From positions 1 to 64,000 of the forward strand of contig CAJFCJ010000021.1 of the NCBI GenBank assembly GCA_904063045.1: a DNA stretch of 64,000 bases, given 5' to 3'. The notes beneath the pieces were generated by a model. It did no database searches, had not been told where the DNA came from, and saw only the letters and a list, made by a program, of their open reading frames with translations. The translations under genes were made by a program, and so were the position numbers. Positions 1 through 64,000 of this stretch are shown here, one piece after another; position 1 is the first letter of the stretch; each line of letters starts with the position of its first letter. The stretch comes from Dimorphilus gyrociliatus. Its lineage: Eukaryota; Animalia; Annelida.

Positions 1-2436
1 AACTGGTTTAATATATGTGTACATGAATAACGTAAAGGTTAAAACAACTATTGGAAATTATTAATCGAAGTGTCAAAAGTAAAGGAGTTTGAAGGGTGAA
101 ATTCAAGTATTCAATATGTTATTCTATTTGGTAAGTTGAATGGCATATTATTAATTGGAATATAAGACCGGAACAAAGTTTGAATCGATGCCAAATTCAC
201 ACGAGCTTTTGAAAGCCGATTTACTTTGCAAGTCTAACATTCTCAATTATAGAGATTTTCTATTTTACGAAATTTATTACTTCTGGAACTCAATTACAGA
301 GATAAAAAGATAGCAAAAGTATTCTTTATTTTCTCAACTTATTTACCATATTAGTGTAACAATATATTGATCCGTAAGATTAGACGAATACAATGAATAC
401 GGTACAGAGATGGGAAGGGATGCGAGGGGGAGGGCGTAAGGGGAAAGGCTTCAGGGCTTGATTGTTTTAACTTGTTCGTAAACGCTACAGGGTAGCGAGG
501 TCAAAGGTATCTTATTTACCTAAATGAAATAAACATATTTATGTCAAAAGTCAACAGATTACTTTTCTAACCTTATTATTTATTTCATTTTTATATTCCA
601 ATTTGCATATAACAAAAAGCAAAGTCTATTGGGAAATATTTAATAGCTGTCTCTTTTGTCCCCTATAGTTGTCGGCCTATTTACATATGGATTAACTCTA
701 AATAGACTCTTAGAAAGAGATATACAGTATATATATAGATATATATATACATATATTATATATATATATATTTGTATATAGAAGTAACAAAATAACAAAT
801 AGTTTTGAGAGATATAAATAAAAAATACTATAATGCAGAAGGTATAAGGCTTTTTTTGTGTAGCCCACACCTGTCTGATGTTGATACTTTGCCCTTTTTC
901 CAATTTTGACTGTCAACAGTTATAGAGTCGGAATCTTTCTCTTCTCTGTATTTTTCTCCCTCCCTCTCTTATACTCTTTAGTATCTGCAAGCACTCTTTG
1001 TAAAGTATGAAGGCAGATTTCTTTTTCGATAGAATCCATATACGGTTTCTATCATTTCCGCTCTTTCTAGAAATTCAATATTTGAAAACTTTCAAAAAAA
1101 AAGAGAGAATCTAAAAGAATGAAGAAAGAGCAGAACTCGAATGATGATGATAGCTCTTTCGTATATTTTATAGGCTTATTATGTAATTTTATTCCTTGAG
1201 TCGACTTTTAAAACTTTCCCTTTCGCTCTTTCCTCCTCTCTCTCTCGCTCTGCCTTTCTGTCGATCGTTTTCTCTCCTTATTCGTATACTTACGCCTCCT
1301 CGTCTTTCCTTTCGAAAATGTCGAGTTGTCAATTAGAGCTGAGTGCAATCCTATTCATTGTCTAATTAGAGTAATACGTTAATTAAAAAAAGATGTTGCG
1401 TTTAATAAAAAAGAATGAAGGATTTCTTTAAATAATAGAAAGGGAAAGGGTATACTAATGGGCAATAAGCTGGTATGTATTGTTCTATTATCTCATATTT
1501 TGTTTTGTTGTTGATGATTAAGTTTAAGAAAATAGAGAAACTAAGAATTAAAAAGGGTAAATAACAATAGTTTTATTTTCAAAGGTAATCGTACTTCAGT
1601 CCTGCTGACTACCCCTTATATTTTCGAGTTAATCAAGCGCACAATCTTTTTCTTGCCTGTTGAAATCTACCGGAAGGGAGATGTACACGCCTTATTAATT
1701 TTCTTTTCATCCAGCATTTGATATATATTAATATTTAATATTTAATATTTAATAGTCTATGTTTCTATATTTAAAACCTAGTAACACGTTGTTTATAATT
1801 GTTCTTCTAATTGTATTTCCTATCAATATCGATCTTTTATATACATAATAATTTCTCTATATACAGAATATTAAACAAAAAATGAACAACAACAAAATTT
1901 CCATTAACATTTCACTAAAAAAAATATTCTAAGCGACTTTTTCGCCATCTATAGGCGGTGATTATTTTACATATATATGTATATATATATATAAGAAAAA
2001 GGTAATATATAACTAGAATTTTGTCTATATAACTATACTGTTTACCCACAAAATAATAATAATGAACAACAAGTCATCTTTAGGGAAATAATAAGTTAAA
2101 CTTGAGCACCATTGATGAAAAATAGTAGAAAAAAAAAGTTTTCAAGATTATAAGGAAAGTTTTCCAAGCTACTAAATAGTTGTTTTCTTCCTCTTTTTAT
2201 GTTTTAGTTCTTTTTTTTCCTTTCAAATATTTAAATTATAACTTTAATAATTTTTAAAAACAGTTTTCGCTTTCTTGAAATACCATCTTGATTATATTTC
2301 TCCTGACTTAATTGCCATGAATTTCATATATTGAAGATGGTGAAGAAGGATGCGTAGAGGATAGATAGATGGATGGATGGATGGACTGATGAATATATAG
2401 AGGCAGAGATTGCGAGAAGAAAACACAGACAGTCTT

Positions 2437-5400
2437 TCAGACGACGGAAGAGGGGAGAGGCAATGTTTCGTAAATATTCTCACATGGATTTGTTATTGGT
2501 AATCTAACGTATTCATTCTTAGCCAATCCATCTTCTTCTTGTCTGTTTAATTCTGATTCTAGAGCGGACAACTTGCTTGTGCCCTTGTCAATGATTAGCC
2601 AATAAACGTAGCCTAGTTTCTTTCCGTTATCTAAGGAGAAAAAAAATAGAAAATATAAATTAATCGTTTTTATCTAAGAATATATTATACTGATAAGTAA
2701 TCATATCTATGTACGACTATATACTGTATCCTTACAATATAAGGCTAGTTTATAAACATACAAAGAGTGAAAGAGAAAAAACTGGCGGGAGTTCTTTTAT
2801 TTTTTAATTAGCACCTTTAAAGAATTTCTTTTTTTACTCTTGAAGTAAATTTTTTTACACAATCGTAACAAAAAAAAAATCCTTCTTTTACTCTTCAATT
2901 CTTTCCCTCTGTCAAAATCCTCCCTCCTCCCACTTTCTCCGCCCACCTTCTCCACCAATCTTTAAAATTATTTAACTAAAATCTCATTTTCCCCCGTACT
3001 TATTATGTAATAAACAGGTGCCATTACCTAAAATACCAATTTAGAGAATAACAGGTAGTCAGAAGTAGATGACTATCGTCTTTTTGTTACTAAAGACATA
3101 ATAATCATCTTAACATTAAGAAAGAAAGAGAGAGAGGGAGAGAGAGAGAGGAGGGGAGGGAAAGAGCTAAACAAAGAAAAACAGTAATAAAACTTAAACA
3201 GACATAGAAAAAGTTTCAAAATACAGTTAAACATTTTATAGGCCAACAGAATGAATACTTTACTTAAATTTTATTCGGTTTTTGTGATTGTACAAGTATT
3301 AACGTTAAGCTTCGGTGTTGTAAAAATAAAATCTCCTAAATAGAGACTGGGCCTTTGATGAGAGGGTATAAAAAAAACTAAATACTATCTATTTATATCC
3401 CAATACAATACAAATTCTCATTCAATTCTATCTATCTATACCTTCTTATTTTTCTCCTCCTCCTCCTCCTCCTAAAACTTTTCTCTATTCTATAGTCCAA
3501 AGTTTTGTTCTCTTTGAACTTTCCCTCTTATTTTAATTTTGTTTTTCTTTTCGTGTTTTTGGCGGGAAGAAAACAAATTTGAGGTTTAAAAATAAATTAG
3601 GCGTTAACAATAGATAATAATAATAAAAAGGGAGGACTACAAATGATTTTGGAAAGATATAGAATAAGAGAAGCAAATTAGATGGTTTCACTTTAATCGT
3701 CGCCGATCGGCACCCGAGAACAAATTGCCGATGGCCATATAAACTTTCACGCCATTCGCAATTGCCTATTTAGGAAAAGATCAAAGTAAAACTAAATATT
3801 GAAGTAAAAACTTGTTCGTATTGATTTTAACGCAACTTTTAGCAAACACAACTAATCTCTTTATAAACCTTTTTTTATATATAAAAAAAAGAAATTAAGA
3901 AGAAAAGAAAAGAAAATATTCTGTCTATCTGTCTCCCTATTTCTTAACTTCCACCTTCGACGGCCCCCTCCCACTTCTCCTATTTCTATTCCCCACCCAA
4001 AGTTATACCTAACCCTTTTTATCGATAATTTTTTGTCTATATTGTTACAAATAACGGAAGGACCTGGAACAATCTAACCCATGCCGGTAGGGTTATTCAA
4101 ATCAATAACTATAAAATTCTATTGTTAAAATAATAAAAAAGGATGAAAACTTTTTAACTACTGTTATACTCATAATAGGGGAATAATGACCAAAAAAATG
4201 CACAACAGGTTACATTGAACCAATAAAAGTTTCGGTGTTGCCATAAATAAATAGGCAAGTAGAACCTATTTACATAAAAGTTATGGTTAACCAAGTACTC
4301 TTTATTGTTTATACACACTGTATGTGTATAAATATAATTGATAGGCCTAATTGCGGGTGAGAAAAGAGTGGGTGGGTAAGAAATAGAAAATAATAGATAT
4401 AGACAAAGATAGAAAAATGATTTTTTAAATTTCTTCTTGAAAAGTAGGAGGGGTACTAAGGGTTTCTCAGACATATATATTACTATACTGTATGTAGTCC
4501 TATTTACGCGTCTGATAATGCTCAATTGGTATTTTTTAGGTCTATTAATGTCTAAATAAATACCCTAGTGACGAGAGATAGTGTCCTATGGTAAAAAAGA
4601 TTGATAAAAAAAGTGAAAACTAAAGAAAATTGTCTATTTCGCGCCGAACCCGAAAATCGTTTTTAAATTATAATAGCGTGAGCTCGTAAATCGGTGCGAA
4701 ACGACATTTAGCGTTATTTTCTTTTGGTACCCCCCTCCCCTCTTCTCTCGTTGAACCCCCCACACTTCTTATTTCTTAAAAAACTCCACATGCCCCAATT
4801 CTCTATAAAGACCAATATAGTGCACCTGTCAGCCTTCTAGCCCCCGCTTATTTTATGCAGTTGTTTAACGAGTCTTGACCCATAGGCGAATCATTTTAAA
4901 TATCGCCATTTTTTTCATTCAAATACCTACTAAATATTTTCATATCTAAATTTATATACTTAAAACCTGTATCTATATATCTAATAATAACATATATATG
5001 TATATAATAATAGTAAATATGTACTTACTATCGTAGAAAGGTTGACACCGGCTTCTTAAAAATACGATGAGAAGAACGATGAACATAAGGCATAGCATTC
5101 CAATTGAAATTGGTATAATTGTATACACGTACCAGTAGGATGAATCTGTAACTAAAGTATAAAATTGATATAGTTATAAGAATTTTAATATATTTATATA
5201 TCTTTCATTTATATAAAAGGTTAAATCGCCCGCATAACATTTCGTATGAATTATGAAGCATCCTGTTCAAACATCCGTAAAAAAAAACATAAAGAATACA
5301 CTCTTTCGCATAGCTCTCCCATTTTTTTTTCTTTCCCTTCTCTTCTCTCTTTATCTCCCTTTGTCTATCTAAACCTAATATTTTCTCTGTCTACCTGATA

Positions 5401-7479
5401 ATTAACGAGGAAAATTTTTTGTAATTTGCTTTCTTTCCTACATAGACATCTCGTAATCCTATAATTAATTTCCAGAGAAAGAAAGAGACAGACAGAGAAA
5501 GAGAGAATAACGACAAAAAGCGTCTATTGTATTATTTTTTTTTTTTAAACTCTCTTCTAATCGTTGACCCTAAAACGCTTCTTTAATGGGCAACAGATTA
5601 TACTCGTTCATTCGTTTCTTCTCTCTATCCTTCTCCAATATATAAATAAAATATATTTTTAATAGTTATTCAATTTCCCAAAGATCTCTAATGTGCATTT
5701 TCTTTCCGCATCTGTCGAAATTACACAGGAAATATCAACTCAACCTCCCGCATTATCAAAAAAATTTTTGAGGTGGGATTTTTTTTATCAGACAATGGTT
5801 TGAAGAAAAAAAAACCTGCCTTCCGTCCTTACGAATTAATCTCGGGTAAGGGAAATTGAAAGGGGGGAAAAGACAACATTATGAAGTGGGGAGGATATTG
5901 AGAATAAGGATTTTTAGGGGTTGGGAGAAGGTAAAGGGAAATAAAGAGCTAGTATTACAACTTTTATTATATACAGGTATATAGAAGATAAAAGATTTGA
6001 ATGTGGTTATAAAACAAAGGAATATTCATTGTCTATTTATTGTATTATCTATATGGTTGTCTCCCAATATTCCTGAATATTTCGAAATATCGTCTATATT
6101 CAATAATGAGCGGAAAGCACAATACAAAGTGGCATTAATAGTATATCTTTTATGGTATATATATATATAAATTTATATATATTCACTGTACATATAAACG
6201 ATTATATAGATAATAGATTGAGAAGAGGAATAATAAAAACAATTGAGAAAAGTCAAGCCTAGGCCATTTCGGACGTGTTTGAGCTTGTACAACGATAAAC
6301 GATAGGCTGATTAGAAAAAGAATCAAAATGCGACAATGACAGTTGAATAGTTTAATTAGATAGTTTTATCTGTCTAATTGCCTTCATTTTCTCTTTTAAC
6401 CACATTAACCTATTAGTTGGTGGACAAACGATGGCTTAAATCTCAAGAGACACATTTCATACATCAAAAGAATTCTCGCGTGCCTTACGTAATCTTTCGT
6501 AATCTGAACGAGCGTACACACTAAGCGGTATCCTTTCTTCCTTCCCACTTTTTTTACACCAAATATATTTATATAGACGGGTAAATTAGTTGAAGAGAGT
6601 GAGAGGAGAGGAAGAAGAAGAAGAAAGAGAATGGAATCAAAACTAGGGGAAAGAGAGCAGCGAAAGCTAAGAATCTTAGGAATGCGACGCCTTTTAATGT
6701 AAGCGCGTGACAAAATGGAAAATAATACGATTTTACTACTTTTATCGCCTGTTTTATTCTTTGATTTTATGCTTCAATTATGACCGTTCGGTTGGACGAA
6801 TATTCGGAATGTACTCTTTTTTAACAGCGCGTGCCCCTTTTTAAATTCTTATCCATGAATAATTTGGTTAGTTATAAAGAATAAAAGGAGCAAAGGATAG
6901 TTTATAAGGGAAAGAGAGGGAAAGAAAGGTAAGGAATAAACGAGACCGTCAATACTACAGTATTAGTCACATTAAAAAAATATTTCAAAATACTTTACTT
7001 TATCTATATAATCTCACTTCCCCCTCCGCCCCCCCCTTAATTACACTTAAAGCCGCCCACTGCCACCCATTTTTTTGGTACTCGATAAAAACTGCTCTAC
7101 GTCTTGTTTTTTCCTATCTCTTAGCCAAAACATTTATAAATTTTTAAACGAATAAAAAATGAAGCTTACCTTGACGGATAGTTTGTTGTTGGAGATTTTC
7201 GTGAACTTTCAAATAATCTCTTACATAAGCCTTTGGAATACTACTTAAAATTTCATCAAAGTGACGGCAAATTGTTGGCACTCTTAGGTGTTCAATGCAT
7301 TTTAATACTTCGACAAAGTCCTTTTCGCAAGGTGTACATAATTTTTGGCAGCTTCTTTTAGCCGAATTATAATATTCATCGCTTGATGGACATCTTCTAG
7401 AGCTTAACGGATTTGAATCTACTAATTGTAATAGTAAGATTGTTAAGATAGCAACGCTGAAACAAACGCTTCTATTCAT
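2437..7479 (-). CDS. Predicted type I membrane receptor: signal peptide, one TNFR-like Cys-rich domain, TM helix, Tyr-motif tail. Exons 7479-7170, 5145-5029, optional 3765-3692, terminal 2612 (or 2583)-2437
   Basis: Exon 1 encodes MNRSVCFSVAILTILLLQLVDS (signal peptide) then CPSSDEYYNSAKRSCQKLCTPC...C...C and ends at CAAG|GTAAGC (phase 1). A 117-nt phase-1 symmetric exon (TTACAG| ... |GTAAGT) encodes DSSYWYVYTIIPISIGMLCLMFIVLLIVFLRSRCQPFYD, a clear TM. The terminal exon is open in the matching phase: ...NEYVRLPITNPCENIYETLPLPSSVV*. Linkage of exons is inferred from phase. Confidence 0.6.
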
Positions 7480-8988
7480 GATGATTTCTTTTCTTTTTCT
7501 CCTTGTCTTTCTTTCAAATTTCTATGTCGATTTGCGACCTTTCACTTTCCACTTTCCGTTTAATACTGAGAGTTCAATCGCGGGGAAGTTGACGGAGACT
7601 GTACTTGTCTGGACTTGCCCGGCTCAGCGGAATGAGAGTATAAGGCGCGTAATCGGGCCAATCAGCTGTAAGTAGCGGTCAAAACGGCAACCAACCAGCT
7701 TTCTCCTCTTTCTGAGCAATAGATGGCGGTAAGTATCTCTGTAAAAATTGTTTCCGACGATTACAGAGCGACCTCTATAGTAATTATAGGATATTTTTTA
7801 AATTGGAATAAATGATTAAAAGAAACAAATATGCACATAGAATACAATTATTCTTTTTTTACCATTAGATAAAAAAAACAATGTATACCTGAAATTTTGT
7901 ATCGTTTCTAAAGGAAAAAAAACTGGTGTTATCTTTTGCATGAGGTTTACAACATATGACACTACTCAAGAAAAAAAAACAGGAAAAAAATGTTGTTACA
8001 AATTATCAGAGAGTATAACGTGATGAAAAGAATTTTAAAAGGGACAAATGTTCCAAACTTTCAAGTGACAAGCACTTCCCTAACTACTGGTTGAAATTCT
8101 AAACCCCATTTCGAAGAAAAGACCCTTGGAGTTAACCGCGTGATATCTTCGCTTATTCACCGTTACAACAATTTGACCACATACCGTCTGTCAGTCTGTC
8201 AAAAGAAAATGACTTGTTACGTAATAACGCGAAATAAAATATTTCAACCTAGACGCGAACAAGGCAGTTGTCAAGAGACAAGAAGGGATAATTGGCGTGG
8301 GGAGGAGACATCGTATTGTAAGGCAATGGTTCGTGCTAATGCACATTATCATACATTTTTACCCTTATGTTCCGGATGTATCCTAGTGTTTTGTCTATCG
8401 AAAGAACGCAATGAGGCGATTTATAGGGTTCCTACTTATAGAATCTCCTCCCTCTCCCCCTTTTCTCTATAATGATACAAGGGAAAATCGTATGGGAATA
8501 CATCGCCCCAGTACCCCTTGCCTCCTATAAAGAATCTGTTCGTGATAAACTACTGTCTGTCTTTAATTTTATCTTTCTTTACACCCCTCTCCTACATCTT
8601 CGTTACATAATTCTCACGACTTTCACTCTAATTTTCGAGATAAATCAGCAACCTTTTGCTTATCATCCAACCACTTCAACTATACCTTCTTTGTACCAGT
8701 TTTTTTAATAATATTTTCAGAGGTTAATTTCCATAATTCACTTTTTCTTAATATGATTTAGCAATCTATTTGCTGCTATACTTTTACTACAAGTCTCTCT
8801 CTCTCTTTCTATATACTAATATGTAAATTATACATATAAAGAGATTTAAGAAAGGATCACGCCATACCAGTTACGGTTGTCAAAATAAATTGAAGAAAAC
8901 CTATAAAATTGGGAAAGGTAGATGCAGTAGGAAAATCTAAATTAAAAAAAGTAAAAAGAAAGTAAAAAGGCTTGTTGCAAATAAGAAA

Positions 8989-9074
8989 ATGTCAGCCTCT
9001 GAGAGTAAGCCCATTGTTTTTTTGTAAAGAGTTTTTATGTAAGGATGGTAATTTCTTCCTCTTGATAAAGTATG

Positions 9075-9112
<38 letters not shown>

Positions 9113-10552
9113 ATATATTATGGTAGTATGTGTATTATATTATCAGTAATTAAATGATTAATAAATAGGAGATTTCGACAAATTCTTCGCGAAACCAGTG
9201 GAAAATTACTACATTAGTTTGTATAATTAATTACAACTGAAATATGAATATTTAAAATATATATTAATTATTGTTATTTTATTATAATATTTTTATAGTT
9301 GCTGATTTTGAGAATTTATTAAGGAAGCATAAAAATTATTTCATAAGGAGATTTAACGATTTCTTTAAGATTTTGGATAATCTACCAAACAGTGCCACAG
9401 ATTCTTCAAGCCTTGAATCTGGTTTACTCTTTACACTTCTAGGTTGTATAAGATCTCTTGTATCTTGTGATGGAAAGGTACGATAGTATAGATAACATTT
9501 TATTGGGTCATTTATTAAATAAATAGACCATTTTCCCACTGTAGATCTTAACAGAAAAGCACATAAAGTCACTAACGACACTTGGAAAAAATTCTCAATG
9601 TCCTAATATGACTAGTTCTTTAATAGGATGTATATTTTATTCTGTTTGCAATGTACAATACAAAATACTCGACTCTTTTGCTGAAGATTTAAAGTTACTG
9701 GCAGACAGCGATATTAATAGCGCTTGTCAGTACAGCATGATTTTTGGCATGATTGGCTGCGAAGTTGATCAGGTATATTAAAATGAAAAAACATAAATAT
9801 AGTAAAACTAGCTAAAGGCAAAGATATGATAGGAGATTAGAGAGTGTCAAGAGAGAAAGAGAGAGAAAGAGAGTATGTGTATAAATACGTAGTTGGTAGG
9901 CAAATATCTATATGATTGTTTGACAAAGAGAAGAGGAAAACTATACAGTATAATTTGATTGTCTTTTAGAATAGAGCCAGACTATACGCAGGCTATATCA
10001 TTGAGTTTCTGCAAACCAGTCCAAATATCTACCTAAGTGGTATAGTTTACTACTTACTACAATTGGTCAATACGTATGTATCTTTTAAGTATACATCAAT
10101 TTTTTTCAAGAGCTCTTGAATAATAAACACAGACATCCTACTATCGCTAAGGAGAGGAAGAATGATGTTGAAGAATTATCAAAGAATCCCGCCATGAGGG
10201 ATACTTGCCAGAGTATTTTACAAATAGCCAGTAATACAACGTTAGTATAGCCTACTTACTTCCTTATAGTTATGACTATGATGTTTGTTTTAATCCTCTA
10301 TAAAACAGGGTTAATAACCTCGCAACAAGGGTAGAAAAGTTAGAAAAGGATTTTTCTGATATGCCCCCATTGTTTAAAAAGGAAGAAGAGTTTAACAAGA
10401 TACTAAAGAATTTTGAAGATAGAATGATAAAAAAATTAGGAAATTCTGTTAAGGAGAACATTCGAAATGAAGTTGAGCAATTAAGAAAAGATCTTCTATC
10501 CATAAAAATCTCTAATATGGACGACTTAAAAGCAAACGCTAATAAATCATAA
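8989..10552 (+). CDS. Uncharacterised helical protein resembling the Melted/VEPH1 N-terminal helical region plus a C-terminal coiled coil, no PH domain. Exons about 8989-9004, 9169-9216, 9299-9477, 9545-9772, 9970-~10039, 10111-10240, 10309-10552
   Basis: Chain of GT-AG flanked, phase-compatible open exons. Segment ILDSFAEDLKLLADSDINSACQYSMIFGMIGCEVDQNRARLYAGYIIEFL resembles recalled VEPH1 ALNSFLPMLKEIGERFPYLTGQMARIYGAVGHVDEERARSCLTYLVSQL. The start exon and the exon 5 donor are uncertain. Confidence 0.55.
9076..9109. repeat. (TA)n microsatellite
   Basis: Perfect TA run. Confidence 0.95.
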
Positions 10553-11396
10553 ATTAATAATAAAATTGCTCAATCAAATATAATTAATGTAACAAACCTT
10601 CTTCTCAATATTTAAATGGAATGCTATTAGCTTTATTTAAAACTGGCACAAGGAATTCAAAAGAGATATTCAACAAAACAGATGACAATAATGACATATA
10701 TAAATAAAAGATAAGAGAGGAACCGTTGAGATGAATGTCAATAAGGAAATAAGACATTTGATTGTTCTATCCTCTACCTCTTATAGTAATCATTCAATTT
10801 TAAGTCTATGAAGGCGGAAGGAAGAGTTTTTTATTTATTCTCTGACCGACTTTTTAACAAAATTGAATCATCGTAGAGGGAAGACATTTTTTATAGTATT
10901 GATTAAAGTGTCAGAAACAGTGTTAAATGTAAGGTATACTAATCCCTTTCCTCTTCCGCCTCATAACTGTTTTAAGTAAAATGTCAATGTCAAACGTCTC
11001 TGTGGTGTCATAGAGAGACAGGAAATAGTAGGCTTAATATTTGAAACATTTAAGATAGGATAAGGTTCCCTAGAGGAACTGTCTGAAAGCTAATAACTTC
11101 AATAGAAATCCATTTTACTGAAACTTTATTAGCCCATTATATACGAATTTTCTCGTTAGAAAAATACCTGAATTTATAACTGTATAGGGGTTTAGAATGA
11201 CGCCTATCTAAGCGTACTTCCGACGCCCCACGTTTATTAGTTAACGTGTCATGGTCTTCTGACGACAGTCATATGCAGGTTTTCCTTTTCTTTTTGCATT
11301 TGAGCTATTGCTTGTTAAAATGCTAATTTAATAAATCAATTGAATACTAAAAGAGTGCGTGCGTGTCTGAGTTTCTATATATGAAGCAGAGGTGGG

Positions 11397-11428
<32 letters not shown>
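11397..11428. repeat. (GA)n microsatellite
   Basis: Near-perfect GA run. Confidence 0.85.
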
Positions 11429-14323
11429 AAAGAGAGAAAAGAGAGAAATCTACTATTTAAACCACTTTTAACCCTCATACTGCTGTTATAAATCACAAAC
11501 ACTTTTTTTGTGCGATTAAATGCATAAGATTATTTCATTATAGTTTCTCCCTTTTTGATAAGATAACGTATTAACTGTTGATTCAGAGTTAATCTTGTAT
11601 ATAGTATATCTAATTATGTTCGTTAGATAAACGAAGATGTTAAAAAAAGATTTACTCGGCAAACTATACTTCTTCGCTTAGTAAATGTATACCATATATA
11701 CATTTCTTCATCTTAATTACACAACTAGGCCTTCCTTAAAAGAAAATACAACATATTCCGTAAATTATATTTATTGAAAGGAAAAGAAACGCATCAAGTG
11801 CGGCTTTCAATATAAAAAAAAAGATACATAAAAAAGGAATCAAGATGTAGCTCTCTCTCCCTTTTTGTACCCTTGATAGTTGACTTTTTAATTCGTTTCT
11901 CTTTGTTCCCTGGATGGACCCAACTTGTTGACATGTACTTTATAGCAATTTTTTCCCTTTATTGATTATACCTTCTTTTTTACATTTACTTTGTAATTTT
12001 CTGCTATACTTTGTGAATGAAAGGAATCCAATATGGTTTAAATTTAGCTAGATATAAATGTTATCTAATATTTTATGTGACATATTATGTATACCGTATG
12101 TAAATATACTATAAGTGAACTTTCTTGCTCTCTTTAAATAGAGGACAAAATTAAATAGGGCACCTGGTTCCAATACGAAATAAATCGATGAAAGTACTGA
12201 ACTGTATATAAATATAAAATGGTAGTATATTTATATACCAATGTATAGGCCAAAATAAGGCAATGATCTCTCGATTAGCGTAACAAAAAAGCCAACATGA
12301 TTTGTCTATTTTAGAAAAAAGAAGTCATATCCCAATAGATATTATAATAAGCTAAATAGCAAAATAATAGCTTTATAGAAGCAGTATTGGTATTTGCTAT
12401 ATTCATTTTATTTTCTTTTTATATTAAATAATTGAAAATCCGTAAAAAATATATATTTAGAAAAGAGGAGAGTTTCAAAAGTTCATTGACCGAAATACGG
12501 GTATATTCTAAACATATGCTGGATAGCCTTACTATATATTAATACAAGCTGTAGTTAGCGATATAGGTCATCAGACACATTAATTGTAGCAATATACTGT
12601 CCCTTTTAGGTTTTTAGTTTAATGACCTATAGTATAGTGTTCTAAAGATAATATATTTTATTAGAAATAACAGAATATATTGTAAGGGCTGATGTTCTAT
12701 TCGATGACAAGAACTGATATGAAAAGAGAGAAATTATAATATCTTTTGTCCAATTTGATACTAATTAACATATTAGATCTATAAATTTCCTTGTATATTA
12801 TTTCTTCTTTATCCTCCCCTTTCTCTCTCACACACTCACACACTCACACACGTTCTACCTAGTTAGCATTTCGTAGAATGAAATGCATTTTTCCCATTGA
12901 AATAAATGAAATTATTAATTAAATTTCTCATTTAAAGAGAATGTAAAAAAACTTTCAAGTGTTAACATATTAAAAATCTTGGTGTTTTAACAGATGTTTC
13001 TGTAACATTTATTGAATTATTAATTTTTCTTTCTTATTATTTATTAGGTTTTGTCAACACATAGAAATTCTGGAGAATTGACAAGATGCCAAGTATACTA
13101 ATGTATTTTAGGCTAGTTTCCATAGTTTTTATCTTGATAACTAAAGCTAAGATAATTGCAAAATATATTAAAAGCTATTCATTTATGCTATATATACTAT
13201 ATATTGCATACAATGCCGATAAGGAATAAAATTTCAAGAAATCAGGTCTATATTAAAGTGTACATATGCTTATCACATAATCACTTAATTTAAAGATCTT
13301 CTTATCTATCTCTTTCTCTTACTAATTAATAAACAATCTCTGCAAAGTGAAATTTAATTCTATTAGTTTATAAAAGCAACTATTAGAATATCAATAAATG
13401 TATAGCACACTAAACCTAGAAATATTTGCCTGTAATAGTAAGGTGATTCATATACTCTACTTTCTTGCCATTCATTCTCTCTCCCCATTTCCCCCCCTCC
13501 TCGTTCTCTATTTTTCTCTTAATCTTTTCATGCCCTCTCTCTTTGTACCTAACGAATCATCAAAAGATCACGTGATCAAACGGTAGAAGAATTTTTGGAA
13601 TGTTTTTATTTGTAGAAGAATCCAACAAAGAATTGTTTTTTTTTAAAGTTATTATTATCTTTGTCTTTCCTGTTTCATGGCTTGTATTAAGAAAAAATGG
13701 CCTTGAACAAGTTTATTTCCTTAAGTTGTGTTGTTTTCTCTGTAAGCTTTACCTATTTACTTTAAATAGAAATAGAGAACATCTACATATATCTCGATGA
13801 ATAAGAGTTTTTGTTATTACTCCAAGTTATTTATAGAGCCAATAACAAAACTAAAGTAAAAAACATGTTAATCAAACAAATTATCTTACAATATTTTATC
13901 TAATTTAGGCAAAAAAAGTGTAGTACTTCATCATTCAAAAGATATAAATAAAACCTGATTTATGCCTACCATACGACCATTGGGATTTATCTGGTGATTA
14001 TCACACTTTGAAATAATTTGAAGGCTAATGTACAAACAAACAGAGCTAAGCTAAATATTTTCAAACTCCTTAAGACAAATAAGAAATCCCCCTCTTTCTA
14101 TTCTACACAGTAGGTTATGATTATAAATTTTCTCACCCTCCCTTTATTATTGTAAAGCTCTATACAGTATGTGTAAATAAATATATACAATACTGTAATA
14201 CTGTATATTGATATTATTATCGTCTCTCAATGTAGTTTACCTCATATTTCTACTTTTTTCTCTGATCCAGGGGTTCTTTTTTCAACGAATTCCTTAAGCA
14301 TAATTAGTCATATTTTTTCAAAT

Positions 14324-14486
14324 TATATATATATATATATATATATACAGTATATATATTTTAATTGTTTGATGAAGATAAATAAGGCATATTTTTCAGA
14401 TAATGCGTGTTTAGTTTATTTGTACTCAGCAACAAGTTAAATCACATATAACATGTACGGTAAATAGTCATATATGTGGATATTTA

Positions 14487-14527
<41 letters not shown>

Positions 14528-14740
14528 TAGATATTATAAATACATACAATACATATACGAATACAGATACATATACATGTATATATACATATATATATAC
14601 ATTCTTATATATATGAGCATAAACTTTTACAAGTTATTATACTATGTATATTTACTTAGATCTATATATGTATCTATATATGTATATTAACATGAAGGTA
14701 TATTTAGATATTGTATACAGCATACGTGTATATAAATGTA
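14324..14740. repeat. TA-rich low-complexity region with (TA)n runs at 14324-14358 and 14491-14526
   Basis: Perfect and degenerate TA/TAC repeats; source of spurious YIYI ORFs. Confidence 0.9.
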
Positions 14741-16159
14741 TATATGCAGTTCATTTTTTTACAACACGACTCTTCAAAAGTTTTGCATGCTCATCCTCAC
14801 AAGGAACACTAACAATCGGAAGCGAGACGTTGTATCGATATGAAAGAACGCGGTTATCTCGCGCGGAGACGATCGTCTATCTTCAGCCTTATATATCATC
14901 ACACTAGTAACCTTTCACCATTTTCTCTGCAGAACTTAGTAAAAGGGTGATAAATAAACGAACGTTTCCCACCTTCAGAGTTTATGTTCAACAACGTCTT
15001 CCAAACAAAACATTTGAAAAAAGAGGGGAAAAAAAGCTTCAAAAGAGTGATAATGGTTAATGGAAATGAGGATGGGAAGAGTTGCAAATAAAGGGGAAAA
15101 AAATTTATCATTTTTTAAAAGAAACCAAATTAATATTAATTCAACGAATGTATAAATCAAAAGCTCGCAAAAAAATTATCACAGGCGAAGTCTAGGCCTA
15201 TTTATGTGGAAATAAACGCTGAACAGCCAAATTTGATGAAGAAGCAACATTAATAACACGTTTTTTTTAACATTTTTTTGTTTTGAATTCACTCACGCAC
15301 AGTTAATGATGTTCCACCTCTAACATTCTGTACAATTGGAATTCAAGTGACAGTGCTGTCGGACCGCCACGACTATTGGATGGCAGCGTTTGGATAAATA
15401 AATGGGTAAGATATAATAAAACACCAATATTCTTCTATGTACAGACTTTAAATGCCTGTCTGGTGCGAAATTTAGCTTTCGCCAACATTACATATGGATA
15501 TATATACAAGTATACATATAATTCTATACAGTACATATACATATATGATATATATATATATTTTATATATATATATATGTATACTTATATACATAAATAT
15601 ATATAATGCATATATATAAAATATGTATATAACATATAGATATAGAAATAAAGGTATAATTGGGATAAGGGGTGCACTTATTGTCTTCTCTTTTTTTCTC
15701 ATCCACTCACATTCATACTTACGTACCAACCTTCTGGTACGCTTCTGCAGTACTTCATCTCAACGATTACAATCAACCAACAAAATACGACTCTGCAGCG
15801 TATAGGCCTATACAAAATCTTTCTTCTGCAAAGAGCTAGCTTAGAGAAAGAGAATAAAAAAATACTTTCGTTATTTTCTTTTAAAAAAAAAATAAACTGC
15901 TACGATCTACTCCTGTACACAGTATGGCACTGGTTCACGTGTGAGTTTTCATTTAGGGCTAATGTGACGATATTAAATAAGTTTGTCTCTCTAACTGCTA
16001 TACATATAAGAAAGAGAACATAAACATATAAAAAAAAAGAAAACAAACAAAATATCAAGATGAATAAAATTGAAATCACCACAACAATTATTTACAAAAG
16101 AAAAATTTCCTTCTCTTAATGTTTTCTTCTTTTACTGTTTTATAGAAGTATTGTCTTTT

Positions 16160-19100
16160 TTAGTCTAGGCCAAGGCTGCCTTCCGACTTATGCACTTTGG
16201 ATATAATAGAGTTAACGAAATCTGATGTATTGCCAGCAATTTTAGAACCTATTTAATTTTAAATAAAGATAGAAGCATAAAAACTGTTTGGCAATCTTAT
16301 TTTAAATCTACTTACGTAAATGCAATCTCATTAACGAATCCAATTTTTCCGTTAAATTAATTTTGTCTTTACTTGCCTTCTCACTTTTTTGCAGTTTCTG
16401 TATGATCTCGTACTTTATACCATTTAAGACTCTCATCAACTGCTTATGCTCTGCATTTAAGCCGTATAATTTCACTTTGTTTGCTTCATGTTGAGCTTTC
16501 TTCTTTAAACGGCAAGCCCTGGTAAATATTGGATTAGAGCATAATTAATATCCTTTTCTTTCTTTTGTTAATATTTATTACCTGGACGCCAACTTATTCT
16601 TCATCTTCCTATTTTTAGTACGAACATTTGCTGGAAGGTCAGCAATAGGTGCCATGTCTGAAATTTTCCTATTTAACCTTCTCAGTTCTAGACCGATGGC
16701 GCATAGTTTTTTAGGATTAGGTGTGACGTCATTCCCGTCTCCTCTCCTAATCTTCCCCTGATGCTTTAGTTTGCTGTTTTGAGTTGAGGGATCAAAAACA
16801 GGATCTTCAAACTCTTGCACTAGATGTGGATCGTTTTCCTCCACCAACTTACAGAGGCGTTTACCCTTGGGTCCCTTGGATTGAGTGTTGTACTGCCAAA
16901 AGTACTTTTTTCTCTTACCAGGTTTACAATCCTCTATCAGTTCGTCTAATGACGCAGTATCCGAAAAGTTTATATCATCCTCATCCTCGTCGTTATCGGT
17001 ATCGATAGCGCTGCTAAACCCTTCATCGTCTGTCATAAAACAAGATTAAGAGATAATCTTCAATCCAAGTCATGATATATTGTTATTTATGCTAACCTGG
17101 AATTTCCTGTTTAATATTTACTGGTGGTTGATCCAATAAAACAGGAGGCGGTGAGGCCTCCGCTTGCGGTACTTGAACCGGTGGAGGCAAATTATTATCG
17201 GGTAGTGAAGCTTGCAAAAGTTGCATTAGAGACGATTGTGGTTCACTGGAAGAATTCTCTGGTGAAGAATTTGTCTTTTGAGAATCATCCATTTTACTTA
17301 TTATACTGTCGAACTCTTCCAGGTAGTTCGTACCATCCCTTTGATCGGCCGCCAACACTTCATCCACTTGCAATAACTCATTCAAACTCGGAGAAACGTC
17401 AATTAAATCTGAGTCAACTGTATCTATTCGACAATCGAAGTCGAAAACAGCATCGGGACTCGCAACGTTTTTACTGTCCGATTCAAAAAAGTTTGCCGTG
17501 GGTGAATCGCAATAATCTCCCGGCATATTAGATTGCTGAGTGGTTGTTGGCTATAATCAAAATAAATAAAAAAAATTACAATTAACTAGACTATCTTATG
17601 AAAAGAGATATTTGACAGTTCTAGAAGAATTTAAGAACACGATTGCAATTGATTACTTGATAGTCTATAATCAATTTAAAGCAGATATTGTTATATATCA
17701 TAATAGTCTCTGACTATTAGTAAAATAGGAGTAATCTCCATTTTCATATTTTAATACTACAAACGATTCTTTTGAAACTATTCGAAAGAGAATATTGAAT
17801 TTGGAAAATATGTTCATAAGGGGATTAATACAAGTATGGTGTAAACAAAGAGTAAATAAATACTGCATGACGAAAAACAAACGAACAGTTCAATGACATC
17901 GATTCATCATAGGCCTGAAATGGCAATGACCTTTCGGATAAAAACAGCTGACGTCATACAGAAACGCCCGGCCGTCGACCCTAGACTCGACTGTGGCTAG
18001 AAGATTAATTTAAGGGTTTTACTACAAAACTACAAGGCTTTCTTGATATATTTATTGTTTTAAAAAAAAATGCTCGTAAGCTTTCTGTGTTATTATGAAA
18101 ACATCACGTGACCATCGCGTACGTAATACTGTTTATATAAATCTTATATACATATGTACAGTATACTTATTTCTAGAATATTTTGTCACGATATTTTTTT
18201 TACTAAGTAAAAGTCTTATTCATTTTAATGGCTTTTTTTTATACTATCTGCGACAAATATATTCTGGGAAGAAGAAAAAACTAAATATTGTAAAGAAATG
18301 AAACGTTCTTTTATTTTCGTTCTCAAAAGAGTATTTTTTTTTAAAGTTGATTCATTTACTTTTTCTCTCAAATAAAAAAGATCGATATTTTTTTTCTAGG
18401 CCTTGGCCGTTTTTTTATCTTTAATTACAGTAGCTAGATTTTTAAGGTTTGCTTTCTTATGTTACGAAATCAGAATTTAGATAGTTCTATATCTTGGCCT
18501 TTCATTATATTGCAAATGTTATTTATCCAAGCTCGTCCCGTAACGAGGTCTTGTAAGCTCTGTGTTAACTATAAAAAAATACTAATCTATTTTAATCAAT
18601 AAGACAATAGGCCTTCTTATCTCTACGTTTTGCTAAGTGAACTCCCTACACTGTTTACATTTCGTAGGCTGACTAATTTTTTTTTTAATAAACATAAAAA
18701 AAAATTTCACCTTTCCATAGAAATGTGGTCTTCCTACAAGGATTTGTTCGATTTGAGAACATTGCATATTCGTTTCGCAATAAAACGACGGACTTGAATA
18801 AGGCACAAAGGATTGATGAATCGCACTCATCTTGATTTAGTAATTTCATGTCACGCCAGCTATCATAGTCTTTCTTGAAAAATCTTCCGCTTTCAGATTA
18901 ATATCCACCTATCCTAATTATTCTTCAACGATTGTTTTTCAGTTTATTGTTTCAACAATTATCGTATTTTGAATAAAAGTATAAAAAAAACAAATGACCA
19001 ACGTTACAATTTCTGATCAATCAACCACTCTCAGTCAAATTCTACTGCCTACTGATCAGCAAAACCACAGTCGATAAAAGTCTACAACGCGGTCGGCGAC

Positions 19101-19350
19101 CCGCCAATAAAATATACCACGTGATCTAATCACATGACTATTTTCCCGCGTTGGAATTGTGCCAAACGCAATGCAAGATTCTGTAAACAAGCATATAATT
19201 GTGACGTCATTGTTTTTACTCAGAACTATATGAATGCTAATTTATTCATATGAAAAAAACACAAAACAGCGCAACGCTAAACAAAACAGAGAAACTTACC
19301 GGCCGATCATTCTTTAATCTAGCACTTTTCAGAAGAGCATCTTTCGTCAT
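16160..19350 (-). CDS. CREBRF: CREB3 regulatory factor / REPTOR-like bZIP transcription factor. Coding exons 19350-19300 (inferred), 17550-17097, 17029-16582, 16520-16316, 16248-16160; alternative start at ATG 17526
   Basis: Family motifs [35 protein letters not shown], bZIP basic region KNKLASR|[20 protein letters not shown] and C-terminal [10 protein letters not shown]. All junctions are canonical and phase-consistent. Confidence 0.92.
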
Positions 19351-19968
19351 TACTCTTTTACATTTGGAACGGCGTACTGAAAGTATTTTTGAGAATATGT
19401 TTATAATAGGAAAACAAAATTTGTTTACATCCTAAATTTAGCGTCAATGTGCAACTTAAAGATTACAATATAGCAAAGGATTCTTGTCATGAAATCCTGT
19501 GAACAGTTAGTTCACTTTGCATCGAAAAAGATTGCATTAGAAATGAATGTAGGACTAGGACATCTGAGGTCAAGCACCGAAGAATCAACAAAGAACTGTA
19601 GAACCTATCGATTATAATCCGCATACATTTGGCAATGTCGGAAAATTTAATTCATTATAACTTTAAATCTTAATTTTCTGATGGAAGGTATAAAGAAATA
19701 TTCAGAGATTACGTTAAGAAACAATATATTGCAAGGAGTTAGTGCGGCAGTGTGGCTGGAATAAAATCCTCAATATCTCCCTTAGAAATTATATTATACT
19801 TACTGAATTAACATTAACTTATAGAGAAAGATTCAGTTAATGAGCTTGTTGTAAAATCAGTAGATGACAATTGCCGATTTTCGTGAATTTTGTATTTTTC
19901 TTTAAAACGGTTGTTGGCCTGTTTACACCACAGCTGGAAACAGGTCACATGACGAATGACGTCATTCG
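17949..19968. promoter_or_regulatory. Cluster of full CRE (TGACGTCA) and E-box/CLEAR-like motifs in the CREBRF 5' region
   Basis: TGACGTCA at 17949, 19202, 19957; TCACGTGAC 18104; CACGTGA 19118; TCACATGAC 19130; GTCACATGAC 19944; CCAAT 19104. Confidence 0.6.
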
Positions 19969-20451
19969 AATAAATTAACAAATCTGCTGGTTGGAAGAGT
20001 GTATGTGTAGACATCTGGTGTATAGATATCGAAGTAATTTATAAAAAGACAAATCGATAGCAATTTAGTACAAAATAATAAATATTGGAATGGTTAAAAA
20101 AAACATAACAAATATGTTTTCGTCAACAACAACAGCTGCTAAAGCAAAATATGATGGCAACAAAGTTATATATATTAATTTGAAAAATTAGAGACCCGCT
20201 TTCTATGGATACTGTTTTATTTTTTGGGATTACATTCTGTTTTATTGTCTAGGAATTCTTCCTTTTATCGCGTATAGTTTAGAGTTTGAAAATGAATTCT
20301 AGTAAAACAATGCCTTCAAGAAGATAATTTCAAGGAAAAAAGTAAAGTGATTAAATAATTTTTATGAGTTTCTAGATTGAGGAATGAGAAAATTATTTGA
20401 CCTGATTAAGTCGTAAATCATCGTAAAATTTTTATCATATAACAAGCCGCC

Positions 20452-23234
20452 ATGGCTAACAAATATCAGGTAGATGGACTAGAATGCCAATTATGGATTG
20501 AAAAGTTCAAAAAAGAATTAGATAATGAAAACTATTTGGAATGTACCAAAATTGTTCAAGTTATGAATCGAGAAAGTCTGCGATCAGTGTGTAAAGACGT
20601 AGAATTGCTGTTGAAGAAATTTTCAAATACTCATTGTATCGTTGAAGCAATATTTCTTCGTTTCGATGAAGTTCAGGAAATATTAAATGTGGATATGGTA
20701 GTTATTGGTATAATTCAATGGCATATGCAAGCTTGTATAAATACGAGAAATCTTAAGAAAACAAATCAAATGGAGGAGCTTGTCAAATCTTGTGAACAAC
20801 TTTTGAAAACGATGCCTTATCAATTACGACATAGAATTTACCATTACTGTCGAGATAAGTTGAGAGAGATAACATTTGTACTGGATGAATTGGCGAAAAT
20901 CGTCAAATTAAACAATACATTTTGTAAGAATAACTTTCGAGATGATTTGTGCGAAATAGCAAAAGTTTGCAAGGCCCATGTAGCAAAAATCGACAAGACG
21001 AAAGAATCTCTAAGAAATCATAAAAATTCTCAAAATGGTTTCTCGTACGATGAATTAGAGCAGAGGCTCTTTGATGAATCAATTCTCTTACATTCACTTG
21101 GAGAGTTAGACGAATTTCAAAAAATCCATTTGTACTTTGAAAATTCTAAAAAGACAGTTTCACTCTTAAAAAAAGTACTATTATCTTTCAATAATCTTAA
21201 AAAAGACTTTCTCTTTAGCAAGTACGTTTTAGATGGATTGGAAATGCAAGTAATTTTGAACCATCTGTCAAATAGCTTAACGTCTGTAATGGAATGGATC
21301 GGTATAAAATACGATGCATTTCAAGAACAAAGACAAGCCGTTGACGAAATAGCCCAAAGTAAGTATACAATAAAAGAGTAAAATAAACAAAACAAAGTAA
21401 AAAAGAACTAGGCCTAGTTCGAAATGTTATCAGTGTTTAGGGAACCAGCTTATCCCGTCCTGTATGACTCATTTTTAGTTAAAACGGTTGTGCATTGTAT
21501 GTGCGTGTACCAAATACCTGTATTATGAGATTTTTCTCGTTTTCCTGTAAGTTTTCATCAATTTTATCAATTTAGATCATATTTTTGTTCGGGTAACTTG
21601 ATAAATTGCAACACATAGTAGCCATAGCGGAACCGGCAATTCCTACATTGCGTGTGCTAAATTTATCAGCCTATAGCATTTCAGGGGTAGTTTGTTGTAC
21701 GGTCTTCTTGTTAGTCGCAGGAGCAGTGAGGAGTAGTCAGAACAAGATTTTTTGCAAGATATGCTTTTCATGAAACTATTAAAACGGCAAAAGAGCAGCG
21801 AAACACGTGTGATTCGTAATGATCTTCGGCTTGGTGTTTATATAATAAATTTTTTTTCAATAAATAAGAATTTATTCATTGTTTGCTCTTAACAGCTTCT
21901 CCCCGCGAAGAGAATGATGGACGGAAGAGAGTAGTTTCCGAATGTCAGTCTTTTTCTTATATTTTTATCCTTATTTTATATGATTTATTGATTATTGATT
22001 ATTATTAGTCTATCATATAATGTACCAATTTTTTTCATCCTCTGTATTTTATAAAACTCACAGTTGGAAATCCCAGACCTACAACTGTTTCAGTAAGCGA
22101 GAGAGAGGAGTTGGAAAGATTACGTTACGAAATTCAAAATCTTAGAAAAGAAGTCTCAGAACAAAAACGGGTTATCACGGAATTAACGAAAAGAGAAAAT
22201 GACTTGAAAATTCGGTAAATTAATTGATTTTTTACTTTAAATTAACTAAGATGATTGATTTATATATTTAATACAAATATGCTATTTTACCCATAAATTA
22301 TACACAATATACATTATTTATGAGTATTAATATATATGTTACTTATTTATTCTTCATGTCCCTATAGATTGCGAGATCAAGCCAGCCGGAACGTAAAATT
22401 TGGTGGAAATTCTAAATTTGAAGATATTTCTCTTATGGAATATAGACCTTCACGCTTAGTTGAACGTTATGAAAATCTATTTTCAACTGTAAGATTTGAG
22501 ACAATGGAAAGTCTAAAAAAGATAAGGGAATTAGAAAACTTATCAGAGTTAAGAAACAAAATATTATTATCAGTATTAGTGGTAAGTGTCTTATATTATC
22601 GAGTAGTAGTGATACATTTTGAAGATTATATAGAGGGCGTTGCATATTCTTTAAATTTTACTTATTTTTGTTGATTACGAACAGCTAGCCCAGAGGAGCG
22701 CAGAAGATTCTTTACAAGACTTGCAGAACAAATGGAGAAGTTTATTATACATGAAAGATAAACAAGGCCAAAGTATTGAAGCTGCTTCGTTAGACGACGC
22801 TATATCTCATTACCTCAGACGAACTATCCCTCAGTACGATAATTCTCAAAATATCCAAGTAAATCCTTTTCAAATCCTACTTAAAAATTATATTAACAAT
22901 ATTTTTAATTCTTTTCTTTTGTTTTGTCTTCAACTAAAACCAAAAACAGCAAGTACACAATCAAATATGCCAGGCTCTACATGAATTTCCTGGTTTGCAC
23001 TCATCACAGGCGTTGGTTGGTTATGTTGCGGAATGCGTTCAGCTTTGTTGGGCGTTCGTTCTACAAAAACCAAGATTTATCCTCAAACATGAAGTGGATA
23101 CCTTAAATCCACGACTATTGAGGCGTTACCACAGCTCAGATGAAAATAGCAATTCCATCAAAAGTTTAATCTGGCCATCTTTGACAGAAGGGGTGGATGG
23201 ACCGTGCTTATTCAAAGGATACGTTATAACTTAG
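20452..23234 (+). CDS. Mitochondria-eating protein (MIEAP/SPATA18) domain-containing protein. Exons 20452-21358, 21896-21943, ~22064-22214, ~22369-22581, ~22685-22858, ~22946-23234
   Basis: Coiled coil (ELERLRYEIQNLRKEV), then YRPSRLVERYENLFSTVRFETMESL...KILLSVLV and C-terminal ECVQLCWAF...RRYHSSD...IWPSLTEG..GPCLFKGYVIT*, typical of MIEAP-domain proteins. Junction phases are consistent. Confidence 0.8.
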
Positions 23235-23387
23235 TAGTTCGATTATTTTCAAAAATCAATATTTTTCTATGAGAATTTACAACAATTAAACAAGTGAAAA
23301 TACAATTTTTTTTATAACATACGTATAATATACAAATCAGAAGCTTAGCGATTTATATTGTTTACACAATAAATAAATTCAAGCATA

Positions 23388-24230
23388 TCAAAACCTAGGT
23401 TTTCTCTTTCGTCCTGTATACTTTGAATCAGGTCTAACTTCTTTACCTTGCCGACGTCTTCTCTCTTTCTTCGCAATTATCCAATCCTTACTTTTCTTCA
23501 ATACCTTCTGGTTACGTAGCTTTTTAGTTCTTTCTCTTCCTGCTACAAATGCTGCAGATGCTTCAGAACTTTCTTCAGTTCCAAGTCCTTTTGGTAATTC
23601 TTGTTGAGCACCTCCAGCAAATAAACAGAGGAACATTTTTTTCGCTTTAGAAGAATTTGGATAATCAACGACTAAACCACCGGTAAAACCTGCTTTCATT
23701 GCTTGAGTGGTAACTAGTTGAATTTGCTCGCTGTTTTCTGGATAAAATTGCATGGCAACTCGACCACCTCTTCTTAAACATGCATATAAGGTAGAGAAAA
23801 ATTTCAGTAATCGCCTAGCTGGATTATGATGGCTTTTATCAGCATTACAGAGCCACTGTATTGCGGATATACTAATCACACCGTCAAAAGAAGCTGGTTT
23901 AAAAGGCAAGCCTTGTCCAATGTCATTCAAAATTAAATCTCCTTCGACTTCCCTTTCACCAGCAACATCAAGCATGCTCTTGCTTATATCAACACCAACC
24001 CAAAAATGGCCATTTTCACTCAAGCATTCCCCACTTAAACCAGATCCGCATCCAACGTCTAAAATATAGCATGGATCATCTTCAGGCAGTCTCAATAATT
24101 CCATAGCCCTATAGGAGAGCTGTTCCTGAATTTCCATAATACGTGTATTTTTCGTATACTTTCGCGCTTCGTCATCATTATAGAACACCTCAGGTGGAGC
24201 CTGATGCTCAGGACGTCTTCCAGAAGACAT
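23388..24230 (-). CDS. BUD23: 18S rRNA m7G methyltransferase BUD23/WBSCR22, single exon
   Basis: 280-aa ORF: RPEHQAPPEVFY, SAM motif ILDVGCGSGLSG, ISISAIQWLCNADK, C-terminal KYTGRKRKPRF. Confidence 0.97.
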   Translation of the reverse strand: MSSGRRPEHQAPPEVFYNDDEARKYTKNTRIMEIQEQLSYRAMELLRLPEDDPCYILDVGCGSGLSGECLSENGHFWVGVDISKSMLDVAGEREVEGDLILNDIGQGLPFKPASFDGVISISAIQWLCNADKSHHNPARRLLKFFSTLYACLRRGGRVAMQFYPENSEQIQLVTTQAMKAGFTGGLVVDYPNSSKAKKMFLCLFAGGAQQELPKGLGTEESSEASAAFVAGRERTKKLRNQKVLKKSKDWIIAKKERRRRQGKEVRPDSKYTGRKRKPRF

Positions 24231-24491
24231 AATGTTTCTAAAAAAAATATTCTTTGAACCACAAGTCTTATTTTAAAACAATATTAATAAACGAATTTTC
24301 CTCACGTTATTCGTTGTAGCAGACGACATTAACTGCTTAGCTATTATGGTGAAGAAAGGATTATATTTTTCGTAAACTTGTAATTATTTCAAAAAAAATC
24401 TATTAAAATAATTTATTTTGTTTTATTTCCTATTCGAATTTTATAATCTGATGGTTTTTTAAAACATTTTCCGAAACTCTATAGCTTCTAC

Positions 24492-24524
24492 CCGGAAGTG
24501 GCCGATCTTGCGCTTCTGACGTCA
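24492..24524. promoter_or_regulatory. ETS site (CCGGAAGTG) plus full CRE (TGACGTCA) in the BUD23/beta-TrCP bidirectional promoter
   Basis: CCGGAAGTG 24492-24500 and TGACGTCA 24517-24524 in a 381-bp head-to-head gap. Confidence 0.55.
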
Positions 24525-24611
24525 CGATCTGTCGATTCTTAACAAGAACTCGCAAATTTTTTCGAATTTTATTGGAAATAAGGAAACAAAATATCAACTT
24601 TTTAGCCTTAT

Positions 24612-27021
24612 ATGACTCAGAAAACAATGACCTCAAACGATACTTATATGGATACCAGCGTAATGTCACCTATAAGCGAAGATATGGACCAGGTAGCTAG
24701 GATATGCATAGAAACAACGTAGTTCATTCATTTCATCGCATACTTTTACTTTTGAATATACAATGACTAGCATTTTGGAATAGTCGAGCAAATTTATATT
24801 TGATTTATCATTAGTGCGATCACTTTTACGTAGTAATTTATTTTATAAAAACGTCTTGGAATTTCAGGATCGATCGGATTACACGACAGGGTCATATAAA
24901 TCGTCCTACAAAACCCCTTCAGAAGAATTATCCAAATTGTATTTGGAGGAAAGGGGAACAAGCATAAAGTATTTCGATAAATGGAGCGAAGTGGAACAAA
25001 TCGACTTCCTCCAAACACTGCTAGCTAGAATGTGCCATTATCAACACGGACAAGTCAATTTATTTCTTAAACCTATGTTACAAAGAGACTTTATTTCAGC
25101 ATTACCAGGTTTGGTTATTAATATTCTTCTGGTTTACCCTTTTCAATCTATCTTCTACAAATCATCCTATCGATTCCTTCAATTTCTTTTATGCTCCAAT
25201 GAACACTGTTTTTCATTTGATTAGGAAGTATGGTTATGATTTTTTTTTTCAGCTAAAGGCCTAGAACACATTGCGGAAACGATTCTCACATATTTAGACG
25301 CTACATCACTGCGAGCAGCAGAACAAGTATGTAAAGAATGGAAGCGGGTGATAGAAGAAGGAATGCTGTGGAAAAAGTTGCTGGAGCACAAAGTAAGAAC
25401 AGACTCATTATGGAAGGGACTGAGTGATCGACGACCATGGGGTAATCATCTTTTTCGCCCAAAACGACCTGAAGACGTCAAACCACATTCCTATTATAGG
25501 GACCTTTATCCCAAGATAATAAAGGATATTAATGTAAGTGAATTGACATCGTATTTTGGCTATTTTCTTTAATTTTGTATTGTTGTAGCAAATTGAAACA
25601 AACTGGCGTACCGGTCGACATTCTCTGCAGAAAATTCAATGTAGGAGTGAAACAAGTAAGGGTGTCTATTGTCTACAATACGATGATAATAAAATTATAA
25701 GTGGTTTACGAGACAATACTATCAAGGTAATAAATTTAACGAGAGTGGAAAAATTCAAACTCTAACAAAGAAAATTTTCTTTATTTGTTAATTTAATAGA
25801 TATGGGATAGAAAGTCTTTAAATTGTGTCCAAGTTCTCACAGGTCATACTGGCTCAGTTTTATGTTTACAGTATGATGAAAAAATAATCATTTCTGGATC
25901 AAGCGACTCAACAGTCAGGTAAACAAAAAAAAACACTCAGAATTTACGCAAATGTTTACGGTATATTCTTAATAAAAAAAACAGAGTTTGGGACGTCAAC
26001 ACTGGCGAAATGCTCAATACACTAATTCATCATTGCGAAGCAGTCTTGCATTTAAGGTTTAGCGATGGTATTATGGTTACGTGTTCGAAAGTGAGTTATT
26101 CATCCTTACATTTAAGTTGTCTAAAATTATTTAAGTTTGTTACTCACAGTCACCTTTTCCTTAAGGAAATTGTGATATTCTGTCAGAAAAGAAAGCTTTC
26201 CAATGTTTTTTAACATTTGCTTTCAGTCTTTCATCCGACAACCGTATCTAATTTTTGTCTTTGAAACAGGATCGGTCGATCGCTGTATGGGATATGCAAT
26301 CACCTAGAGAAATAAATTTGAGGCGTGTCCTGGTAGGTCATAGGGCTGCGGTGAATGTAGTCGATTTCGACCAGAAGTATATTGTTTCTGCATCAGGGGA
26401 TAGAACTATCAAAGTTTGGAATACATCAACCTGTGAATTCGTCAGAACGCTAAATGGGCACAAGCGAGGTATAGCTTGTTTGCAGTACCACGATCGATTG
26501 GTTGTAAGCGGTAGCTCAGACAATACAATAAGGTAGTTTCTTGGAAATGATATTGCACTTTTTTCTTTGTACTAAACTCATGATTTTGTCTTTTTCCAAT
26601 CAGATTATGGGATATCGAATGCGGAGCTTGCCTAAGAGTTTTAGAAGGACATGAAGAATTGGTAAGATGTATAAGATTCGACTCAAAACGCATAGTAAGC
26701 GGAGCATACGATGGCAAGATCAAAGTTTGGGATCTGGAAAGCGCCCTGGATCCTAGACAACCACCGGCTACGTTATGCTTAAGGACTCTTGTGGTAAAGA
26801 CCATTCTTTCATTTCTTATTCAACCTTTCAAAATGTCATACTTCTAGGAGCATACTGGAAGAGTATTTAGATTACAATTTGATGAATTTCAAATCGTATC
26901 GTCTTCTCACGATGACTCAATTTTAATCTGGGATTTTCTCAACGCGGACGACAGCGACGAAACAACAAACAACTCAAATTCGCCAAATCGAACATATACC
27001 TACGTGCAACAACCCCGCTGA
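24612..27021 (+). CDS. BTRC: beta-TrCP / slimb F-box WD40 protein (BTRC/FBXW11), 9 exons
   Basis: Dimerisation domain ([23 protein letters not shown]), F-box ([16 protein letters not shown]...), seven WD40 repeats ([63 protein letters not shown]), stop TGA 27019-27021. Confidence 0.97.
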
Positions 27022-28221
27022 CCTCAGAACAAACTTGTGTGATGTAGTTGACGTAAAAAAAAACTGATCTCAATTTAGAGCGTATAATTTTCTAAAGGGT
27101 AGACATTATGATACGAAGAAAAAATCGGTAAGCACTAATGCTATAAAGTATTTTTTATCTAATTCTTTGCTCGTTTGTTCAATCATTTATTTTTCTTCCG
27201 TAACGAAGATAGGCATATTTATTTACTTGTGATTAAGTAAACTACGAAGCACGTTGGTTTCGATTTATGTCTACCCTTGGTTTCATTTAATGACATTTTC
27301 GCTGTGATAAGTTGAGTGTATTTTTCTTTGTGCGTGAACACAGTTCGCGTGATAGGTAAATTAATTATTTGTAACATATATCGATTTTATTTATAAATAT
27401 AAAGTGTGTAGTCGCGTTGGGTTTTTATATGTCATTTTTTTCATTTAAATATTACACAAATGAACGCTTTTTATTTCCTATTTCTGAGTTGTTTACTTAC
27501 GGAACATTTGGACCGAATTAATTCAACAAAGATATAGTTACATTTACAGTTGTAGTTGGTTACATAGCTGTTACAAACCCCGCCAGTAACATTACAAGAC
27601 ATCATTCGACAATCTCTTCTTGTCAAAAGCAATTTGGTAAAAAAAATCTATTGGCATGATAAGAAATCCTACTCTCGAACTGAGACAAGCGTTTGCGCAA
27701 GAAAAGACTCCAGCTAGACGTAAATATATTTCTTTTTACTTTATGTATAAAACTTCTTGCAGCAAGTGAGTTTTTGGTAAAGTATTACTCTGAAAGCTAT
27801 TTTTTACAATATATACTGTATATATAAATTATATATATGTATATATTAAGCTTTTATATTAAAGCATAAAGAACCTATTGAAATGAATCATTTGATAGTA
27901 GTAAGTAACAATAAAGGAAAAGGAAATCAGCTGGCTGTAAAGAGAAAAACAAAACTTGAGAAACGTTAAACAAAAGAGAAACGATCTTGATTGCCCTTTC
28001 GGAGGTGAGCGAAAGGTCAAAAATCGACAAAATTAGAAAGTATTCTTTTTCTACTCCATTATCAATCACTGAAAATAACTTTTATCCGACTAGTCTTCAT
28101 TTAAAGAATTAGCCAAAAATATCAACTATCAAATGTATATAGAATGTTTGGAGAAATGTCAGAGTTGTATTTTTCATGAAATATCCTAAAAGCTCCAAAT
28201 AACATTTATATATTTCCTAAT

Positions 28222-31115
28222 TCAAGCATATGAAAAATTCTTCTCGACTCTTCTTGGAACGATACTCCTTAGATAAACTACAATAGACATGCCCACAATG
28301 AGAACGCAGCCCGCAATGATATAGTGTGCGTGAGTAGTTAGCGGTAACCAAGAACGAACGGAAGACAATTTAGTCGCGCTTCCGATACTGTCTTTATCCC
28401 TGATTAGGCAAAAATTAGGTCTACAAGAACATTTCAAAAAGAGTTTTATTTCCACCAACCTTAGAGGATAGAAGCGAGTTTTGAACAAAAGAGCACCAAG
28501 AGTCCAATGAATTTCTTGATTGCCAAGACTCTGAAGAGACGTAAGGCTTTTATAGTCTTTTGGGAATCCTAGCCCGTTATGCAAAACGGCAGCCACCCAC
28601 GCCGATTTGAAACACTGAAACCTATATTGAAAAATAGTAATAATCAATTTTTACATACAAAGTATAAATTTGATTTGTAATAAATACTTTAGACGATTTT
28701 CATCGGCTTTCGGATATCGGTTCTTTTTAAATAAGTCTGAAAGAACTTCATAGCTTGTGCCACAATAGTCCTACAAGAAAAAAAAGAGCGTTACGTTACG
28801 TAGAATATGATTTTGAAAGAAATAGCAAATAATGAAATAGATATTGAACGGGATTAAGAAAATATGTTTAAGATAAAATACATTTTATATGCAATTCTCT
28901 TATTTTTTCTCTTGTCATTATTCAATAACGATATAAAGATACATTATTGGAAAGTTATTTTTGGTGTATCTATACCTAAAGACAATTATAAAGAAGGTAC
29001 AAAAATATGTAAATAAAGTAAATGTTGTTCCTTTCTTCAGTGTTTTTCACTTTCTTTAGCTTTTTGTTCGTACTATAAAAATGGGAGTAAACTGTTATTT
29101 GTTCAAAAGTTAAAAAGATACGCCCATCCTGAAATAGAAGAATACTATGAAATTTCGAATAATTATTCCACATTAAAATGTTTCGATGGAAAAGAGTGCT
29201 GTATATCTAGGAAAAGGGATAAAGTGTTTTGCTGCTCAGCTCTTGAGCAGGATTCGCTGACGGACAAGAGATTATTGATGACCGATAAATCTGTTTTTCG
29301 TTGCTTGGCTATATACAATATTTTGCTCATTTTTTTAGTTTACCTGCGAATTCATGTTAAAGCGTATCCTTTACTTACCGACGCAGTTCTGGAGAAGGAA
29401 CTGTAAAGATAGCGGCCTCCCATTCGTAGTACGTCTTCCATCTGTATTTGTTTATTAGTAAATGTTTTGATCTCTTTGAAGAAAACAAAAAATACCGTAT
29501 AGTAAAATTCAGAGAATCCATAGAATTCACTATTTTTAAATGCAATATTCGGTTGAAAAGTACCATTTATGGCACATGGCTTCTGTAAAGGAAAACAAAT
29601 GATTCTTTTAATATTTTCCTGTAAATTAATAAAAATTTTAATTTAAAATTTATGTACCTTTGGACAAGGAGCCGTTTCGTTTATTAAAATTTTTACATTC
29701 TCATAACATTCTTCATATTTTCCAGATCCAATAAATAATAATCCTGAAATATTCTGTTTCATAGAAACTGGCAAACAAGGATCAAATACTGTTGATAAAT
29801 GCTTGTTTTTCAGAAACATTGCTTCCTCATAAGTCTTTCTTGCTGCATTAGCTCCAAATCCCAAATAAGTCGTAACGTATACCCGATAGGTATGCTTTAC
29901 ATCTCCAGTAGTACAACCTAAATTTATTTCCGCCATCAAAGATTTCGGTAGTTCCTCCTAACATTTAACAAGATTAGTTGAACAATTTTATAATATCGTC
30001 TGAAAGACTATATATATAAAGTCTATAAAAGAACTTACTCTAGTTTGAAATTTTATAAATTGTGGGACTTCGAATGCTACTTGAAGAGATCCGCCCCCCA
30101 TGTCTAAAACCCCGACAGTTCTTTTCCTAACATGTAATTTGCCCGTTTTTGATGACGATTCAACAGCTACTAATGGATCATCTATATAGTATATATCCAA
30201 TAAGAGATGTTAATGAAGTTGTAGAAAGAACTAAGAAAGGAAAAAAATTACTAACCTCCTATTGAATGGTCTAGTTTACCGAGAGCGAAATTTAATGCAA
30301 TCCAAGCGAAAACTCCTTCCTGCTTTCCACTTATCACTTCAACATGATTACTATGGAAAAGAAACTGAAATTCTAGGGGCACATCAACTCGTAGATCATC
30401 CAAAATTGATGCTTGTTGTCTGAAGCAGAAAATTTGTGGGTGAAAAGAATCGATATAGGCTACAAGTGCTATTTACTTTTCATTCAACATCCTCATGCCA
30501 GCTGTGGCCATTATATATAATGGAGTCTCCTTATGTTTATGTTGTGGAACATAACTAGCAGCATAACTTAGTAAAGGTTTCAGATGGTCACTTGCTTCCG
30601 CTGGTTTGTCTCCAAAAGATGAAATACCGGGTGTAACTTTTTTTATGACGGGTTTCAGATCTTTGTCAATTACATGTTTAATTTGTAGTAAGTCCTCTGA
30701 ACTTGGATCATGCCTTGGCCAGTAGTAGACATATACTCGACTTCCAGAACTACCACAATCGATCACAATACCATAGTGTAAGCTATCATCTTGTAAGTCT
30801 GTAGCAACTGCCACTGAAAGACGCTTGGCAGGTTTCAATTCCAAGGCCTCTCGATCTGCATTTTTGATCGCTCGCCACAAAAATGACGTTTCATATATTA
30901 CTATGAAAGTAATAAATAGACAAATCAATCCACCAACTGCATAAAGTACTGATGAACGGCTTTTAAAAAATTTTAAAGGAAAACTGAAATGCCATAAGTC
31001 AGGGCAGTGGAGAGTGCCGAGAAGTCTGAATATATAATTGTCACATAATCAATTATAAATGTTTGAAGATTAAACTAATTAAGCTAGTCATAAGTTATGA
31101 ACAAACTTGCCTCAT
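28222..31115 (-). CDS. ENTPD4/7: Ectonucleoside triphosphate diphosphohydrolase 4/7-type (Golgi/lysosomal apyrase), multi-exon, with N- and C-terminal TM
   Basis: Apyrase conserved regions YGIVIDCGSSGSRVYVY, YIMATAGMR, VISGKQEGVFAW, LDMGGGSLQ, WTLGA. N-terminal CPDLWHFSFP resembles ENTPD4/7. First intron is apparently GC-AG. Confidence 0.92.
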
Positions 31116-31353
31116 AGGCTGATTAGAGGAGATTCCACATCAACTGCCAGTTACAGCATCAAGTTCAAGCAGACGTGACAAGCGTGTTCACAAGAGGATA
31201 TATAAATAAAAGATTATAAATAACTAAATATGTCGTTCTTATTATTAATACATAATATTTGATGGATCGCCATGTTGCTTTTCCAAAGTTTTCGTACATC
31301 TTGAAATATCTGAAAACTGGTGTTAATTTAAGGACTATTTTACCTAAACAAGC

Positions 31354-31962
31354 ATGAGGAAACTAAAATATCACGAGAAAAAGTTGCTTAAAAAAGTAGA
31401 TTTCATCTCCTGGGAGGTCGACAACAATCTACATGAAGTAAAAATAATGAAGAAATACTTTGTTCAAAGGAGAGAGGATTATACTATGTAAGTATGATAT
31501 AATACATCAACTGTAAATAATGCTATATTATCGCTAATTTCTTAAAGGTACAACAAACTCTCTCGTCAAATAAGGGAGTTGGTTAGAAAAATAAAAGATT
31601 TAGAGCAAAATGATCCGTTTAGGGCACACTGTACAGTTCAAATTCTCGAAAAATTTTATCACATGGGTCTGATTCCAACCAAAAGGAGTTTAGGTTTATG
31701 TGACAAGATAAACGCTTCTTCCTTTTGTCGAAGGAGATTACCTGTTGTTATGGTAAGAAATCATATGGCAGAAACATTAAAGGCAGCAGTAACATTCATT
31801 GAGCAAGGACACGTAAGAATAGGAACAGATATTGTGAAAGATCCAGCATTTTTAGTAACAAGAAGTCACGAAGATTTTATAACTTGGAGTAAATCATCAT
31901 CTATTAAAACAAAAGTTCTGGATTATAATGATACTAGAGACGATTTCGATTTGTTAGAATAA
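31354..31962 (+). CDS. IMP3: U3 snoRNP protein IMP3, 2 exons (31354-31487, 31548-31962)
   Basis: [17 protein letters not shown]..., S4 domain [11 protein letters not shown]...[16 protein letters not shown]. Confidence 0.97.
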
Positions 31963-33111
31963 AAAGAAAATGCTATTAGCTATTAATTGTTGAACTCATT
32001 TTTTCGATTAAATAAATATATCAATGTATATTTATTGAATAAAAAAAATAAAGTAAATAAAGAAAGTAAGTAAAATTAATATTGTACTATTTTTTTTTCC
32101 TTTTGTTAAGTGAATAATGAACTATTTACCATATTATTAATAAAGTTGACATTATTCATCAAATTGATGTTTCAGGGAATAAGAATGTAGTGGACAAATT
32201 GCAATTTCCTCTAAAAATACATTTTTCGTCTTTTATAAGCTTAGAGTGAAAAATTCCTTTTAGTAATGAAATGCACTCTATAAAGAAATATTATAAATTA
32301 CTCTAATAATAAAATATGATCGAAATGAAATGTTAATTACCGAGGGTAAAAGGAAATTACCTCAATTCGTAAAGAATAAATACAACAAAAATTGAAAAGG
32401 AAGAGGAAAACGAAGAAACGCAATCTATAAGTGGCTTCCTTTATTTATTTTATTCTAAGTTTGGAAGATATCAATGAAATTGCCCCTCCTTCCTCCCCCT
32501 TTCTAAGATTTTTCCTATTCCCTTCGGGACTGACATTCTACCTGTCTTAGGTTTGCAAAACGTAGTTTACCCTCTTCATCAATCGTTAAGACGATTAAAC
32601 ATGAGGCAAGAAAGAGACAAGAAGATGGGAAAAGTGTAATTAGTTTATAAATATCATTTTCTTGCATACTTTTTCGTTTCCGTTGTTTTGTAATATATAG
32701 AGAAGAATGAGTATTAATATCTTTCTTCGTATCTCCAGGTTAGCGTCTTTAGCATTTTCCTAATATATTTATATACATAAACATAAATCGATCTGTATGT
32801 AAAGAGGCGACATAAATAAAAATTACCAAACGTTTGTTTGTAAAGATTATTTACATTTAACTAAATATATCCTATTTATAATGTTGCCAACTAGCAGATT
32901 ACAAACTGGTATGGTATTTATATTTCACTGTTTTAATTGCAGGACATGCACAGTTAATGAGGTTTCTTACCAACAAACCATAGATTATTTGCTATAGTAT
33001 GACTGTTTTCTTTTCTTATTTATTTGTGAAGCATAATTATCTTGTTTATTTTGTTAATTAGATCCTTTAGAAAATTAATAGGAACAAATTGTCTTTAAGG
33101 TTACAGATGAC

Positions 33112-33220
33112 TTATTCATCTTGTTCCTCTGCTTGTTGAGCAATGATAAATTCACGTTGTTCGTAAGTGAAAAAACCTTCAAGATCAATAAGCATATTGA
33201 CAACAGTAGAACCAGATCGA
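33112..33220 (-). CDS. PPP2R3C: Alternative, duplicated terminal exon B of PPP2R3C
   Basis: Acceptor TTCTACAG|, phase 2 like exon A. Encodes SRSGSTVVNMLIDLEGFFTYEQREFIIAQQAEEQDE*, homologous to exon A SCQGDLVVSILIDLRDFFSYENREFIVNEQ. Confidence 0.8.
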
Positions 33221-33748
33221 CTGTAGAACAAATAATCAATAAAAGAAAATACATTTGTCCTCCACAATACTTTATTAGGCTAGTTTCATTATTAATATTA
33301 CTTTTGCAGTGAGCGATTGCCAATTATATCTGTAAGAGGATCGCAAGAACCAAAATTTCTTCAAAGACAAACCCAGTTCATTAACATCAAATTGGAGGAT
33401 GAAAGATTCGGTTTCCCCTCTTAATTATATACTGTATATACATGTATGTACTGTACAGGTACAAGTGCGATACAGTATTTTTGTTTTGCTTGTTCTTTAC
33501 GAATAATCAAATTTATTTCATATAAAGATTACTAAAAAGACTTTATATTTGGTTCTCTTAACTTTCCCCTCAAAAGAAAAAGCATAGTAAGGTTAATAAG
33601 TGAAATTATTTAGTTTAAATTTTTTTATTTTCTTTTTTTTTAAAAAAAAAAAGAATTAATATTTCAACTTTTTATAATTCTTTTAAAGCATTCAAACATA
33701 ATAAAGAAAAAAAAACTATAGTAAAAAAAAGAGAAACAATGTTGTTAT

Positions 33749-36700
33749 TTAAGCTTGAGTTACGCCTTCTATTTCGTTATCTTCTAATTTTGCACCTTGA
33801 CCTTTCTCATTCGAAGAATTAGTACCATCCTTTGAATCCTTCATTTGCTCATTAACTATAAACTCCCGATTTTCGTAGGAAAAGAAGTCTCGTAAATCGA
33901 TTAGTATGCTGACAACTAGGTCACCCTGACAGCTGGTGAATGTGCGAATCTCTTTGATAGTGACAAAGTGAAATATTTTAAAATAGTTCTATCTTACCTT
34001 TTAATTAAATCCTGAATAGTAATTTTATATGGATCTGCCGGCTTAATCATGTCAAAAATCTCATCTTTGACGTCGAGGAACGAGACAGGTTCTTGGCCAT
34101 GCTCCTTAATTTTTTCTATTATCGCCTGTTGTGAGAAAAAATTTATTAAGATATATAAACGTATTAAAATAAATATTACAAACTCTAAAAAAGAAATTAA
34201 GATCAAAGATAGTTAAAAATCCTTTCTGTTGTACATCTAATAATCTAAAAATGTACTGCAAAGCTTGCGGCTCTTTTCTATTTTCCAAAGCGAGAACAAA
34301 ATCCAAATAAGTCTTGTAGTCCTTAAAAAGAGTAAAAAATTTCATTTTAATATTATTAGTATCATAACAGTAATGAAAATATGTAAAAGCAAACCATTTC
34401 TCCCTCATAAGTAAGACATTCTTGAAATACTCTATCGATAAAAACTTTAGTTAAAGTTGCAGTTCCATATCTAGATAATTCCTGTTTACTCAACATTCCA
34501 TTTTGATCTTTATCCAAATTAAGATATTGACCATAAACTCTGAGGGCACTCGGTGCTGAGAACCAGTTACATTCCAATTGTTCCCTACTTAAATCTTCAT
34601 CTCTGAGCTATTGATGATAAGCGTAGGAAGTGTGTATGAGAGAGAGAGAGATAGATAGATGGAAAGAGAAATAGGGAAAAAAAAGAGCATTAAGTAAAAG
34701 ATATATCGATAATAATAATAATAATAGAATACAAATGTAAGTGTGCTCATTTTAATTTAATAAACAAATAAAAGAATTAAAAATAGATAAAATGCTACAA
34801 AATACAAAAAGGAAATAGAAAGAATCAAGTTATTATCTTTTTTAATCAATTATCCAATTTCATTTCTCCTTATTATGTATTTTTTTAATACATTTTAACT
34901 ATTTTTTATTGTTCTTATTATTATTGTAAGGTTCTTTTGTAATATAAATAACGTTAGTTCTATATATAGAACAACCTTGCAATAATTAATAGGTTTATTA
35001 TTCTTAAATAAATTAAATAAATAGTATCAAAGATGGATGCTATTTATCAATTTACTTATTGAAACTTAAGAAATTTTCCTGCCAAGCCCCATAATTAATT
35101 TCTTTCATATATATATATATATTCACTCAGACGCAGAAGCTAAATCATCGCATTCGAATAGAATTAGAGTACAAATTGATGAAAACTAATACCACGAAAT
35201 AACCCATGAAAAGACTTTATATGTATTATAAGTTAATATGCATAATAGCTATAAATTGATCAGTAAAATATAAGTATTACTCATGCCCATTCTCTTTTTA
35301 TCATGCCTTCTAATTTAATAATCCCCCAACAAGCTATTTGAAAGCATAAATAGTAAAAGAAACCGATTTTTTCATAATAGTTTTAATATGAGTAAATAAA
35401 CGTATTCTTTGTTTTTTTTTAAGTGTAAGTGTTTTGTTTTGATAGATATTTTTACACAACCTGTTTGTTATTTGCCTGTAAATGATAAAAACAGGAAAAG
35501 AAGAAATAATTCTGATTTAATGTATACATATACAACTATACAGTATATATATATTAATATATATGGAGAGAGAGAGAGATGTTCAAATAAATCTATATAT
35601 TTGTTGTTAATTCAGTGAAAAGACTATTATTAAAAAATATTCACTTACTTCTAACAAATCATCCAAGAAACGGCAAGCCAAAATATCTTGAATACGAATT
35701 TTTCCAGTTCTTAATGGATCCAGGAAAAAGAAAAATTTCCTTACTGCAGTACAGACGTAAAATGAATAGAATGATTTTTCAAGACCATCCAATTGTGGAA
35801 GTGTTGGGATTAATTCCAAAATATAATTCTCTAAATCCTTTAGATGAAAACAAAACAAAGATACATATTTGTCTTATTTTGCTAAGTAAATTTTCTAATA
35901 TTTACAGATTCTCTCAAATATCCTTGACCAGCAACATCGTATAAAGATAGACCAATTCTGGTTTGATGTAGCCAAACCTTCCTCATTACATAATTGAAAA
36001 ATTGAAGAATGGGAATGCGACCGTGAGGATCATTTCCTAATAATTTAGCGTATACTGTTGATTTAAAAAACGGCCTAGAAAGGAAAAATACAAGAAATTT
36101 AACTACATTATTTACATTTGAATTTTAAATTATCTTTATTTTCGCTTACTTGCATTTTGGTCCCGCTTGATTAGCAACCTTTAAGAAATCTTCATAGTTG
36201 ATCATTTGTTCTTCGCCTACCATAGGAGGAGTATGGTGTTTGTCTAGCAAGTACCATAAACCTTGCAGTTCGTCCTGATCAAGAAGTTGGCGGCCTTTTC
36301 TCTGAAGAAAAGCTGCCCTTGATTCCTCCCTTAATTTTTGAAGTAGACACTCATCTTCTGATGGAACCTTGAAATAGAATTTCGGTATGACTTTGTACGT
36401 ATGATGCTCCTCTGATTCATCCTTCTGTTCTTTATAAAGTTTTTCGAAAAGCATCATTTCTTTTTTCTTTTCCTCTTCCGGATCAATAAGTGCTAAGGTT
36501 TAACAACAGATGCAATAACTTTCATTTATTTTATTCATATAAATTAAAAGTAAGAGGCAAATAGCTAATCAATTTTTAAGAATTGAAAAAAATTAATAAA
36601 GTGTTGTAATGTCAAAAATTTCAGCTATTTTTGAATAATTATAAACTGTTTGATATTAAATAACACATCTTAGAGCTATGGATGAAAATATTTCTTTAAA

Positions 36701-36853
36701 ATTACATCGATGACACATGGAATTTACAAGTTTTTACATATATCTCCCTTTAGTTACAAGCCAAATACCTCGATTTTCGTTCATCTTCTTCAATTTATTT
36801 ATAAGATTTTGCCTATTCATTTTCCTTGTTTCTTTGTCCACTTCTTCATTCAT
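33749..36853 (-). CDS. PPP2R3C: PP2A regulatory subunit B'' gamma, multi-exon, using proximal last exon A (33932-33749)
   Basis: QKLREESRAAFLQRK, VWLHQTRIGLSLYD, DLENYILELIPTLPQL...YVCTAVRKFFFFLDP, WFSAPSALRVYGQYLNLDKD, DEIFDMIKP. Confidence 0.95.
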
Positions 36854-38005
36854 TTTAAGTTGTAAATTTCCCTCAGATCACAAAAACATTCATTAAAAAC
36901 AAATTTAATAATAAAAAAGAGTAAACAATTTAACGGTGTATGGTCTATTGGACCCTTATAGTTTTCTAGTTTAAAATTATTGGTAGGAGTAAGAGCCTTA
37001 CGAATTTTTCCAACCGTAGCGTTCATTGGCTAAATTCTAACGAATTAGCTTCAACTTGATACAAGAATACAAAACCGGTAATTAAAAGGCGGGTATTTTA
37101 TAAAAATGAAAACATTTCGTGCAGACAACCATCACAATCAAAGAAATGATTACCTCATTTTTTTTTACTAAATATTCTCAATTATAAAGAATATCGGAAA
37201 ATCTTACATTTTTTAACCGATGCTGAATAAGCAATTATTTAGATTTGTTAACGTGAAATTCGAATAAAAAACTACTAACTCATATAATTTCTTTGAAGAT
37301 ATTCGATGTTATAATTAGATTATTATACACCATAGGCCTTATTTACAACTTAATCTAATTAATACGAAACATTTATCTGTCATCCTCACTCTTTTTCGAC
37401 CAAGCGTCGTCTTTTATCCAGTTTATAAGAAAAAAAAATTTTTTCCTCTCATGTGACAAATTCTTTAAAAGTTTAATATTTAAAAGAAAGAAGTCAGATT
37501 AAATATGGATAATAATACTAAAGGAATATTTAAGGAAATCATATATATATATATATATAAAAGACAGTGCGTTAATCTTTATAACAAATCTAATTAGACT
37601 GATGGTTTCTATGAAATTTATGGAAGAGAATAAAAATGAAAGAAAAAAGAAATAGGTATAAAAATATGTTCATCAATGTTGCTAAATAGTATAAAATATA
37701 AATATCAAACAGAAAAACCCCATATTATCTATTCTAACCAAAGAGTATATATATATAGAGAGAGAGAGACAAAGAGACAGACAGAGAAATTTCCTATTCC
37801 TAAAAAGAAAGAGTTAGAGAGCTGTATTGAAGAGAGTATCTTGAAATAATCTTCATAAATACAATATTTTCTTTTGGTAATTAGCGTTTAAGTATATCGG
37901 GAGGGGGGCTAGATATAAGTAGAGTGAGGCGTGCGCAACGCCGGCGTTTGTCAGTTTGTATCGAGAGCGTGTGCATAGAGCGTCGCTGTCGTTTCTTTTC
38001 TCGCT

Positions 38006-40002
38006 ATGTATAATACTTCCGCAAATGGAACTTTAACAGAGTAAGAATAATTTTTACTAATATTTTTGTCTATTTAAATATTAATTTTTGACAAATTGAA
38101 ATCTTCTATGGAAGATTTCTCTTAATAAGCATAGAATGAAAGAAAGGATATTATCATACCTTTCCTATTTAGATTACTTTTTGTAAGGAAAATAGAACAA
38201 AAACCGATAAGGTAATAAATAATTCATTTAAGAAAACAAATAAACTAACCAATACAGGTCACCGTCGTCAGCAATCTTCGTCTTACTAACAATACTCTTC
38301 GGTTCGACCTTCGTTATAGGAGTGTCTGGTAACGTCCTAATTCTCGCAGCCGTCGCTAAGAACTCTGATTTACACTCGAGTCCCTATGTATTCCTCTGTA
38401 ATATGGCTGCATGCGACTTATTACTCATCTTTACGTGTTTGCCGATCGGCTTCATCGAATTTTACGCTAATTGCTGGCTTCTCGGTTCATTCATATGTAA
38501 GAAAAACTTTCAATTTCCCTATTTTTTACTATAAGCGTATAGATTAACTATTGTAAGTGATGCATATAAAGCACATAAAGTTATAGGCGTTAACAAATAA
38601 ACGTTGCAAATGACGTCAACGTTCGTACGTAAAACGTACGGAATGACCTATACGCATCCCTTCTCTCAATCTTCTCTTTCACTTTTTTTCAGGTAAACTA
38701 GTTCCCTACGTTGAAAGAGTAATAGCTCATGCATCCATGCTAACCATCCTCTTCGCCAGCTTCGAACGATACTGCGCCATCTGTAAGCCTACTGTTTCGC
38801 AATTCAGGTGTGATTGGTGGAGAGCAATGAAACTAAGTATGGCAGCTTGGCCATCTTCAATCTTGACTGCTATTGCAGTTGTTGATATGGTCGTACTCAG
38901 ACACAAATTATGCAGAATTCGTACTGAACAAGGCTGGCATAAAATGTACGTTTTGGGTGACACGCTGATCTTTGTTATAATACCCCTAGTTCTACTTTCA
39001 ATAGTCTTCGCAAGAATGGGTACCAGATTACAAGTTGAAGCTCATGCTGTCTTAATTCGGAGAGATTCTAGAGCTGTCCATTCATTTGACCATAAGAGGC
39101 AGATACTTTACGTCTTCCTTGCCATGGTTATAGGCTTCTTTGTTTGCGTGTTACCTGATCGGACAGCTACTATATGGGAAACTTTCGCAACAGAAAAAGA
39201 TAGACAAGTTATAGGCCTACAAGGTTTTCAGAATTTAAACGTCGTTACGAAACTGCTATTTTATGCTAAATCCGCTTTACATCCTGTCTTACTGAACATA
39301 CTTTGCCAAAGGTTTAGACGAGCTTGCTATAGGACTATTTTAAGGAAATCGGATGATAGGGGAAAAGCTAAAAGGAGAAAAAATCTATCGAGAACGAGTT
39401 CAGCCGGTTCCGCTTCTTATACAGTCGTCATAGATCGAGCAAATTCGCCATCTTTGCTAACGTTATTGCGTCCTTCTCCTAATCAATTAAACGGCTCATC
39501 GACATCTCTCGATAAACGATCCAGATCGCCATCCCCATCTATTATTCGCTCTGGAAGAGCTTCACCTTGTTCCGTTATTATAGCTCCAATACCTAAAAAA
39601 GCAATGAGAGATCCTCTGGCTAGACGTAGGAGCAGCCTCAAGCCTTCCGATGCTATATTTGAAAATCATAAAATAGTTATTGACTATAGAAGACGATCAG
39701 CATGTTCAGAAGATATAGCCTTTAAGCAGTTGCCTTCGTATTCGAAATCTGAAACCAGCGGATTTCAGAAGGCTGCAACAAACTCAGATTCTCGGCAACC
39801 GTACAAAAGACCAAGTGTAATGGCTTGCCGATGTTCCAATAGTTCCCTTTTAGCAGCTCTTCCCAAATCAAACGGCAATATTCCGCCCAAATCTGCTCTT
39901 AACAAGAGGAGGTGGAGTGCCATACCTATGGGTGCAAAGGAAAGCCAGGACATGTATGGCTTCGTTCCAACGATACCCAAAAATTTGCAGTACAATACGT
40001 AG
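38006..40002 (+). CDS. Class A neuropeptide GPCR, ETH-receptor/TRH-ghrelin-receptor-like. Exons 38006-38040, 38258-38496, 38693-40002
   Basis: N-glycosylation sequons NTS and NGT; GN in TM1, MAACD in TM2, CKLVPYVERVIAHASMLTILFASFERYCAIC (ETHR-like), FFVCVLPDR in TM6; long basic Ser-rich tail. Confidence 0.85.
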
Positions 40003-40626
40003 CCATCATTTTATAAACAAACAAAATAACACCATTTTTTTCAATTAGCTCATAGATACACGCTAATTTATGGAAAAACGTTTTTATTACAAAATAGGTG
40101 CGATTTCATAGTTGACAAAAGGCCTATCTCTTTCTTTCAACTAATGACTATTCGAGGTGGAATAAAGAGTTGTAAATTCGTTGCTTCTTTCCTTTTTCCT
40201 TCGAAGTGTCATTAAAGTCAAGTTAAGCCTATCACACACAAACCCAAAATAGGCAAGAGAAAATGTTAACGAGACGCTTTCGTCAGAAATGAACCAGTTA
40301 GCGTTCTTGTTTATCTCGGTGTGAAACTTCACTTTTACTATTATTTCCTCTATTTTTTTATAACCGGAAGACATGCTATTTTTGATATGTTTGCTCTGTT
40401 TCCGACTTTCACCTTTAACTCTTCAGAACTTTTAGGGTCCTACTTTAGCCTATACAATAAAAAAAAAATCATCTGAAAGTAGGCCTATAAAACGGAAATG
40501 CTACATTCCAGTCAGTTCTTTTTTTTCGAACGAAAGAAAAACATCTTGCTCAACTCTCATTGTTTTTATCGATAAATCAATTATGCAAACAATTTACTTA
40601 GTCTCTCTTGATATAAGTAACAAATC

Positions 40627-41324
40627 ATGAATGTTCGTTATGCGAAATATTGTACAGAGGTCGACAAATATGATCCTGTAATGGTTGGAAGTATTGATGG
40701 AACGGACGAAGAAGCTCACGACAAAGCAATCATTAGGGCTTCGGAAGCTAAATATAAACCTAACAAAGGAACTGTTGGAAATGCCAAAAAGACTCTTTTT
40801 GTTTTTAATTTGAATAGTGACACTAAAGAAGAAACATTGACAAAAGTATTTAAAAAACACGGCACTTTAAGAAATGTTCGAGTAGTTCGAGATATTGTGA
40901 CAGGTGATAGTAAAAATTATGCGTTTGTTGAGTTTAAGCACTCGAGTGATGCTGGCAATGCACTAAAACACTGCGATGGATTACACTTGGAGGGAAATCG
41001 AATTAAAGTAGAGCAAGAGCTGGAGCGAACTTTGAAAGGTTGGGTACCTAGGAGATTAGGAGGAGGTAGACGAATTGATGTTCTTTTCATTTAAAAAAAA
41101 TTAAAGAGCAAGTTTCTTTTTATCATATATTTAATCAATTCTTTAATTCTTCCAAAGGCTTGGGTGGTAGAAAAGAAGCAGGTCAATTGAGATTCGGAGG
41201 TAAATATCGTCCATGGGCAAAACCTATTTTAAAAGAACAAAAGCTATCAAGCAAAAGAAAACGATCAAGGAGCAGATCAAAAGAGAGAAGAGGAGTTAAT
41301 GATAAAAGAAATCGACATAGGTGA
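40627..41324 (+). CDS. SNRNP35: U11/U12 snRNP 35 kDa protein, 2 exons (intron about 41069-41157)
   Basis: YDPVMVGSIDGTDEEAHDKAI, RRM (TLFV...KNYAFVEF), ERTLKGWVPRRLGGG|LGGRKEAGQLRFGG, RS-rich tail. Confidence 0.93.
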
Positions 41325-41458
41325 TCAAATTCTCAGATGTACTTGTGGGAAGTGTTTTATTATAAATATAATGTTAATGGTTTATTCAGTGCAGTTCAAG
41401 AATATTTTAAAAGAGATATAGAAGAGAAAAAATAACTTTATATAATCATTTTCAAACT

Positions 41459-43307
41459 CTAAGCAATCCTGTGAGGATTTACTCTGTTCCTTTGTATATA
41501 CAACGCCAGCTTGATTATAAGGAAGAAAGCGGCAGCCGCGAATAAAATTCTACTAAATCCAATTCCCGTTTGACTAACTCGCTCAATATATACGGTCGTA
41601 TTATACGAGTGCATATGCTCCTGGGCGGATTCGATAAGCTGAGATAAAACAAAAGATGTACGATTAAACTTTTCCGTGTACATGTTTCCGACTCCTTCTA
41701 TAGCTTCGTGTGCGTGATCAATTGACGAGGCCAAAAGCCTAGCAGCTTTGCTTGCTGAATGCTTCATACCTTTAAAAAATACATTTAGATAGTGAGAGGA
41801 GTTTGACCTTTGTGAACCAACAAATACGACTAGTGCTCTCCAATTGTGAACCAGGGCGTCTTGAGTCGATAGATACAATTCCAAAACCAATTGCCAAGCT
41901 AACCATATTCCGGCCGAAAAAGTTATAAATAAGATAACGGCGGCTAATAGGCATAGTAATAAAACAAAGACAACTCCAGCATAGGGAGCGAGCATTCGTG
42001 TAATATTCGAAGATCGTGGTCGATTGTTAATTTTTCTTCGTTTCATTGAAGATGGTAACTGAGGCAACGTATGAGCTACTTTTCCTTCGGCGTTTCTTCT
42101 ATTTTTATACTCTTCTAAATACTTCATTCGAACCATATAACTTTTTTCTTAAAATAAAAAAGAAACAACATAATATAGTTTGTTAGTCTCTTTACACGAC
42201 TTTTATAAATACCAACCTTGTTCAGGTAGGCATTTTTGTATAATAACTCGACATAAAGGACATTTAGTTTGCTCCGAACGCGATCCATTTAGCCTCCTTA
42301 AGCATGGAGAGCAGAACACGTGCTTACATGGCAAGCACTTGTGAGGAAGGTAATAAACTTCTAAGCATATTGGACACATTAGTTCACCATCGATTTCGTC
42401 GTTCTAAAATGAAAGAGAGATAATAATAAACTATTGTACTATAGCGCAAGTGTGAAAAGACTAATGCTATTCTACTCGTTAAGTCTAAAGATGGCGACAC
42501 CGATTTCGTTTCTTTAAATTACTAAACTAGTTGGGAAAAACTCAATTAATACTAAAAATAGTTTACGTACGATGTCGTGAGTAAAATTTGTTGATCTGGC
42601 AGAATTTCTGCTATCTTCGCTGGATTGTTTGTCAAGTGAATAAGGTGACTTGGTAGAGTTTTCTGATGACTTAGATTTGTGTTCCGTCACTCTTATTGGT
42701 CTTGTTGAGTGTGCTTGTCGAATACTGAATTCAACAGGATAATCGACATCAACTCTGTTTCTTGATACTCTCACATACGGAAGAGCGTGTCTACCGCAAT
42801 CGCATGATACAGGTTTAACGAAATCAAAAGATCCAACTCTACCACTGCAGTGGGGACAAGATAGCTTGCCTTTCAAGTATTTGCTCTATATATTTGAAAA
42901 ATATTTATAAGAATTATTAAATTTTACAATTTAAAAGCGTACTTGAATAAAACAGCTTTTCAGCCAGTCTAAATTAGTAGAGAAATCCAAGAACCACTGC
43001 GTATCGCTACAGCCATCTAAAAGTTAAAACGATTGCAATATTATTTCTTGAGTTACTAGAAAATATTTCATATTATTTTAGAACTAAAATAAACTTTTAA
43101 AGGATAATTTATAGAATACATTAGAATTATAGAAAATTCCGTCGATATTTCACATGATCGACAATGCCTTTAATTAATGCGAGCCTTTTTGATATATTTA
43201 CCTTCTCTAAGGCCGTAAATATCATCAAACTTATCGCCCTTAGGATTCAAAAGATCTGCTGCTGAGAATAGAAAATGCCTGCATAATCTACAACGAAATT
43301 TGGTCAT
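41459..43307 (-). CDS. RNF180: RNF180-like RING E3 ligase with membrane C-terminus. Exons 43307-43202, 43016-42943, 42885-42571, 42403-42217, 42147-41459
   Basis: N-terminal FRCRLCR...KGKLSCPHCSGRVGSFDF...CDCG zinc module and RING CPIC...CKHVFCSPC...CPLC. The 225-aa ORF 41459-42136 splices in frame as the last exon. Confidence 0.8.
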
Positions 43308-44501
43308 AATTTTTTCGATTTGTTTACGTTGTCAAAAAAACCACACGGACGAAACACAGCTTTTCCACTCGTGATAACTGATAGAGCCATTAAACTGGTA
43401 CCCAAGTCCGCATTCGTTTTCCAATAGAGAAATTTTAGAACAAATAAATTTAAATATACAAACGTTTATTCTAATAAAGAAACGTTAAAAAAGCAATTAT
43501 TTTCATTTAGAGTAAATATTTAAATAGATAAAATCTAATTTATCGAAATTGTTAGTCGTTAAACCACTAATAAATAAATTAAAAGTATAATCGAACGTTT
43601 TCCCTAGAAGTATTTTATTGGTCAATTCATTCGAAATTTGTTAATTATGTAGCAAGTGATTTATTCTTTTTTTATTATTGTTTCTTATAAAAAGTAGGAT
43701 TATCGATTGGTGTCGTTATTGCATTATCTATAGGAGGACGTCTAAAACACGATGTAAGGAAGTGTCTTTGAGGAAGCGTAACAAGAATTATCATTATCCT
43801 TACGGGCTATCGAGAAATGAGAGACATAAAAAGAGTGCTCAAAAATAGAGAGAGAGAGTGAGGAAGAGAAAGAAGAAAATATTTTGGGGCCGCAACAGTT
43901 TTGTAAATCTATATATGGCGACAATAAGATAATTACAAACTCATGTCAGAATTAATCGGAAAAGAAAGACTAAGTTAGCCGTAAAAATGAAGTAAAAATG
44001 CTTAAATAATTCTATATAGAACTAAGTAAAAATTACTTTAGGCCCGGAAAAGCCGTAAATTAATTTTAGATACAACATTCAACAATTTAGGGAAATGGAC
44101 TATTTAAATCAATAATTTTTATAACTTAATTAACTGCAAAGCATCTATGGCTTGTCAATATGTAAAAAGAAAAAGTAAGCCTAAAATAGACCTAATTAAA
44201 GCCAACTTAATGCATAGTAATAAACTGAATGACGAATACTTTATTTGACATTTTCTTTTTTTTTTCCTTCTCTTTTTTTTCAGAAACATAGATAAAGCAT
44301 TGAAGGAACTTATCCCTTAATTTACCGTGTTCTTCTTGTCATCACCTTCTTCAAAGTCCTTGCTGCTATAAAACAACGTTAATAGAAGAAAATAGCTTGT
44401 GCGTTAACGAATAATAGTCCTAGGAGAAAAAAAAAACCTGCGCAAGAATACAATTTTCTCGAAAACAGCGCACGGCACATTTGCTCTCTTCGCTCCTCAT
44501 C

Positions 44502-45598
44502 ATGAGCGCGTTCACCGTACCGGACGGCTTAACTGATTTATTACAAAATTTTGCAGTGCATGCAATAAAGGAACAACCGGAAGACTTGTTAAAATTTGCT
44601 GCTAAATTCTTTTCTAAACGATTAGAGGAGCGAGATGGAACTACTACAACTACAAATGCAATGACAACATCTTCCATTCGAAAGAAAGTAGATGTCAGAG
44701 AAAATCGTAATGAGTTATATGACGTTAGCGAGGAATATGAGAGAATATGCGAGTCGGAAGAAGAGAACATTGATGGAGGTTTGACAATTTTTAAAATAAG
44801 TTTTTTTCCCGTATAATAAGCCTTAAGGCCTATAGATTTGCAAATAGTTTTTTCCCCTAGACTTACTAGTAGAAAGGGAAAGGAGAGAGGCTGGGGGAAG
44901 AGAGGGTGAGGTAAAAAAGAAGTATGATATAAAGACATTTCGGAGAGGGAAATGAAAAGACAAACTTTTCGTTTTTATCTATAGTAAATAATAAATTTAT
45001 CTCTTACCATGAGAGTTTATTTGCTATGAAATTATTGGACAGATTGTACAAGTTTTTTATTGCTGCTAGACACCTCACAAGCGTCTAAAAAAATTGATCG
45101 GACACTCTCTTTGCATCAATAGCTTAATGAGTATGGGCTGTATAAACAACTTTTTTTTTCGCCTTAGGGTCCAAGCACTAATAATAACAACAATACGCAA
45201 AATTTCTTTAAAATATTTCATATATGTATAGATATTAATATATTCGGTCCATCTATATTTAGTAAATGAACCATAATACATACATGTTATGGCTTATTTA
45301 CTATATATAAAACAATAATTTTAACCTTTCAACTACTAAATGGTAAACTACAGCAACCTGTGATCGCAAATTAGTGTTAAAAGATGCAACTGCTGCTCTC
45401 TCGTTACTCTAATACTGTCTCCAATGACGACGAGAATATGTTGCCTATCAAAAATAATTTTATTACGTTACCTTTTAAGTATTTTTTTGTGTCAATAGAG
45501 TATTTAAACGGGATTAAATGGACGGTTTTGTATGTTTATTATTACGTAGTATACTATACAGTTAATCTTTATATTGTACATATACATTTATATATATA

Positions 45599-45651
<53 letters not shown>

Positions 45652-45915
45652 TAAACTAAATCTATACATCCCTATAATCCAGTAATATCTATTTACTCAG
45701 ATTGTCTCCTTTTTTTTCTAATAGAACATTATACGCCTATTAAGTCTTGGTAAAACGTGTTTTCTTTCTTAAAGATTCTATTATATTACTAGAAACCTTT
45801 TTTTTTTACTTGTTCTTTAACTACCTCTTCTGTATATCTCCTCCTATTGCTCCACCCCCATCTACCCCTTTTCAACTCCTTCTTCATCTTCTGCTGCATT
45901 ACTCTTGCTAACTTT

Positions 45916-45956
<41 letters not shown>

Positions 45957-46338
45957 ATTTCCCTCTCTTTTGTTGTTTGTTTTCCTACATTTCCTTATTT
46001 ATATGTATAAAAATATGACAAAGCAAACAAGGTTCATCTCTTTTATGGATAATTTATAGTAGACAATTATTATATTGTGTGCGACAGTAGCATATAGGTT
46101 AGGATGATAATTAAATGAAAGTATGTAACCTTCTCTACGGGTTTCTTTATGCTCTGTTGCTCCTTTGATAAAGCGTCTATGTGGAAATATTGATGATGGA
46201 CGACTCTAGGCCTAAGAAAACGATCAAAGTTATTTTTCCAATTTTTTTAAAAAAGGAAAAGGGAAATTTTTACTGTATGATACAGAGTATGTAATTTCTC
46301 TCTTTCACCTTAAACCCTGTTAGACCTTTCTCTTTCTT

Positions 46339-46375
<37 letters not shown>

Positions 46376-47999
46376 AAGTTATAAGGCATAATCCCGACGG
46401 ATAAAGCTTTCAGAAATAAATCGGACAGAGTGTATCTGAAAAAAAGAGGGAAAAACGAGTAAAAATTTTCTCTTTTCCATTAATCAAAGCAACCAGAAAA
46501 GGGTTTTAATAGACAAGTCTCGTTTCTATAATTAAGACGACTTTTTTTGCAATAAGTAAAAGTAACATATCTAAATTCTACTATTACGTTAAAGCTGTTT
46601 CTTTAGTGGTTTGAGATAGGATCTTGACACAAATCGTAATTAAATTTGATATCTTAGACTATTTATTAGATAAAACTCTCTAATATTCTGATAAATTTAT
46701 TGTAAATAGCAGAGAAAATTAAGCATTTATTATCTATATTACGTCATAATTGATATCTTAAGATATGGCTGTACTATGATTATTGGGTTAATTAGTTATA
46801 AATATACTTTTTTGATTGATTCTATCTTCTTTATAGGTCGGGTACCGAACTTAAAGTCTCGGAGAAAATCTGTTGCGGCTGAACATTACGATCCAGAAAC
46901 AGATAAGGATGATTCTTTAATTGTTCACCCAAAGTCGGCTGTACAGTGTAAACGACTAAAGTCAACTCTCCAAAATTGTTTTTATTTTCGTCACGTGGAT
47001 GGAGAGCAGATGAAATTACTGATAGACGCAATGTTTGAAAAGAAGATAGAGCATCCTAACGAAGTGGTAATTAACCAAGGAGATGACGGAGACTATATGT
47101 ACGTTGTAGAAGAAGGGAAATTTGAGGCTTTTGTCCTCAAGAACTCGAATGGAAAAGACGGTAAAAAGGAATATGTTAAAACGGAACCGCCTAAAGTCTA
47201 TGAAAATGGCGGATTTTTTGGGGAATTGGCTTTGATGTATAATACGGCAAGAGCCGCTTGTATTCTATCAAAGACTCCAGGTAGATTATGGGCTATGGAT
47301 AGACAAACATTCAGAAAGATTATCATTAGATCAACTCACAAAAAACTGAAACAATTCGAGGATTTGCTTAAAAGTGTTCCTATCTTTAATGAATTAACTC
47401 ACTACGAGAGAAACAACGTCGCGTACGCCCTCCAAAGTATAGAGTATCCAGATGGTCATGTGATTATGAGGCAAGGAGATAAAGCTGATGCAATGTACTT
47501 TGTCGAACGAGGTTCTGTTTGTTGTTTAGTTCAAGTAAGAGGTTTTCTTTCAGCATTGTATTAATAATCTAAGAAAAAAGATAAACGTTAATTTTCTATA
47601 TCATCAGGAGAAAGGAGAAGAAAAGGAAGTCAATAAAATTATGCCAGGCGGATATTTCGGAGGTAAGAAAACATAGTTGACCAGTTTATTTCATTTATTT
47701 TCTATGCCTTTTCTCTTTAACAAAATGAAAGAAAAAGCCTAAAAATGATAAACAATAGATTGCTAAATTAATTAATTGTTATATTTTTATTGAGAATAGA
47801 ACTTGCACTGCTAACTGACCAACCAAGAGCGGCTAGTATAATTGCGGTAGGGGACACTAAAGTTGCTAAATTATCACGGGAAGATTTTATTCGACTGTTG
47901 GGCCCTTGCCAAGAAATTATGAAGAGAAACATTCACGAGTACGAAGAACAACTGGCTACAGTTTTCGGTTCGAAACACGAGATAAAGCATTTAATTTAA
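44502..47999 (+). CDS. PRKAR2: cAMP-dependent protein kinase type II regulatory subunit. Exons 44502-44778, 46837-~47534, ~47608-47662, ~47799-47999
   Basis: D/D domain ([14 protein letters not shown]...[12 protein letters not shown]), substrate-type inhibitor site RRKSVAAE (type II), two CNB domains [14 protein letters not shown] and [15 protein letters not shown]. Confidence 0.95.
45589..45649. repeat. (TA)n microsatellite interrupted by CTG
   Basis: TATATATA-CTG-(TA)n. Confidence 0.95.
45923..45953. repeat. (CT)n microsatellite; a second one lies at about 46343-46369
   Basis: Perfect CT runs. Confidence 0.9.
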
Positions 48000-48370
48000 A
48001 ATTAAAAATTTACAACCAAATACTTAACTTTATAAATTAATTAACTATTCTATATACATATATACTTTACATGTTTATAAGCTATATAAGCGAAGGGAAA
48101 GAGAAAACCATAATACATAATAAATATGTATAATATATAATTGTATCAAATCATTTGTATTTTTCATTAATATATATATATATATATATTAATGAATATA
48201 TATATATCTTTTTTTCTATATGTATATACATGGTATAAATTGTTGGATATACTGTACATATTGATATATACAGTATATAAAATCAGCATTAGTAATATAT
48301 TAATTACAGTGTCAATCACAAAAATGATAATAATAATAACAATAGTTATTATAATTTATTGACTTTGTGA

Positions 48371-51300
48371 CTACATATTACTTTTTATTTCAAGTTCTGA
48401 CTTTGGTCTATCGTTTGTATAACGACTATCAATTATTTTTGTTAAGAAATTCTCCATCCTCTTTAAAGTCAGAGAATTATGCATAGTTTCCAAAGGACGG
48501 ATGGATGGTACCGCCCAACAGTTGCCGGATGTTATATTCATAATCACTCCACTTTCAATTTTCGATAAAGATGGAGCGGAAAGTGAACCGGATATGACGC
48601 TTGTACTAATTAATCCTTGTTTAACTGTGTCAAAGTCTGGTAATGGAAAAAGAGTATCACGGAATTTTTCTACCCTCTCTGAGTACGAATCAAATTTATT
48701 CTTTTCATGGATAACTGTCGGTAATGACGTCTGCCTAATTCGATTTCTTTTCTTTTGAACCAAGTTCGATTCAGATGACGAAATTTCTTCGCTCTTTGCC
48801 AAATTCTGCAATGTCGTAACAATATTAAGGCCCTTTCAGGGAAAGACGCAAACGGGGAAATAATTATTTTATAAACTAACTTTTTGACAGCCAGCTGGTC
48901 TATAGCCCAAGCCTGTTGGATACCTTTGATCTCTAACGTTATGATAGGCTCCTGGACTGAAATGTAGTTCCACGTGGAATCTCCCTTCAGATTGAAGTTC
49001 TTTAGTGCGATCCTCATAAACCATGATAATAATTTGAGTCATGTAATTTAATTCTGATATTTCACTGATAAAGTTCATTGATCGTTGCCATTGCTCGTCA
49101 TTTTTATTTTTACATAATCCACCTAATCTTATAATGTTTAACAAGGAATGTATATGGGACTCACTAGTAAAATATAGCCTTGTTCGAACATGACGATGGG
49201 GAGTAGAAACGCCTGTCGAGTATCTGGAATCAAGTCTAGTTGCTCCTTCGTCAATATTTCGATGTAAGTCTGCCTGAATCTTTTTCATTAGCGGGGTGCA
49301 GATACACTGACCAATCTGCAATTTTTCTTCTTTAGTTATACCATATTCCTGAGGAATTATAATATCAGCAAGAGCTTTGGCGGAGGCGTACAATTGATCA
49401 GCCGTTTCACTTTCTGGTTCAAAATATTTATGATTATGCTGTAAATCGTATTTAATACAATCGTAGATATCCGGTATCTTTGATATATCCCATTTATTAT
49501 CTTTCATCCGAAAGTCTTTTACCAATTTTGCCCATCTTCGAACCATCAATTCCCATGATTCGTTTTTGTAGAGCTTATAGTGGTCTGTAACGTTTTCATC
49601 ATCTATTGAAATGTCGTCTGTGTCTTTCAAATCGCATAATTGACTTTCGTTAGCCAGCTTTTTAACCAGCTCTAGTAGTTTTATTGCACAATTATAAATT
49701 TTTTCGCAAGTTTTAAAAGGATTTTTAATAAAATACATGGCGTTTGTTAATGAGATACTGCTTGTAGCTCCCAGCTGTTAGATTGGTAGTATATATAAGT
49801 TATAGATATATTAAAAAGTAAGGACTTAAAAAGGAAATTAAAAGAACTTACACTTTCGTAGTCTTCCTTAGTAAAATTTTCATTCTTATTTAATATGTAT
49901 TGTAATTTTGCTTTAATTCTGTAGAATGAAACAATGACAGGAATTTACAATTAAACTAAACCTTAAAAATAACAAAAAAGAAAGCTTAGTACAATTATAA
50001 AATACTTTCTTATGCTTAAAATAAATCAATTAAACCACTATTTTACAACAGATGACTAGTTTTCTTCTATTGAAATATATAATAAACTACTACAAAATTA
50101 ACATTAAACCTAATGCAAAATTCATGCATAACTGTATTTACGTATATATATACTGTATATATGTAAATACAGTATATAACTGTTACATAATATAAATGGA
50201 AATCTATTTTCTTCTAATGTAAATGATAAAAACTATTTTAGTTTTTTCTTTCTCTTTCTATATAAATTTTATATTGTTTACAGTTTGTCTCTTTTTTTAT
50301 CTTATAAAAAGAAAGAAAGAGAAACGAATGAAAACAATAAGATTAACTCGACTAAAAATGAAATAGAAGGAAATTTTATGTTTTTAGAATAGTAAAGTAT
50401 GAGAAACGATAAAGAAGAAAAAGCTATGTCGAAAAGTAGAACTGAAGTAATTGAAACCTGTCAACCTTCAGAAGACACCTGCAGGATAGTTGGGTTTTTT
50501 TTAAAAATAGATGATACCCGTATTTTGACTATTAAACCGAAAAATTTCCTTTTAGTTTCCTTTGTTTCAAGTTCTAATTCAATTAAAGATTTATCGGCCT
50601 TTCTTATCTCATTATATATTTCGTTGAAATAGAATTAGTTTAAGCATAATCTATTCTATTCTTGTTTTTAGCGCCATGAATATAATATTTTTTGTTGAGA
50701 CGAGCAGTACTCTATCAGAGGGAAATATATATATAATAAGATAAAACTTTTAAATCAAATATCCAATGTATTGTACAAAACTTCTATCATCTTTTACTAG
50801 TCTACGATGTTACTGGATAAAAGGGAATAGCTTATCAAATGATAGTACACATTTATATACTAATATACTTATTGAATTTTAATACAAAAAAACTTCTCCA
50901 TCCTGTTCTATATAAATTTCCTTTTTAACTAAAAGTTTTGTATTCTTTGACAACGTCGTGACCTTGACTATTTTTCTTCATACAAAAGTATAAAAGTTTG
51001 TATTTATATCGTCACCAAATTCTTATTATATCGATTTTTTTTTTACCTTAGCGGCTTTAGTATAGAATATCTCAGATTTTTAGACAATAAACTGTATAAA
51101 TTATCTATTGTAGCACGATTGCAAGTACAGTATCCTAATTTTTTTGTCATCTCCTATCTTATTAGTGTGACATAGGGTAAATATTGTTTCTCCCTTATAA
51201 TGACAGCCCTTCTTAACAAAGGTTCTCTTATTTCATCCAAATAGTAGACTTTACTTTATCCGTAAAATTACAATTGCCTCTTTTTTTTCAAATGGTGAAA

Positions 51301-54300
51301 AAATCGTTTCAAGTAGTAAGTACCTTTTTTTCTTAGCCTAGTAAAATGCACATAAACACAAATATAAAAAGACGGATTATGATCAGTTGCTTTTTTTATG
51401 TTCCAGCAACTGAAAGAGGTATACTGAATGTATAGGATTAAGGAGCATAAAAAATATGCCTTTTATATTATATATACTGTATAGTTATATTATATATAGA
51501 AATCCCGTATATTATATAACTAAAAACAATTTGTCCTGTCCACATTTATTGAGTTTAGTTAACTCTACCAGACCTTGCCATACACCAAAACGTCATTTGT
51601 TATGGTAAAGGTTGATTCATAACTACAATCAATATAAAAAAAAGACAAAGTCTGTTGTTGTATTGCTTGTAGTTGTAGTTGTTTCACACGATTTTCGTTC
51701 AGTATTTAGATTATTTATTATCGAATATTCTTTATGTTTAAATATGGAATGAAAGTAAAGCTTATACTAAAATTAATTTAGATATTGTGATAGCTATTAA
51801 CTTCTGTAGAGTGAATATTTTAAAAGGTTTCATTAACATGCACAGTGAAATTTAAGGAATCCCAATTGATCAACAGAAAAATTAGTAGGAAGATAAACAG
51901 GGTGTTACTGGGAAAGTTACTTCTAATATTGCCTATTTAAAAATACGGTAAAAAAGATATCGTTTATATCTACATGTACTGTATATAACTTATAAAAATC
52001 TGCAATACGAGATTATTAAACTCGAACTAGTTCAATAAATCATTGAAATTGCAATAAAATGACTCAATTTTTAATAAACATGCTTACTAAATATTCTAAG
52101 AGTTTTAATATTTTACAAAAAGTGATATTTTGTTATAATTATTAATAAAAACCTGTTTTGAAATTTATCTGATTCGTTGTCGTTATCCAATAATCCATTC
52201 ATATTTGCACTTTTAACCATTTGTACTAGGATTGGAGTTAATTCACCTTCTAGAGCAAGCAGACCCTAAAAGTAGAAAAAGAAAGGATATATCAAGTATG
52301 TCTCTACTTTTCGATTTATTTATATTAAAGGATAGAAGAAAGAAATAGAAACTTTTGCGAAAGCTGCAGCTGTCATTTGTACTCGTCCTTCTTCCGAGGC
52401 GTATATTTTCAAGTCATGTCGGAATGTAGAATGCAAACGAAGCAATCCAAGGCCAGGAACTCCTCCGTAGTCTCCTTTCCCCCCAGGATACATACATCGG
52501 AAAGCTTTACCTAGTTCTTCGGCTTGTTTGATGCCTGCCTCAGTTAGTTCCCCACCCCACTTGAGTATTAATATTAAACTAGGTTCGCTATTCGGATCTA
52601 GAGGAAAAAAAAAATTAAATGTTGTAAAAAACAATTAAATTGTACTAGTTTCACCTTTAGAATCATCATCTGGAGTAGAAACACGTTCTGTGTCAGTATT
52701 TACATCTAATAAAATTAGTAATATTTTAAGATTGTCGAGAAATTTTAATAAGACCTATTTCGCTAAGACTTCTATCGAAACCTCTACGATGATATTTCAA
52801 TTGGACTTTTCTATTTATTCCCGAAAAATGTCCATACATTTCTAGCACAGATTTCAATTGTTCCAGTTTATTCTTTTTCTCTTCAATGGACTCGCAACCC
52901 TCCTCGCTGTGGAGTTCGGTTACAAGATATCTAATAAAGAATTAAAATATAGGAATAATATAATTGTTGTAAGGATTAGCGATTTTTCCAAAGTACCTTG
53001 TGATATCTAAAATCTCCTGCAACTGTTGAGGTTTCTTTAACTTCAATTGCCCTGTCTTATGGCCTCCGTATCGCTCAAATAGATCAAGAAATTTCTTGTG
53101 TTTAACAACCATTTTCATCTTTTGTTTTGGCGTTCTGTCACCGTGTCTCATAACGGCTGTTACGCAACGAAGCTCCATTCTTGTGCCTAAATATTAGTAA
53201 AGTTGAGGTAATGTTTCGTTCAAATCGTACATTAAATAAATTGTCCACCTGAGGTAGTAGGCACAATGGGAATGTCTTCGGAATGAAAATCAAATAGGGA
53301 GATATGTGGAAGCGAAGGTGCGAATTCCCTGAGTATCATGTCTCCCAAAATTTTCGCGCAGTCATCGTAATATTTCGAAGAGTTTTTTACGAAACTGAAA
53401 CCATTAACGTCGCAAACGTATGACTTTCCATTGGCTCTAAGTAGATCAAATCCGCAAATGTTCTGTCTAAACGCCTCGACAATCTGCACTCAAATCGACA
53501 ACATTACTTGTAATATCAAAGTAAAAAAGTTATTAATTACGACAAACCTTCCTAGCCATTAATTTTTCCTGAGCTGATAATAGTACAGGATATCTGATTT
53601 CTTTTCCATCCTTGTCTCTTTCGACTTTACCATCTAAAGCAGGAGATTTTCTAGCTTCTGCATGAGCGTATTCTGGACCAACTGTATAGACTTTAACGTC
53701 TGTTCCATCAGTAGGCATAAAGTCTTCATAAATGTATGAGCCGGTTTTACGAACTTTTGAAACAGGGGAATAAACACTACTTCGACTGCCAATCTGTAAT
53801 GTATTTTACCCGTTAACATAAATCTTTATAGTAATGCGAGAGGGAAGAAGATTTTAAATGAAATAAAGATAAATGGTTACTTTTCGGAACAGTCGTTGAC
53901 TTCCACCCCCAGCGGAACTTGGATAGTAAATATAGACGTTATGGTCCTCTGCAGAAACGGGCTTTTCTACGAATGGTTTTGTGAAGAGAATGCCGTTTAT
54001 CCATACATGATCATCCTCTTCGACAAGTGAATCAGTTTTTTGATCGTTACCTTCGTTTCGACCATCTCTATTCAAATAGGCAAATCTGGGCTGATTGACG
54101 TTTACCAAAGCTAGTTCCTTATAAACATCTCTCCTGTCTTGAATTTTGTTTTGCATGTATAAATCGTTAATGACAAAAGGTTTCCTCAGTTCGATATAGT
54201 TGATAGCTTTATCCAATGGGAAGCCTTTGGAATGAAAACTAATTAAACAATTGACAATGGGCCAATCTTCAATTGGTTGATCAAGAATAATTTCCTCTTC

Positions 54301-54615
54301 AAAAATGATAACATCCAACTCATCAAACAGCTCCAATCTTTCAACTATTTCCTTCATAGCTGCTGAACTTGATTTTTTGTTCATAGCACATATTCCAACT
54401 ATGATTTTCTTTGAGCTTTCGTATATCTAAGATTAATAGTCAATATTTAAAGGAGAAAAGTAGTAACAAACAACTGAGCGTTAATAGGAGGTGTTTACAA
54501 GTTATAGGCCTAAGAAATAAACTATAAACTGCGAAATAAAACGTAAAAAAGTGTTGAAATAGATTACCTCGGAGTCATCAGGTAACTCGTTCAGAAAATT
54601 TTTAAAGTCAGACAT
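48371..54615 (-). CDS. PPIP5K: Inositol hexakisphosphate/diphosphoinositol-pentakisphosphate kinase (PPIP5K/VIP1), multi-exon
   Basis: [56 protein letters not shown], phosphatase motif [39 protein letters not shown]. The exact C-terminus is less certain. Confidence 0.95.
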
Positions 54616-56222
54616 TAATTTTTGTCGATTATCTCCTCTTAGTATGTTTAAGAGATATTAGCTTTAATTAATTGCGACTAAACGTCAAATTTTTGAATAA
54701 ATTCTCGATTAACATTAAATCAGAATGTCCAAGAGAATATTTTTTAATCCTTGTAAACATGTGAAGCTGGTAATAAATAATTCATTAAACTTGACGATAA
54801 TCAATTGAAATGAAATTTTTTTCAACTCAATTTCAAATTAACTCCTCTATGGCTGTTATTTAGGCTTTTTTCTTACTATAACCTTATAACCACTGACTGA
54901 AACCATTAGAATAAAAAAGATCGGCGCCAGTTCGATACTAAAAAGAACATCTGTTCCATTCTATTTGTTATTTCGATATAACGTTCCGACATTCCCCTTT
55001 TTAATTTTTATTCTGAATTAAACAAAGTAAAGCTCATAAATATTATGTAATATTTTATAATAGACTTGAATTATTTAATCATCTGTTAATTTTCAATTTT
55101 TTAATATATTCATAAAAAGAAGATAATAAGGGATTCTTCATTAAAAATAATTAGAATATGTTTTACATATTTTAGCTTTTATTGCGTGTTTTTATCAATA
55201 TTTTCCCAGAAATAATAATTCTATTTTTGGATGATGTGCTGCAAATCAACACAAAAGGAAGCTTGTTTATATTGTTTTTTATTTTATTACCATGTTGCTA
55301 GTGTGTATGTATGTATGCAAGTAAACAATAATTATAGACGGCTTTTTACAGTATTAATAGTATTTAAAAAACAATTCACGTGACTAAACGTAACGCCAAA
55401 TTAAAGAAAAAAAAATACGTCCCAATGCCAAAGTATTTGTATGGTTCTTCGTATTTTTCGATGGACATTCCGCTTGACAGATCTGTTCTAATCCTAACAA
55501 ATTCGGATTAGTTCCGGCTGAAGCTAAATCGAGAATAAGCAGTTTTATCGAACGATTTATAATGTTTGGCCTAAATTACAAAAAAGAACCAAAGTATTAT
55601 AAATTTTAAGAAATATCGAGACAGAGAGAGAGAAAAAGAGAGAGAGAGAGAGAGAGAATGAGGTGTAAGGACTTAAGTTTGAATAAAATTGGCTTTTCTC
55701 TTTAAATATTTACTTCTAAAAGTCATTTCTTCACCAAAAAAACTTTGATTAATTGTATGAGAATATTTAATTATATAATTAATGAAACGTAAGCTAATCA
55801 TAAATAATGGCGAAAAATTTAAAGAGAAAATGTATCTTTCATCTAAGTAAATTGTTTGGGTTATTAAGTTTAACAAGTGTATTTTATTAATTAAAAATAT
55901 AATATTATTTTCTTTTGTTGCGTAATTAATTATGTTATATTTAAAAAAAAAAACACACAAATTTCTACGGAAGGATTAGTTTATCGTTTTTAACAAATAC
56001 TGTATACATAAACATTAACAATTTTATAATATAAGAGAGAATAGAATGGCTGTATTCTTAATATTAATTATAATTCTTTTGAAAAGAATTTATTTGCATT
56101 TCTATATTTATGATTAAGAAAAAAAATTCTTCCTCTTTATTTAATATCTTCACTTCCTCTTGTATTTGTTCATTATTGGCTGTTTTTCCGTTATAAGCCA
56201 ATATAGTATTTCAATTTAACGT

Positions 56223-57685
56223 CTATTTCTTAATAATTCCTTTCTGTAATAGAAAACATAAATAAGAATAGAAAATATAACAAAATAATAAAAAAGCATA
56301 TAGAAAGTAACCTGGTAGAGAGAGTGATGATGATTCGAATGGAAAGTGCAGCAAGAGACGGGAAAGAAACCTTTTTGCCCTTTGCATGTGCCCTTCCATA
56401 AACCCCTTTTTGGTAATCTTTCCAAATCTAGTATGACGTCACCTATCCTTAATTCCAGTTCCCCTTCACCCAAGCAAGGTCGGTCGGTATGAACCACGGC
56501 CATACAAACTAAATCTATAGCTTCCAAGTGCTTAGCTGGCGACCCGAAACCCCACAAGGCTAATTGGTGCCGTCTTCTCGGATCCATACATAGTAAACCG
56601 CTCCAGAGCAGCATAAAAGATAGTAATATAAAAATAGTCATGAACCCAGTTAATGAGATTAATATTCTTACGGTATTACTGGAAAATTGGGCCTTACTCT
56701 CAAGAGTATCACAAAACGACCATATGGCGTCTCCTCCTTCAGTATAACTACGCCATTCAGGTGATAAGGACGACCATCCTGGATCGCACAAACATCCAGT
56801 ACCATTTTCAAATGCCTTTCCATGTTTGCAATGAAATGTGAATGTAATAGGGGAATTAACAATATCTAATTCGTCCAGATCCCTTAATTGTAAAGCGTCT
56901 CTCGCCTCGTCTTTGGTAACGTTTTCTTTCAGACTGATACATTTATTCGATTCAAGCAAAAGCATATAATTCGGTCTTGATACAAGTTTACATCGGTCCG
57001 CCAAATTGCATAATCCCGTCGTTACATTGAAGTAATTGATCATACCGCAATATTTATGTCTACATAAAGCCGGTTTGCAATTGGCAAATCTATCCAAATC
57101 GGTCGCAGGACATCTACTAAAATATTCAAAGATAATCGAGAGGAAATTAGGTAAGAAAGCCAAATCGGATATTCTCGTGTCAAATCGGATCAAGACGGAT
57201 ACGGCAATCGGACTACCATAAGTTATAGATACATTGCAATCGCCCTTCCAGTCGTAGGGGTATAAAGTAGTGGCAAGCATTTTTATATCCCTTTCATCTT
57301 CAAACTCTAAATCTCTTACTTCACCGGCTAATACTTCCAAAAGCCCGCAATCTCTATACGATTTCTCTTTTACGCCGTTTAGGCTCCATCTATCAACACA
57401 ACAATGTTGAGTAGTTCCTAATATTTTAGGTAATTTTGGTGATCCAATATTCCTAACTCTAACATCTAAGCCCCATTTATATATAATATTTTTTTTTAAA
57501 AAAAAAACATAAACCTCAGTTATACAGTTAAAAACCGGATTGTTATATAGAATCTTACAGAATATTATTCCTATATTATTTATATTAATCGGATATATTC
57601 CTTTATCAACAACTTCTATTGGTGGAATGTTACACGATATCTTTTTGATAATTAGCAATAAACAATTAACTATTATTATCATCAT
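56223..57685 (-). CDS. Uncharacterised type I membrane protein: signal peptide, Cys-rich/EGF-like ectodomain, TM, cytoplasmic SH3 domain
   Basis: Long ORF in AT-rich DNA. Start MMIIIVNCLLLIIKKISC (ATG 57685); EGF-like CKHGKAFENGTGCLCDPGW; TM ILISLTGFMTIFILLSFMLLWSGLLC; SH3 signature GEGELELRIGDVI...GLWKGTCKGQKGFFPVSC. Likely 68-nt intron 56311-56244 gives the end YQKGIIKK*; a possible in-frame intron lies near 57470-57570. Confidence 0.75.
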
Positions 57686-57717
57686 CGTCTTTTCTATATA
57701 TAAACTAGGTAAATTAT

Positions 57718-57743
57718 ATAATAATAATAATAATAATAATAAT
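57718..57743. repeat. (AAT)n microsatellite
   Basis: Perfect AAT run upstream of the EGF-TM-SH3 start codon. Confidence 0.85.
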
Positions 57744-58014
57744 ACGGAAATATACAAATGTCTTTCAAATTTAAATTAACTAATTGTTCTCCATACAAAC
57801 CAACCTTAGTAGGCCTAATTAATTGTAATAATAATAACGACGACGAATATCCACCAGGTAAGCTTATATTGTATACTGCTTAGAATACTTATTGTAATTT
57901 AAACCTCAAACTAGATAAGCTTATTATTCGTTATAATATATTTATATTTGTTAATAATTCATAACATTTTAAATGCTTTATAAGTTTCAAATATCTTCCA
58001 AGTTGAATAATGAA

Positions 58015-59398
58015 TTATACTTTATTTAACGCTTGTTTAAGATCGCTAATTAAATCTTTAACTTCTTCAAGACCAACACTGTTTAGGGAATGAAGTAAAG
58101 ATTGATAAGAGAAGAGATTAAGTTCCCACGATGCTATACTACCTAAATCTAATTAATCCTGGTGTAACGAAAGCTCTTTCTCTTTCCTCGTCGTTCATAA
58201 GCATTGGTCCATGTGTCATTGTCGCCGGATGGCACATTAAACTTTCAACACCACCTAAGGAAACGCCCAAGTGTATAACTCGAACAGATTCTATGAATCG
58301 AACAGCCGCATCTAAGCCGTCTTTCATCTCAAAGGACATCATGCCTCCGCATCCGTTAGGCATTTGCTGTTGAATAATTTTATGACCAGCGTGAGATCTT
58401 AGACCTGGATACAAAACATTCGATACTTTATCCTTTCTACTATCCAAATATTCAGCTATTTCTCTTGCATTTTCCGTGTGTTTCTTCATTCTAAGTGGTA
58501 GAGTTTTGAGACCTCGAAGTAGCAAGCTAGCTTCATGAGGAGACTATATCAATGTTAACAATTTCGTCAATATAAGTTAATGATAATTAGTGTTTTGTAA
58601 TTAGATAAATACCAGTATAGTTCCATATAAACTTCTGGCTATTAGTAGTCGTGACCATAGCTTTTCATTCCTAGTTGAAAGAACTCCAGCAATTACGTCA
58701 GAGTGACCTCCAATATACTTCGTAGCACTGTGAAGAACAATATCAATACCATAGTTAAGAGGTTTGAATAGCACAGGCGAACCAAAGGTTGCATCGACAA
58801 CTGTCAAGATTCCTCTTTTTTTGCCCAAGGCGGCAAATTCTATTAAATCCAAGATTGACATAATCGGATTGCACGGCGTTTCTCCATAGAGCATTACTGT
58901 ATTTGGTTTAATTGCAGCTTCCCAATCTTGCATATCAGAATCAGAGTTTAGCCACGATACTGATACATTGAACTGGGCCATCAGCTTTTTTAATACTTCA
59001 AAAGTACCACTATAAAGTGGATATTGGCATACAATATGATCATTTGCCTTTAGACATTCGAGAAAAATAGTAGAAATGGCTCCCATACCGCTTGAAAAAG
59101 TTAAAGAGCCGTAAGCATCCTCCAAAGATGCTAAGGAGACTTCAACAGCTTGGCATGATGGATTGCAAAGTCTACCATATATAAAACCATCTTCTTCAAG
59201 GATTTTTAGGTAGTCGTCTACAGATGATATTTTATAGATCGCTGAATGATAAATAGGCTGAATAATAGGTTCAACAGCCCGAGTGGATGATTTGAGCTTA
59301 GAACTTATTACTTTTGTACTATCCCCAATATCGGATAACTGAATTCCTAATAATCTATCGCTCAAGTCAGATGTAGCAGGTTTCCACTTTGAAGACAT
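58015..59398 (-). CDS. Cys/Met metabolism PLP enzyme (cystathionine gamma-lyase / methionine gamma-lyase-like), 3 exons
   Basis: YGRLCNP, FSSGMGAIS, ETPCNP, VVDATF, PLP-Lys motif HSATKYIGGHSD, VSLGGVESL, GLIRF|SVGLE. Confidence 0.9.
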
Positions 59399-60333
59399 TT
59401 TGATTTAACTGTTGCTGTAGAAATTAGTCAGTTATATATCTTGCTTTAGGCGTATTTACTAGAAAAATAAACATATGTTAGAAGTACACGGGAGAAGAGG
59501 ACGTAATAATTTCCGCCAATTCATCCTGAAGTATTAATTTATGGTATGCATAACAAAGAAACTTCTTTCATCTATATAGAAGTTTTAGAACCTTCAGCTT
59601 CAAATAATTTCAAATATTGACCTTTCATATCAACTTCTATCTGTACCTTCACTTATTACCTTTGTCTGCAATTCGAAGGGGAAAACAACATGAAATGCAA
59701 TTCCTAGGCACCTGTTTAATTCTCATTCTAGTGATTGAGACTTTTCTTTTGTAATATTGCTAATATTTTTATTAAAGGAAATTATAATAAGTTTTTTTCA
59801 TCATCGTTCTCGCATCTTTATACATATACAACATAGACGAAACGCTTTATAAACAATATATATACAAATATATAGTATATACTATATACAGCATAGATAG
59901 ATAAATGTAAAAATAAGATACAATGTAAGCTACATATCTACTCTAAGGCAAATTGAACACTACCACTGTACATGTTTATCATGCATATGGTAAATAGCGT
60001 ATTACTTTAAAAGACTACATTAGAATGCAACGATACAGAACACTTTGGTAGATTTATAGAATATTATTATTGCCGAATTACACGATTGTTTCGGAAGAAT
60101 TCAAGTGCTATTCTCAAAAATAAACTCGTAACAGGTTGTTTTCTCCAGAAATAAGGTTACAATATTTTTATATAAAAAACGGGGATTAAGAGATAGATTG
60201 ATAGATAGATGAAAAAGAGTGATAAATAGATAGGGCATATATGAAAAAGAGAGAAAGTGCTAGAGAAACAGACAAACAGACAGAAAAAAGGAAAGAACGA
60301 GGGAATAACTACAGTTTTCTGCCTCTCTTTTAT

Positions 60334-63300
60334 CTACAGGTCTTCTCCCAGACGTTCAATCTCTTCTAAAAGGAAATCGATGTCGTCTGGAATGGTGGCT
60401 GGATTCGATACGATCATCCTAAAGAAATTAGGAAGATCTCCCAAAGGCTGATAACCGACCATGGTAGTTCCCGTTTCCATCATCATCGACTTAATCTTTG
60501 GCGCCACCTGTTGGATATAAGTTAAGATAAGGAAAACGTTAATGCACCTTTAGCAGTATAAGTTCATTACTTTGTCTAATAAAGCATCTCTCCTGCAACC
60601 TTTTTCTATGTAACGTACATTTTTAGGTACATACCAGAAGCAAACATTTAAAAATTCAGGCTGTATAGGTAAGAAATAAGAAGACAAAAAGGATTTTTTC
60701 ATTATTATAACAACGAAAGTATTCATTTCAATAGTCAACCTCATTGATTACAAACTGAAATCCTTCTTTGTCCCTTAATTTCTTTTGTAGATATCTAAAT
60801 TAAAAAGGGAATTTATGTAATTATAATAATAACCAAAGCTGTAAGAAGATATAATACGATATAATTTAAATCTATAATAGTTAATTACAGAGAAAGATCC
60901 ATAAGTTTATCGATTTGGGATTCTAATCCACTATCACCTTTTGCCCTCCACATAAGCCACAGTTTAAAAATATCGTTATGTCGTCCACACTGTTATTTAT
61001 TAGATAAATTGAATGAATTCATTAAAAATACTGCTTATACAATAATATAAAAAGAAAAAGAAAACCTGTATAGCCTTATCGCCCTTGTCGTAAGTAATAT
61101 CGTAATGTTTGTCTTGTTGGAATAAGTATTTTGCCCTTAACGAATTGCATTTTTCCAAGATACCCTACATTTATTATAAAGGATTGAAAACTGATTAGAA
61201 AAAACCTTATAGTGGTGAATACGAGGACAACTTTTTCTTTCATCAAAACAGCTGAACATTGTAAAGTAGCACCCATTAACTTGTGAGGATTCCAAGTAAC
61301 GGAATCTGCTCTGTCTATTCCATTCAAAAGTTTTCTATGACTTTTAGAAAGAAGTGCACCTCCTCCCCACGCACACTATCAAAAGATAGATGGGTTTAGC
61401 AGTGGATTTCTAACCATACTTTATTGTACTTACGTCCACGTGCAGCCATAAGCCATATTTAATTGCTATATCAGATATTTCCCATATTGGATCAAATGAT
61501 CCAAGAACAGTAGTACCACCTGAAGATAATAATTCAAATGTAATTTGTCAATGGTATTAGTGTGAAATTATATCACGGAACGTTTTGTTTACCTGTTGCA
61601 GAGACGAAGAAAGGAATCGCACCAGAAGCCAATGTTTTCTCTATTTGTTTTTCCAAGTCTTTTACCATCATTTTACCTTTTGAGTCGGTTTTAATTCCTA
61701 TACAGTTATTGGTTCCTATACCGAGAATTGCAGCCGATCTCTTGATGGAGAAATGACTCTGATATTGAATAGGATATTAACTGTTACTGTATAATTTCGA
61801 TACATATATAATGTTTCATACGTATTCGGATGTAAACATTACAAGCTTCGGTGAAACTTCCATTCCATGCTCCTTTATTTCGGGACATATTCGATATCTC
61901 GCTGCAAGAACAGCGTATAGGTTCGATATTGCGCCACCTGGAGCAAATACTCCATCGCAATTATTGTCGGGCCAACCGATTATATCTCTCATTTTAGCTA
62001 ATACAATATCCTCCATCAGCGTGAAAACAGGTGCAATTTCATAGGTAAACCTTTAAAAGGGTTTTAAAAGTCACGCAACTAAATTATTTACATGGGATTT
62101 TGCATGGATTAACATACATATTTGTATTTGCAGCAGCAGTTAACCACTCGCCAGCAAGGGCAATGAGATCTAGTCCAGTTGATAATTGGTTAAAAAACCT
62201 AGGGTGTCCGGTTTTAACACAAAATTTTAAAGTTTCCTTACAATCAATAAGAATCTGTTCTAAATCTTTCGGATCATCGTCCAAATTTAGACAAGGTCCC
62301 AGAGCGTTTCTAAGTGAATGGGGATGATGAAAATCAAGAACTTTATAGCTCCTATCATTATTCTTTTTAATATAATCTAGTAGAATGTCGACAACTTCCA
62401 ATAAAAATTGTGATGTCTTTTTGCTACCTTGAGTGGTGGTTTCATACGGTAATAGTTCTAAAAAAGATTAAGTCTCTTAACGTTACAAGTCTATGTATAG
62501 TGTAAACAACTGTACATAAAAAAAGATAGTGATGTTGAATATAACAAAGGCCCATCTTATCAGTGTAAATAGTCTCCCAGTTTTTTTTGATTGGCATAAC
62601 GTCAAATTATGGTTGGTTAAAGATGGTAAATGTGATTTATACGAAAGAGAAGCTTAGATTAGTGATAAGATTTTTTGTTTACAAGGCAACTACTTCCAAA
62701 GTAAAAATTATTGAGAACATGATCCTTTTCGGTTACTAATATATAGCATATACAATTATAATTGACTTAATTAGAGTCCATTGAATATAAGAAAAAACAT
62801 TTTTACTTTCAGTAAAAGCTTAATAAGCGAATTCCATTAACTTAAAACTATCAAATACTTACCGTTTACGCACGATACTTTCACAACAAGGCTTAGTTTA
62901 CTAGAATTTATATTTAAATTTGTACGGAAAATATTATATTCCAAGGTAAGATGACCTTGGATTCGAAAGAATTGTATCATTACATTGAATCTTACAATAT
63001 CTCTGTACTATTTAAGTAAATAATTGTAGAAGGGCTTTTTTTCAGTTCTTTTTTCCACTGTTACATATTTTTATTTCTCTTTAGACGTCCGTAAAAAAAA
63101 GAAGACGTTTCTGGTTTTGGTAAAAAAAAGTAGTCACGTTTCTTCTATTAGACGTCAATAACGTATAATCATACGGCAAGAAAAGTCGACTTGATTGTAA
63201 CTTTCACTCGCCTGTTATCTTGTTCAATGGTATTATAAACCACGAATGTTTCCTATTGGTTATCTATACGTACTAAATTTCGAATTATATCTATCGTATA

Positions 63301-63617
63301 TGTTAAATTAGAAGAATAGACTGCATATATACAGTATATACATATTCTTTGTTAATGCTCGATAAAGTCAAATAAAGGTTAAAACTTCTCTTTCATTCTA
63401 TTCTATGTTATCTTCATTTGCAGATTGAGTTTTATAGGAAAATCAATTAACCTTATATTTATCAGTATAATTTCTTATTGCTTTTTCAATAAAGAAAATA
63501 TAAATTCAAGTTTTTACCGTAATTGAAAACATTTTCAAACTTCTTCCAACTAGATTCAGAAGGTTGTTTATCTTCTTCTCGGAAACAAGTGTTTCTTAAA
63601 CTCTTCTCACTTTGCAT
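60334..63617 (-). CDS. GAD: Glutamate decarboxylase; first exon 63617-63518 (MQSEK...ENVFNY) spliced to ELLPY at 62457, then further short-intron exons
   Basis: [24 protein letters not shown] (GAD-type rather than CSAD NTSQYTYE), PGGAISN, PLP motif [25 protein letters not shown]...IERLGEDL*. Confidence 0.95.
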
Positions 63618-64000
63618 AGAGTTTGTCTTATACTTGTATCAGTTTTATGTAGAAAATTCACAGACTTCTTAGTTCAATAGAGGAAAATTCATAGACCATC
63701 GTTGTATAATTTTGGTATATCATCTTGAAGTGTAAACAAACTAGTTCCAGTATAGAAAGATAGAGAAGTAAAGTTTTACCAGTATGGTTTGACGAATATT
63801 ATTAAATAAAATATATAGAAGAGACGCCACAGACGCCCTCCTACGTACGCTGTATAGAAACTATAGTAGTATTTATAAATGTAGTAATATATAAATATAT
63901 ATATTAAGTATTTTCTTTACTTGATAATGTATTATTAAATGCTAATGTTCAACAGCAAACTTACTCAAAAAACCATCCGAACGTGCATTTATATTGTCTA

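Follow-up and report, generated by a model that had tools for sequence, protein, structure and literature searches.

Does the cysteine-rich open reading frame in this annelid contig belong to a hidden receptor gene and, if it does, is that receptor related to the TNF receptors (TNFRs)? The sequence examined, referred to here as the window, is a 64,000 nt stretch of Dimorphilus gyrociliatus DNA (positions 1 to 64,000, forward strand, of contig CAJFCJ010000021.1 in GenBank assembly GCA_904063045.1). The open reading frame spans 7144–7479 on the minus strand, and a preliminary description made from the sequence alone read its first part as exon 1 of a four-exon, TNFR-like single-pass receptor. 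The explanation that we consider best when taken whole is a three-exon gene whose product carries a module of the TNFR CRD type and would be a ligand-clustered receptor with an adaptor-docking tail, and we put its probability at roughly one half.

Gene structure

As judged from splice signals, reading frames and comparison with a sister species, three exons on the minus strand (7479–7170, 5145–5029 and 2630–2437) make up a real gene that is apparently unannotated, and the predicted product is a 206-residue type I single-pass membrane protein. The features of the locus are:

7170–7479, minus strand: exon 1, with the start codon (7477–7479), a signal peptide (approximately residues 1–22), the six-Cys module and a stalk
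7267–7392, minus strand: Cys-rich module, residues 30–71, C-x13-C-x3-C-x2-C-x9-C-x9-C
5146–7169, minus strand: intron 1, 2024 nt, holding a 97 % conserved single-copy block at approximately 6672–6810
5029–5145, minus strand: exon 2, a juxtamembrane stretch and the TM helix, then R-S-R-C-Q-P-F-Y-D; phase 1 at both ends
2631–5028, minus strand: intron 2, 2398 nt, with conserved blocks at approximately 4780–4890 and at 3655–3803
3655–3803, minus strand: conserved structured element enclosing 3692–3765, the 'exon 3' of the preliminary description
2437–2630, minus strand: exon 3 (tail), phase 1, with 64 codons ahead of the stop codon (2437–2439)
2461–2511, minus strand: tail motif in which nine residues separate Y-V-R-L from Y-E-T-L, with an overlapping P-x-E-N-I-Y; positions identical in both species

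The exon 1 donor, GTAAG, lies immediately after 7170 in phase 1, exon 2 is bordered by an acceptor ending in ttacag and a donor beginning with gtaagt, and a strong acceptor (ending in ttctccttag) precedes 2630, within an open frame that runs from 2673 through the tail exon. When the three exons are joined, the frame is open over 207 codons, counting the stop; the joined protein was assembled in scripts only, and its frame, length, Cys positions and hydropathy were checked. Two hydrophobic segments were found, residues 1–23 and approximately 107–140, the second followed by R-S-R. The predicted layout runs from a signal peptide through a single six-Cys module and a stalk of some 35 residues to a TM helix with a juxtamembrane Cys and a tail of about 73 residues. 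The signal peptide and the six-Cys module with the spacing originally given were both recovered in exon 1, which has a hydrophobic, signal-like N-terminus, and the terminal coding stretch does end at the stop codon 2437–2439. Introns of about 2 kb are out of the ordinary in the compact D. gyrociliatus genome, a point that weighs against the proposed gene.

Conservation in a sister species

The comparison was made with L002, a single contig from a sister species that is colinear with the window; agreement between the two species does not count as two independent observations. The exon 1 proteins share 66 % amino acid identity, and there are no indels in any of the three exons. For exon 1, omega is 0.19, while its off-frames give values of about 1 and include 7–10 stops. 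The TM exon has an omega of 0.06 (14.5 synonymous versus 5.5 conservative non-synonymous differences), likewise with values of about 1 and stops in its off-frames, and in the tail exon pS is 0.77 versus a pN of 0.23, with 5–6 stops in the off-frames. Both donors and both acceptors, including the AG before 2630, are kept in the sister species, where the TM exon lies at L002 7423–7539, and all six Cys of the module are invariant across the two species. An alternative exon 1 donor at 7225 (phase 0) is absent from the sister species and was rejected. On these substitution patterns, the corrected three-exon frame is judged to be under clear purifying selection. The phase-1 link from exon 1 to the TM exon (5145–5029) that had been proposed is borne out by the conserved splice sites, and the comparative evidence also backs the wider picture of a hidden multi-exon gene whose TM exon is clean and whose short tail is conserved and free of a death domain, none having been found in Pfam scans of either species.

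Conserved elements in the introns

The ultra-conserved intronic blocks exceed the coding exons in conservation and are a separate lead on regulation. The element at 3655–3803 is single copy and, including its flanks, shares 88.6 % identity with the sister species across 140 ungapped nt. Sequence lying upstream of the AG base-pairs with the donor region to form a 13-bp stem (z −2.5), and 33 of 33 pairs in the element are retained in both species, four of them by one-sided changes. Rfam gave no match over positions 1–9500, and no excess RNA structure was found in the 97 % conserved block of intron 1.

The preliminary description had taken 74 nt of this element (3765–3692) as a coding exon. However, in the sister species codon 5 of the frame proposed for it is TAG. 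The segment at 3692–3765 lies outside the conserved reading frame, and may be either a frame-breaking cassette exon or a structured intronic RNA element. A main product of four exons, in which exon 1 and the TM exon are followed by 3765–3692 and then by an acceptor at 2583 to give a 215-aa protein, is hardly credible, though the frame is open in D. gyrociliatus, the segment has AG/GT borders at 3765/3692, and both it and its flanks are highly conserved. In addition to the TAG, the site at 2583 is without a pyrimidine tract and the AG before it is missing in the sister species, where the conserved acceptor is that at 2630. The stretch 2630–2584, which would be intron, is conserved as protein (G-K-K-[LV]-G-Y-V-Y-W-L-I, upstream of the 2583 site) through synonymous changes, and joining the element to the real acceptor at 2630 leads to a stop after 5 codons. 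The other acceptor put forward, 2612, also runs into a stop after 5 codons. Exon 1 and the TM exon of the four-exon model stand, and its last two junctions do not.

Searches for relatives and products

A HMMER search of 1.84 billion representatives returned only the sister-species protein P0001, together with two repeat-protein artefacts that had no aligned stretch. In word-index protein searches, the 125-aa open frame around exon 1 (region 15–117; lengths 69–219 aa) had no match and P0001 (lengths 144–458 aa) matched only itself, and a protein atlas gave no usable match. Paralogue searches of the D. gyrociliatus genome, using the protein and a profile, likewise found only the gene itself, weak matches to an EMG1-like ORF and an acetyl-CoA-transporter-like ORF being spurious. 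No spliced or annotated protein from either species was present in the databases searched.

The failure of these searches to find a transcript or annotated protein, and the fact that gene callers in the sister species read on past the exon 1 donor (P0001, P0004), would fit a secreted 111-aa Cys-rich peptide encoded by exon 1 alone and read to the stop at 7144, or a locus that is non-functional. We consider this very improbable. In the sister species, ORFs of 262 and 325 aa read through across intron 1; they were rejected as coding sequence because the D. gyrociliatus frame reaches a stop after 8 codons and similarity in this region is seen in all six frames. The read-through is not conserved as protein. 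Moreover, the TM and tail exons are strongly constrained in exactly those phases that the conserved donors dictate, which is not expected of unused sequence.

Likeness of the module to TNFRs

The six Cys of the module are Cys30, 44, 48, 51, 61 and 71, and the core is D-E-Y-Y-N. TNFR_c6 (PF00020) was the best Pfam family in both species and the sole one in three of four scans, at scores of 14–16.3 bits (E 0.013–0.085) versus a cut-off of 29.4, and exon 1 was not among the 53 TNFR_c6 matches of a genome-wide scan. In the classical TNFR pattern the gap between C2 and C3 is 0–2. A PROSITE-type TNFR pattern fails in its strict form and fits the module of both species when a C2–C3 gap of 3 is permitted. 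Searches of PDB sequences with the single sequence or with a two-sequence profile gave chance matches only and no TNFR. A PRC-barrel match on the tail (E 0.0055) was below the cut-off and missing in the sister species, and was put down to chance.

An AF2 model of residues 24–80 is of low confidence (pLDDT 56.5, pTM 0.31) and contains beta hairpins; a model of the whole of exon 1 (pLDDT 45, mostly helical) was discarded. In Foldseek, about 35 of the 41 matches to the residue 24–80 model at E<=10 belong to the TNFR superfamily, with a best E of 0.54, and the match to DR5 covers 48 columns (TMq 0.60, rmsd 2.4). In a structure-only search of 48,161 chains with VIA-align, 12 chains reached Z>=2, 3.5 being the highest value, and all 12 are TNFRs. 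The chains matched by fold are canonical CRDs (DR5, DR4, 4-1BB, RANK and TNFR1/2), and those of BCMA, TACI, BAFF-R and Grindelwald were absent from the fold matches of both searches. A TNFR-type fold of the module is weakly shown by the model. The AlphaFold and Foldseek check suggested at the outset yielded the TNFR neighbours, from a low-confidence model. Overall, the data are consistent, at scores below threshold, with a module of the TNFR CRD type that is closest to the canonical A1-B2 pattern and unlike Grindelwald, BCMA or TACI. As the best reading available, TNFR likeness is partly supported: the family and fold neighbours uphold the original claim, and every test either falls below its threshold or uses the model with a pLDDT of 56.

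The tail and proposed signalling

The predicted topology, a signal peptide and a TM helix followed by R-S-R and a candidate adaptor-binding tail, is that of a receptor. YVRL-x9-YETL and PxENIY are unchanged between the two species, and P-x-E-N-I-Y, which matches the TRAF6 consensus in both, is a putative docking site. The genome encodes TNF ligand domains (PF00229) at at least 7 places, C5:1211559–1212937 and C3:923188–923358 among them, and TRAF MATH domains at at least 7 loci, one example being the genes at C19:1134715–1138526. A TNF-family ligand, of which several are genome-encoded, would as a trimer bind the single CRD in its grooves. Clustering of the receptor would then draw adaptors to N-E-Y-V-R-L-P-x-x-N-P-x-E-N-I-Y-E-T-L-P-L-P, the part of the tail that is invariant, via the TRAF6-type P-x-E-x-x-Y, via the pair of phosphorylatable YxxL sites, or by both routes. 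Which ligand and adaptors this receptor uses, and its expression, are matters that we infer only.

The gene could also be real and its module no homologue of the TNFRs. It would then encode a small receptor, specific to the lineage and acting in immunity or adhesion, that is ITAM-like and binds a non-TNF ligand; phosphorylation of YVRL and YETL by a Src-family kinase would recruit a Syk/Shark-type kinase with tandem SH2 domains. This is a possibility to be taken seriously, albeit less probable than the TNFR reading, as every line of evidence for the latter is sub-threshold, no sequence relative was found outside the sister species, and the dual YxxL is the most conserved feature of the tail. 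Against it, all structural neighbours of the model are TNFRs, TNFR_c6 came top wherever Pfam gave a match, the YxxL spacing of 9 is just beyond the classical range and the same tail segment also matches PxExx[aromatic]. A combination, in which a TNFR-fold ectodomain and an ITAM-like dual-YxxL tail allow a TNF-family cytokine to signal via a Syk/Shark-type kinase, with or without TRAF6, gated by an RNA-structure-enclosed 74-nt cassette exon (3765–3692) that, when included, would cost the protein its tail in both species, seems to us quite unlikely.

If the fold and ligand binding of the TNFR reading are true, the gene would be an unannotated, fast-evolving and lineage-restricted addition to the annelid single-CRD TNF receptors, with a CRD of the canonical rather than the Grindelwald type and a tail uniting a TRAF6-type site with two YxxL motifs. 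The gene offers a defined candidate that can be paired with the few TNF ligands of this species, and it shows that annotation of this compact genome misses small receptor genes made of several exons and long introns.

Comparison with known systems

The predicted protein shares with canonical TNFRs six Cys in A1-B2-like spacing, a first loop that contains an aromatic residue, and type I topology. However, canonical TNFRs have three or four CRDs where the worm protein has one, and the worm module has a C2–C3 gap of 3, no associated death domain, a score far below the family cut-off and no detectable sequence relative. With ITAM receptors such as Draper and the Fc receptor gamma chain it shares two adjacent YxxL motifs in a short tail, but the spacing is 9, whereas classical ITAMs have 6–8 between the YxxL/I motifs. 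Dual YxxL motifs are not usual in TNFR tails, and no ITAM-bearing receptor is known to have a TNFR-type ectodomain.

BCMA, TACI, BAFF-R and Fn14 are mostly of type III and lack a signal peptide. Like the worm protein, these receptors (CRD2 in the case of TACI) have one small CRD, a short stalk and a short tail, which in them is TRAF-binding. They are characterised by a DxL hairpin motif and a short C5–C6 spacing of x2–3 (PMC8024323), whereas the worm hairpin is D-E-Y-Y-N and its C5–C6 spacing is x9. Drosophila Grindelwald and the grnd-like single-CRD invertebrate receptors are similar in overall architecture, with a signal peptide, single CRD, TM helix and a short tail to which a TRAF6-type adaptor binds (in flies, Traf2), and without a death domain (PMC8024323; bioRxiv 10.1101/2024.07.27.603686). 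Grindelwald and the grnd-like receptors have eight Cys in X2 and C2 modules with a CxxCxxxC signature (PMC8024323; bioRxiv 10.1101/2024.07.27.603686). With six Cys instead of eight, CxxxCxxC instead of CxxCxxxC, no DxL and none of those chains among the fold matches, the likeness to BCMA, TACI, BAFF-R and Grindelwald drawn in the preliminary description is not supported. The receptor was there called undescribed, which holds for the gene itself, for which no protein was found in the databases, but not for its class: there is already a description of TNFR-like receptors with a single CRD that have expanded in annelids, including an expansion of grnd-like single-CRD invertebrate receptors in Capitella (bioRxiv 10.1101/2024.07.27.603686). 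The gene is a plausible further member of this known receptor class rather than a new kind of system.

Exon structure and coding potential

The locus lies in AT-rich DNA (GC of the window approximately 31 %) of a 78 Mb assembly. The features of the gene and of its predicted product are as follows.

Features of the locus (window coordinates) and of the predicted protein
7479–7144, minus strand: ORF with exon 1 (7479–7170), hydrophobic signal-like start followed by six Cys
Directly after base 7170, minus strand: exon 1 donor GTAAG, phase 1
5145–5029, minus strand: TM exon, bordered by ..ttacag and gtaagt, phase 1
3655–3803, minus strand: conserved element, 140 ungapped nt, enclosing a 74-nt AG...GT unit
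Before 2630, minus strand: strong tail exon acceptor ..ttctccttag, conserved in the sister species
2673 to stop at 2437–2439, minus strand: last open frame, containing the tail exon (2630–2437)
Approximately 22 residues: predicted signal peptide, small residues at -3 and -1 (V-D-S)
Residues 30–71: Cys module, C-x13-C-x3-C-x2-C-x9-C-x9-C around a D-E-Y-Y-N core
Between Cys module and TM helix: conserved stalk
From the TM exon: TM helix and juxtamembrane Cys (R-S-R-C after the helix)
Approximately 73 residues: conserved, motif-bearing tail

The exon structure in the preliminary description, which ran from exon 1 through the TM exon and a 74-nt exon (3765–3692) to an acceptor at 2583, needed correcting. 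The spacing and core of the six Cys in the ORF at 7479–7144 are exactly as it gave them, and the phase-1 intron between the donor after 7170 and the acceptor at 5145 held up, the splice sites of the TM exon being conserved. The last two junctions fail the conservation test that the three exons pass, namely comparison with L002, a 13.3 kb sister-species contig colinear with window 8900–270 (minus strand). There, the AG preceding 2583 is absent, the 74-nt element has a TAG in the proposed frame, and 2630–2584, previously taken as intron, shows protein-level conservation (G-K-K-[LV]-G-Y-V-Y-W-L-I) with synonymous changes; the acceptor before 2630 is conserved. In phase 1 the TM exon specifies a hydrophobic helix of 22 residues and, after it, R-S-R-C-Q-P-F-Y-D. 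When this exon is joined straight to 2630, the frame remains uninterrupted for 206 aa and a stop; this spliced join was built in scripts to check frame and hydropathy, and the exons were searched separately.

An exhaustive HMMER search of 1.84 billion representative sequences with exon 1 recovered one real relative, P0001 (66 % identity over residues 1–103), an ORF call on Logan contigs of another species that runs past the exon 1 donor. Between the species, exon 1 has an omega of 0.19, no indels and six invariant Cys. The TM exon retains both splice sites in L002, with 14.5 synonymous versus 5.5 conservative non-synonymous differences (omega 0.06), and the tail exon has pS 0.77, pN 0.23 and no indels. 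Every off-frame control gave an omega of approximately 1 and stops. Given this constraint, the conserved sites and the off-frame controls, all three exons are coding in the predicted phases, and the comparison shows a three-exon gene whose predicted product, a type I membrane protein, has a single Cys-rich module and a conserved tail with motifs. No spliced or annotated product from either species was found in the protein collections searched, hence the gene appears to be unannotated, and searches of the genome with the protein and a profile found no paralogue. Judged from sequence, the locus is a small receptor gene that is real, fast-evolving and apparently unannotated.

Between the two species, the tail segment N-E-Y-V-R-L-P-x-x-N-P-x-E-N-I-Y-E-T-L-P-L-P differs only at the x positions; it includes YVRL-x9-YETL and P-x-E-N-I-Y, the latter matching the TRAF6 consensus P-x-E-x-x-aromatic/acidic. 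Pfam finds no death domain, as had been described. The C-terminus S-S-V-V (window 2437–2448) fits a class I PDZ ligand, while V-A-N-V in the sister species does not; Grindelwald binds the PDZ protein Veli.

Conserved segments outside the coding exons

Over the whole of the approximately 1 kb 5′ of the start codon (7500–8600), identity to the sister species is about 80 %; the comparison showed no open frame conserved between the two, and the segment may be a promoter, 5′ UTR or non-coding transcript. In intron 1, a single-copy block at 6672–6810 is approximately 97 % identical, far more conserved than synonymous sites in the exons on either side (pS 0.6), and has no coding signal, Rfam match or excess RNA folding on either strand. 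A block in intron 2 (4780–4890) is approximately 90 % identical and has no clean coding frame. In the sister species (L002:5126–5914 and the contig of P0004, a second read-through ORF call), the exon 1 frame stays open across intron 1 for 262 or 325 codons, which is unlikely by chance in AT-rich DNA, yet it lacks protein conservation; in D. gyrociliatus this frame meets a stop 8 codons past the donor.

The single-copy element at 3655–3803 ranks third in conservation at the locus (88.6 % identity over 140 ungapped nt, flanks included). On the gene strand, sequence just upstream of the AG pairs with the donor region in a predicted 13-bp stem (fold z-score -2.5; 2 of 200 shuffles fold equally well), and all 33 predicted pairs are retained in both species, four via one-sided wobble-compatible changes. 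As two sequences only were compared, this is suggestive of RNA structure. The 74-nt length is not divisible by three, and inclusion would lead to a frameshift and a stop after 5 codons in D. gyrociliatus and to an internal TAG in the sister species, so that the predicted protein would end before the conserved tail in both. The element may act as a cassette exon whose regulated inclusion removes the tail, or may simply be an RNA structure within the intron.

Nature of the cysteine module

Assignment of the module to the TNFRs is still sub-threshold. TNFR_c6 was the top Pfam match in both species, whether the scan took in all of the exon or just the module, and the sole match in three of four scans, though its scores (E 0.013–0.085, 14–16 bits) are below the 29.4-bit cut-off and the two species are non-independent witnesses. 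The classical TNFR signature has a C2–C3 gap of 0–2, and the module matches it once a gap of 3 is allowed. A whole-exon AF2 model was useless and set aside. That of residues 24–80, built from a two-sequence alignment, places beta hairpins at A1-module positions with low confidence (pLDDT 56.5). In the proposed Foldseek check nothing matched at E≤0.001, and at E≤10 TNFR-superfamily chains made up approximately 35 of 41 matches (DR5: TMq 0.60, rmsd 2.4, 48 columns). When 48,161 representative chains were searched by structure alone, all 12 matches at Z≥2 were TNFRs (DR5, 4-1BB, RANK, DR6, GITR, TNFR2 and TNFR1), with a best Z of 3.5, too low for significance alone.

The main rival is that the gene is real, its tail ITAM-like and its module not homologous to TNFRs. 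The paired YVRL-x9-YETL tyrosines would suit this, and no sequence method (the HMMER search and PDB sequence searches) linked the protein to known TNFRs; the recurrence of TNFRs among the Pfam and structural matches argues for the other view. We place the probability of a TNFR-type fold at roughly 0.6. With such a fold, the CRD would dock on a TNF-family ligand trimer, and the tails, once clustered, could recruit a TRAF6-type adaptor at P-x-E-N-I-Y. The tyrosine of this motif, like the YVRL upstream of it, may also undergo phosphorylation and serve as a docking site for SH2 proteins. Ligand and adaptors are available, since the genome encodes TNF-homology domains in at least seven places, with a tandem pair on contig C5 among them, and TRAF MATH domains at at least seven loci.

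Comparison with known receptors

The likeness to Grindelwald that had been proposed was not upheld. Grindelwald has 8 Cys in X2 and C2 modules (PMC8024323), whereas the D. gyrociliatus module has six with other spacing, and it differs from grnd-like receptors in lacking their CxxCxxxC signature (bioRxiv 10.1101/2024.07.27.603686). The module instead resembles canonical CRDs. On the best reading, the gene adds one more member to the TNFR-like single-CRD receptors, a class that is not itself new and of which annelids are known to have many.

Follow-up and report, generated by a model that had tools for sequence, protein, structure and literature searches.

In animals, SH3 domains are almost always found in soluble adaptors that are recruited indirectly by receptors. 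Proteins that link an SH3 domain to a membrane are known at organelles, such as Pex13 at peroxisomes, and TANGO1 and FUT8, whose SH3 domains are luminal. In yeast, Fus1 acts in cell fusion, and its SH3 domain lacks the canonical PxxP pocket and binds a non-PxxP motif. Here we describe a gene of the tiny marine annelid Dimorphilus gyrociliatus, located in the 64,000-nucleotide stretch of contig CAJFCJ010000021.1 that was analysed (the window), whose product carries its own SH3 domain behind a Cys-rich ectodomain and a single transmembrane helix. The initial annotation had described this architecture, comprising a signal peptide, a Cys-rich ectodomain with one EGF-like module, a transmembrane helix and a cytoplasmic SH3, and it has proved to be real and unusual, the signal peptide being probable only. 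The gene is a fast-evolving dinophilid ortholog of an unnamed and unstudied family of animal single-pass membrane proteins.

Gene model and public annotation

The gene lies on the minus strand and runs from ATG to stop at 57685..56223, exactly the interval first proposed, with three exons and two introns that together specify a product of 433 amino acids. The minus-strand open frame at 56216..57757 comprises 513 codons, and its first in-frame ATG is at 57685. The exon-intron model is based on alignment to the syntenic locus L001, a Logan genomic contig of 24 kb from a related species with the gene for protein P0002, and on comparison with the public protein P0001. Nucleotide similarity between the window and L001 ends at both donors and returns at both acceptors, and the intron lengths differ. 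Exon 1 (57685..57559, minus strand) contains the start codon, the probable signal peptide and the first strands of an N-terminal beta-sandwich. This exon and its GTAAG donor are conserved in L001, similarity being gone directly past the donor, and its mature peptide aligns with the N-terminal columns 17-43 of the family profile (hhalign probability 92.7%, E 4e-7). Intron 1 (57558..57466, minus strand; 93 nt, phase 1, GTAAG..TTAG) has another length in L001 and cannot be aligned with its counterpart; across it, P0001 reads IIF-Y-VRVRN. An alternative donor for this intron, at GTTTATG near 57508, was dropped because cross-species alignment and P0001 place the donor at 57558.

Exon 2 (57465..56312, minus strand) is an open frame of 384 codons plus 2 nt and encodes the rest of the ectodomain, the transmembrane helix and the SH3 domain. 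Intron 2 (56311..56244, minus strand; 68 nt) has the donor CAG/GTTACT and the acceptor TTACAG/, both conserved in L001, and the aligned intron there is shorter by ~20 nt. Exon 3 (56243..56223, minus strand) encodes KGIIKK and the stop codon TAG, and the C-terminus KGIIK shared by the two species is obtained from the spliced frame only. The gene had been called nearly intronless, and rightly so; the architecture lies almost wholly in one exon. Searches took as query exon 2 (window:56312-57466:-), exon 1 or the read-through frame without interruption. Owing to a split codon, the exon-2 translation begins with an artefactual D where the true residue is Y.

A candidate AATAAA polyadenylation signal is present at 56136..56141 on the minus strand, 82 nt after the stop; it is a candidate only, because the hexamer is common by chance in the AT-rich window (~31% G+C). 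The first ~50 nt after the stop codon (56170..56222, minus strand; ACGTTAAATTGAAATAC..) are almost identical to L001 ~11205..11250. This identity is partly explained by the frame of the relative, which runs 9 nt further after a 1-nt deletion, and the remainder of the conserved stretch may be a conserved 3'-UTR element. There is an (ATT)n microsatellite just upstream of the start codon (57715..57750), which the mechanical ORF translates as poly-Leu, and downstream of the gene there is a (CT)n microsatellite (55620..55665).

The read-through ORF matches DgyrCDS12719 (P0001) of Dimorphilus gyrociliatus at 91% identity. In this public model of 833 aa, an upstream Cys/Met-metabolism PLP enzyme (PF01053) is joined to the membrane-protein gene and the signal peptide is skipped. 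If the model were right, the ectodomain, transmembrane helix and SH3 would form the C-terminal half of an 833-aa PLP-enzyme fusion, and the signal-peptide exon would go unused. The deposited protein does join ..KQALNK to ISCNIPP.., and splice sites that could produce the junction exist, with a GT after the AAA codon and an AG within exon 1. However, the PLP frame ends with ..NKV-TAA at 58017..58015, and the stop is at the same place in L001; exon 1 is conserved in its ATG, its hydrophobic leader and its mature N-terminus and aligns with the N-terminus of the family. All of the relatives examined are stand-alone proteins, and those with a printed sequence start with a hydrophobic leader of their own, bar one that begins directly at the beta-sandwich. 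A glycosylated, disulfide-rich domain placed behind a cytosolic enzyme with no signal peptide would make no sense in terms of cell biology, and the fusion is also at odds with the lack of both operons and trans-splicing in D. gyrociliatus (PMC7854359). The stop of the enzyme is its own and is shared in position with the sister species, so these should be two separate genes. It is highly improbable that DgyrCDS12719 is correct; its fusion is almost certainly a gene-calling artefact in a compact genome, and the public Dimorphilus model should be split so that the membrane-protein gene stands apart from the metabolic enzyme.

A poorly conserved spacer of 329 bases separates the enzyme stop from the conserved ATG of the membrane-protein gene. 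ORF pieces of the PF01053 enzyme are found at 58601..59398 and 58139..58525 (within window 57640..59398, minus strand), and its last exon ends with the TAA at 58017..58015. The PF01053 gene is upstream in both the window and L001, so synteny is kept. In L001 (1..5318), a PGAP1-like gene and a pyridoxal-dependent decarboxylase (PF00282) lie upstream; next come the PF01053 enzyme and then the ortholog.

The membrane-protein gene is single-copy in its own genome. Its exon 2 protein is 75% identical to P0002, the syntenic ortholog of the related species, and the exon 2 dN/dS between the two is 0.145. The ratio is 0.14 for the beta-sandwich and the Cys-rich module, 0.07 for the transmembrane helix and 0.165 for the SH3 domain, which has the highest amino acid identity of all parts. 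We conclude that this is a real, stand-alone gene under purifying selection. The dS values between the window and L001 are 0.45 for the SH3 (56336..56509) and 0.50 for the juxtamembrane segment, and ~0.9-1.1 or more for the rest of exon 2. The lower value in the SH3 may be due to chance over 59 codons or to an extra constraint at the nucleotide level.

Domain organization and topology

The order of the parts is a probable signal peptide, N-terminal beta-sandwich, Cys-rich module, EGF-like module, transmembrane helix, short basic juxtamembrane segment and SH3 domain. The ectodomain of ~290 aa contains 15 Cys residues and four N-glycosylation sequons (N-x-S/T), and the tail contains no sequon. 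The hydrophobic N-terminus MMIIIVNCLLLIIKKISC (57685..57632, minus strand) has a mean Kyte-Doolittle value of 2.18 over its first 18 residues. Its h-region includes an Asn, and KK precedes the cleavage site; it is the KK in the c-region that makes the signal peptide probable rather than certain. The equivalent leader in L001 is MNIVYYLLIIINRILC, and most of the relatives with a printed sequence have clear leaders.

AlphaFold2 reached a pLDDT of 34 with a two-sequence alignment and a mean of 79.6 when 54 family sequences were aligned. Numbered by the exon-2 translation, the latter model consists of the beta-sandwich (1-96), the Cys-rich module (107-180), a poorly modelled linker, an EGF-like hairpin (210-251), the transmembrane helix (263-293), a short helical juxtamembrane stretch and the SH3 barrel (320-377). 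The exon-2 part of the beta-sandwich (57167..57465, minus strand; residues 1-100 of the exon-2 translation) is modelled as seven strands in residues 1-96, with pLDDT 88-96, and exon 1 extends it on the N-terminal side. In ESM Atlas, the structure model of the relative P0005 matches Ig-like/CARDB-like sandwiches (CARDB/DUF11-like) with TM scores of 0.33-0.47, the P0005 model itself being poor, and this gives a weak hint that the N-terminal domain may be an Ig-like/CARDB-like sandwich.

The Cys-rich middle module (56927..57166, minus strand) bears the family signature C..D.D....C.P..C..KY.G..NYFN.....C; in the alignment of 54 sequences (A2), C119, D123, C130, C135, Y139 and C153 never vary, and the module has no Pfam family match. 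The EGF-like juxtamembrane module (56702..56842, minus strand) contains C213, C225, C227, W231 and C252, which are nearly invariant in A2. It has the pattern C-x11-C-x-C-DPGW..C, with four conserved Cys and the C-x-C-x2-G-W signature, and is represented by short paired strands in the AlphaFold2 model. The EGF_2, Teneurin-EGF and I-EGF profiles match some relatives only, below threshold (E 0.0015-0.07), and the window protein itself gave no EGF profile match in the Pfam scan. For the ectodomain, a PDB sequence search with the family profile gave only transmembrane or low-complexity noise; the lists from Foldseek on the PDB and from VIA-align wide were filled by SH3 matches and uninformative for this region, and the ESM Atlas feature search gave no match for the window protein or P0005.

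The transmembrane helix (56591..56665, minus strand; ILISLTGFMTIFILLSFMLLWSGLL, followed by C-MDPRRRH) contains the top Kyte-Doolittle 19-mer of the protein (2.41). According to the positive-inside rule, basic residues after a transmembrane segment place the C-terminus in the cytosol. Since the sequons and the 15 Cys are N-terminal of the helix and DPRRRH follows it, this rule indicates a type I topology.

The cytoplasmic SH3 domain (56336..56509, minus strand) has a non-canonical binding surface and ends with GFFPVSCC, as had been reported. Its recognition by profiles had been proposed as a check, with the Pfam families PF00018, PF07653 and PF14604 judged here by their curated gathering scores. 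The result with Pfam is borderline: the window protein scores 22.5 bits (E 8.9e-5) against the gathering score of 22.9 for SH3_1, 21.5 against 30 for SH3_9, and 15.6 against 21.8 for SH3_2. The Nematostella ortholog passes SH3_2 with 26.4 against the same 21.8. All 70 of the 70 matches of a two-species profile to PDB sequences are SH3 domains aligned to the same stretch, cortactin being the best, and a profile of six family tails strongly recognizes the canonical SH3s of multi-SH3 proteins. AlphaFold2 and fold searches agree: the five-stranded SH3 beta-barrel is present (core pLDDT ~85), and Foldseek matches SH3 folds with probability 1.00, TM scores up to 0.83 and rmsd 1.6-2.3 A. The transmembrane helix and the SH3 are encoded in one exon with no intervening stop, so a transcript that ended or was spliced before the SH3 would need an unusual internal splice.

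Alignment with the cortactin SH3 shows that ALYDY has become VHTDR, WW has become LW and FPANY has become FPVSC. Four of the five canonical PxxP-contact residues are lost and only the Pro is kept, and the same is true of P0002 of the sister species, whose SH3 ends with GSFPVSCC, the conserved counterpart of GFFPVSCC. The Cys that replaces the Tyr of NY recurs in P0003, Lingula and Lineus. The Nematostella SH3 has kept the first Trp and one Tyr and has lost the Pro, and other members keep different subsets. Because the binding residues vary even among the SH3-bearing members, a common SH3 ligand is not evident. The earlier suggestion of an altered ligand specificity fits an atypical SH3 with VHTDR, LW and SC in place of ALYDY, WW and NY. 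As for lipidation, the juxtamembrane Cys may be a likelier site of palmitoylation than the terminal CC.

Distribution of the family and history of the SH3 tail

The idea of a lineage-specific receptor rests on an absence of relatives, and for this reason an exhaustive HMM search of 1.84 billion representatives was performed. It returned 113 matches, with ~75 clusters aligning to the ectodomain (query ~30-300, E 1e-26 to 1e-4), the remainder being generic multi-SH3 proteins. Ectodomain relatives are encoded outside the Bilateria by Cnidaria (Nematostella, Hydractinia) and the sponge Oscarella; among spiralians by Brachiopoda (Lingula), Nemertea (Lineus) and Mollusca (Solemya, Mizuhopecten); and among ecdysozoans by Nematomorpha (Gordionus), chelicerates (spiders, scorpions and ticks) and many insect orders; no deuterostome member was found among those looked up. 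The ectodomain family is pan-metazoan, and the gene is not lineage-specific. Every relative that was looked up is named uncharacterized or hypothetical, the ectodomain corresponds to no Pfam family in a scan of 54 members, and no paper was found that mentions any of the six member identifiers searched. Word-index searches returned no named relative: the read-through ORF found itself and one ortholog, the 54-sequence profile found three proteins, and an insect member found only unnamed arthropod relatives.

The 54-sequence alignment contains 12-14 conserved Cys columns, and the invariant or nearly invariant residues are C22, C77, C119, C130, C135, C153, C159, C176, C213, C225, C227 and C252. 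A transmembrane segment was detected in most full-length family members, and the window protein shares with them the conserved-Cys ectodomain and the single transmembrane helix. A quick maximum-likelihood tree of the ectodomain broadly tracks animal phylogeny, which fits one orthologous gene per genome. The dinophilids are on a very long branch, that of Dimorphilus being 2.8 changes per column, and identity to other members is 18-26%.

An SH3 domain follows the transmembrane helix in both dinophilids, in P0003 (an RNA-like 1.9-kb contig), and in the proteins of Lingula (P0004), Lineus (P0006), Nematostella (P0016) and Gordionus (P0038); in Nematostella, all three RefSeq isoforms bear the SH3 tail. 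No such tail was detected in the arthropod, mollusc, hydrozoan and Oscarella members, some of whose models may be incomplete annotations. By parsimony, the SH3-tailed form probably predates the cnidarian-bilaterian split and was lost several times, since the same domain is found in the same position in orthologs from Cnidaria, Spiralia and Ecdysozoa. That the family SH3s are each other's closest relatives could not be demonstrated, the Gordionus SH3 scoring 22 bits against the family tail profile, below generic SH3s. These domains are too short and divergent, and so a single origin of the SH3 tail is argued from its shared position in orthologs and not from SH3 phylogeny. The initial annotation had called for a search for the same architecture in other phyla and had envisaged a receptor formed by domain shuffling in one lineage. 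The same ectodomain-transmembrane-SH3 arrangement is found in a cnidarian (Nematostella), a brachiopod (Lingula), a nemertean (Lineus) and a nematomorph (Gordionus), and therefore any shuffling event was ancient rather than lineage-specific.

Possible function and comparison with known systems

Judged from its sequence features, the protein is probably a surface receptor or adhesion protein in which a non-canonical SH3 couples the ectodomain to a cytosolic partner. It would be located in the plasma membrane, a location that we assume, with the disulfide-bonded, glycosylated ectodomain outside. The ectodomain would bind an extracellular ligand or a partner on another cell, and the atypical SH3 would bring in a cytosolic partner by way of a motif that is not PxxP or is atypical in another respect. 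A non-PxxP mode of recruitment is suggested by the loss from this SH3 of the two tyrosines of ALYDY, the leading Trp of WW and the Tyr of NY. The receptor would in this way be coupled directly to signalling or cytoskeletal machinery with no separate adaptor, and the juxtamembrane Cys might be palmitoylated. A role in gamete recognition, one of those first suggested, finds neither support nor contradiction in these results.

A less likely reading is that the SH3 has a structural role, such as dimerization or stability, or is vestigial, and that function resides wholly in the ectodomain and transmembrane helix, the tail being freely replaceable. The SH3 is missing from many lineages and may therefore be of secondary importance to what the family does. 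In the arthropod, mollusc, hydrozoan and sponge members, the tail is unrelated and is either short or of low complexity, and four of the five canonical PxxP-contact residues are replaced in Dimorphilus and different ones in Nematostella. Against this, no segment is better conserved between the two dinophilids than the SH3 (88% identity, dN/dS 0.165), at least five phyla have retained it from the cnidarian-bilaterian ancestor on, and the confident SH3 fold obtained with AlphaFold2 would not be expected of a decaying appendage; we regard a dispensable tail as unlikely. Topology alone does not distinguish the plasma membrane from an internal one, and Pex13 and FUT8 are among the fold matches of the SH3. 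The protein might instead be a cargo receptor or organelle protein of an internal compartment (ER, Golgi, secretory granule or endosome), with the Cys-rich domain luminal and the SH3 binding coat, sorting or cytoskeletal proteins. A di-lysine signal for ER retrieval at the C-terminus was considered for KGIIKK and rejected, the lysines being at -1/-2 and not at -3/-4; there is no KKXX or KXKXX motif in register, and the relative ends with KGIIKNRR. In addition, a membrane-proximal EGF-like module and N-glycan sequons are typical of surface proteins, and an internal location appears distinctly improbable.

The favoured reading, a surface protein with a coupling SH3, can be extended tentatively. 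It may be that the gene is the annelid member of an undescribed receptor class from before the cnidarian-bilaterian ancestor, a class with its own type of ectodomain and a built-in non-PxxP SH3 that makes an adaptor unnecessary, and that the SH3 was independently lost in arthropods, molluscs and hydrozoans. In this family an SH3 is built into the same chain as a folded Cys-rich ectodomain; the SH3 form is present in cnidarians and bilaterians, and the ectodomain is found also in a sponge. With no Pfam entry, name or literature, the family may represent a new type of ectodomain to be defined. Because the SH3 has been repeatedly lost and its binding surface varies between members, the family offers a natural experiment on membrane-tethered SH3 domains, and Nematostella is a tractable model that bears the SH3 form.

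The true relatives of the Dimorphilus protein are unnamed family members such as Nematostella vectensis LOC5503128, Lingula anatina LOC106153895/LOC106153904, Lineus longissimus LOC135488226, Mizuhopecten yessoensis LOC110448351, Photinus pyralis LOC116179389 and an Oscarella pearsei transcript. They share with it a homologous ectodomain, including the motifs C..D.DPL..C.PV.C..KY.G.RNYFN and C.HG...G.C.C..GW, followed by a single transmembrane helix. The best sequence and fold matches of the tail are the SH3s of soluble adaptors (cortactin, CD2AP/CIN85, Shank3, Grb2 C-SH3 and DNMBP), and its GxC-KG-x-x-G-x-FP stretch is closest to cortactin. In these adaptor SH3s, which are located in cytosolic scaffolds, the tyrosines of ALYDY and NY and the tryptophan of WW are retained, whereas the Dimorphilus SH3 keeps the Pro only and is tethered to a transmembrane helix. 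Fus1, Sho1 and Pex13 gave no Pfam match to the window protein (E up to 1) or to the 54 family members, and none was found by architecture among the 113 HMM matches. Yeast Sho1 differs in having four transmembrane segments and no ectodomain, and Pex13 differs in being peroxisomal and multi-pass with a cytosolic SH3; neither has similarity outside the SH3. Yeast Fus1, like the Dimorphilus protein, is a single-pass type I protein that is glycosylated on the outside and ends with an SH3 of its own, and its non-PxxP binding is also what is proposed for the Dimorphilus SH3. The exterior of Fus1 is short and Ser/Thr-rich, in contrast to the 290-aa folded Cys-rich ectodomain of Dimorphilus. By this comparison, Fus1 would be the closest functional analogue of the Dimorphilus protein and not a relative.
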